Assembly: GCA_951406725.2 (NCBI GenBank)
Contig: OX597828.1
Coordinates: 3,906,001 to 3,970,000, forward strand
From: Octopus vulgaris
Lineage: Eukaryota
Direction: 5' to 3'
DNA length: 64,000 nt
In this document: positions 1 through 64,000 of the stretch, in pieces
Numbering within the stretch: position 1 is the first letter of the stretch
How the letters are laid out: every line of letters starts with the position of its first letter
Translations under genes and position numbers: made by a program
The notes under the pieces: model-generated
What the model saw: only the letters and a program-made list of their open reading frames with translations
What the model was told of the DNA's origin: nothing
Database searches by the model: none

Positions 1-3000
1 TATATTCGCAAACGATGATATCTACGAAAAATATGCATTTATTGTATGTACAGACGTTAAGGGTCTATCTAAAATAAAAGACGCTGGTATGCTTACATAC
101 GGGTTCTTATACTCGCGTTCTACATTTACACATTATACCCTCATATAGAGCATGTGAAATAAAAGGAGTCTCTAAGCAATTCTCAATTATTAAAAATAAT
201 AGTCAAACGTCCGTGAAATCGCAATTTACCATCTTGAAAAGAGAGGTAACGCTAGATAATGTAACCTTAGACACACCATGCCATAACAAAAGACCAGGTC
301 GATCAGGAATAGAATGATATTGATCATAGTTTGATTTATTGGTGATGACCTGGAGCTGAGTAACTATAAAAACACGTGGATATAACATTAATAAAGATAA
401 GTGCCTTTATTTCATAATTTCTGGTTTACTGAGTGTGATGTGGAGCGTGTGCGCGCGTGAATATGTGTTTGCGTGTGTGTGTTTATTCTGTTATTTATAA
501 AATAATCTTCTTTGCGTGGTTTTAAGGTGTTGGTAGTCAATCCATACCACGATTAATATCATGTGAAGTTGCAGTATGATGTCATAATTGATAAAATTGA
601 TGTATGTGAGATGGGAAGACTGGGCTTTGCTTTATACATTAGGCATAATTCATTCCTCACTTTATCTACATTTGTCATGCGTAGAATTTTATTATTGAAG
701 TATACAGAAGGTTTATTGTTAATAAATAAAATTTGAAATTTTTATAAATGCAAAATAGAAAGCAGTTTTTTTAGTAGAGAAGACGAATGCTGGAAAATGT
801 ATTGAGTGGCAGACGAGACGATGTTAATTCTTGCTTGTTACAGTGTCTCAGATAGGAATGGTAGAAAAAATGAGAAAGGGAACGACAGTTACAGGAGGGT
901 ATAAATTTGAACAGTGTTAACTCAATGAATCGATTTAGTAAGGAAGAGTGTTTTCCCGTAATTCGTGAAGAAACTACACTGTATTGGAGTGGATATATTA
1001 CAGGTAGCTATTATAATATGCTCCATCTTATTGATTTAACATGTCACTGATATTAAACACGAAAAAATATACATTACATACGTCATCATATTTTCTGTTA
1101 CATTCTGTATTTTTACATACTTTAACTACAGGTTTTTACGGGACTTCGGTTTCCTTTATTCCAGTTGAAAAGTATGAGAATTATATCCTAGAAGGATTGT
1201 TATTCTTTTATAGTATTTAGCAGGGTCAGAAATTTGAATCTGGAATTAAAGGATTATAAGGAAAGCGATGCATAAGTTTCACATATTGATTTTTTTCTTG
1301 GTTTTTACTACAATGTTTTAAAACCTTCTAGTCAGTGGTAATCATATATAACACTATTTCTTCAACATGATATAATCGTGTATGTATTAATTAAAAATTT
1401 TATGAACAAAAGGTATTTCCGATAAATGGAAAATAACTACTGGGGAAGAAATTCCCAGAAGGTGTGTTTTACTTTTTCCCCTTTTCTGCATAGTGCGCTC
1501 GTAGTTCAGAAATACAGTTTCCTTGGTGTCTACATAGAGCGTAACTGTTTCTAGGCAATTCTGCTTTGTGAAGTTGTCTTAAAGTAGTCCGGAGTTTGAG
1601 TTTTAACTACAAAACAAATTCACAAGCCGTTTTTGATGTATTAGTTCATGTGTAGATTTTGGTTTTAAGGTGTTACGTCATCGCTACAATCCTTTATTAC
1701 ATAAGGTGAAAACATCTCTTCGTAAACATATTACGTAAGCCATCTTCAACAGTTTCAAGGGCTGGATTTTGAATCCACAACTTATGATGTGACGGAGTGG
1801 CCTGTTATTTCAAAGGAGGTTATAATTTCTTTATAATATTTAATATTTGGCAGGATTAGAAATTGGAATTTGAAAGTGACATAAAATTCAAATATTCTTT
1901 TTTGTTTACTAATTACGAAATTATTAAAATTTCTAGCCAGTTGTAACCATGTACAGCACTATTTCATTCTCTTTAGAATCATGATATATACTTGAATTGA
2001 TCCATAAGCCATTTTATAAAGCTAAACATATCTTTCATTATTTAAATCACTTTAGAGATTTGAAACTTATAGCATGTAAAACTTGTGCCTATAATAAATA
2101 TTATATAATCTAGTACTTTTTCTAGTTCTTCACTAACCGCATTTGGAAATATATAACAGTGATAAGTTGAAAGTACGATATTACTGTACAGTAGGCCCTT
2201 ACATATATTTAGTTGACCTATTAAGATTAACAATTAAATCTCCCTCAAACCAAACGATACTGTCATAAAAAACAAAGCAAAGTTACTGGATATGATATGA
2301 CCTACAATGTTAAGAGAAAAGAAACCAATCAGACGTATTTAAACAGTATCGGAACTAAACATTTCTAGTAATTGTGTTATCTTCTGGAGGAGCAGATGAC
2401 GTCAAAACCATAAAAAAAAACAAGATGTAACTAGTAAAAGTTATGTCAAGCAAGTAAAGGTTGTTACTACGTAATATTCGAACCATCTAATGTAAATATA
2501 TACTTTGTGCACATGGAGAATTTAAATTATTTATGGAGGGTGTAAGCAGGGTTCTTTAGACTAGATTAAAACAAGAGAAGCAAAGTTGAAAGCTTGTAAT
2601 AAATTTAGATTTCATTGATATATCACTCAAATTGAAATTAATCTAATATATTTGTCAAAAGGAGTCAGTATTCCATTTAGTGTATTCGGTTATCACATTT
2701 GGGATAACTTTTGTCCACAATGCGTCTGAATTAGAAAGTTAAATGAATAATCTTTAATTATTAATTGGGATATTGAATAAAGCAATTATTTGCTCATAAT
2801 TTCTATATAGCTAATATGGCGGAAAGGTCAAAGATTTCCTGATTTATTAACATTTAATATCGATATAGCAATCTAAAAGAAAAGCACTTCCAGTAAGTAA
2901 TCATAAATTGCCTCTTTGTTATAAGGATCTTTCATAATAATTTCCTTCCTTAAGCTACACTCTAATTAATATTACGTCATTTACTTCAGTACATGCTATC

Positions 3001-3637
3001 AATACATACAATCTATCAGTACATATTTATTGTATATTTCAGGTTTCATGACATTCACAATACTCAACGAAAATATTATAACGAATATTAATTTTTTTCC
3101 AACGCTCTTCATCTTAATTATATTGTTTGGATTTCGAAACATTTTACGAGATGAAAAAAATAAACAGATTTAAGTAGAGTAAAATTGGAGTTATAAACAT
3201 GTATTTCTTACTCAAAGGAACAAATGACGCAAGTAATTTCAGAATAGGCTTGCCAGGTTTTTACCTCTTATTTTTCAAGAAACAAACAAACTTTTGCCAT
3301 ATTAGAATTACTCAAAGAGATTAAGATTCCATATCTGCAATTTTGCAGAAAAGGTGGTTAAAATTACTACTACATTAATAGCATTACAACTAGTAGGCTA
3401 ATAACACAGAGGTGAAAAAATATAGTTTCATAACTATATTGTAAAAGCCCAAGTAAGTCGAAACGTATGTAATTGCATTGCCCTCTCACTTCCACCATAT
3501 TCAGTAAAACAAAACCGTTCTGTTAGATTGTCAAGAACGTTAGTAATAAACGGGTACCCGGCTGAATCTGAGTGCCCGAGTGATGGAATTATTATACATA
3601 CCATTCATTCTTATAAAAACATGATTTTATCTTTTAT

Positions 3638-3806
3638 GGAGCACCGCCTTGAAGGAGTTTGGGATGAGGAATCGACCTAAGGGCTTTTTTTCAAGCCTAG
3701 TACGTATTGTATCGGTCTTTTGCCGAACCGCTTAGTTTCAAGGTCATGGACACACCAACACTGGTTCCCAAGTGGCGGTGGAGGCGACAAATACAGACAC
3801 AAAGAC
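3638..3806 (-). mobile_element. SINE fragment whose 3' tail (GGCGGTGCTCC) resembles the CR1-group LINE 3' end
   Basis: Minus strand reads AAGCGGTTCGGCAAAAGACCGATACAATACGTACTAGG...GGCGGTGCTCC; a related copy lies at 42878-43025. Confidence 0.65.
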
Positions 3807-3829
3807 GCACACACATATATAGTGATATA

Positions 3830-3886
<57 letters not shown>

Positions 3887-3962
3887 GTGTGTGTATATAC
3901 ATATATATATATACACATATGTGTGTATATACATATATACGTATTTGTATATATATATACAC

Positions 3963-4150
3963 CACAATTTTTTATGTAGGCAAAAAGGAAAAATAACGAA
4001 TCCGCACGACTTCGGTTAACCACAGACGCGTTTCGAATTTAAAGCAAATTATATTTACCTGTTATAATTTACTTTAAATTCGAAACGCATCTGTGGTTAA
4101 CCGAAGTCGTGCGGATTCATCATTTTACTTTTTACCTACATAAAAAAGTG
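3963..4150. repeat. Fold-back inverted repeat (~90 bp arms, ~9 nt loop) containing the 3' half of a hammerhead motif
   Basis: Left arm ...GAATCCGCACGACTTCGGTTAACCACAGACGCGTTTCGAATTTAAAG is mirrored by CTTTAAATTCGAAACGCATCTGTGGTTAACCGAAGTCGTGCGGATTC. Confidence 0.9.
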
Positions 4151-4399
4151 TGTTACCTCGGAGATTTCTATGGTGTTTCAAAAGACATTAGCCTCTATTT
4201 CTAATTCAGTACGTGTTGACCCCTGATTATAATTATGCATATAATAATAGAATATTTTGTATAATTCACCTAAAAAGGTGTTTTTAACATACTGACTACT
4301 TCGTAAGATTATTAATTATTAATTAGTAAATTGATTTTATCCTATATATATTATATATATATATACAAGTATATATATATATATATATATATATATGCA

Positions 4400-4496
4400 T
4401 AGTTTCCGTCGACCAAATCCCTTCACAATATTTTGGGGCTCGAGGTGCCACGCAGTGGGACTGAACCCGGAAGCCGGGACTGAACATATGGTTGCA

Positions 4497-4498
<2 letters not shown>
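4400..4498 (-). mobile_element. tRNA-derived SINE fragment
   Basis: Minus strand GGGTTCAGTCCCACTGCGTGGCACC (B-box-like); homologous to 16723-16836, 39066-39216 and 43340-43432. Confidence 0.75.
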
Positions 4499-4563
<65 letters not shown>

Positions 4564-6771
4564 TGCATGTGTGTATATGTATATGTATTTGTGTGTGCTT
4601 GAGTAGGAGTGCGCGTGTAGACACGCGCAGGGACAATTCAAAAAACTATAGAACTATATGATAATTCAGTCTCATACACTAACACATACAGATGCATATA
4701 TCACACCACACTCAGGAACACATATACTTGTTTCTTTTAAATATGCTATATAGGAAGCACGAGCATGTTCTAATATATTGTTTTCTTATTAGCGTTCTCT
4801 GCTCCCTGTGTATCAGAAGTTCTTATTTCTTTTCGTACTATACATTTCCGAAATTAATGTTTATCCGATTAAACTTAGGGTTGCCAGGTGATTTTGTCTT
4901 CTGTGCCGCCATTCGTATGGTGAGTGTCTTTTATTGACTCAAAGTTTTCTCTTAGTAATTGACAATCACAGCATTATTATTATATGCAATTTGCAACTCC
5001 AATCATTATTTTAGAACACAGTCATATTTTCAATACAGCATATTTTAAAGAAAAGCTCTTTGATATTTATGAAAATATAAACTACATGGCAATGCAGCAA
5101 AATAAATGAAAAGAGATGCTGTTCACACAAAAAGATAAATATATTAACGAATCATGAAATGCACTTATCACAGAACAAATTAACCTGCACAATCTTGGCA
5201 CCAACAACCACCTCCAACGAAAGCAAGTAAGAAGTTGAAATCAAATTACTATAGCATAAGCAAGAAACCGGGGTTGGTGGTGGTGATGGTGGCGGAAACA
5301 TTATGATAAACGTTGATAATAAACTCGAAGAGAATACGGTGAATGCAATAAAAATAGCCACCCAGTAATTGAACGGAATACTTAATTAGCCAAATATAAC
5401 TAAAAGACATAATGACCACAAAAAAATATGCCGTAACGAAAATGCAATATTTTCTTCACTTCTACACGTATACATTGTGCAGTAAAAATATATAGCCACC
5501 CACATGCACTTCTACATAAAAATCGCCAAATATGTCGATAACGTTATCACAATTAAACACCAGCGTATTAGAGCATCAGTGAATGGGATGAAGTTCTTGA
5601 TATCTTAGAAGTAACAAACGAAATAATTAACATCTCTACACTAGATGCCAAAAGGCTTTTCATTAACCAAGAGTCAGGGACAATGAAATTAGTAGATAAT
5701 GTATACAAGCACTACAAAATGAAGCCCTATCTGACACCTACGAATGTATTTTATAAACCATTAGTAACTTGCATAATTGAGGTACGCTTTTGTTGCCCAC
5801 AAGCAAGTTAGAAAAACATAAAATAAAGAAGCATTTATATGTCTTCACTTAGGATCTGTTTTTGTCAAATCTAGCTACAAGGAAAAGTAAAAGAATAGCT
5901 AATCACATAAATATTACAGATACTAGGTACGTACACGCAGTACTGGTATGACATCTCTAGCAGAAAATGTTGGAAATATAAAAGAGATTGTCGTAAAAAC
6001 TCAGTCCTAAAATTTGACGCCCGAAACATATCTAATACTTCAACATTTTTTGGCATATGTATTCAGATTTGAAATATGATGCATTACAAAAACGCGCATT
6101 TAATCCCAAAAATAAACTTAGATTCTCCCGTGGAAAAAAGAAAAGTAAGAGAAACAAAGGATGTCACAAATTTGTAAAGAATCTATCTCTGTACGCTACT
6201 GCTTGAAGACAATGACTCACTAACTGCATATCGCTTACGGTGAATTCTTCAACGTAGTAGATTCACTCGGGGAGGAAGCACCCATCAATTACATTGATAT
6301 GGAAGAAGAGAACGAAATATCAGACATTGATGGGATGATCAAACTCTGATGATTTTCCAGTTGTTCTGTTTCAAGACATGCTAGAAAATTTTGGAAGAAT
6401 TTCCAGAAAATTCTGGAGAATTTTATATAAATTTATTCATGTGAAATACTAGATGAAACTCTATCGCCTTAAGAAACGCAAAGAGGAGCTTTGTCCCACT
6501 CACTTCTTAATCAGATCTAGTTCTAGAGAACGGGAGGGGGTATGAACAATCACACTAATGGTAGTTCCCCACCATAGCTGCATCCCATGGTAATCGCTAA
6601 AATATTTTATATATATACATATATATGTATATATTAACACAAGATTTGGAAGCATCAAATGTGTTTGGCATTTGGAGAGAAGAAAGTAAATTTTTAACGC
6701 AAATATGGCCGTGAAAACAGCAGCAAGATTGGGCATTTTACCGTTCTAAGACGGAAAAGAAAAATTGTCTG

Positions 6772-6848
6772 CAGACGAGGACGAGATTCGATCCTGTACC
6801 CCTCGGATACCGGATAAGTACATCTCCGTTAAGCTAGACGGCCTGCTG
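6772..6848 (-). mobile_element. tRNA-like SINE head (degenerate, not a functional tRNA)
   Basis: Minus strand GGCCGTCTAGCTTAACGG...GGATCGAATCTCG has A-box- and B-box-like motifs. Confidence 0.5.
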
Positions 6849-6889
6849 AGAACAGTTACTGTCAATGTGAACGTTAAATAATCTTTTGT

Positions 6890-7047
6890 ACTCTAAGTAC
6901 AAGGCCCGAAATTCTAGGAGAGGAGAACATTCGATTTGAACGAGCCCATTATGCAACTAGTACTTAATTAATCGACCCCGAAAGGATGAAAGGCAAAGTC
7001 GACCTCGGCGGAATTTGAACTCAGAACGTCAAGACAGACGAAATACT
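6890..7047 (-). mobile_element. Partial MetaSINE-type SINE
   Basis: GTTCAAATTCCGCCGAGGTCGACTTTGCCTTTCATCCTTTCGGGGTCGAT on minus strand; abuts a full copy. Confidence 0.8.
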
Positions 7048-7272
7048 TATTTCTTTACTACCCACAAGGGGCTAAACACAGAGAGGACAAACAAGGACAG
7101 ACAAACGGATTAAGTCGATTATATCAGTGCGTAACTGGTACTTAATTTATCGACCCCGAAAGGATAACAGGCAAAGTCGACCTCGGCGGAATTTGAACTC
7201 AGAACGTAACGTCAGACAAAATGCCGCTAAGTATTTCGCCCGGCGTGCTAACGTTTCTGCCAGCTCGCCGCC
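7048..7272 (-). mobile_element. Full-length MetaSINE-type SINE
   Basis: Reverse complement closely matches 32758-32990; tRNA-like head, Meta-like central domain, tail ending GTAGTAAAGAAATA. Confidence 0.85.
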
Positions 7273-7459
7273 TTAATGTTAACGCTAATAATAATAGCTT
7301 TTGGGATGCGACAACATCTTATAAACAAACCTTGGAAGCGTCGAATGTGTTTGGCATTTTACAGAAAGTAAATTTGAAACGCATGTGTGAAAACAGCAGA
7401 AAGTTTGGGAACTTTATCTTTATAACATGGTATATATATATACATATGTATACATAAAT

Positions 7460-7526
<67 letters not shown>

Positions 7527-8553
7527 CACACACACATGTTAAGATATAAAATATAAACACTTTAGGAGGGATTCCACAAAATTTCTTTTAAGTTTAAATT
7601 AATGGGCTCACAAAAGAGTGCAAAGATTAGATATCGTAATTAAGAAGCGAATCCAATGCAAGATACAAGAGCTACTGGTAGGGAAAAATGTTATAACATG
7701 GCGGAATATTAGATTTTTGAGTAATAGAGTGATATTCGAACGTCCATGCAGTGTCAGGAAGTATTTACTTTTGGAATGTGTCCTAATTTGCTTGAGGCCT
7801 TGTTTTCATTAATCAATGACCAACTTCCGATTAATTTGAAACAGTATGCAATTTTTTCAGTAGAATGTATGTCATGCGAATAACATAACCGGAAATTCTG
7901 TGAATATCTCTATAATAAACACATGAGAAATCGATACACTTATTTCCATGGCCTTGATTCGCTTGCCAATATTTCTTGTATTTCATCCTTCAACGATGTA
8001 ACAATTATAGCTCATATTTGATATAATTAAAGTAATTTTATCAATGCTGTATTTACGTCGCCGGTCGTTGCAAGTATGTGAAGGGTATTTGGCTGTAATA
8101 ATTATGGACTGGAAGTTACAGCACTTTTATTCTGTTTATATTTAGAAAAATCCCTTCGGCGAATGTTCCATCACACACAAGTACATCCATGTATATCTAT
8201 GCACATATACGTACATGTGTGTGCGTGTGTGTGTGTATAAAGACTATACATTCACAAATAGGCATACATACACACACACACAGGCACTCACATGCGCCCC
8301 AGGGCTTGTGTGTGTATTTTAGTTAACGTGGTTGGTCAAACAAGATTCGATATTTTAATCTTTCTCGTGACACAATGTGAAGACAAACATCATCTTTACT
8401 CTAAATACCACTTTTCAAAACTATTTCATATTACCTCTCGTACTGGCTCCAGAAATTATTTCTCTTCTAGCTCCCTCCTTTTTCTCTGACATAACCATTT
8501 CCTTACCATATTCGTTTTATGTTTTGTTATTTTTAATAACTTAGGTCAACTAA

Positions 8554-9412
8554 TACGAGATAATCTCAAAAAGTGACCGGACTAGTTCTGTAGCGCGCCA
8601 ACAGATGGTAGCATTTGGCTGCGTGAGCATTGAGTGCTTGCAGTGATCTTCATGAGGCAGTATGCTGAGTGACTCTGCTGTGTTATCTTTACAAGTTTTG
8701 ATATTTGTGATTTGGTGATCACATGTATGCTGTGTTCTGAGATTTTTGTCATGGTCAGGAAGCCGGAACAAAGATCCATCGTGAAATTTTGCGTTAAACT
8801 TGCGAAGTCTGCTTCAGAGACACTGAGCTTGCTTCGGCAAGATTAGAGCGACGTGGTCGAACGCAATGTTTCGATTGGCACGACAGAGTCGCAACTGAAT
8901 TAAGAGCATACTCATCGTGTATTTCGACATCGGCGGTATTGTATTTTGAGAATTCATCGCTCAGGGCCAGATCATCAAACGAGAGTGCTGGTTAGACGTC
9001 TTGAAGTATTTGAGGAAGGCTATTCGGAGAAAGCGACCGGATCTGTGAAGAATTGGATTCCTCGTAACGACAATGCACTCTGTCACCGAGCTCTACTCAC
9101 TCGTATTTTTCTCGCCAAAAACATGCTATCGCTTCCACACTGGCCTCATTCGCCAGATTGAAGACCTGCAGAATTCCATCTCTTCTCCAAGGTCGCCGCT
9201 TTAACACCGTTGTCGAGATCCAGACCGAATGACAGAAGGCCTTTGACACGCTGGAAGATGACTTACAAACCGGATCCCGAAAATGACAGGAATGCTGGGA
9301 CCGGTGTATTGCTGCGCAAGGTAACTATTTCGAAAGAGATGGTGTTAAAACTTAGTTATTTTTTTGTTTATTAAACATATCTACAACGCGAACGCTGAGA
9401 TACCACCTTGTA
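8554..9412 (+). mobile_element. Degenerate, internally deleted mariner transposon
   Basis: Remnants EQRSIVKFCVKLAKSASETL (HTH), RNDNAL (HDNA-like) and HWPHSPD (YSPDL-like); TA-flanked imperfect TIRs TACGAGATAATCTC / GAGATACCACCTTGTA. Confidence 0.8.
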
Positions 9413-9740
9413 TTTTGATTGGGTCAACATGTGCGGAACCATTTATAATTTGAACACTTCCTAGTTATGTTATCTTTTGCTCCGATGAGTAATGCTATCG
9501 TTATTTTTTTCTTACCAGTTAATCTAAGTGACCTTACATCCTCAATCGCACCTGCATTATTTTTTCGTATCTTTACCACACGAGTTCTATTTATGCCTTT
9601 GTGCATAAGTAAATGCATATTACACACACACACACACGCACACACACACACACACGCAAACACACACACACACACGCACACACACACACACATATATATA
9701 TACTTTCCCCTTTATATATTTATACATACATATATCGAAA

Positions 9741-9880
9741 GAAAGTTTTGTTAACGCACTAAAAAGTATTTTGTTTATTGTACGACATTACTTAGCTTGC
9801 TTCATGCAACATAATTTACTCGAGCATGGCGTCTTATCGCACGTAATCATTAGATAGTTTTATTGTTTTCTTGAAAGGAA
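9741..9880 (+). repeat. Diverged direct duplicate of 14585-14720
   Basis: Shared AAAGTTTTGTTAACGCACTAAAAA...CTCGAGCATGGCGTCTTATCGC...AAAGGAA. Confidence 0.85.
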
Positions 9881-10041
9881 ATATATATATATATATATAT
9901 ATTTATGTGTGTGCGTGTGTGTCCATGTATTTGAACTCATTTGTTTTCGTATTTCATGTAGTATACAGTTGGTGACGTCCTGTACCCATATATGCATATG
10001 TATACATAATACATACATACGTACATAATGCATACATACAT

Positions 10042-10096
<55 letters not shown>

Positions 10097-10101
<5 letters not shown>

Positions 10102-10253
10102 TCTAATGAGTTCAGTATGTGGCAAAGTAATTTATTTTACTAAGCCCTTATATATAATGTAATATTTTGAATTCGCCTAAAATGGTCCCTTTACATACTG
10201 AATACTTGGTGAAATTGATTAATAATTAATTAATTTTACCCTCAATTGTTGAA

Positions 10254-10255
<2 letters not shown>
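10097..10255 (+). repeat. Older, diverged 3' fragment of the 561-bp hammerhead repeat unit, flanked by (TA)n
   Basis: Matches the end of the array (~13880-14037) with scattered substitutions and ends at the same CAATTGTTGAAAT. Confidence 0.9.
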
Positions 10256-10285
<30 letters not shown>

Positions 10286-10984
10286 TAATATTTCATTGAA
10301 CACCACCCATCCATTTCCAAGTAAGTTTATCTTACTCTTTTTTATGTGACTCTACTCTATACTGTTTTCTTCCTCATATTTTTCTCCCCTTCACTGTTTT
10401 CTATCTGTCTTTTTCTCTACTTTTCTCTTTTTCTCTATCTTGTTGCTCATACGCAACCATTGCCTATCTCTCTTTTCCTCGCGTGATAATCTTTCTTTTC
10501 CTTCAGGACTGCCTTAAGGACAGGACGTATTCCACCTCTCTCTTCTATCTTTTCTCTTTTCAAAGAAGATATTTTCCAGCATTCGCTATTCTGCCTTCTT
10601 TCTGGCCTAACGACCCTCCATGTTTGTTTTCGTTCGGTTTCCCTGTATGTTTCCACTGACCTGGTTTTGTTCCTAACTTTGACACCCATAAATCCCAAAT
10701 TATATTTTCGTACTTATGGGAGCAACTATCCTCGAAGACTCATATTGTCGTTTAATGCTCGATATAAGGAGTAGATAAACAGCCGAAAACTGATAAAGGG
10801 TCGTTCTTTATGTTACTTGTCCTGATTTCCATTTGTTTCTTTCTTTGTTTGCATATTGAACTCATTTGTTTTCGTATTTCAGGTTGTTTACTGTTGGTGA
10901 TCTCCTATATCCATATATGCAAATGGATATATATATATATATGTACAGACATATATCTTAATTATATATATGTATATATATATA

Positions 10985-11037
<53 letters not shown>

Positions 11038-11147
11038 TTTATAGGTTTTGTTGAATTTTCTGCTGCTTTAAATAAAGCATATTATTCTACTACTGGTATT
11101 TGAGTACTCTTTTTTTCCACCTTGTTTCACATTAATGTGTTTACTCC

Positions 11148-11247
<100 letters not shown>

Positions 11248-11251
11248 TATA

Positions 11252-11385
11252 TAGTTCTATGCGTGTATACATGTTAACATTTCTTGTCTATATTGTGATA
11301 TCTATAAAGCTTTAACCAGCACTATATTCGCAAATGTCAAAACCTTTCTTCGTATACGAAATCTCCTAAGAGCGAGATCACTGTT
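11252..11385 (+). repeat. Diverged direct duplicate of 14161-14285
   Basis: Shared TTCTTGTCTATATTG...AAATGTCAAAACCTTTCTTC...TCTCCTAAGAGCGA. Confidence 0.85.
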
Positions 11386-11699
11386 GGTGACGTCATATAC
11401 CTATATATGCATATATATATATATATATATATATACATACATATATTAATTATATATATTATGTGTATATATATAATATATATATATACGTATATATATG
11501 TGTATATAAAAATTATTACATTATATAAAAGGGCTTAGTAAAATAAATTACTTTGCCGCATACTGAACTCATTAGAAATAGCAGCTAAAAAACTTTTTTA
11601 AAGCTATTTCTAATACTTAAAGAAAATCTCTCATATATAGTGTTTGCTTAATTCAACTCACAAAAGTTTGGGGGTAAGGACATCAAAAAATCAAATGCT

Positions 11700-11770
11700 A
11701 AGGTTATTTGAGAACGTACGTTTCAAGATTAGTCAAAACGACATTTCTATCATCAGCTCAGAAACTCCTT
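11700..11770 (-). ncRNA. Type I hammerhead ribozyme fold (array copy, inverted)
   Basis: Reverse complement of the fold at 12565-12635. Confidence 0.7.
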
Positions 11771-12564
11771 GGTTTGGATTTGGAAACACTGAAAGTAAGA
11801 ACATACCCTTTCGGCTTCTCATCGCTCTCGAAGATCTGCTCGTAACTAACAGTGCCAACAAACTCAAATAAGCAAGCGAAGAATTTCTGTTCTCCCCTTT
11901 CCACCAGCGTGGGTTAAAATCATCAAACACTATGCTTATTTCGGTAAAATCCGAAGCATTAATTAGAGGGAGATTAATTATAATTTCAACAATTGAGGGT
12001 AAAATTAATTAATTATTAATCAATTTCACCAAGTGTTCAGTATGCAAAGGGACCATTTAAGGCGAATTCAAATTATTACATTATATAAAAGGGCTTAGTA
12101 AAATAAATTACTTTGCCGCATACTGAACTCATTAGAAATAGCAGCTAAAAAACTTTTTTAAAGCTATTTCTAATACTTAAAGAAAATCTCTCATATATAG
12201 TGTTTGCTTAATTCAACTCACAAAAGTTTGGGGTAAGGACATCAAAAAAGCAAATGCTAAGGTTATTTAATGCCTTAAATGGTCCCTTTGCATACTGAAC
12301 ACTTGGTGAAATTGATTAATAATTAATTAATTTTACCCTCAATTGTTGAAATTATAATTAATCTCCCTCTAATTAATGCTTCGGATTTTACCGAAATAAG
12401 CATAGTGTTTGATGATTTTAACCCACGCTGGTGGAAAGGGGAGAACAGAAATTCTTCGCTTGCTTATTTGAGTTTGTTGGCACTGTTAGTTACGAGCAGA
12501 TCTTCGAGAGCGATGAGAAGCCGAAAGGGTATGTTCTTACTTTCAGTGTTTCCAAATCCAAACC

Positions 12565-12635
12565 AAGGAGTTTCTGAGCTGATGATAGAAATGTCGTTTT
12601 GACTAATCTTGAAACGTACGTTCTCAAATAACCTT
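12565..12635 (+). ncRNA. Type I hammerhead ribozyme fold; predicted cleavage after 12622 (GUU)
   Basis: Stem I UGAG/CUCA plus UU/AA plus AAGG/CCUU; core CUGAUGA; stem II AGA/UCU and GUC/GAC; GAAAC-GUAC-GUU with palindromic ACGUACGU; U.U at 10.1-11.1 is atypical. Confidence 0.72.
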
Positions 12636-13126
12636 AGCATTTGATTTTTTGATGTCCTTACCCCCAAACTTTTTTGAGTTGAATTAAGCAAACACTATAT
12701 ATGAGAGAGATTTTCTTTAAGTATTAGAAATAGCTTTAAAAAAGTTTTTTAGCTGCTATTTCTAATGAGTTCAGTATGCGGCAAAGTAATTTATTTTACT
12801 AAGCCCTTTTATATAATGTAATAATTTGAATTCGCCTTAAATGGTCCCTTTGCATACTGAACACTTGGTGAAATTGATTAATAATTAATTAATTTTACCC
12901 TCAATTGTTGAAATTATAATTAATCTCCCTCTAATTAATGCTTCGGATTTTACCGAAATAAGCATAGTGTTTGATGATTTTAACCCACGCTGGTGGAAAG
13001 GGGAGAACAGAAATTCTTCGCTTGCTTATTTGAGTTTGTTGGCACTGTTAGTTACGAGCAGATCTTCGAGAGCGATGAGAAGCCGAAAGGGTATGTTCTT
13101 ACTTTCAGTGTTTCCAAATCCAAACC

Positions 13127-13197
13127 AAGGAGTTTCTGAGCTGATGATAGAAATGTCGTTTTGACTAATCTTGAAACGTACGTTCTCAAATAACCTT
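13127..13197 (+). ncRNA. Type I hammerhead ribozyme fold; predicted cleavage after 13184
   Basis: Same sequence as 12565-12635. Confidence 0.72.
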
Positions 13198-13687
13198 AGC
13201 ATTTCATTTTTTGATGTCCTTACCCCCAAACTTTTTGAGTTGAATTAAGCAAACACTATATATGAGAGAGATTTTCTTTAAGTATTAGAAATAGCTTTAA
13301 AAAAGTTTTTTAGCTGCTATTTCTAATGAGTTCAGTATGCGGCAAAGTAATTTATTTTACTAAGCCCTTTTATATAATGTAATAATTTGAATTCGCCTTA
13401 AATGGTCCCTTTGCATACTGAACACTTGGTGAAATTGATTAATAATTAATTAATTTTACCCTCAATTGTTGAAATTATAATTAATCTCCCTCTAATTAAT
13501 GCTTCGGATTTTACCGAAATAAGCATAGTGTTTGATGATTTTAACCCACGCTGGTGGAAAGGGGAGAACAGAAATTCTTCGCTTGCTTATTTGAGTTTGT
13601 TGGCACTGTTAGTTACGAGCAGATCTTCGAGAGCGATGAGAAGCCGAAAGGGTATGTTCTTACTTTCAGTGTTTCCAAATCCAAACC

Positions 13688-13758
13688 AAGGAGTTTCTGA
13701 GCTGATGATAGAAATGTCGTTTTGACTAATCTTGAAACGTACGTTCTCAAATAACCTT
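13688..13758 (+). ncRNA. Type I hammerhead ribozyme fold; predicted cleavage after 13745
   Basis: Same sequence as 12565-12635. Confidence 0.72.
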
Positions 13759-14037
13759 AGCATTTGATGTTTTGATGTCCTTACTCCCAAACTTTTGTGA
13801 GTTGAATTAAGCAAACACTATATATGAGAGAGATTTTCTTTAAGTATTAGAAATAGCTTTAAAAAAGTTTTTTAGCTGCTATTTCTAATGAGTTCAGTAT
13901 GCGGCAAAGTAATTTATTTTACTAAGCCCTTTTATATAATGTAATAATTTGAATTCGCCTTAAATGGTCCCTTTGCATACTGAACACTTGGTGAAATTGA
14001 TTAATAATTAATTAATTTTACCCTCAATTGTTGAAAT

Positions 14038-14071
<34 letters not shown>

Positions 14072-14121
14072 CATACATATGTGTGTGTGCATACATATGT
14101 CTGTATATTTATATATATATG

Positions 14122-14166
<45 letters not shown>

Positions 14167-16722
14167 ATATGCTTGTATACATATGAACAGTTCTTGTCTA
14201 TATTGCGATATCTCTAAAGCTTTCACCAGCACTCTGTTCACAAATGTCAAAACCTTTCTTCCTATACGATATCTCCTAAGAGCGACGTCATCAGTAGCTG
14301 AGTGCATTTGTAACTCTTTACAAAGTCACACATTATAAACTCAATATTACTAAGGATTAAATACAATTTTGATTGACAGCTTTGCATATATGATGCTTCT
14401 TTGATGCATAAATTATTAGAACATTAAGAATGTTTTCTTTCAATACTTTTGGACAATATTGCACGCAACTAACTTGGCTTAATATCTCCGCAGTTGCTTT
14501 TTTTTCCTGTCTACATCATTCTATATGTGGAATGTTGCCTAAAATCCTGTCTTTATATTCTGTTCTATCGTTTAGCATTGAAACAAAGTTTTGTTAACGC
14601 ACTAAAAACTATTTTGTTTATTGTACGACACTACTTAGCTTCATGGAATATTATTTACTCGAGCATGGCGTCTTATCGCTCATAATCATTAAATAGTTTT
14701 ATTGATTTTCTTCAAAGGAATCTATAGCTTTCAAAGTGACTCTTGTAGTTCCCGATACTGATGACAGTCAAATAACTAAAAATGCATTTATCGATTACTA
14801 GAGGGCACCCTGAGATGACTGTTGGCGTTTTAGCCCTGGTTGCCTAAATCAAAAATTTTCTCCATGGCCATCCCCCGTGAAATCGGTTTCGTTATAGGTT
14901 AAGTATTACATAAACATATTTGAACTGATTTAAATGTTTGTTTATGTGACAATTCTGTTTTGCGCTCATACTATGTATATTTTCCTCTTTTATACATTTT
15001 CCATGACACCGATGGGGTGTAAGAGGAAATGCATCCCCACATAGTAAAAATTGCACGGAGCGGAAATTACTCAAAATGCCAGTAGTGTTGTTTAGATAGG
15101 CAGTCAATTAGGTTTATCACCCAATTCGGCTATGCGTCAGTTTGAACTCAGAATGCAGAGACAGTTACTGAAAAGTAACCGGTACGACGTTCTCACAGTT
15201 ATACCAATCTTTCACGTAAGATTACTACTAGTTTTATCGCCCCCTTAAAGGGATCAAATGTAGAAGTGATATCAGGAAGATCTGAACTCAGAAAGTACTG
15301 TTGTACGTACACCCTAGGAGTTTGCTGTCGATAAGTTTAGATGTGTACAAAAATCGCATGAAAACCTCTAGCTAGTACTTTCATCATCTCCCACACCTAA
15401 CTACACTGAATTTATTCAGCCCGCAACATATTTTTGTGTCCTACTGCTTTTACAGTATAATCTAATTCCTGGTTTCTATAGCTTTTAAACCTTTCTCTTT
15501 GAATGTATGGTTGTGTATATCTGTGAATAATTACACATTCATTAAATATTCCCTCGTCCACCAACTTGTTTCCCATCACCTTATTAGTTTTCTGGTCACC
15601 GACCAATATACGTTTTGGGAAAAACAAACAATATATGGAAACAGCACAGCATTGGTACCTGCATAAATTCAAGCGATCCACTAATGATTTCACTGTTCCT
15701 TCGCTGATACAAATGTTTAAGAGTATTATCATCACGGCTTTTAAATGCATCCGCGATTTCATCGTTTTCTTATGGTTTAGAAAAAATGTATGCGTGTTTG
15801 TTATATTTTTGACTATTATTTCTTATAGTCCGGCTTCAGTGTTGGCGAGTTAGAGCAGTATCATCTGCATACCTTAGGTTGGAAACATGCAAGTCATGTA
15901 TTATAATGCTATCCTCTTCCTTTATTCCTTCTCGATTATCCAGTAAATAATTGAGCTAAAAACAATGGATAAGCAATAAGCAAGATCCATAGATGTACGC
16001 ACCCATGTGTGTATATTTATGAATATATACGTGTGTGATGTATGTGCATATAAATAGTATTTTCTGCCTAAGAAACGTACAGTATGTGAGCGAGCGAAAA
16101 TCTTAAGCGTATACATGACACTTATATATACGTAAATATTACAATAACTTTAGAGATAGACATGTATGTTGATGCATTATAGATGACTGTTTATATATCT
16201 ACACATTTCTCTGTTATCAGGAGGTATGTTGTTATGATAACATCCATATCTAAATAGTGTAACACTTGCAACTGAAACTTCTGCTATTATTAGCTTCCTG
16301 ATTACTCCTCGACAGTGAATATTCATACAAATAAAAACATTAATAAAAACAATATGAAATTATAGAAAGGCCAGTTTCTTCTCTATTTTCACCCCTCAGC
16401 AATACATAATAACTGATTCTTAATAAGATAGTGATAAATAATTTCTTTCATTAACTATTTATGGTGTCTTCAATGAAACCTTACTCTCATCCATTACACG
16501 CGAAATTGGGTCTGATTTAATTATTTAGTAGTTACAGAGTAGTTTCTAATACGAAACGCAGCCACGCAAATGTACACATGTGCATAAAACACAAACTTCC
16601 AATTCTGCATAAGGATAAGCATACATCAATACAACACAGGCAGAGATTCATACACACACAAATAACATATGTGTGCACATGTGCGAGTGTGTGTATGCAT
16701 ATATGTGTGTTTGTATATGTAT

Positions 16723-16836
16723 GTGGTAAGAAGCTAGCTTCCCAACCGTATACTTCCAGGTTCAGTCCCATTGCATGGCACCTTGGGCAGGTGTCTTCTA
16801 CAGTACCCTAGGGCCGACCAAAGAAGCCCGTCGTAT
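16723..16836 (+). mobile_element. tRNA-derived SINE (internally deleted)
   Basis: GTGGTAAGAAGCTAGCTTCCCAACC...GGTTCAGTCCCA...GGCACCTTGGGCAGGTGTCTTC...AAGAAGCCCGTCG then (TA)n. Confidence 0.8.
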
Positions 16837-16842
16837 ATAAAT

Positions 16843-16896
<54 letters not shown>

Positions 16897-16902
<6 letters not shown>

Positions 16903-17410
16903 GCTGAGTAGAAAGTAAACAACGTTTTGAAACATGAAATTCATCTCACTATATTTCTATATTTCAACAATGCTGAAATTTTATTCATCAAAGTATGTAC
17001 GAGTTGGTTTATTCCGGTAACACAAAAGTTTAGAGTTCTGGAGCTGATGAATTCTTTGAATGCCCTTTCAGCAACGGTTTGACTTTTAAACTCTTTCTCT
17101 CGCAGGAAACTATCAAAGTGCTTGAAAAAGTGGTAGTCGATAGGAGAAAGGTCTGGGGGAATAAGCTGAGTGGGGTAGAACGTCGTAGCCAAGTTCCCTC
17201 AACATCTGGAGTGTCATTAGTGAAACGTATGGTCGAGCATTGTCAGGAAGAATGGTTGGCCCTCTTCTATTGACCAGTCTCGTACGGAGAAGTAGTTTTT
17301 CGTTCATGTTGGCAATTTCATGGCAATGTTTCTACAGTAATGGTTTTTCCTGGGTTTAAGATTTTATAGCGGAGGAGTCCAAAGTAAACCACCAAGCAGT
17401 CACCATAACT
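16897..17410 (-). mobile_element. Mariner transposase 3' fragment (frameshifted)
   Basis: LVNRRGPTILPDNARPY, LPHSAYSP, PDLSPIDYHFFKHFDSFL in the ORF track (D34D domain motifs). Confidence 0.9.
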
Positions 17411-17414
17411 TTCA

Positions 17415-18240
17415 ATATATATTTCTTTATCTGTGAATTAAGGCTACCATTGGTTTCATGTTCAGAAAAGTAGAAAATATCTTAGAGTCTTAACAATTTT
17501 TTTGAGCCGATCACATGAGGAAATATGTTCGCCTCCATTTTGGAAAACTTTCTCACTTTGTTCACGAGATTTCTTGTAAATTTGCCTGAATGAAACAATG
17601 AATCAAGGGATCAAGGGACGTGACTCTAGAGTGGCATCTTTTGGAGTTTGTCTCCTTTGACTTTTCTGTTCGGTAAATTTTTTCATGATTAATTATTTTC
17701 CATTATTAGTCTGTTCATGTTCTGGGCATGGTGTTCTACTGGTATGCTGAAGTAGTACGACATTGGGACATATTTCTTCTTTGCATGAAGTTTGTGTGCT
17801 ATGTGTGTTCACGTTTAGGAAAGGGGCTATCCTAGTAGCGTTATTCTCGTTTATTTGAATGTAATATTTGAATGTAAAATTTTACTTGTGTGTAAAGGGA
17901 GAGGATGTTTCATCCCTAACGTTTAAGATGTTATCTGTTGATTGTATAATGTTTAATTTTTCAGTAGTACAGTGTTCACATTTGGTGCCCCGTTCTCTGC
18001 ATTATTTGACTTAAGCAATAATTTTCCATTCTATCTGGGGGTTGCTTATGCTACCATCTTTCAATGTCTATATCATATTTGATAGAGATGTTGCATGTTT
18101 TTGCTTTGGTCACTGAATGATGTAAGTGGTTTTGTATACCGTTCCTTGAACGTGTTGCCCGTCATTCCGTTATACGTCTTTGCTATTCTGTTGGGGGTCT
18201 GTGATATTGGCCTTGTATACAAATTCTAACAGAAACACTG
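17415..18240 (-). mobile_element. Penelope-like element 3' part (GIY-YIG relic plus pLTR with degenerate hammerhead at 17442-17512)
   Basis: Minus-strand translation VYKANIT..AKTYNGMTGNTFKERY..ATSLSNMI..WKII..CEHCTTEKL; inverted homolog of 18300-18720. Confidence 0.8.
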
Positions 18241-18299
18241 TTAAGGTTAGCTATAGTTGCCTCACCAATATAGGGTCAATAATACTTAATCACAATAAA

Positions 18300-18720
18300 T
18301 ATAAACACATCAAAAACACCTCAGAAAAACAATGCAACTAGAGATTCACCAAACTGGTGCCCTCTAAACAACAACTGTCTCGAGAAAGAACTCGTATATA
18401 AGGCCAAGTTCACAGTCCTCAACAGAATAGCAAAGACGTATATCGGAATGACAGGCAACCCGTTCAAGGAAAGATATACACAAGATCTTGCGTCGTTCAG
18501 AGACAAAAAAAACGTGCGACATCCCTATCAAATATGATATGGACATTGAAAGAAGGTAGAACAAAGCGAGACTGCTTTCCAAAATGGAGGCGAACACCTT
18601 TCTCCATGTGATCGGCTTGAAAATTGTTAAGATACTAGGCTATTTTCCTACTTTTCTTAACATGAAACCGCTGGTAGCCATGATACTCTTAATTCACAAA
18701 TAAGGAAATTATATAGCCAC
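18300..18720 (+). mobile_element. Penelope-like (Neptune-type) GIY-YIG relic plus pLTR
   Basis: CPLNNNCLEKELVYKAKFTVLNRIAKTYIGMTGNPFKERY..SF..ATSLSNMIWTLK, followed by a hammerhead. Confidence 0.85.
18611..18684 (+). ncRNA. Type I hammerhead fold with U3-A8 core variant; predicted cleavage after 18676 (GUA)
   Basis: GGC/GCC stem I; core UUGAAAA; stem II UGUUAAGA/UCUUAACA with inner UAGG/CCUA; GAAA-CC-GCU-GG-UA. Confidence 0.7.
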
Positions 18721-18795
18721 CAATGCAGTGTTGCACACTCATTTCATTGCTCAAAATTTGCGTACACACACACACACAAACACTCACACCCGCTT

Positions 18796-18826
<31 letters not shown>

Positions 18827-18839
18827 TATATATATCAAA

Positions 18840-20155
18840 CCGAGGAAAATCCATTTCCTTCAAATATAATATAATATAATATAACATATAATTGGAACAA
18901 ATATAGATCCAACAATTTGTTTCAACTCCTACCCGCTAGTGAATTTATAAAATTTTACATTTATGCATACGAGTCTCCTAAGGGTGATAATTGTTAAAAA
19001 AAAACAAAAAACAGGAAAAATTCCAAGAAAGGATGCTAAATTATAAAATTGACTGATATAGAATATGCCTACGTTTACAAGCGTGAGCGTTAACAATTCA
19101 AAAATATAATAAATACGATAAAACAACAATAAAATTCAGATGGACAAAATAATTAAAGAAAATTTACATCGGTCATAAAATGTTCCTGTGAATCACCAAT
19201 AATATTAATCTAAAGATATTTTAATCGAAAATAATTACAGGCCATTATATTATATTATATCTATATAATATGTTAAAAATTTATGGTGGAGTAGGAAATA
19301 TATTTTACTTAAAATTATTGTATACTATGATGAAAAAATAAATAAATAAGGATATATTTTATTCATACACTAAATTCATAAAAAAAATTCTTAATCAACG
19401 ATTCATTCACTCTAAAGTTTCTACTAAATACGCTGATGTTGATCAAATCTGTAAAGTTATGATTAGTATAAACTATAATATTTCTTACATAATAACGATA
19501 GAATTTCACTTCGTTTTACAGAAATAAATAAATTAGAGCAAGTCAATATTTATATTATTCTATAAATTTGAATGTGTATACAAGTTTGAAAGAACATATG
19601 ATGATATATCCTAAATCTTTTAGGGTCAACAAGAAATAATCATACATGCATAATTATTCAAAAAGATATACAACTGTATATAATAATTGTTCTAATTTAT
19701 TTATTCGTACTAATATAAACATTATTATCCTTAGTAAATAAGTAAAAAACACAAAATTTACTTAGTTTATCAGAGGAAAATACCACCATAAATCCATGAT
19801 CATATATTTATAGATTGATTGCTTACGGAAAAATAACTGCAGATATGTACTTAGAACAGAAATGCTTTTGATCACGATAGGGCCTTTTATAAAATTATCC
19901 ATATGTTATTATTTTTATTAAATTCAATTTATATATTTATAAATTTATTTATTTGGAATTTTTGTCTGTTTTTTTAGTAGATATCACTCTGAGGAGACTC
20001 GTATGTATAACTATGTATTTTTATAAATTCACTTGTGGATATGAGTGGAGACAAATTGTTGGGTTCATATTTGTTTTAATTATTTGTTATATATTATATA
20101 ATAAGATGTCTCTTTATTATATAAGCTGTGGTTGAAGCGAATGGCAATTTTATTG
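18840..20155. mobile_element. Non-autonomous foldback/MITE-like element with long diverged TIRs
   Basis: 18880-19010 is the inverse of 19960-20100 (GTGAATTTATAAAA..ATACGAGTCTCCT vs AGGAGACTCGTAT..TTTTATAAATTCAC); weaker inner matches; ends approximate. Confidence 0.7.
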
Positions 20156-20413
20156 AATAAATTTACTCTTATATTTTTATATAATTTTGATAAATATACC
20201 AGTTAAAATGAAATGTCAATGTTATTTTCATTTTTGCGTAATTTAGACGACAGTTTATTCACCACACCCTGTATATGGATATAATGTGTTATTGAAAACC
20301 GTCTCATACGGCCTATGCAGCTTAAAGTTTCTTTCGCTTCTTCACCCTCATCCATATTTACTGACACTCGTACAAGCACACATGCGCGCGCACACACTGT
20401 CACATACGGTGAC

Positions 20414-20530
20414 CGGTAAATCCCACCGCGGTAAATTCCACCGCAGTAAATTCCACCGCGGTAAATTTCACCATAGGTAAATTCCAACACGGTATATTCT
20501 ACCATAGTAAATTTCACCTTAGGTGAAATT
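20414..20530 (+). repeat. ~15-bp minisatellite (CGGTAAATTCCACCG) x ~7.5
   Basis: Tandem copies visible; gives the repeated HRGKF peptide in the ORF track. Confidence 0.9.
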
Positions 20531-20552
20531 ATTATTATTATTATTATTATTA

Positions 20553-20672
<120 letters not shown>

Positions 20673-21109
20673 TAGTAGTACCACCACCATCACAAACACA
20701 AACAGCAACGGTTTCGCCTCGGCGCAAAGCAAACAAAAGAAATGTTGAATTTAACAACAGATGAAATATAAAATGTAAGCAGGTTGTTAAGGAAGGAAGG
20801 AAACAACGTCTTCTTTAACACCCTTCAGGAATTAATTAAGGAAACCAATAAAAAATCTGTGAGATATAAAGTTTTAAACGTTAAGAAGAAAAGAGTAGAA
20901 CGAGCCTCCCAACAACAGTTGGGAATGGTGCTCAAACTAATATGTTTAAGAGATGAGGAATTATCTACATTATTTAGATTATTTACATTTGACATATCTG
21001 TCCTCATCTTGCTTGTTATTAACACAAAGTTTCGACTGATATACCCTCCAGCCTTCATCTGGTGTCTTGAGGAAATTTCAAACCTGGGTTCTGATACCTA
21101 AGGTATTTT

Positions 21110-21201
<92 letters not shown>

Positions 21202-21489
21202 ATTATTATTATTAACACCACCTCCACCAGCACTACCACCTCAAACATCAACGCAGTGCACAGCACGAAGAAACTACACAAACACCACCAACCTCACAGC
21301 CATCGACACCGACAATATACACCTGGTTACATACATTACAGAAAGCACAGATACCACAACGGAAAACTTTGTCTTTCCAGCAATCAATGTACCACCACCA
21401 CCACCACCACCACCACCACCACACATACAAATTTTAAAACTGAAACAAGAAACATACAACACTTTGAAAATTAATTTTCTAAATGATGT

Positions 21490-23522
21490 TTGCTCTTTGA
21501 GATGACCCGAGGTCTCTTAGTGTAGCTGTTACAGCCATTAGTGAATTCAGATGATCCAACTCATCTGGCCTCATCACCTTTTCCGGTGATTTTTCTATCT
21601 CCATGTCGGCTTAGAAGGGGCGGTGGTGGTACTGTGGTGCTTTTCCTGAAGGGTCTGGATTTGGAAATAAAGGCAGTCTTCCTGGATCCAGAAGGTAAGT
21701 GTTTCTAGATGTGATCATCAGTGACGGTGGTGCTTTCTGACTGGTGGCTGCCTATGCTCTGACTTTAGTATTAGTAGGGGATTGGAACGTTGTTTTAGAT
21801 GGACGTTTCAATTGCGTGCGGGTATCTGATAGGAGAAGGTGTGCAAAAATCTGAAAATCCTGCTCAGACGTTTTCGATTATCTGTCAGGTACCGACAAGA
21901 TTACTCGAATGTGCCAATGTAGACTTCGACAAAACGCATAGGGTCATGAAGATCGTATCTAGATAGGGTATTTTTGTTGGTCAGTGGACAAGGGTAGCAT
22001 AGGGTGTCCACAATTTCACACGGTCGGCTACACAGACCACAAATTTGTGATGTGTACGGCCGACTTAGGCTTCACAGACATAGCCCTGGTTACTGGAAGC
22101 TGAACACGTCATTACCGGTGTGTCAAGCGTACAGAGACCGGATTAGCAAATTAGTTAAGCGGGCGTTGATGGGGGCAATCGTCAACAGCAACTGGTGGTT
22201 TGCTCTTAAAAGGGCAATTAGAGTAGATTCGATTAGGTTTAGCAAGGCATTAGCGATAGAACGAAATAGAATAGAGGGAGATGTAGTTAGAAAGTTAGAT
22301 GAAGCGCCTAGGACAGGCATCGCAACCGACTTGATGGCGGCGAGGCTGGTCCTCCACCAATTTTTCAACGCCAAACACGAAGACCGCGTTGTCAGACCTA
22401 AGGCAACTGTTCACTAAGCTCCATCTGCTATCAACAGCCGCTGAATGTAAGGCTGGGTATGCCGTGGTTACTGATGCTCAAACATGCGCTGAGGTTGCGG
22501 CATCTCCAGCGTTTCCCTGATGGTAAGTCACCGTTTGTCAGAGACACATTTCCACCGCTCGACTCTTTAACTGAGCTGCAAACCTGGTTTAGGCGCAGAC
22601 CGAAGAGGGTCGCTTGGCAAATCGAGTGCTGTGAAGCGCTCACAGCCCCCCGCCAGGCGAGCAATGCGGTCGGTGGTAGTTCCTCTCTAGCGTTCTATAG
22701 AGGGCTAGTGGAGGGAAAGTGCGACGACGTTCTCGGGGTAACTCTGGACGTCGAAGAGGATCAACTAACTGGTCTATTTCGGAGAACTTTCAGGCCTGGG
22801 CCAATAGATAACTTCCAGAAATCCCTTGCCTGGCTACCGAGGGGTGCTTTCTATTCAAAATAAACTTTACAGGCACGGAAGTGCCGTCAGCCGAGACTAC
22901 TCGAGGTGCACCCAGAAGGATGAAACCGTTCTGCACGGCCGAGTATTGCTGACCTGTGAGTTCATGCCGAACACCTGCTGTCGCGTGTAGGACGGATCCG
23001 GTTATCAGCTGAATCCATTGTGACGATTGCCCCGCCGCCCTCTTCTGGTCGGCAGGGGCAAGCAATTTTTATTTGTCTATTGGCTGTAGCGAAAGAGGTA
23101 GAAAAGGGGGACCCGTTTGAAAGGGCTAAAGACAGACACTTTCCCCTTTGGCCAAGCTCTCATAAACTTTTTCAAGTTTCACTTGAAAAGGAAATTGAGG
23201 GCGGAGAGGGAAGTGTTGACTTCTAACAAGTTTATTGAAAAATAGGTTAGTGTTGGAAGAATGGCCAGTGTGAAAGGACAAATTCTGAGCGTGCACCTGT
23301 AAAAAAAATTATAGGAGAAGGGCTCTCACTTTGTTGATCATGCACCCGTGGCTTTTGTGGGTTTCTCCATGGGGACCTTAAAGTGCCGCCCCTATTCGGA
23401 ATTTTTGATTTGTTCAATTTTAATTATTATATTGTGTACACGCAGAAAACCCATTTTATCGTCCCGTTTTTGTCGTTTATGTTATCCTTTAATGTGGGAC
23501 ATTGTGGATAATAAAAGAATGA
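21490..23522 (+). mobile_element. Degenerate L1/Tx1-like LINE (APE endonuclease plus C-terminal region; RT missing)
   Basis: GRGGGTVVLF, GDWNVVLD, SYLDRVF, YTDHKFV, PGYWKLNTSL; ETVLH near a zinc-knuckle remnant; AATAAA then (TTA)n. Confidence 0.8.
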
Positions 23523-23561
<39 letters not shown>

Positions 23562-23567
23562 TTTATC

Positions 23568-23600
<33 letters not shown>

Positions 23601-23849
23601 TTTATTTTTATCTTTATTATTATTATTATTATTTTTATTTTTATCTTTATTATTATTATTATTATTATTATTATTGTCGTTGTTGTTGTTGTTGTTGTTG
23701 TTGTTCTTCTTCTTCTTCTTCTTCTTCTCCTTCTTATTATTATATGGGTTACGATAATATAGAAACAAAAAAGAATGCATAAACATAATATCAATAATGT
23801 CAATGAATACAAAAAATATGAGGGTAAAAAAATAATTACGGAACAATCA

Positions 23850-25170
23850 CAAAGAAATACACGGCGAATACTTTAAACACCCGAATGAGGAAGCAATATC
23901 AAAAAGAAACATTAAAGTTTATAAAACAAAGCAAATACTCAATGTTAGATGAAAATATTATACAGTATTTACAAGACAGAAACAACTACCATGGAAGGAA
24001 AAAAAAGGCATGCAGATATTGTAAAAAACAACGGAAATATCGAACATAAAGCAATACAATATGGAAAAAGAGAGACACGATGAGATAACCAAAATAATCT
24101 TTGCGAACCTACTACAGTAATATAACATCAAAAAACCAGAAAAATCATACACAGGCAAATAGAATAGGTAACATCAAGTTAAAAGGTCAAGATTTTAGTA
24201 GATAGAATCTATACCAAACTGTATAGAAAACAATAAACCCGATATTACAATATTTGACCACGAAAAAAAAAAGAAGAAACAATAATAATCGAAACTGGAA
24301 TAACATCGTCAAAAAAAAAATGAACGAAGTCGAAATGACAAAAATACAAAAGTACAACAGACTTGCTAAAGAAATTAAACAGATAAATAGATATAAGGTT
24401 GAAATAATACTATTTATAATGACTTGACGGGATGGTCTCAAACAGGAAAAAGAAAGACAAACTGTACATTTGCTACAGTATCGTCAAAAGGGACAGTGCT
24501 CAAGATGGGAGGAATATATGGTCAGTCGCAAAGTCACATGGAAATAACTTTGGGTTTGGGAACAAGCAAGAACATCCTTTGTGATGAAGTCTACCTTCGA
24601 CGTTTTGCCGTCACCGGCCAACTTAGTCCGTTGGAGCATACAAACGGCTGACGAATGTAAATGCGGAGAGAAAGCGACTATGAGACATGTCCTGTCAATC
24701 TGCAGGCTGTACTGGACAGATATACATGGCGTTACAACCAAATCTCTGGTTTTATAAGCAAAACACTCAGGGAGAAGATCGAGGAATACAATAGGGGAGA
24801 CTACCCGAAAATGAAACAGCGCGGAAGGATATAATTCCAGAAGGAGGGAAAAGGAAATAAGACCAGGCCTAGAAAAGTAAAGTATACGAGACGGATGAAA
24901 GATGGAAAGGATACTGGGAGCTGGCCGCGGATTTGGTAAGAAAAGTAATATTCCCACTCATAATAACAACAAAAAGACCGGACTTAATCCTTTGGAATTC
25001 AGAACAAAAGATTAGAATTTTGACAAATCTAAAGTGCCGTGGGAAGAAAACATCGCTAATGCAGAGCGACGGAAGGAGAGGAGATATGAAAGATTAATAG
25101 AAGAGTGCAGGAAACAGGGGTGGGCTGTCGGGTATTACCACTGCCAGTGGGAGTGAGAGGCTTCATTCGA
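23850..25170 (+). mobile_element. Degenerate RLE-type LINE, HERO-like
   Basis: CGEKATMRHVLSIC, RYTWRYNQ, KRPDLILW, VPWEENIANAERRKERRYE..EEC..QGW across frameshifts. Confidence 0.75.
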
Positions 25171-25432
25171 CCGTAAACTAACGCGCATGTGGATGAGCAC
25201 TCCACAGACACGTGTATCCTTAACGTAGTTCTCGGGTAAATTCAGCGTGATGCACAGTGTGAAAAGGCTTGTCCTTTGAAATACAGATACTTCTCATTTC
25301 TGCCAGCTGGGAAGATTGAAGTAATGTGAAAAAATGTATCTTGCTCAAGGACACAACGCGTCACCGGGAATTGAATTCGCGATCGTAAGGTCGTGAGTTC
25401 AATTCCCGATGAATCACACCACTGAGCCACGT
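25170..25432 (-). mobile_element. tRNA-derived SINE, same family as 45217-45518
   Basis: GTGGCTCAGTGG..GTGTCCTTGAGCAAGA..GAGAACTACGTTAAGG..ACACGTGTCTGTGG on minus strand. Confidence 0.8.
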
Positions 25433-25519
25433 GAATTCAGTCATGCATATATAAATAAATTTTAACAGAATGAGATAAAAATCCAAGGCTGTAAAAGATT
25501 TGAGAACATATATAAAGAG

Positions 25520-25567
25520 GTGTTACAGCTGTTTCCGGGATATTTAATATATACCTTCATCGGAGAC
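25520..25567 (-). ncRNA. Degenerate minimal hammerhead (PLE pLTR type)
   Basis: GTCT-CCGATGA-AGGTATAT..ATATCCCG-GAAAC-AGCT-GTA-ACAC; U4>C in core and one stem I mismatch. Confidence 0.55.
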
Positions 25568-25777
25568 GGTGTAAGAAAATGATTAAGCAATAGTTATTCA
25601 AGATAAGATATGAAATAGAGAGTGAAGTGGAGAAAATAGACGTGAGATAAGCATATTTAGTCAGAATGGTATACATGTACCTTGTGAGTAAGTTCCAATA
25701 GTATTTAAAACAGAGTTTGTAAACGGTGTTATTGAATCGAGGATTTTTTGAAGTGATTTAAAAGTGTGTGTATATAT

Positions 25778-25924
<147 letters not shown>

Positions 25925-26391
25925 TATATAAATATATATCAAAAATTCAGTGAACTAAAATTGATGGCAAAATGCCATAGCGAGATGGAACAAAAGGACT
26001 ATGATTCTTAATCATCCTGACAGTCCATCATGCAGAAATGAGAATACAGCCACAAATACGTTCTGTACCTGAGGAAAACAAAGTGTGGCTTCCGTCTCGG
26101 GCCGTAGCGAAAATAGTAATGGTAGCTAAAGAAAGGACAATTACGCAAAGCAAATTGATGCTGAATCAATGTAGAAAAACAAAAATGAAATATGCAACAT
26201 ATTCTATAAGAGGCTTTTCTCCCTTTTCTTCTTTGTTACCTCCTTCTCTCCATCGTGATAAGAGAAAAAACAGAGAAAATAAAAATCTTTTCGCAACCGT
26301 TACTTTCGTTTTAGTTTACAAATTGCATTCGATATGTTGAAGAGTCCAGAACAGGAAAAAAGAATACCATACACAGCTCCTATGATAATAA

Positions 26392-26466
<75 letters not shown>

Positions 26467-27665
26467 GGATCTAGGATGCATCACCCAAAATCTGACATAG
26501 AAAGACTATATATACAACGTATAGAAGGTGGTAGAGGCCTTATACAGCTGGAAAACTACTATAAAATAACCACCATAGGACTGCAAAAATATCTACTTCA
26601 GAAGGAAGGAAAACTGATCCAGATAGCGGCAAAACACGAGCAAAACAAAAAACTGTTCTCAGTATTTAAGGAAGCTGACAAATACAAACAAGAAATCATA
26701 CCACCTAATAAACATGAAGAAGAAGAAGAAGATGAAGAAACAACAAAAGCTATAAAACAAATGAAATCCAAACTAAAAACAGAACAGCAACGAACCATGA
26801 TAAAACGATGGCAAGAAAAGCCCCTTCATGGTAAATACTGCACTAAACTAAACGCAAAAGAAATAGATAAAGAAAAATCCCAGCAATGGTTGAGAAGCTC
26901 AGGACTCAAAGCAGAAACAGAGGGATTTTTAATTGCAGCACAAGACCAAAGCCTCCCCACCAGAAATTACCAAAAACATGTAATGAAAAGAAATATTACA
27001 AGTAACTGCAGAATATGTGGAGATGGACAAGAAACAATAAATCATATTATCTCTAGCTGCCCAGTCCTGGCTAAGAAGGAATATATTCACAGACATGACA
27101 GAGTTGGAACTTACATACATTGGAAGCTATGCCAACATTATGGAATAACAACAGAAAAAAGATGGTATAGGCACACACCAGAAAAGGTCACAGAAAACGA
27201 GAAAGCAACCATACTCTGGGATATGCCGATACACACAGATAGAGAAATTAAGGCCAACAGACCAGATATAGTTGTCAGAGACCATGAAGAAAAAAAATGC
27301 TTTCTAATTGATGTATCAGTACCGGCAGATGACAACGTGTCTCTAAAAGAAATGGAGAAACTCTCAAAATACAAAGACCTGGAAATAGAGGTAACTAGAA
27401 TGTGGAATCTGAAAACAGAAACAATTCCTATCATAGTAGGTGCATTAGGCATGATAAAAAAATATTCAGACAAATACATAACAAAAACACCAGGACTTAC
27501 AAACATATATAACATACAGAAAATTGCACTACTAGGCACTGCACACATCCTACGCAGAACACTTTCCATACAATAACCATCAGAGCATCACAACAAATCA
27601 CAGCACATACCCAAGGCACACAGAGCTGCGCTCGGTAGTGAAGTGAAAGCACGCTATAAAAATAA
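26467..27665 (+). mobile_element. 5'-truncated Dong/R4-clade LINE inserted in (TAA)n
   Basis: Flanked on both sides by TAA repeats; carries an uninterrupted C-terminal ORF. Confidence 0.9.
26476..27576 (+). CDS. Dong/R4 retrotransposon ORF C-terminus (post-RT region, CCHC zinc knuckle, restriction-like endonuclease)
   Basis: GGRGL, CRICGDGQETINHIISSC, RHD, RPDIVV, LIDVSVP, EKLSKYKDL; 366 aa without interruption. Confidence 0.9.
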   Translation: MHHPKSDIERLYIQRIEGGRGLIQLENYYKITTIGLQKYLLQKEGKLIQIAAKHEQNKKLFSVFKEADKYKQEIIPPNKHEEEEEDEETTKAIKQMKSKLKTEQQRTMIKRWQEKPLHGKYCTKLNAKEIDKEKSQQWLRSSGLKAETEGFLIAAQDQSLPTRNYQKHVMKRNITSNCRICGDGQETINHIISSCPVLAKKEYIHRHDRVGTYIHWKLCQHYGITTEKRWYRHTPEKVTENEKATILWDMPIHTDREIKANRPDIVVRDHEEKKCFLIDVSVPADDNVSLKEMEKLSKYKDLEIEVTRMWNLKTETIPIIVGALGMIKKYSDKYITKTPGLTNIYNIQKIALLGTAHILRRTLSIQ

Positions 27666-29225
27666 AAATAATAATAATAAAAAAAAATAATAATAATAAT
27701 AGTAATGATAATAATAATAATCACATGCCATAATCTGTATGCTCTTTTCACTCTTTTAAAATAACATCTTCATTGAAGACAAAAGAGAATGAGATTCTCC
27801 CCTTCAGCAATATCACTATCTGTCTGTACTACACTACATACACTACCCACACGTATATATACTAGCATAAGCATCCGTCCTCTGGACGGTATAAATTACT
27901 TTGGTGGTATATTTTCACCAAATAATTGAACTACCGAGAAGGTTTATGAGTAGCACGGCAATGTATGTTTCCGATTAACCTAGGAACGGAGAATGAAATT
28001 GAAGGCTGGTTATTGTGGAGGTCGTTGCACTTTGATTATCATAAAACATATAAGTTTGCAAGCGATGTAAAGTGTTTTGGGAGCAGATTACAGATAATGA
28101 CTACAAAATATAGTTGTTTTACATGAAAGCGAAATTTCTTGTCAGAAACAGCCACATAAATGGTTTAAGGAAATTGAAGGAAGACGATGAAACTCCCCCC
28201 ACCCCTACGAGTTTATTTTTTTCAACAGCAAAGGAGCTAATTTTTTCGGAGAGATAAGCTAACAAAAGCCCCTTTATTCTGTCTTAACCACAAAGGCTGC
28301 GCATATACTAACAGCGGATGCTACATGAAGTTAAATTGTTATAGAGCTTTCTGAAAGATACGTATAGCTTTCGCTAGTGGAAGCAAAACTCTTATTCAAA
28401 GGTTGATTCTTTGAGACGAATCATAAGTGATTGTTTAAAAAAGGCTTGAATGACAGTGCTAAAACGTATTTGAAACAATGGACAACAGTTGAAATATCAT
28501 AACGAATGGGTAAAGAAGCATCCTTAAAGCAAAACAACACATTGGTAGGTAAACAAATTTATCAGCAAATAGAAGAGAGGGAAGAGAATATCACCTTTCA
28601 AGTAACTCAGAACAGGTAAAGGTGAGCTTGCTAAAGTTTAATGTAGTTTAAATATGAAGATTAAGATTGTTTGGTATTGGATATTCATCGTGTACAGTGT
28701 TCCTAGTGGCTGGTGGGCAGTCGAAATAAACAAATAGACAAAATCCTTTCAGTTTTATAAAAAGATTAAAGATGTATGAAAAGCCCTACATACAAAAAAC
28801 TGTCCATTTACGCGGAGTTCTGGGCAAAATGTTATAGTCCATGACCATCCTTGGGACTGAAGTAATGTGTGTATATTTTGGTGAAAATCGGTTGAGAATT
28901 GTGGAAATCTGTGCGTTCAGTGTTCCTAGTCTATTTAATCACAGCCGTTGGTAGATAGTGAAAATAAATAAATAGACTTAGATTATAAAACAGCTGATTA
29001 ATGCAAATGAATAGGAATCATCTATTGTTGGTTTCCCATCGCTCAAGAAACCCCAATATCGATTTTTAAAAATCTGGGATATGAAGCATCTGTGTATAAA
29101 GTTTTTAAAAAATAGTATGGGAGATGTAGATGTTATTGAGGTACATGATATGTTTGTACACACACACACACAGAGAAAACTTCAATTATATAGATATTAC
29201 ATATATACGCATATACATACATACT

Positions 29226-29276
<51 letters not shown>

Positions 29277-29415
29277 GATATATATATATATATATATATA
29301 TATGTCGAAATTGCGAGGATGATCCGGTTCTTGACTGAAGATTAAAGGCTTCGAATGACCCGTCCGTGTTTTTTGCATCGTCTATTTGGTTGTCTTGCGT
29401 TCTTGTCCCATTTTG

Positions 29416-29476
<61 letters not shown>

Positions 29477-30850
29477 CTAGCACTATGCTAAGAGCTAAAT
29501 TTCTTATCACATTTCAGCCCGGGCCAGTTTTGTTGTTTATAATCTAGTTGGAGCTTTTTATGAGAGTAATTAATATTCACTGGACTTCGGTTTTCACACC
29601 TGGAACAGCATAATCATGGAAAATTAGCGGGACTGTGCACATGCCATTAGTCGGACAAAAAAGGAGGCAGAAGAAAGCGAAAAACTCGAATTTGGCCGCA
29701 AAATAGCAGGATTTTGAAAATATACATAAATTTCGTTTGTTGAGTTTTGGATTCACACCCAACCCAGTTCTGCGCAATCATTGTCGCGACGGGAACGAAT
29801 GGGCTGGGAGTTTGACTGGCAGAGGTGATCAAGTTGCACATGCCAGCCCTTTTGACCCCTCCTCACCTAATCCCCTCGTCCTGTGAGTGAATAGCAATGG
29901 TGGGAAGAAAAGTGCTGATTCCGGCGAAAAGACAGAGCAATTAGAGCACAAAAAACAGCATTCAAAGTGATTTTATGAGTATGACGCATTGAAGCAAGTA
30001 ACACAGTAAGGTCAATAGTTATAAGTTCACGACGCATAGAAGCACGTAAGACGTCAAGGTTAACTAAGGTATAAATAATAGGTATGCCTTTTCGCTGGAA
30101 GGCTAATTGGGTTCCCGATCCACTGAAACGGAGGAGGTTAGGTTCGGAACACAACTAAGCCTTCAACTAAAACCTAGGCTAACCTTACGGAAGGGGGCTC
30201 GGGAGTCTCTAATAGGCAGCTTCTAATCCCGATCTATCACTAACCCATCTTAGGGGTTCTAAATGACATGGCTGTAGAGGAAATTGGCTGCGGAGATGTG
30301 CATGGCGGGTTTGTTTCGGAGGAGGACGACTGCATTGGACTAAGGACCATTGAAGAATGCAGCTTTGGAGATCCTAATTTGTTAATTATTCCCTACATTT
30401 CTAAAATCCAAAAAGCGTGCACGTTTGAAAGCCAAAACACTTGATAACGCGTCATCGCAAAACACAAAAATGCGCTGAGTCTTACAGACTGCCTGCAAAT
30501 GCGCACGCGCATTCAACTGTCAAGCGTAAAATTATCTCCATCCAATCAAACAACAGCTGGCAGTCTATTGGCGTATCTAGTTGTACGCACGCACCTCGTA
30601 CAAAAAAATCTGTTTTAGCGATTTTGAATGGATACGCCCATAACTTATGGGCATAAGGGTTCGGTTTATCGATATTTTTAATGGCTTTCTGGGGTGACTG
30701 GAGAAATGAAAAGATCTTCACGACCACTGTCAGACAGGTTTTAAAGCCCATAGAAAATGCGATCCTTTTACGTGAAAAACTGTAGATTTTTTATAAAGGA
30801 CACACAGACATACATACACACAGATACACATACATTTTGCAACTTATATA
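29477..30850 (-). mobile_element. Non-autonomous Helitron-like element
   Basis: CTAG terminus at 29477-29480 next to (TA)n; other end TATAAGTTGCAAAATGTGTGTGTATCTGTGTGTATG is Helitron 5'-like. Confidence 0.55.
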
Positions 30851-31564
30851 TATATATATATATGTATTCCCTTCCCTGAGTGTCTGCTAATACTTTGCAT
30901 GTATCCCGTCCTCGCATTGTTGTTTCTTTCTTATGTTTGCTCTTGTTTTGGGGATTTACTATATGTGTGTGTGCGTGTGCGTATGTGTGTTTGTGTTCGT
31001 ATGTGTGTTTGTGTGGACATTTATTCTTTGTACTTACTTCAATGGATAGAATGCAGTCAAGCCGATGCACTGATCCCTGGAAACTATTTCAGTCATAGCA
31101 ATTAATCTATAGAGATATTTTTGCTGCAGAGGTAAGTTGTAGCGACTTAAACTCAACATACCCGTTGTCAAGCGGTCATAACCGAACATAACGAGGTTCA
31201 TACATATACATGCAGAAATACATACGTACATATATACATATGCCAAGAGGTATAAATTGGTACAAAAAATCTATATATATATATGAAGTGGTGGAGGTGT
31301 TCGTAGGCGTACATATTTGTGAGTATACGGGTGAATGGCGTAGTGAGTGTAGTTAGTAGAAATATAAAGAGAGGAAAATATCTTAGGTAGTAAGTAAAAA
31401 TGCGGAGAGAAAGCTAATTGACGATCAGGGATTTAAAAGAGGAGAAAAAAATTGTTGGTTTAATACAAAGCGGTAGTGAGGATCAATGAGTGGGAAAATA
31501 CATTTGAGAGTTAGTGGGGAAAAGAGCGGGGTTGGGTTGTAATAATTAGTATTTTGAGAATAGG

Positions 31565-31960
31565 TTTAGTGCCCGATGTTTGCAGATGAATATCAAACTG
31601 CTGAGTTCAATGAGACAGACCGTGGATTGCAAAATAACCATGACGTAGGCTATGCATAGTTCACACTTGTTTCTTTATCCTCTGTAAGGTTTGGCGTGGA
31701 TGACAATAGACCATTTGAGAGTGAAAGGAGTTGAACCAAGCGTTAGTTTGCTGATAAGTTGAGATAACGTTATACTGTTAGATTATGTTTGGGATTTGAA
31801 GCTAGAGTAGTGATTGCTCACGCTAGCTTTGAAGGTGGTGCTACATGAGCCGATGTAAATGTAATTACAGTTGTTAGTTGATACTGTGCACTTATGAACT
31901 ATGTTTTTGGTGAGACAGCCGCTATCTAGAGGAAAGGATCTTGGGTGTTTGAAGCTTCAT
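31565..31960 (-). pseudogene. Penelope-like GIY-YIG endonuclease relic
   Basis: FPLDSGCLTKNIVHKCTVSTNNCNYIYIGSCSTTFKASVSNHYSSF..TLSQLISKL..KWSIV, with stop codons. Confidence 0.8.
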
Positions 31961-32757
31961 AGGTTTGTAGGGGATTTACCGCATGAGATTGTGAGGGGAT
32001 TGTTATATAGTGAGGAATCGGTGTTCGGTTCGTTGGTGCGAAGGTTATTATTTGATAAGTAGTTGAAGGTGGTGGTGTTGGATTGTATGGTAATTATTGT
32101 TGGGTTGTAATTATTGTGTCCGGTGCTATGCTCTGGGATGTTCTCTATCATGACAGGAGGTATATTTGGGTGTTGTGGTACATTTAAGTGTTGAGTGTTA
32201 GCATTGACATTATATTTGTAGTTACGAGGGTTAGTTTTATTAAGGGGATCAATTGATGCTTTGTGTTTATATGTGTGTACCTGAGGGTTATGTTGAATTA
32301 ATTTACTGAGCTGGGAGTTAGCCTTTGGTGGATTTCAGAGTTTCTTGTTTTTAAGATTTCGGATAACTCCGGCAATGGTGGTGGTGGTGGTGGTAGTGGT
32401 GGTGGAGCAGGACAATTTTATAGATTGCGGGTGGTTAAATAGTTTTCTAAGGAGATTAGATTTAGGGAGATGTTTTTCGAGTAGGGCGAAGAAGCGTTTG
32501 GTTACTCGAGTCTGGACGTTAAGAGCAATGGGATGGGGATAGATAACGTCTCGGGTTCTAGTTCATTTAATCCGATTATGGTGCATACGGTTTTGGTTGC
32601 GTGTGTGTTGGTGTCTATTCTGGTGGGTTGTAGTGTATGTAGTATTAGAAGTTATCTGGTGGGGAGTTCGTTTGTTAGATCGTTTTCTACTCCAATATTT
32701 GGGTGAGTAGTGGCGGGGTAGGGTGTTTACGTTTATAATACGGGAGTTTATAATATA

Positions 32758-32990
32758 GGCGGCGAGCTGGCAGAAACGTTAACACGCCGGGCGAAATGCG
32801 TAGCCGTATTTCGTCTGTCGTTACGTTCTGAGTTCAAATTCCGCCGAGGTCGACTTTGCCTTTCATCCTTTCGGGGTCGATAAATTAAGTACCAGTTACG
32901 CACTGGGGTCGATGTAATCAACTTAATCCGTTTGTCTGTCCTTGTTTCTCCCCTCTATGATTAGCCCCTTGTGGGTAGTAAAGAAACATA
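32758..32990 (+). mobile_element. Full-length MetaSINE-type SINE
   Basis: GGCGGCGAGCTGGCAGAAACG..GAGTTCAAATTCC..GCCTTTCATCCTTTCGGGGTCGATAAATTAAGTACC. Confidence 0.85.
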
Positions 32991-33741
32991 TAATATGGGA
33001 GTTGGAAACTGCTTTTAGCTCTGGGTCTAGTTGAGAGAGGAATGTCCTACATGTGTATGTATTCAATTGAGTATTTATATCCGGCACGTTGTAGGGCATA
33101 ATTGTAGTATTCAGCATATTGATCGAATAAATCTTGATTAGTAGACAATGTCCTACCGGATCTCCTCATTTTCTGCTAGTCAAGATTTAATCAATCAGTA
33201 TAGAAAACTCGCGACTACAAACAGCCACTAGCTATGCTTCAATTCCCTTCCCTATCTTGCTTCATTCATACGCACTTTCTTTCTCCCCCGCGACCAAAGT
33301 TATTTCCCCACTTCCTCCCCTCCAATTATACTTCTCTTCAAATGCCAATCCCACTATTAAATTCTGTGATTAAGCTAAACTACTATATTATCTACTACTG
33401 ACCTGCCCAATTCCACTTTCCTCTCACACCCCTAAATTTTATTTTATTTTATTTATTTATGTATTTATTCATGTATTTATTTATCCTCCCCTTCTAATAC
33501 TTATTCCTCCCTACATTTACATACTCTTCACACACTGTGCCCTCCACACATTCTGGGTGAATCCTCTTTGCGCAAACAATCATCTCCTTGCGACAATGTA
33601 GCCTTTAATCTAATCAAAATATCCTTGGACTGAAGAGTAGCCGGCGGTATACACCACACTTGAATTTTACCAGTTCTCCGGTTACGCTCGCTATGAAACA
33701 TATATAGCCCGGGATTTTCCAACTCCATTCCATAAAACTTA

Positions 33742-33847
<106 letters not shown>

Positions 33848-33931
33848 GCTAGCTAGCTAGCCATCTGTCTGTCTGCCTGTCTATCTATATGTCTGTATGT
33901 CCCTCGCGCTCTCTCTCGCTCTCTCTATATC

Positions 33932-34007
<76 letters not shown>

Positions 34008-34013
34008 TATGTA

Positions 34014-34082
<69 letters not shown>

Positions 34083-34100
34083 AGATATGTATATATGTAT

Positions 34101-34152
<52 letters not shown>

Positions 34153-34169
34153 AGATATGTATATATGTA

Positions 34170-34238
<69 letters not shown>

Positions 34239-34493
34239 AGATATCCCCCATTCTGTCTACCTCAGGTTACAAGAGTTCGCGCAAATAGAATTGTTAAGTA
34301 CGTTCATTAACCTCCGGATATCGTCTGTAATTTCGCTTTTACGGAAACTCCGACAAATTCTCTCTCAAGGAGTGGATTAATCGTAATAAATGAAGAACTT
34401 AACTTCTATGGCATTTGGTAGGCCTGTACATGTTGATGTTGTTCATATGAAAGCCATTCGCTATGCTGTGTCATTTTTCTTGGCTAATTATTG

Positions 34494-34526
<33 letters not shown>

Positions 34527-37512
34527 AATTTTCTTGTCTAAAATTCCTACGATGTTATCGATAAGTGTCTATTTAAGGGTTTAGTATTTCCTGCCGTATA
34601 GCTACAATTCAAATGCGTATACTCTTCATTCACTAAACAGTACTTACCTCAGTCTTCAAATTTTAAACTGCATAAAATGAAGTATTGCTCTTTCTTTTAT
34701 TTTGTGGGGATAACTAAAGGAATTGTAAAATCTAAAATTACAGCGGTGGTCTATGAAATTAACTGCAAAAGATGTCACGATATCATCCAACAAATTGTAC
34801 AGGTGTACATTAAACATCTAAATGAAAAGAGACTTCCTCAATGCGATGAAATGTGAGTCCTATCTACTCGATGATACCGACATCACAGAGGAAAACAAGA
34901 TCGACTTCAGAATTTGTAAATGTCTCCAATGAACAAAGCACTGAATTTGATTTCCCAATATGATGGAAAGTGCAAGATTTAGAAAAATCAAATTGCTAGT
35001 CATATTTCGCAATTATTGATTAAAATGTAAAAAAAACCTCCAATCACATCAATATTTCTTCAGACGATGCCCAAAATACGTTGGGAAATGATATCCCCCT
35101 GTGCAGTAGACACCTATGTAAAGATATCTCCAATAACTACGAGAAAACCAACTCTGGCAATTCCATAACATTGAAATGGATGGAAAGGAAATATAGCTAC
35201 GAAACGAAACACGGTCGGCTTAGTAGGATATACGCTTGTGTAGTATATTTGTGCAAATGTCTTCACATGTATATGTGTGTGTGTAAGAGAGAGAGAGAGA
35301 GTGTGTGTGTGTGTGTGTGTATGCGTGCGTATATGTTTGTGTGATAATATATTTGCTTGTATGTGTTTGTAGCGGGTGTTGTGTGAGTGTATGAATGCGC
35401 GCGCGCGTATGTGTGTGTGTGTGTGTGTGTAAATGTATGAATAGATTTGTGTTCCAGAATGGAGTGTTTGTATGTCTATGTACATTTGCCTGTCTATGAG
35501 GGATGGGAAAGCACACAAGGAAATGGCTTATTATGATGGACAGGAATTATCTCCTAGCACAAATGATAAAACATTAGTGATAATAACAATGTGTGATATT
35601 ACATTTTGTGAAGATCAAACGTTTCCATTGTTATTCGTTGTTGAATTCCACGACATTATGGTAATTATTTAACTTTCAAAATAAAAATATCATTATGATT
35701 TATGTAGGCTGTCGAAAGTATACATCACAGTTGTGATTCTGTTCAAATATGTGTTAAGGTTTGCGTTATCAATAGAAGTCTTTCACGAATTTAAAACTGA
35801 CGTCAGCCTTTTGTTAGGCATTGTAGATGTTTAACATAATCTATTCAATTTTCACTCTTATGATTCCAATGAAATTCTAAGGCAATCATCCTTTTTATAC
35901 AAGTGAGAAGAATCGGGGTAAAAAAACTTGAAATGTAGAGCATGACCACCAGCTCGTATAATATTCTATGTGAGATACTACTCTCTTGAATCTAAGGAAT
36001 GATGTATCTATTACATTAGAACTGATTGTGAGCCTAACACCACCTACAAGCAATTTAACTACGTGAAGGAGTTTCAGGCAATGGAAAAATTATCTGAATG
36101 TGCATTTGAAGAGAAGTTGAAGGTTTAAAACATGAAAGATAATGACAGTAGAAGTGAAATGTGAAATGGTTTGACATCGTTAGTTGTGTTTTAACAAGTC
36201 TAACGATTCAGAGCAGAACGATTTCTCACAATAGTAGAAGGCGTACAAATAGAGGCAGCAGTTACAACTCGAAGTGATAATATTATGTTAAGAATAAAGT
36301 TTATCATTCACTTGGATGGTGTTACTTTAAAATGTTCTTTACAGCAGTTTTGAAGTTATCAGTTTCTTCAGCTCAGATATATAAGAAACAGATTACTGTG
36401 ACGCATAATCGTACCACAGGGAGGGTTGTAGCAGCTGCTCACATCTAATATGACGTGTGAGTTCGCGGGTGAGTTTTTGTGTTCCTATATTTGTAAATAG
36501 CATATCGAACTTTTTAGACATGCAACCTTGCTTGGATTATTTCAACTTCTGTTTTATACGTCATATTAATGAATACTAAGATCTATAGTGGAAGCCATTT
36601 ATGGATTCATTTTTTACCAGTAGGAAATTGCAATAGGTTAAAGCGGAAATTGAAAATAGATGATAGAATCAAACAACCTAGTATACTATAGATCTATGGT
36701 TTTCTAGAATATTCAGTGGTGTAAATGATGTGAACTACGCAAAATTCAGAACAAATATCTATTCGCAGATTCGGTTCTCTTAGAAATAATTTCCCGCAAA
36801 ATGACACACTTTATTATGAGTTACTTTAATGAAACATTAAAACTTTTTGACGTAGAAGAATTGTTTATTTTTATTTTTTTCGCGAAAAACCTTGTTATTT
36901 TTAATGTGTCCGATATTTCAGACGTATCTATTCAGAAGATAATATTTTAAATGATGAATACATGTACTTTAGAATAAAGGATACAGTCAATAACATCTTT
37001 TATACAGTTAGAAATTTATCAGATATTAAAACATTCCGATACCATTTTAATCTAATACTTTCATTTAATTGCTTTCAACTTTATAAATGTACACACTCAG
37101 TAATTTCTTAATCGATAGTCTGGTGAGTTAGAACATAGTTATTCAATCAGTCGTGACTTCTGTTTCAATCTGAAGAATGAACTGCATCAGTGATTACAAT
37201 CGCATCATAAAATGTTGTAGCACTCTACTGAAGCACTCAAGTGCTACTATCACACAGCTTCACATTTTTATAGGATAACTTTTCATAAATGAAATAGCCA
37301 CCAGCGAATTGTAGTTATATTCTTGCTTCGATTTTATACGAAATATTCATACAAAAAATATTAGTGCATTAGTATTTAATAGTTATTATTAGTAGTGCGC
37401 TTATATAGTTAGAATAAAAATTATCACAATAAATCATTGAAAAACATCATGAGTTATCCTATAATAATCCATGATGTTCGTTGACATATATCAATAAAAC
37501 CTAATTAAAAAA

Positions 37513-37816
37513 GAGCAGTTGTATACTGTCAACGTAACGTGACAGTCCCATAAAGGGAATCACACCACCGCTATTTAGTCCTAGGAAGCATCAACGCTTC
37601 CTGTCGGCCTTGACACATTTTCTGTGTCCTTATGTTTACAAGGGGGAGCCAAGCACGAATCATCAACGCTTTCTGATGGCCTTGACACATTTTCTGTGTA
37701 CTTATGTTTACAAGGGGGTGCCAAGCACCCCGGATGGGTTGCTTCCTAGGGCTAATAGCGGTGGTGTGATTCCTTTTATGGGACTCTCAAGGTAAGTTGA
37801 CAGTATACAACTGCTC
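37513..37816. mobile_element. MITE with ~77 bp TIRs and an internal ~70 bp tandem duplication
   Basis: GAGCAGTTGTATACTGTCAAC..CTAGGAAGCA / TGCTTCCTAGG..GTTGACAGTATACAACTGCTC-TA; TCAACGCTT..CCTTGACACATTTTCTGTGT..GCCAAGCAC twice. Confidence 0.85.
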
Positions 37817-38517
37817 TATCCTACCACCACTGCTTATATCTCTCTGAGATATTTAGAAATGTAATATTTCTAATTCCTAATTAAATAATATTTCAATAAA
37901 TTAAATTTTCTCCGCTTACCAAAAGCAATGTGCTGACGCTCACATTACTATTTAGTTTTCATGCAGCTGGTGTACATACGTATTTTCTGTTAGTCACTCA
38001 AGTTACACTCGCGGACTTGCTAAATAACCATGTCCCTCGACTTTTCAATATACAAGAAGTTTGGATAGACCACATTGACGTTTTTTAATGATAATGAAAA
38101 TATGTGGGAGGGGAATATAATACCCATAATTATATAGGGCTCCTTAAAAGAGATCTAATGATCCTACATTAATTATATGTTCTTTAAAATAAAATATGTA
38201 GCAGAATCACTGATTCAGTCATTAGAAACTTATATTTCGCTTATCACAGAACCGAGAAACTTTTGAAAATGATTTTGCCATTTATACTTCACCAAGAGGC
38301 ATTTTTGCTTCAAACCATATTTTAAAGATTTCGTTGCTGCATAATAATAATATTAATGAATTTGTTTTAGAATTAATTGTGAAGACATATTATGTCTTTC
38401 AGGTACACAAAATTAAAAATTAATAAATATAATTTACTGCAAATTATCAATGGTGACTTGATGTTTTGTGTTTCCTAATACAGAGCTTTTAACGTAATAT
38501 CTAAACAACTTATTATT

Positions 38518-38776
38518 CTAAATCTGAAAGCTCTGCAAGAATGTCACAATACTCATAATTCTCTTCATTTACATTTTGAGGTTTTCTAAGAAGTACCTGT
38601 TAGTAAATATCATACAATGAATTTATCAAAAAGGATAAAATACAACCATAAATATGTTAAAAATATAAAATATCTAAGCATACAAAAATCTTTTCTAAAA
38701 ATAATGCGAGATTCTATAGTTCAACCAAGAATTATCAAAGTCGAGAGCTTTTACAAATCCTTCTACTCAATAAACT
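38518..38776 (+). repeat. Direct duplicate of 40858-41116
   Basis: CTAAATCTGAAAGCTCTGC..TTCTACTCAAT is shared over ~260 bp. Confidence 0.9.
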
Positions 38777-39065
38777 TGTTTAACATTTAGAATATGTTCT
38801 ATTTCGTCTGAACTTTTAAAACGTGTTTTTGCTTAAGTACATACAATAAATTTTCATTTTTTATTGCGCAACCTAAAATCAATCTTTATATTTCTTGAGA
38901 ATTCATTTTATGAATAACTAAACAATGCACACAGTCTTTGTTTTAATAGAAAATAGGAATTATAACAGGCATGATATAAATGCTTTGAAAAACTAAGGTT
39001 TAAATATTAAGTTTGAACAAGTTATAGTGTCATTTCTCCGTTTCTCTCCTCATTCCCTTTCTATA

Positions 39066-40324
<1,259 letters not shown>

Positions 40325-40345
40325 TATATATATATATATATATAT

Positions 40346-40405
40346 AATAAGCAACAAGGATATCTAGAGGTAATGCATTACCTCTGGATATCTTTGTTAC
40401 TTATT
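40346..40405. repeat. 60-bp near-perfect palindrome
   Basis: AATAAGCAACAAGGATATCTAGAGGTAATG|CATTACCTCTGGATATCTTTGTTACTTATT; 3 transition mismatches. Confidence 0.9.
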
Positions 40406-40490
40406 TTGATTTTAATCAGCTTAATTTGAAATCGTATGAATAATACCGTACTAAATTCTGGTGCTTCAACTTAACTACCATATTCCTCTG

Positions 40491-40580
<90 letters not shown>

Positions 40581-41192
40581 GTCTATGTTTTGCAAGGATC
40601 AAGCTTCTTGATGTGAAATCATGTGTTGAAACCGAACGTTGCTGTACATGAGGGTGGCCATAATATATACACGCATTATATACTTCAGCTATATTTTTAT
40701 TAATGTTAATAAAGCGAAAGTGAAGACTAAATATATAATGTGTGTGCCTAATTGCCAATATGACATATCCCCAAATATAAATACATAAATATATGTGTGT
40801 GTGTGTGTGCGCGCGTTGTGTTATGTGGGTATGTGTGTGTATGTATGTATCCATCTATCTAAATCTGAAAGCTCTGCTAGAATGTCACAATACTCATAAT
40901 TCTCTTCATTTACATTTTGAGGTTTTCCTAGAAGTACCTGTTAGTACATATCATACAATGAATTCATCAAAAAGGCTGAAATACAACCATAAATAATTTA
41001 AGAATATAAAATATCTAAGCATACAAAAATCTTTTATAATAATATTGCGAGATTCCATAGTTCAACAAAGAATTACCAAAGTCGAGAGATTTTACAAATT
41101 CTTCTACTCAATGAACATCTTCCTGCCTGCCTGTCTGTCTGCCTGTCTATCTATCCATCTCTCTCTCTCTCTCTCTCTATCTATATATCTAT

Positions 41193-41253
<61 letters not shown>

Positions 41254-42877
41254 ACACACACACACACATGCACACGCACATATACATAAATATACACATA
41301 CATACACACATATGTACATATATTTATATTTAAGTTCCAAAATGAAAACAGAATCACAACAAAGGATCAAACGGAAAATTCACACACAAGAAGGGACCTT
41401 GCTCCTTCCTCGTCAGTTACAGCCCAAAATATCCTTACAATTTCATTTTCACACTTTTAGCGACAATATTGTCCACTTTTGGTGGCCTTAGCATATGGTT
41501 GTACGCAGGGCAATTTTCACTTTTCACCTTTAATCTCGGGCTATAAAGAAATGCAAAATGAAGAGCAGAGTATACAAGTTTAGTTCTGCCTGCATGTAGT
41601 CCTTCCAGAAAAAAATAAATCTACTTAGTATCATCCCATTATGACGTACAGTAACCGGATCCTGCGGTCTCAAGCTTAATCTTCATGGACACGATATGAT
41701 AGTCTGCACCCATAATCGTTATATCGATTATATCGATAGTATGCAATAACACATTATTGTTCATCAGTACCATATTCTTACTGTGGCATATGTGCAGAAG
41801 CCAGATTGGGTGGCCTTAGTTCCTCTGTATACACTTTTACAGCAACAGTATTTTGGATGAGAAGAAAGAGAGATGAGAGAGATGAAGGTTAATCTGCTGG
41901 TAATAGAATACGTCAGAATAAGCAAACTAGAACATCCCTTTAAACATAAGAAATGCACAAGATCAACATATAATTATAGGGGAGATTTGGGTATAATTAC
42001 TAGTGCACTGCTAGAAAAAGCGCCAAAGACTAGTCGATATTGATTATGTGTGCTAAACAAGTCTTTCCTACGAATAGTATTCAAGCCTTGTACAAAAGCA
42101 TGGTACGGTCTATCCCATTGTTTGACATTTCTCTGAACTTTGCCACTTTTCAGATTTTCTCAACATTTTTTTTTATATCCACCTGATTATATATATTGTG
42201 CAATTAATCAGCCTGTTTCTAACCTACATTTTTCCTGCCCTACTGAAATTTCATGGTCCGATTGCTATCGCATTCGTAAAGAAAATAAGTATAAAAGTTA
42301 AAAAGAAGCATAACTAGCTTTTATGTCTACGAATGACTCAAATTATCGCAACAAAGTATATTCTCTTGCAATAAATTGTATACACGAAGCGCAAATGCTT
42401 AAAACATGTCCATACTCAATTAGAACATGCATAGTGAATTACGTCGAATACTATAGTAATGGAGCTGCTTTTAAGCTAACACGAATGTGAAACGAAGGCC
42501 GTTTAACCAAATAGTATTAACTCTTCCTCAAATCTCAACCTTTATGTAATAATATAAACTTAGTTATAGTATATTAATATTGACACAACCAAAAATATTA
42601 GAATTGCTGGAATGCAAATGATCATTTCTTAACTGTATCAGAGCAGTAACAGTGCATGTTAAACAACGACTAAAAGAGTGGAATTTGAATTCATACCAAG
42701 ACATTATATACGCAACGATCAGCTCATCCATGTCTAATTATATGTTACTGATTTGTAATATGAACACACGCACAGACATGTTTACATACATACACGCATA
42801 CACGCAGGCACAGATATACAAAGACATACACACAGACACCCAAACTCACACATACGTATATTTTATATTTTTAAGTC

Positions 42878-43025
42878 ATTGAACTGCAGCTACGCTGGTG
42901 TAACGCCTTTCGACCTCAGTATGGTAGTTATTCTATCGGTAACTTTTATCCGAACCACTAACTTATGGGTATATAAACAGACCAACGCCGGTTGCCAAGA
43001 GATGTCAGCGAAAACTTTAAAGACA
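42878..43025 (-). mobile_element. Diverged SINE, same family as 3638-3806
   Basis: TATTCTATCGGT..CCGAACC..CCAACGCCGGTTGCCAAG on plus strand. Confidence 0.6.
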
Positions 43026-43037
43026 CATATCTATATA

Positions 43038-43086
<49 letters not shown>

Positions 43087-43247
43087 TTTCTTTTTCTTTT
43101 CTTTGTCTCTTTTCCTTTTTTTTCTTTTTTCCCTTTCACGATCCCTTTTGATCGAAAACCAAACCCCCTTTTTTATCCCCCAAAAGAAAAGCTCTACCTT
43201 GTAATTTGTCCCATCTGTGTGCAGCCCTGTGTGGCTAATAAAGAAAC

Positions 43248-43334
<87 letters not shown>

Positions 43335-43339
43335 AAAAT

Positions 43340-43432
43340 TCTTCCAGTTTCCATTTACCAAATCCATCCACAATTGTTTAGTTAGTCTGGGACTATAGTA
43401 GAAGACACCTGCTTAAGGTACCAAGCAATGCC
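43340..43432 (-). mobile_element. SINE fragment
   Basis: TTCCAGTTTCCATTTACCAAATCCA..CTATAGTAGAAGACACCTGCTTAAGGT. Confidence 0.65.
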
Positions 43433-43572
43433 ACATTGGATTCTCTTGTCGTGAACGACAAATGAGAGCTGCGTAAAATAAAGCATTGATAATGATCTAT
43501 GAACGCGAACGTTTCTTTTGAGGCCGGCTGGTACCTTGCAAACATTTTGCTATATATTTGTATATATATATA

Positions 43573-43624
<52 letters not shown>

Positions 43625-43671
43625 ATATATGTGTGTACATGTATGTATATATATATGTATATGCTAACAGC

Positions 43672-43711
<40 letters not shown>

Positions 43712-43733
43712 CATGTACATATATATATACATA

Positions 43734-43790
<57 letters not shown>

Positions 43791-44078
43791 AATAAGGATA
43801 ATATCAATATTTAAATTAATGATCTTATCAAAGGGGCCAACTTACATATGTATGTTTATATATATATATGTGTGTGTATATATATATGTATATATATAAA
43901 TCTATATAAGTATAAACATATGTATGTACATTTACGTATATAATACATAAGTATATATATATATGAACACAATTATATTCATATTTATATATATTCACGT
44001 GAGTGCATATCTAGATATATCATATATGCGTGTGTGATTTCCCGCATGCGTATATTTTATATATGCATGTATATATAC

Positions 44079-44140
<62 letters not shown>

Positions 44141-45216
44141 ACTACATGTAAATTTATCATTTATCTACTTTATCTACATATCTGTATATCTGTGTACCTA
44201 TATATGTACATAAATGTGTGTATGTATATGTATCAATCACGTATTATATTTCGACAGTATCATTTAGATCTGCGTTTAAATTTGTTTAGATGCATGCATT
44301 TTTATTTAAGAAGAAACAAGCATCTCCGTAATACATAACGGAGCATATGTTTTTGTGATATTTCTGTTAGTTTTGTACTTCATCAAAGCGAAAGCGTTTT
44401 AGAAGAATGTGTTGAGTTTCTAACGTAGCATTATAAATATTGAATCTATAATGTAATTTATAGATCGATTGTTTCTTGTTTATTGGTTAATTATATTTAC
44501 TGCTTCCTCAAAAGGAATATATCAAAGCTTTCTTTGTTTTATGTGTACAAGATTTAATTTAGAGTCCACTTAATATTACTCAGTCTGTTTTCTCCTGAAA
44601 ATAATATAATGAAAATAAAGGAAATAATTCAGAGACAATGTATGACAAACAGACATGAACAAAAACAAAATAATAATAACAAAACCAATGTTAGTGAAAG
44701 TAGTTTATTGCTTCAGATTATTAGTAACTTATTAATGGACAATTGTACAATTATGTGTTGAGAAGTATATGGAACTATTAGCACTTACTTCACTAATAGA
44801 TTTGTGTTATGTTAGTTCGAGTTGTATTTTAAGTTTCTTATATTTACTTAGGCCTCATCTATTTTTGAGTTAAAGTAAGTTACCCATTCAGCTTCCTTGA
44901 ATAGGATTCCATATTCAAGAGAGACCACTGCAACACAATTATGTAGATGTAGATAAAAAAATATCATAAACACGCTGATTATATATTTTTGCCATACACA
45001 CTTAAGATATCAAAATAAAGGAAATCCTGTGGTTAGAAAGCGGACATAACATATAATCTGTTTCTTTTTATACTGTTTTTGTTTAAATCAGCTGTATTAG
45101 AGAATAGAATTTATTTCGCTTGTATTTCATGAAAATACACTAAAATTTGGATGTCCGACTGCATGTGCAATCTGTTCAATCTCCTTTTATACACTTGTAT
45201 AGTATTCACCATTGAA

Positions 45217-45518
45217 GGCGCGTGGCGTAGGGGTTAGGGTATTTGGCTCATGATCATGAGGATTCCTGGCGACGCGTTGTCCTAGAGCAATCACTTTATT
45301 TTCAAGGTGCTCCATTTCACATAGCTCTCAGAAATGAGTAATACCTGTATTTCAAAGGTATTGTCACATACTGTGTCTTGCTGAATGTCCCTGAGAACTA
45401 AGTTAATGGTACACGTGTCTGTGGGCTACACAACCACATGCACGTTAATTTCTCGAGCAGGCTGTTCTGTTGATCGGATCAACTTGACCCCCCGTTGTCG
45501 TAACCGACGGAGTGCCAG
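45217..45518 (+). mobile_element. Full-length tRNA-derived SINE
   Basis: GGCGCGTGGCGTAGGGGTTAGG head through GTAACCGACGGAGTGCCA; homolog of 25170-25432. Confidence 0.8.
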
Positions 45519-47243
45519 TTAGTATTCACTGGCAAAGTTGAGAGAAACTTATGCTTTATATAAGCTTTATAAAATCTGCTTCGATTATACAATTGTAACT
45601 GATTCAATAAAACTGAAATATGCTATTCTGGAAAGTTAATTGGTGCCGAGAAATATATTAACATGAATCTAGTGTTGACGCTAAAGTTCAAGGTTCAGAA
45701 AGTTTAGGAATTGTAGTGTTTTCCTTTAGTTGCCATTAAACACCAGAAGATGGTATTGTGGTTAAAACATACAAAACTCGGAGAAGGGCTGTTCACTAGA
45801 TATCTGCTTTGCATATCCATCTATATACAAGGACATGTGCTGATATAATGCGAAACAGTATCTTTGTTTATAGGTTAAACGGGTCCGGTGTCTCAACGCT
45901 AAGCTTGGGGAAGCTAAGAAACAGACAAATTAAGCTATAAGTATACTAGTAGAAAGCAAAAGGAACACCTGCTGTATCTTTCCTTAGATGCAGCAGAAAT
46001 TCTTCATGTATCTTCACGCTTTGGAGTGAGACCATGACCGCCCTCGCATGTAGGCGTGTCACAGGAAGAGAGACAGAGTTAACTATACGATGTTACAAAA
46101 TATGGATGATTATACAGTAGCTACATTTATGAATAATCTCAAATCATGAAGTGCGCGTCTAGCTTCACGATTGTATTTAAAACTCACTTCCACCGAAGAC
46201 GACTTTGCCTTTTATCTCGCGAGTAAACTTCTATAAAATAAGTACTAGTCGTTCGTTGTATTCGGCGAATGGACTATTAACTTTGCAATTAAGCCAGGTA
46301 TTGCGTCTTTAAAGAAAGTCATCACAAAAGAAAGTTATCATTAGCAGTATAATTTAAAATACGTAGCCTCATGCTTCACCGTAAGCTTTTCTTAAATAAC
46401 AGTATTGGCATTTTGTGAACCATTTCACAATAAACAATGTATTACTTTAAAGAAAAATATGAAATCTCATCAACAAACGTTTTAGCATTAATCAGAATTG
46501 ATTATAATCCAGTTTCATAAATCACCAGAGATTCAATTAAACGCATGTGATGAACCTATTAGAATAACCTAAACAGTATGAGAAATTAACATACCTGAGA
46601 TTTGAGCGTTGGAAACAAAATAACGGAAACCTAAATGTATCTACTCGATTTAATGGAAAATATCTTTGTAGATCTATCGTATACGGAGCTAAAATAATTT
46701 GTGAATGTTAAAAATCGATGTATATAACAAACAAAAACAGTTTCACAGATGAAAGAGGAATAATGTTAAATATTTATCCAAGTAAATCAGGACATTAAAC
46801 GAGAACGGCATGCAAAACAACCATAATGTTCAGTCGTTGAGAGCTTCAATATTTATATAAAAACTTCATTATTATGTTCACTCTGGCTAGCAGAATAATA
46901 TAATATCCTTTCCAATTAATAAACAAAAACACATTATTTTCAAATGTCAGCATCAAACTAGATATTTATAAACTACAACCTGAAGATACATCCCAGTAAT
47001 TTCTGTATTTTACTGACCCTCGACCTGAAGAGGGCGACACCAAAGCATGACTGGTCATTCACAAACGCTACGAGTATCAACCATTAAATCCGTGATCTAT
47101 TGAACCATTTTTTGAATGCACGTGCAGTTTTCTTTATGATCACTTCAGCGAAAATGAGTAAATAATGATTGGAATATAAAAGAAAAAAATGTATGACTAC
47201 ATATACATACACAATTAATAAATACATACACACACATGCATAG

Positions 47244-47319
<76 letters not shown>

Positions 47320-47320
47320 C

Positions 47321-47436
<116 letters not shown>

Positions 47437-48239
47437 ATAAAAGGTACATATGTATGTGTATGTCTATAATTTTCATGACTAATATAGGGTGTACAATATA
47501 GATTTAAGTACATACATTTCTATAGTTTCCTACAGCTTCACTCCTGATTCATATCTTTGTAGAAAATCAGTGGAATGCTTCATAAGAACTATTTAATGCT
47601 AAGAGGATGGCAAGAATAAACAATTCCAGTTTACCATAGTTAGTACGAAGATCACTACTCTCTGAAAACACATTTACGAATAATGTAAGCGAAACAATGA
47701 AACAAAATAGATGATAGAACTAGTTGTATGTGTAAGAGGTTTTACGTATTTCCAATGTCTAACACACGCAGATAAACAGACAGACAGACAGCCACACACA
47801 CAGACACACACAGCCATATGTGTATGTATGTACGTATGTATGTATTTTTGAATGTGTGGGCATGCCCAATACTTAGTAAGTTATTGTTGAACAAGTGCCG
47901 AATTTCTTCCCTGCAGCTGCACTGACATGTTACTGTTACTATTAAATTCATCGATGTGCTGGATATATTATATCTGAGTCTCTCTCCACAGTCCCTCTTT
48001 TGAAGAAGTTCTTCATGTACACAAGCACACGAATCCTCTCAATTTTTGTGTTGCCTAGTTTCATTTATTATTTTCCAAAGTTCAACATATCAACAATGCA
48101 GTCACTGGTAACAAACTTCCTATGGTGTAACTGTACAAATAACATTTTGAGGAAAGTTCCCACCAAAGGGGACAGTGAAATCTTTAAGACAGGCTTTTGG
48201 CCTGAGAATCGGATGATAGTAGCTCAAGATTGCGAATGC

Positions 48240-48460
48240 AGCTGATTGCCTAGAGTTTCGAGACATAAACTTCACCAAACTCACTTGTGAATTTTACGGA
48301 AGACGATGGAATCTGCTACGCTGAAGAACAGGTCGTGGATGCCCTAGATTGGGTTTTCGAATAATGGGAACGAGGACAAAACTATTACTATATGATCCAT
48401 AGGGAAGAAACCAGGATATGTAAAGTTCCAATCTACATGACATTCGTCGTCAAGTCAAAT
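48240..48460 (-). mobile_element. Possible RTE-like LINE remnant
   Basis: ECHVDWNFTYPG resembles the (V)D.FTYLG motif of the RT C-terminus; weak. Confidence 0.3.
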
Positions 48461-50066
48461 GAATCGGTCTAAAATAAATACCATACCCTGTACTTTTTTA
48501 ATTATCAAGCAGTTTTAGATGCGACGTATGGCAAACGTTCAGCAAGTTTTACTTTTTCTGGAAAATTATTTCCGTATAAATGCATCAAATTTAGAATGAT
48601 GCGCTCATATTTGCTACTTGACCTGCAAGTCATTCATTCAAACCATTGACACTTTCTTTAGTCAGTGCACAGGCTTTTGTTCAGTGAGGATCCATTCAAG
48701 GTATATTGTTGTTGGTTGTTTCATAACGCAATAGGCAGCATATAATACTAGGAGTACTGATATTATTAATAAAATATTAAGCATATTTTTAAAAGGCAAG
48801 ATGATAAACGTTCAAGGAGACCAATGATTAGCAGACGCAATAAGTTTTGGAGTTGATTCTTGCAAATGCTTGGAATTCGTTAGAGATTTTGTTTGAAGTT
48901 TCTAAGGGAAATTTGCAAAATCGCTGCTATTGTTCAAAATTTGTTCCCCATCTCCTTACCACACAATGTATCGCCGTTGCATACTGATAGCAATAATTAG
49001 TTAGAGAATTTTGAGTGATAGCAATGAAATGGGGCTTAAAATTACATTGGAACTCTCGATTGGCGATCGTACAGAACCATTAAAACTGAGACCGTGTACC
49101 TTCACTCACAAAGACAATAAAGCGGATCTTTCCTGTAATCCATTAATAGCTGCATATATTGGAAGGATTAGTACAAGTATTCCGGATAGGATTATAGAGT
49201 CGATCATAATATACCTTCCTTTCCCTTTTCAAAATATTCTGCGTGTATTATCATCTGGATTAAGCATTATAACTAATTATTACAATATGTTATGAATAAC
49301 TATTATACTCCATCGATATTTTTCAGCTAATATAAATAATTTCACTAAACTTCTGACAGATATGGAAGACAATAAGGCTGAAATAATGTTAGAAGCAGAA
49401 ATATTGTTGTCTATAGAAATCACGCATAAATTGTATAGGAATCCAAGTGACGTTAGTGTAGGTGAGCCGACACTCCTCGGTTTAAGGAAGTTATTCGCTT
49501 GTAATTACTTCATGATGTCAATACTGTTTCTAAATTCAATTTATAATCCTAAGACTACTGAGAACATCAGAAAAGATTTTATTTTTAAAACGTATGATCA
49601 TATTTTGACAATAAACTGAATTCTGTGGCTTCCTCAAATTACCTTTAATCCATCTTATCCAATTTTTATACTTTCAATTAACCAAATAACATACGAAACC
49701 ATATTTGCAGAGTTTCTAGTTATAACTGGAATATGATAATGTATGGCGCTTTGTGACATTTCTGCTAATATTGAAATATGTTTTAGAAAGGACGTACTGT
49801 CCAGAAGTCGTTTCAATATTACGGTATATGTTAATAAATATGCTCTGATTGGGTACAAATAAAGAGGCTTAGAGGTATGATACAAGCAATTCTATCTTTT
49901 AAAGAAAGAATTGTATGCATCTTTAGCTAAGATTGCTCTCACTGACATATTCGTCCCATTTACAGATGCCATAAAATTATAGATACCAATACAGAAACGC
50001 AAAATATTATTGACAAAAAATATTATGCGTTTATAAGCAGAGAAGGTACTACTACTACTACTACTA

Positions 50067-50157
<91 letters not shown>

Positions 50158-50165
50158 TAATAATA

Positions 50166-50316
50166 GGCATTCACTAGTACAACACTAGGTACAAAACCAA
50201 ATATATGGCACCCTAGGCATAACACCAACATGAACTTCCAACTTGTTGTCTCTTGAGGTCTCTGGGTGAGACTTGGAGCCAGCTTGTGCAAATGTAAAGC
50301 AAAAGGCAAACATAGA
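50166..50316 (+). mobile_element. Dong/R4 3' UTR-only insertion in (TAA)n
   Basis: Near-identical to 55529-55680 (GGCATTCACTAGTACAACAC..GTGAGACTTGGAGCCA..AAACATAGAATAA). Confidence 0.85.
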
Positions 50317-50327
50317 ATAATAATAAT

Positions 50328-53900
<3,573 letters not shown>

Positions 53901-54035
53901 TGTTTCTATACACAACTTGGAATAAAATAACTATTAAAAATCACACAAATCCTGGTGTAAATGAATATTTTGAACTAGACTTACTTGGAGCATTCGAAAA
54001 CACGTCCGATGTGTTCCGCAGCAAATGTAATAACA

Positions 54036-54098
<63 letters not shown>

Positions 54099-54103
54099 TT
54101 AAT

Positions 54104-54219
<116 letters not shown>

Positions 54220-54244
54220 GAAGAAGAAGAAGAAGAAGAATGTT

Positions 54245-55680
54245 ATCGCAGAGTAAGAGCAATACTCAAGACAGAGATAAATGCCAGAAACAGGATCGAA
54301 GCGATCAATGCTTTGGCCATACCAATATCGTTAACTGGTCAATTACTGAAATATGTAATCATGACAGAAAAATACGAAAACTGTTGACAATGCATAGAAT
54401 GCACCACCCTAAGGCAGATATAGAACGACTTTATCTGCCAAGAAAAGAGGGAGGCCGTGGACTTTTACAACTGGCAATAACAATGAAGATTGCTACAATT
54501 GGCCTAGACACCTACCTGAAAAACTCTGAGGACTGGATGTTAAAACTTGTCTCAAAACATGAAAACAAGAAAGCATCATACTCAGTAACAAAACAGGCAA
54601 AGGAATATCTAAGTGAATTCCGAATACAACAAATTTCGGAATTAGACATACAAGAAACAAGCACAGAAAAAGCTAAGCGCATGAAAACCCGTGCTAAAAC
54701 TGCTGCCTTAGATATTCTGAATGATAAATGGCAAGAAAAACCTCTCTATGGCAAATACCTAAAGAGAGCGAATAATGCAGATGTTGACAAAGCCCTGACA
54801 CATCAATGGCTAATGGCCTCTGGCTTAAAAGCTGAAACAGAAGGGTTTATCATAGCAGCTCAAGATCAATGCCTACCAACAAAGAACTTCCAGGCCAACA
54901 TATTAAAGAACGGCAGTAGCCCAAATTGTGTATGTCAACAACAAAATGAAACCATTGACCATGTTGTCTCCAAGTGCAGTCTTCTAACGCCTACAGAGTA
55001 TCTCAACAGGCATGATAGAGCTGCACAATATATTCACTGGGTAATCTGCAAAAACCTGGATTTGCCCCATGAAAAAAACTGGTGGGAACAAACCACCTCC
55101 ATTGCTTGAAAATGACCATATCTCACTCCTCTGGAACGTCCCCATTCAAACTGACAGAAAGATAGATGCAAATAGGCCAGACATCATATTGAAAGACTTC
55201 AAAGAACATGCCTACTCATTGATATGACTGTCCCAATCGATATAAACGTATCTGTCAAGACCTACCAAAAACTGAGCAAATATAAAAATCTTGAAATAGA
55301 AATCAGCAAAATGTGGAAGCTGAAGACTAAAACAATACCTGTTGTCATAGGTGCCCTGGGTATGATAGCAAATGGGGCTGATCGCTACCTAACACAGATA
55401 CCAGGAAACCCCAAAATGGCAGAAAATTCAAAAGATAGTGCTCATGGGAACTGCTCATATCCTACGCAAAATACTTTCTATGTAACCTCAAGTTTTAAAA
55501 CAAACATAACTTTCGTTTTTTTTTTTTAGGCATTCACTAGTACAACACTAAATACAAAACCAAATATATGGCACACTAGGCATAACAACAATACGAACTT
55601 CCAACCTGTTGCCTCTTGAGGTCTCTGGGTGAGACTTGGAGCCAACTTGTACAAATGTAAAGCAAAAGTCAAACATAGAA
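54245..55680 (+). mobile_element. 5'-truncated, frameshifted Dong/R4 LINE in (TAA)n (second subfamily)
   Basis: MHHPKADIERLYLPRKEGGRGL, GLKAETEGFIIAAQDQ, ETIDHVVSKC, RHD, NRPDI, KLSKYKNLEIE. Confidence 0.9.
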
Positions 55681-55697
55681 TAATAATAATAATAGTA

Positions 55698-55751
<54 letters not shown>

Positions 55752-55808
55752 TTAGTAGTAATAATAATAATAATAATAATAATAATTATAATTATAATAA
55801 TAATAACA

Positions 55809-55851
<43 letters not shown>

Positions 55852-55894
55852 TAATAATAATACTTATAATAATAACAACAACAACATCATCATC

Positions 55895-55933
<39 letters not shown>

Positions 55934-57299
55934 AATAATAATAATAATTGTGACTATTTAGCATTCCTTTCCTCTATGACTTTTCGAATATATAAGTGTC
56001 TCTTTTATTGTAACAACACTCTTGCAATCTTCCGGCTATCTAGCTTTGTCAGTTTCTAAATAATTCGTTCTACCAATGTGAGTACTATAATCCTTGCCCT
56101 AAGTCAGACACTCGGCAAGTCTCGAACACCTAAACATCCCTTGCTCATCTTGGAAAATGTGTAGCTCTTCCAAACATTCTCCATATGTGATAAACATGCA
56201 TCAGGTAAGCAACTGTGAATATTTACAAACTGCACAATTACGAAAACTGTCAATCACTGCAAAACCTATAAAAAGAAAAGGAAAGAATCAGTGGTGTAAA
56301 TATCAGAATATATATTATTATTTTTTCTATCAGTAATTAAAACAGAACAAGTTTGGCTGGTTCTTTCCAGGATCACGGTGTTCATTGATCTCTGTGGTAG
56401 TAAATACATATTTAATCTCTACTGATCTCGAGGGAGTGGCGCTTCTTTTATTTTTTGATCGCACATGAATGCGAAGTCTCCATTGTTGATATCCTTGTCA
56501 CCATCTCCTGAAACTTTTCACAGACTGGTGGTATTTAGCACTCCTACTATCCCCTCGACTCTCACGTGTTTATGAATATCACCAATACAAGGCAAAAGTC
56601 AAAATCAAACAACATTTAATACTACTACACAGCTGTAAGAGCAACTAAATTCTACAGTAGCTCATGACAACGATGATAACAGATACACTGTTGCTATGGT
56701 TACAAGGATAGCTGGAAGCAATGAGACTATGGCAGTATTGGGATAGCTACCGATGCTCGCTGCTACTATAATGAAAAGGTAAAAGTAATTGTAACAGTAA
56801 TAATGGGGAACTTGACAATGGCTGAGATAATAACAGTTTCTACATCAGCCACACAGAGTTTAATACTTCTAATATTAATGTAGCACTAAGCAGAAATGAA
56901 AATTAAAACAGTACCCGAAATCACTTGTTCTATGACTAAACTGGAAGCATGTACCCCCAGGAGGGGACCAGCCTGCAGTCGGAATGTCATCCACTGGTAC
57001 AAACTCTTCTGGGAATACAACCCTGGGTAGTTACTTGAACAGGGACTGCCCCAACTCGAGCACTCCATGTTCAACACCACAGCCATCACAGAAAGAAAAA
57101 TGTAAGAGGATCAAATGAACCCGAGAAGAATACAGAGACGTAATATACGCTTATTATTATGCATTAGGTAGGCCATCTGAAGTGAAACACAACGCACACT
57201 CTGATCAAATATGAAGAATTCGAAATGTAGACAGTAGACTATATTAAATAAGTAAGATAATGTTAGGAGGGATACTTTTAGAAATAACCACAATCAGAC

Positions 57300-57950
57300 A
57301 CGCGGCAGAAAATGAACTAAATATAAAACAGAAAAGAAATGAAGAATCAGACGAAGAAAGCAACTCCCCACGTGTCTCAATTGAAAGACTGCTATCTGAC
57401 CAGAACAAATGTTTGGAGAAATAAATTGTAATGAACCTGATAAGTAGTGTCAGGACAGTGGTTAAGAAGCAGTATTTGGCGACTACACATTAGCAGAAGA
57501 ACACTGATTATCTTTAATATAAACGAAGCAGAAAATCCTGAATAAGCTTACAATTGTCAGACATTCCTATATGAATGAATTAATTCAGTTATTCAATGAA
57601 TAAACCAGATTGGTTAGCAAGTGTTATTACTTACCTACTTCAACAGAATAATGAAACCAAATTTCCCCCAAACTATCGGCCCATAACCTGTCTATGTACC
57701 ACATATAAGATTTGAACATCCATCCTCGTGTAGAAAACTTACGCATTTACAGAAGAGAACGATATTTTCTTACCTGAAGTAAAAGAGGGCCGACGAGGAT
57801 CATTAGGATGCAAAGATCAACTCCTAATCAATCGTAAGATCCTCGAGAACTGTCATAACAAATGCAGAAATCTCAGTTCTGCATCGATTGATTATAAAAA
57901 TTCCTTTGTCAGCATACGTCATGCCTGGATCTTAAAATGGCGGGAATCGT
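57300..57950 (+). pseudogene. Dong/R4-like reverse transcriptase N-terminal remnant
   Basis: NYRPITCLCTTYK, GRRGSLGCKDQLLIN, IDYKNSFVSIRHAWILK; stops and frameshifts. Confidence 0.75.
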
Positions 57951-57957
57951 TAATAAC

Positions 57958-57999
<42 letters not shown>

Positions 58000-58024
58000 G
58001 TAGTAGTAGTAGTAGTGGTAGTAA

Positions 58025-58254
<230 letters not shown>

Positions 58255-58586
58255 ATAATAATAATAATGATTGTTTCAAATTTTGGCTAATAGCTAGCAA
58301 ATTCAGGGGAAGGGAAAGTCGATTGTATATGAGAAAAAAAAATTGAATACACGAGATGCTTTATTAATTACAACGATCGTTTCCACTCCTCTTGCATCGG
58401 TCCATCACGGTGATTCGTATTTTCATAAACTCTTTCGAAATTTTCATTAATTTTATAAAACGATTTTAATGGTTCAGATTTTATAATTTAGTTAAACCAA
58501 GTGTGGTCCATCCTAGCATTTTTCGTGTAAAGTCCATTCGCTTTTAAACGATATCTAAAACGATTTCGATTTTTCTATTTATACGG

Positions 58587-58650
<64 letters not shown>

Positions 58651-58989
58651 TTTGTATAGCTTGTATATCTTGTGGCTTTGAATTGTGCCAACAATTACGA
58701 CCACTTCTGAAACTTTTTCTTTATAATTATTTTTACAAATTCATATAAATTTGATAACCTTCATATTTTCACGTTCCATCACACAATCCCAGGCCATCAC
58801 AATCTTTAATAATTTGTACATTTGTATTGTTAACTCATTTTTTAATATTTTATTTTTATTTCATCCATATTTTAGTTTAAATTTTATTTTGTTTTACCCA
58901 TCAAGGTGGTATCTTCCATTAGACATGCCTTATCCTTGTGCCGGATCTAGACCGTTCCTCTATTTAAAGTTTTGGGAGTATAGTGCGAT

Positions 58990-59028
58990 TGATACCTGAT
59001 GAACGTACGCATATACGGGAAACTATCA
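58990..59028 (+). ncRNA. Hammerhead remnant lacking the stem III loop and cleavage triplet
   Basis: TGATAC-CTGATGA-A-CGTA(CGCATA)TACG-G-GAAAC-TATCA. Confidence 0.5.
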
Positions 59029-59039
59029 CTAGCGCGATA

Positions 59040-60208
59040 AGAGCATGGCATAGTTGGAAAATTGGGAGAATGGCTTCATGACTTTGTGAAGGATAGACGT
59101 CAGGTGGTAGTAGCCATTAAACACGCAAATAGTGAGCGGTGTTCCGCAAGGCTGTTTTGGGACCACTTCTGTTCATAATGGCCCTCTCAGACATGCCCTC
59201 AGCCACGCAGAGAGCCACGATCACAAGTTATGCAGATGATACAAAAGTTTCACAGAACCCTGAAGACACTAATCACCTGCAATGTGAGCTGGACAAAATA
59301 TACAAGTGGGCTGAAAAGAATAGCATGCAGTTCAATGCTGAAAAGTTTCAAGCTTTATGCTATCAGCATGCAAAACTAAATGCAATACCCAGTGAATACA
59401 CTGGACCTGGAGGGATTGCAATCCCAGAGGCACAATCAGTGCTAGACCTGGGTATTTACATGAGTGATGATGCAACCTTTCATGTGCATGTTGTTAAATT
59501 GGCAATGAAATGGAGGCGGCTGACCGGATGGATTCTTAGAACCTTTAGAACAAGAGACCAGGAAACCATGATGGTCCTCTGGAAGACACTTGTCCTAAGC
59601 CACTTTGACTATTGCTCTCAGCTATGGTCACCATCCAGTGTCAAGTTAATCACGGAACTTGAGGCGATCCAACGAAGCTACACGAAGAAGATAGCCTCTG
59701 TGCAGCATATAGCTGGGAAAGACTCAAGAGATTGAGACTCTATTCCTTAGAGCGTAGGCGAGAAAGATATGCCATAATATACATCTGGAAGATCCTAGAA
59801 GGACTTGTCCCAAACTTTGGCATCGAGAGTTACACAAATGCCAGAACTGGGCGCCACTGCATAGTGCCAAGGACTCCAAATTTGCTATCAAGATGTAGGA
59901 CAAGATACTGTGATAGCCTGGGCTTCTGAGGCACACAGCTCTTCAATATCCTCCCGAAGAACCTAAGAGACCTGCAATGGGGTGGCATGCAGATGTCTTT
60001 AAAATGAAACTGGATCTCTTCTTGTCAGTTGTCCCAGATGAACCAACTTCACGACAGGAGGTGCAGATGAGGGCAGCTGCATCGAACTCTCTCATGCACC
60101 AAATGGCAGTTCTAAAAAGCATTCGTGAAGTAAAATCATGTAGCAACACCAAATGGCGGTGCCCCAGCATGGCCACAGCTTGTGAGCTGAAACTAGATAA
60201 AAATAAAA

Positions 60209-60210
<2 letters not shown>
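59040..60210 (+). mobile_element. 5'-truncated CR1-group LINE (RT C-terminal half plus 3' UTR)
   Basis: GVPQ/VLGPLLFIMALSDM, YADDTKV, MQFNAEKF, DLGIYM, DYCSQLWSP, LYSLERRRER; frameshifts; tail GGCGGTGCCCCAGCATGGCC..GATAAAAATAAAA. Confidence 0.9.
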
Positions 60211-60259
<49 letters not shown>

Positions 60260-60335
60260 TACATATATATATGTATAAATATATGTTTACATATATATAA
60301 TATATATATATGTATATATAAATATATGTTTACAA

Positions 60336-60382
<47 letters not shown>

Positions 60383-60427
60383 AATAAATGTATTACAAAT
60401 ATATACATTTATATGCATAAATATATG

Positions 60428-60474
<47 letters not shown>

Positions 60475-60495
60475 CAAATATATACACTTATATAT

Positions 60496-60544
<49 letters not shown>

Positions 60545-62061
60545 CATACATATAATTTACCTGTAGCAGTGATCATTGCTGTTTTAGAATCAATACTATT
60601 CGTTTGTATTTTATGTACGAGTATATGGCCATTCAATTTGCCTTCTGTTGTTTTTCTGTTTATTTTTTTTTTACTTCCCTTCAGTGCAAAATCAATGCCA
60701 ATCTTTGAGATATTCACAACGAAAAGAGGCAAAATCATGATAATAAACTTGCTATAGCTAGATCTATATTTATTACCAATTTCTTCCACCACCCTCACTG
60801 ATCCAAACATTTGGTCTTATTTTATTTTATTGTTGAAGGAGTTGTCCGTTCGATTTGTTTATGTCTTGTGCAACAGTTTTCTCCTGCTCTCATTTTCCTG
60901 ACTTTGATTTTTCAATTACGTTTGACATTTTCGTTTATAGCTTTTCGATTTTGATTCGGTGAATGTTTGTTTGTTACATTTAGTATTACTTGTGTGCTGG
61001 AATTATATTTTATTTCCTCTTTTATTGATTTGCTATTTTTTTTCTCTTGTTTAGATTGCGTGTAAGTCAAAACGGATATTTTAGAGCTAGAAAGAAGAGA
61101 CCATTATCTCGATTGAAATATTATCACACTCAGCTGAAATAGGGAAAGATAGGACTTTTACACTTAAACATCTTTCTTTTTTGTTATGTTGATGCTACTG
61201 CGTTCCCGCTGTTGCTTGAAATATGTCAGGTTTTCGTTCGTTTCATTGATTTGATTTCAGTCCAGATGTCACTACGCAACTATCTTTAGATGTCCTACTC
61301 GACGTCTTGTTATAGTAAGTAGATACGTTTCTTCAGGGAGCTCTGCATTTTGTAAAAACTGTTGTATGCATCGGGAAATATTTAGTAAAAGCAGTTTCAG
61401 TCCCACATCAAATTCTAAAACATACAACGTTATGAAAATTGTAACTGGTAAAATATCACTCGAAAAACATTAAAACAGGATAAATTTAATGATTAACTAA
61501 GAGTAAATATGTATATTAATGGGGAAGAAGGAAAGAGCGAAAGAGAGAGGGAGCAACTTGGTGGTGGTGGTGGGGGGAGATGTTACGAATAATTTGAATA
61601 CGTAGTGGTGTCCGGGGGTATTATAAGAGTAACCCAAGTTATTAGAAATATGATACATTTCCCAACAAAAGTAGTCAAATATTCTAATTATCACAATAGA
61701 TGTACAATCTCAGTAGACTTATGAATGAATAAAGAAAAGTAATTCCATAGTTTGTTAAATTAATGGATTACAGAGGAGATATATGTATATAGACGCATAT
61801 ATATTTCCAGTCATGCATTCATATTTATATGGAAAATGCATACACACATACGGATACACACACACACGTACAAACAGAGACAGATACATACACACATGTG
61901 TGCGTGTTTGTGTGAGAATACTGGGTTTATATGAAGGTACAACTGAAATATAAAAATATATTCGTGATATTTTACAACCGGATAAATCCGGGTTCCTAGG
62001 TGACTGATGGGTCTTCCTCAACGTAAGAGCAAAGCATATCGCATATGTATGCTTCTGTTAG

Positions 62062-62094
<33 letters not shown>

Positions 62095-62905
62095 TAAGAG
62101 AAACCTGTGTAATACAGAATCCGTCAAAAACGTAACATCTACATATATACATTTAAATGTTTAGCACAATTTTTTCTGCTGTTTGCTCGTCCCTTAAGCT
62201 GTAATTCAATTTTATTGTTCTTTAGCTATAAAACTGGTCTTTTTGCACTGATCGGTATTAATAAATGATTAACTGAAAACACAATTATCGTTATAATCGC
62301 AAAATACCTTAATTTTATTTGTAATTATTACGACATATGTTTGTTAGTTAATTTCAAATTGCATTTTTATTGTTGGCTTCTCTAGTGTAAAATCGTTCGC
62401 AAAGTAAATAGAGCGGATTTCTGATATTCTGCCATTTCTTGTGGGCGCAACGGTCTCACATATGCATTTACTTACAAGAATGTTTAAATACTGGACATTA
62501 AATCATGTGGGAGGATGTTATGTCTTTATTTCAATATATAGCCATATTCTGCATGCAAGTGTTTCTTGGTATTAAGACATTCACATTTCATTATCATATT
62601 TAAACACTTTTCATCAATTATACAATTATATATTACATACCTACACACACACACGCACACACACACACACGTATATATGTATGCACACACACAAACACAC
62701 AGATACAGACACACACAAACACACAGACACAGACACACACACACATATGTGTGTGTGTGTGGGGGTGCGTGCGTGTGGGGGTGCGTGCGTGTGGGCGTGT
62801 GTCTATAAGAGAGAAAGAGAGACAGAAACAGGGAGAGACGGACAGAAAGAGAGAGAGAAACAAGAGGAGACAAACGGAAAGAGAGAGAGAAAGAGAGAGA
62901 GAGAG

Positions 62906-62943
<38 letters not shown>

Positions 62944-63202
62944 AACAGAGTGAGTTTCGAAAATTTTACTTGTGCAATTAGTATAACGGTTAATTTATTT
63001 AATAAAATTTAAAATTTCAATTTTAATGACAACCTCGTTGAGGAGATCAAAGGCGTTTATGAAAGTTTGATAGCCGGAAACATAATCACGACCATAAATA
63101 TGTGTAATATGTTATGTAATTAGATATGTAGCTTGATATTATAATGATCAGGTAGTAAAGTTATTGCACAAGTGAAATATTCTCTTTATATTTGTATGTT
63201 TG

Positions 63203-63258
<56 letters not shown>

Positions 63259-63422
63259 TGATAGATACATACACACATACACGCACATACATACATTCAT
63301 ACATACATTAGATACATACATACATACATACACACACATATATATAATATTAGGGAGTATAACTCCAAACTTACAGGGAAAAATTCAATTTAGTATTAAA
63401 TCAAATTTCACAGTATAAATAT

Positions 63423-63601
63423 ATATAATATAAATTAGAGATAAAACCACTATTATGCAACTCAAACAGTGATAAACATAAACCAAAACATAAATAACAA
63501 ATGATATATGTTTTCATAAAAATATATTATTTGTTATTTATGTTTTGGTTTATGTCTATCAGTGTTTGAGTTGCATAATAGGGATTTTATTTCTAAACTA
63601 C

Positions 63602-63608
<7 letters not shown>
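63423..63608. repeat. Fold-back inverted repeat (~85 bp arms) between (TA)n-rich tracts
   Basis: CTATTATGCAACTCAAACAGTGATAAACATAAACCAAAACATAAATAACAAAT is mirrored by ATTTGTTATTTATGTTTTGGTTTATGTCTATCAGTGTTTGAGTTGCATAATAG. Confidence 0.9.
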
Positions 63609-63658
<50 letters not shown>

Positions 63659-63880
63659 GAAATATTAAAATAACTAAGTCTCTCTAAAAGAGAACAGCGG
63701 CAGCGTTCCCGGAAAATAATAGTTATCGCCATACTAATATGGCATTCTTATAAAAATAAGAAAAAAGCTGTCCGCTTATTAGCTCCATGAGGCCATCGCC
63801 TTAAGTTAGCTATTTGATACACAAACTGTATCCATATAACCTTCGAACAAGGGAGGTCAGTCGCTCCACACTACTTGACC

Positions 63881-63932
63881 GGCAGCTACAGACGCGTTTC
63901 GGGGTATTGCCCCTTTTCAATGCAGCGTAGCC
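63881..63932 (-). ncRNA. Minimal type I hammerhead with U3-A8 core; predicted cleavage between 63891 and 63890 (GUC)
   Basis: GCUGCA-UUGAAAA-GGGG(CAAUA)CCCC-GAAAC-GC-GUC-UGUAGC; 6-bp stem I, 4-bp stem II, palindromic ACGCGU. Confidence 0.8.
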
Positions 63933-64000
63933 AGCCAGTAGGTGTCGCTTCCGACAATCTCTGTTCGATGGTTTTATTTACCTAGTTTCGGTGGAATACA

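Follow-up and report, generated by a model that had tools for sequence, protein, structure and literature searches.

The window, a 64,000-nt stretch of the Octopus vulgaris genome, contains an insert made of two head-to-head arms of a tandemly repeated 562-bp unit. Unit positions were numbered from u1 (12623), the base 3' of the predicted cut between GTT and CTC of a type I hammerhead ribozyme. The features of the locus are as follows.

10098-10260, + strand: a further family copy with one arm only (u135 to about u292), 96% identical and with other alleles, in a neighbouring (TA)n tract
11495-11508, + strand: left target-site duplication, 14 bp, within an imperfect (TA)n tract; identical to 14038-14051
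11510-12268, - strand: inverted arm ('B' arm), u4-u562 and then u1-u205; its outer end falls on the upstream fixed site, for which the family mode is u194
11700-11770, - strand: type I hammerhead inside the inverted arm, read through intact; predicted cut 11713/11712
12269-12271, no strand: head-to-head junction, 3-nt filler AAT; alternatively u207-209 followed by a 2-nt deletion
12272-14041, + strand: direct arm ('A' arm), u212-u562, two full units, then u1-u296; its outer end falls on the downstream fixed site, u292-296
12565-12635, + strand: type I hammerhead, predicted cut after 12622; recurs at 13184 and 13745
12713-12952, + strand: u91-u330 stretch, about 70% identical in a sister hammerhead family and the sole part shared with it; contains both fixed ends
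14038-14051, + strand: right target-site duplication; its first 4 nt (TATA) coincide with u293-296

The inverted arm, read from 12268 to 11510, was 759 nt long and 98.5-99.1% identical to the unit. The direct arm was 1770 nt long, and no open frame of 110 aa or more was found across 11510-14041. The initial annotation had described an inverted arm beginning 3 nt past the predicted cut, a direct arm resuming at 12272 after 6 nt, and a multimer of about 2.5 kb once the arm is flipped. This layout was confirmed: the inverted arm reads from u4, u206-211 (GAATTC) is absent between its outer end and the start of the direct arm at u212, and the two arms total 2,529 nt. The same annotation made no mention of the 14-bp direct repeat found on both flanks, TATATGTGTATATA, which suggests that the target was cut with a stagger and that insertion was target-primed.

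The predicted ribozyme has the CUGANGA and GAAA core of a type I hammerhead (here CTGATGA and GAAA), a UH cut triplet, closed stems II and III and an open stem I. Stem I consists of TGAG/CTCA with a distal AAGG/CCTT, a U.U pair lies at the base of stem II, and the 1-bp stem III is capped by a palindromic GTAC loop. Across 76-78 loci, the 11 core columns held one non-majority letter in 852, versus 4.3% elsewhere (P ~0.004 by column, with 61% of other columns equally quiet). The stem pairs were kept across these loci, among which no compensatory changes were found, and the sister family has the same core with other stems. An Rfam scan of the window returned no match, the hammerhead not being an Rfam gathering hit. 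The hammerhead fold (-5.3 kcal/mol, versus a minimum of -12.5) is not the lowest-energy fold of the monomer, and unconstrained folding did not yield it (z near 0). According to the available text of PMC7229834, motifs with a weak stem III cleave poorly as monomers and require dimers. Self-cleavage of the predicted ribozyme is pointed to only indirectly, by the conserved core and by arm ends at u1-10 that are about twice as common as expected (see below). In three other loci, an internal deletion stops precisely at the predicted cut (16 nt long in L231 and L232, 2 nt in L245), as would be expected if a cut RNA were trimmed before being religated.

The family and its two fixed ends

A DNA search of the same genome with the unit gave 1,324 candidates. 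The junction of u295 with (TA)n was matched 1,374 times genome-wide, and the reversed control gave 0 matches; the hammerhead-bearing 562-bp retrozyme thus has at least 1,374 inserts in (TA)n. Contigs with the unit were also present in run X7, classed as RNA by guess and possibly DNA. Two samples were analysed. The unbiased sample, picked by the u295 end, comprised the first 80 of 100 listed pattern matches on one contig (C1) and numbered 79 after removal of an unrelated 186-nt insert (L085); L061, at a contig end, was excluded from the deletion-geometry test, and L139 gave no inverted-repeat call in the arm-structure analysis. The second sample, picked by a full-unit query, comprised 39 long copies and the window. 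Five of its 60 inner ends lay within 10 nt of u1 and, because a full-unit query favours inner ends near u1, this sample was left out of the cut-site test.

A second arm was joined head to head in 58/79 unbiased inserts (73%), and 21 were single-armed. The outer end of the second arm lay at u186-204 in 57 of the 58 and at u290 in one, L121, which used the u295 site twice. Among the long copies, which were not chosen by their ends, 30/40 were two-armed; 24 of these paired u285-298 with u184-206, and six had one atypical end. None of the 30 used the same site twice, where about 12 would be expected if the ends were independent (P 1.5e-7). The 58 unbiased junctions showed microhomology (29), extra bases (25) or blunt joining (4), and starts shared 1-4 nt with the target. 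Target duplications were found at the window, L038 and L031. They were scored in 9/119 inserts, of which about three were convincing, while mismatched flank pairs scored in 88/1,640; in pure (TA)n most target duplications are invisible. Inner-end stops recurred in independent inserts at u52-56, u74-90 and u151-170, more strongly than at the ribozyme site, and may mark RNA structure or breaks. The window insert is a well formed, typical member of this family, and its inversion, which is beyond chance, is the family norm.

The two arms of an insert belong together. Their median difference was 0.4%, versus 3.3% to arms of other loci (72 inserts), and in 66/72 inserts 10% or fewer of the other arms were closer than the partner arm. 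Arm lengths were correlated (rho 0.67; 0.44 outside the matched class), and the A arm exceeded the B arm by 70-120 nt, the spacing of the two fixed sites, in 24/58 inserts versus 4.5 by permutation. The inner ends of both arms lay within 25 nt of the same unit position in 25/58, as against a mean of 6.5 and a maximum of 18 in 10,000 shuffles. Two-ended priming on one RNA is therefore well supported, with the caveat that later conversion between the inverted repeats could raise arm identity. The initial annotation had proposed retrotransposition with priming at both ends of the target on a single RNA; the target duplication, the family-wide two arms and their common template lineage agree with this.

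Ribozyme site and RNA template

The initial annotation had taken the window insert as indirect evidence that the ribozyme cleaved in vivo, and had proposed as a test that the 5' ends of other copies would cluster at the cut. In the unbiased sample they were scattered: 4/136 inner ends fell at u554-u12, versus 5.1 expected from exposure, with hotspots at u71-90 (16 versus 6.1 expected) and u151-170 (16 versus 8.1). Ends were also counted genome-wide in pattern windows of five positions, with rough detection rates behind the expectations. Counts were 3 at u547-551 and 7 at u555-559 (6 without one resembling an internal deletion), versus 5.5 expected for each. At u1-5, the only set in which loci were inspected individually, 17 of 20 matches were true, versus about 7 expected (P 0.001); there were 15 at u6-10 and 8 at u11-15, versus 7 for each. 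Intact read-throughs of the ribozyme site numbered 1,865. Ends at u1-10 were thus enriched about twofold, an excess of about 3% of passages, and the two hotspots are at least as strong as this cut-site bump.

Among the 17 true ends, 12 sit at u1-u2, and in 11 of the 15 two-arm u1-5 cases both arms stop close to the cut, compared with 43% elsewhere (P 0.046); enzymes running off a cut RNA end would produce this. A natural inverted repeat of 6 bp, TCAAAT/ATTTGA (u2-7 with u17-22), is used by about 6 of the 17; together with possible stalling at stem I, this gives the bump other possible causes. A small class of templates beginning at the cut is plausible. Taken singly, the u4 end and the 6-nt gap of the window insert are not beyond chance, save for the weak genome-wide excess just 3' of the cut. 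The u4 end could represent a ribozyme-cut 5' end, a reading that we hold only tentatively, and the insert is weak evidence of cleavage in vivo. Most copies read straight through the site.

For the window insert, the initial annotation had also proposed that a linear multimer with a ribozyme-cut 5' end was copied by twin priming of the L1 type (B'A'-CD). The second primer would start three units upstream, block the first enzyme with loss of 6 nt, and run to the cut end. This model fits the window geometry exactly, and L235 combines both of its features as well (B spans u4 to u210, A runs from u204). The end excess at u1-10 relative to the positions just upstream, the concentration at u1-u2 and the paired stops near the cut also favour it. 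Only 1/58 A arms is shorter than 83 nt and six end at 83-109 nt, which is at the second site and resembles twin priming. Both units of the window's inverted arm lack an AG that is present in the direct arm, as would fit a heterogeneous linear donor. However, the inner end of the direct arm lies next to the inverted arm's outer end, as in the window, in only 8/58 unbiased inserts, seven of them with arms below 200 nt. In the long-copy sample this geometry occurred in 9/29 versus 4.1 expected (P 0.016) but did not exceed chance for long arms; with arms above 150 nt, as in the window, adjacency was found in 9/134 (P 0.65). The unbiased cut-site count, hotspots of equal strength elsewhere, the natural inverted repeat with stem I stalling, and a window end 3 nt short of the cut weigh further against this model, which we consider unlikely.

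What remained of the twin-priming proposal is that two cDNAs were made on one RNA; the family mostly lacks the L1 deletion pattern, its outer ends are fixed, and its arms usually overlap. L1 twin priming, as described in the available text of PMC2837659, likewise involves two cDNAs from one RNA, an inverted 5' part and a target duplication. Unlike L1, whose poly(A) tail primes the first strand, the elements here have no poly(A), their second site is fixed rather than chosen by target homology, and in most inserts the arms overlap where L1 would show an internal deletion. A Penelope form of priming, with fixed start sites and overlapping arms, explains the insert better than the L1 form.

In about 97% of passages the template ran unbroken through the ribozyme site, and the multimer or circle invoked by the initial annotation was borne out in our reading. 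Between these two, a monomer circle, cut and religated, is moderately favoured, and an uncut linear multimer is a serious competitor to which we give less weight. A circle would account for a hammerhead core that is conserved yet nearly always read through, for the exclusion of same-site pairs, and for L136, where the B arm laps round to meet A. In 46 inserts, 36 rare alleles were fixed in all units of an insert versus 19 that were shared and unfixed, although 15 of the 36 came from one divergent insert, L121. Against a circle, stops did not pile up after one lap (6 at u285-345 versus 8.9 expected), the AG deletion of the window is specific to one arm, and unprocessed RNA was the dominant substrate in vitro for a Penelope-like protein (available text of PMC11167929). 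Variants recur every 2 or 3 units within one arm in L042, L047, L069 and L037 and point to block duplication after insertion or to multimeric templates; the period-2 and period-3 patterns of the first three also count against a circle, as they show that arrays change after insertion.

Retrozymes and Penelope-like elements

The family has the characters of non-LTR retrozymes: its units are tandem, non-coding and dispersed, each carries a type I hammerhead, and target duplications exceed 4 bp (14 bp in the window; also L038 and L031). According to the available text of PMC7229834 and bioRxiv 10.64898/2026.07.22.740005, animal non-LTR retrozymes are likewise dispersed tandem repeats of low GC content, in which every unit has a single type I hammerhead and no open reading frame was found in the unit span, with target duplications above 4 bp. 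Two features of the present hammerhead, the U.U at the base of stem II and the 1-bp stem III with a palindromic tetraloop, each match an axolotl motif described there. The unit here is longer, at 562 bp versus the 150-450 reported. Head-to-head arms, two fixed ends and (TA)n targeting were not found mentioned in the available portions of either source, and the words 'inversion' and 'twin' do not occur in those of the bioRxiv paper, which treats retrozymes as non-autonomous Penelope derivatives and leaves the mechanism open. A search of the literature on inversions or twin priming in retrozymes or Penelope-like elements, with most subscription papers outside its reach, found no paper that reports the pattern seen here.

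A young Penelope-like family in the same genome (L180-L195; for example, L183:2244-7490) contains numerous intact RT-GIY-YIG frames of 781 aa, with a frame upstream that reaches 479 aa, together with a pseudo-LTR of about 500 bp and a 33-nt tail. No canonical hammerhead was found in it. This intact element also inserts in (TA)n and has two 3' ends about 33 nt apart. Among 16 fetched copies two were head-to-head (L185 and L187), each with one end of each kind. Among 46 GIY-YIG loci, which were drawn from 150 scored of 6,136 candidates and belong mostly to one family, DNA similarity revealed no autonomous element sharing sequence with the unit, and a hammerhead scan for a partner element found none. 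The enzyme was thus assigned by geometry and target alone.

A sister non-coding family (1,795 candidates, period about 580-590) shares only u91-330 and the same two ends with the 562-bp unit. Its hammerhead has a long stem II (about 55 nt), a palindromic GCGC loop and the same weak stem III. Its inserts are likewise two-ended and head-to-head (L157:2505-2790, L219, L220, L224 and others in L196-L225). From this sequence comparison, u91-u330 may be a binding module for the mobilizing enzyme.

Penelope-like elements were reported with an inverted 5'-truncated copy, a tail at one end and (TA)n targets, the mechanism being left open (PMC8557442), and the present family likewise has an inverted 5'-truncated copy with a tail at one end only. 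Endonuclease-bearing members resemble the present family in the head-to-head inverted copy, the one-end extension, palindromic junctions and AT-rich or (TA)n targets. In the available text of PMC11167929, a Penelope-like protein, by prediction a dimer, cuts both strands in vitro and extends each of them, and two internal RNA start sites define the genomic 'tail'. As in the unit here, a hammerhead lies upstream of these sites and copying is independent of the cut; ribozyme cleavage was dispensable and no RNA-seq ends lay at the cut. The family differs from Penelope-like elements in being a 562-bp element without protein, with inversion in most inserts, a tail of about 100 nt versus 30-40 in described elements, starts sharing 1-4 nt with the target, and no sequence link found to an autonomous element.

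Mechanism of integration

The window insert probably records one insertion of a non-coding, hammerhead-bearing tandem element into a TA microsatellite. The likely agent is a borrowed Penelope-type RT-endonuclease pair, which would have primed both DNA ends on a single RNA, using two fixed sites separated by about 100 nt. Behind this reading stand several observations: the structure with its target duplication, the presence of one fixed end of each type in an insert, arms that share a template lineage and are correlated in length, and read-through at the ribozyme site. The enzyme would bind u91-330 and cut both target strands with a stagger of about 14 nt. Of the two cDNAs, one would begin close to u295 and the second close to u194-205. 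The rear enzyme would follow and displace the front cDNA, and both would often halt at the same RNA position through collision or an RNA break. Microhomology, a blunt join or a template jump would then link the two cDNA ends head to head. The repeated u295 site in L121, the 21/79 single-armed inserts and the long tail count against a Penelope-type explanation.

Palindromic head-to-head Penelope junctions have been read as self-priming (available text of PMC3846280), and by analogy one cDNA or antisense template might fold back, prime itself and be copied back, its free end being resolved later at a TA-rich site. The near-palindromic character of 25/58 junctions would suit such folding, as would a spacer templated on the A side in L089, L093, L146 and L149. 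The other 33 junctions are non-palindromic, as is the window's, and in L113 the spacer is 0 nt with no natural palindrome. In L078, L079, L090, L096, L130 and L143, a B arm of sub-unit length passes the start of A, while A carries u195-295, which is absent from B; each arm holds parts that the other lacks, so neither is a copy of the other. We consider fold-back improbable. Priming of the two ends by separate RNAs (dual priming, proposed for L1 in the available text of PMC2837659), or the meeting of two insertions in one microsatellite, is more improbable still. It is true that (TA)n tracts draw several elements, with Penelope-like copies beside L047 and L120, but shared subfamily alleles, correlated lengths, matched inner ends and mutually exclusive sites largely refute both, as do window arms only 0.18% apart versus a median of 2.55% to 99 other arms; only conversion between the arms could still rescue them. 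An assembly error or a chimeric long read is the least credible source of the junction. The window junction is not among the head-to-head joints listed from short-read contigs, but the contigs of three other runs (X1-X3) contain at least 14 such joints of the family, each on one contig with 22-29 letters on the shorter side. The same architecture with fixed outer ends recurs in both samples, the target duplication is intact, and the arms differ at several sites.

The paired priming preferred here may reach beyond this family. As a speculative generalization, Penelope-type enzymes might normally integrate by paired simultaneous reverse transcription, in which a dimer begins at both ends of the target, using two fixed sites of a single RNA circle made by the ribozyme; a strand-displacing chase, collision and head-to-head joining would account, within one reaction, for the inverted repeats as well as for the one-sided tail and tandem arrays. 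If this is true, the family has recorded the process in more than 1,000 inserts. The inverted copies and one-sided tail of Penelope-like elements were known already, their cause left open or ascribed to self-priming, and retrozymes had been proposed on phylogenetic grounds to borrow Penelope machinery. The family would tie a retrozyme to Penelope-type integration by mechanism, with a 240-nt RNA module, two start sites and a candidate enzyme from the same genome. A circular intermediate would also be expected to leave a ribozyme that is conserved although it is read through. Its value lies in the family-wide footprint: a short non-coding element provides insertion-level footprints in large numbers, several with matched stops that fold-back cannot make, and offers a test bed for how Penelope inversions form.

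Further repeats accompany (TA)n tracts in this genome. In L202 (about 1290-1870), three tandem copies of a sister-family fragment are each followed by their own (TA)n run (period about 197 bp). The window insert is surrounded by older duplications that are 79-89% identical (9734-9880 versus 14577-14720, and 11150-11375 versus 14050-14285). Three paralogous tracts (9931-10097, 10856-11043 and 11380-11525) precede (TA)n runs, of which one (10890-11043) is empty and two hold family copies.
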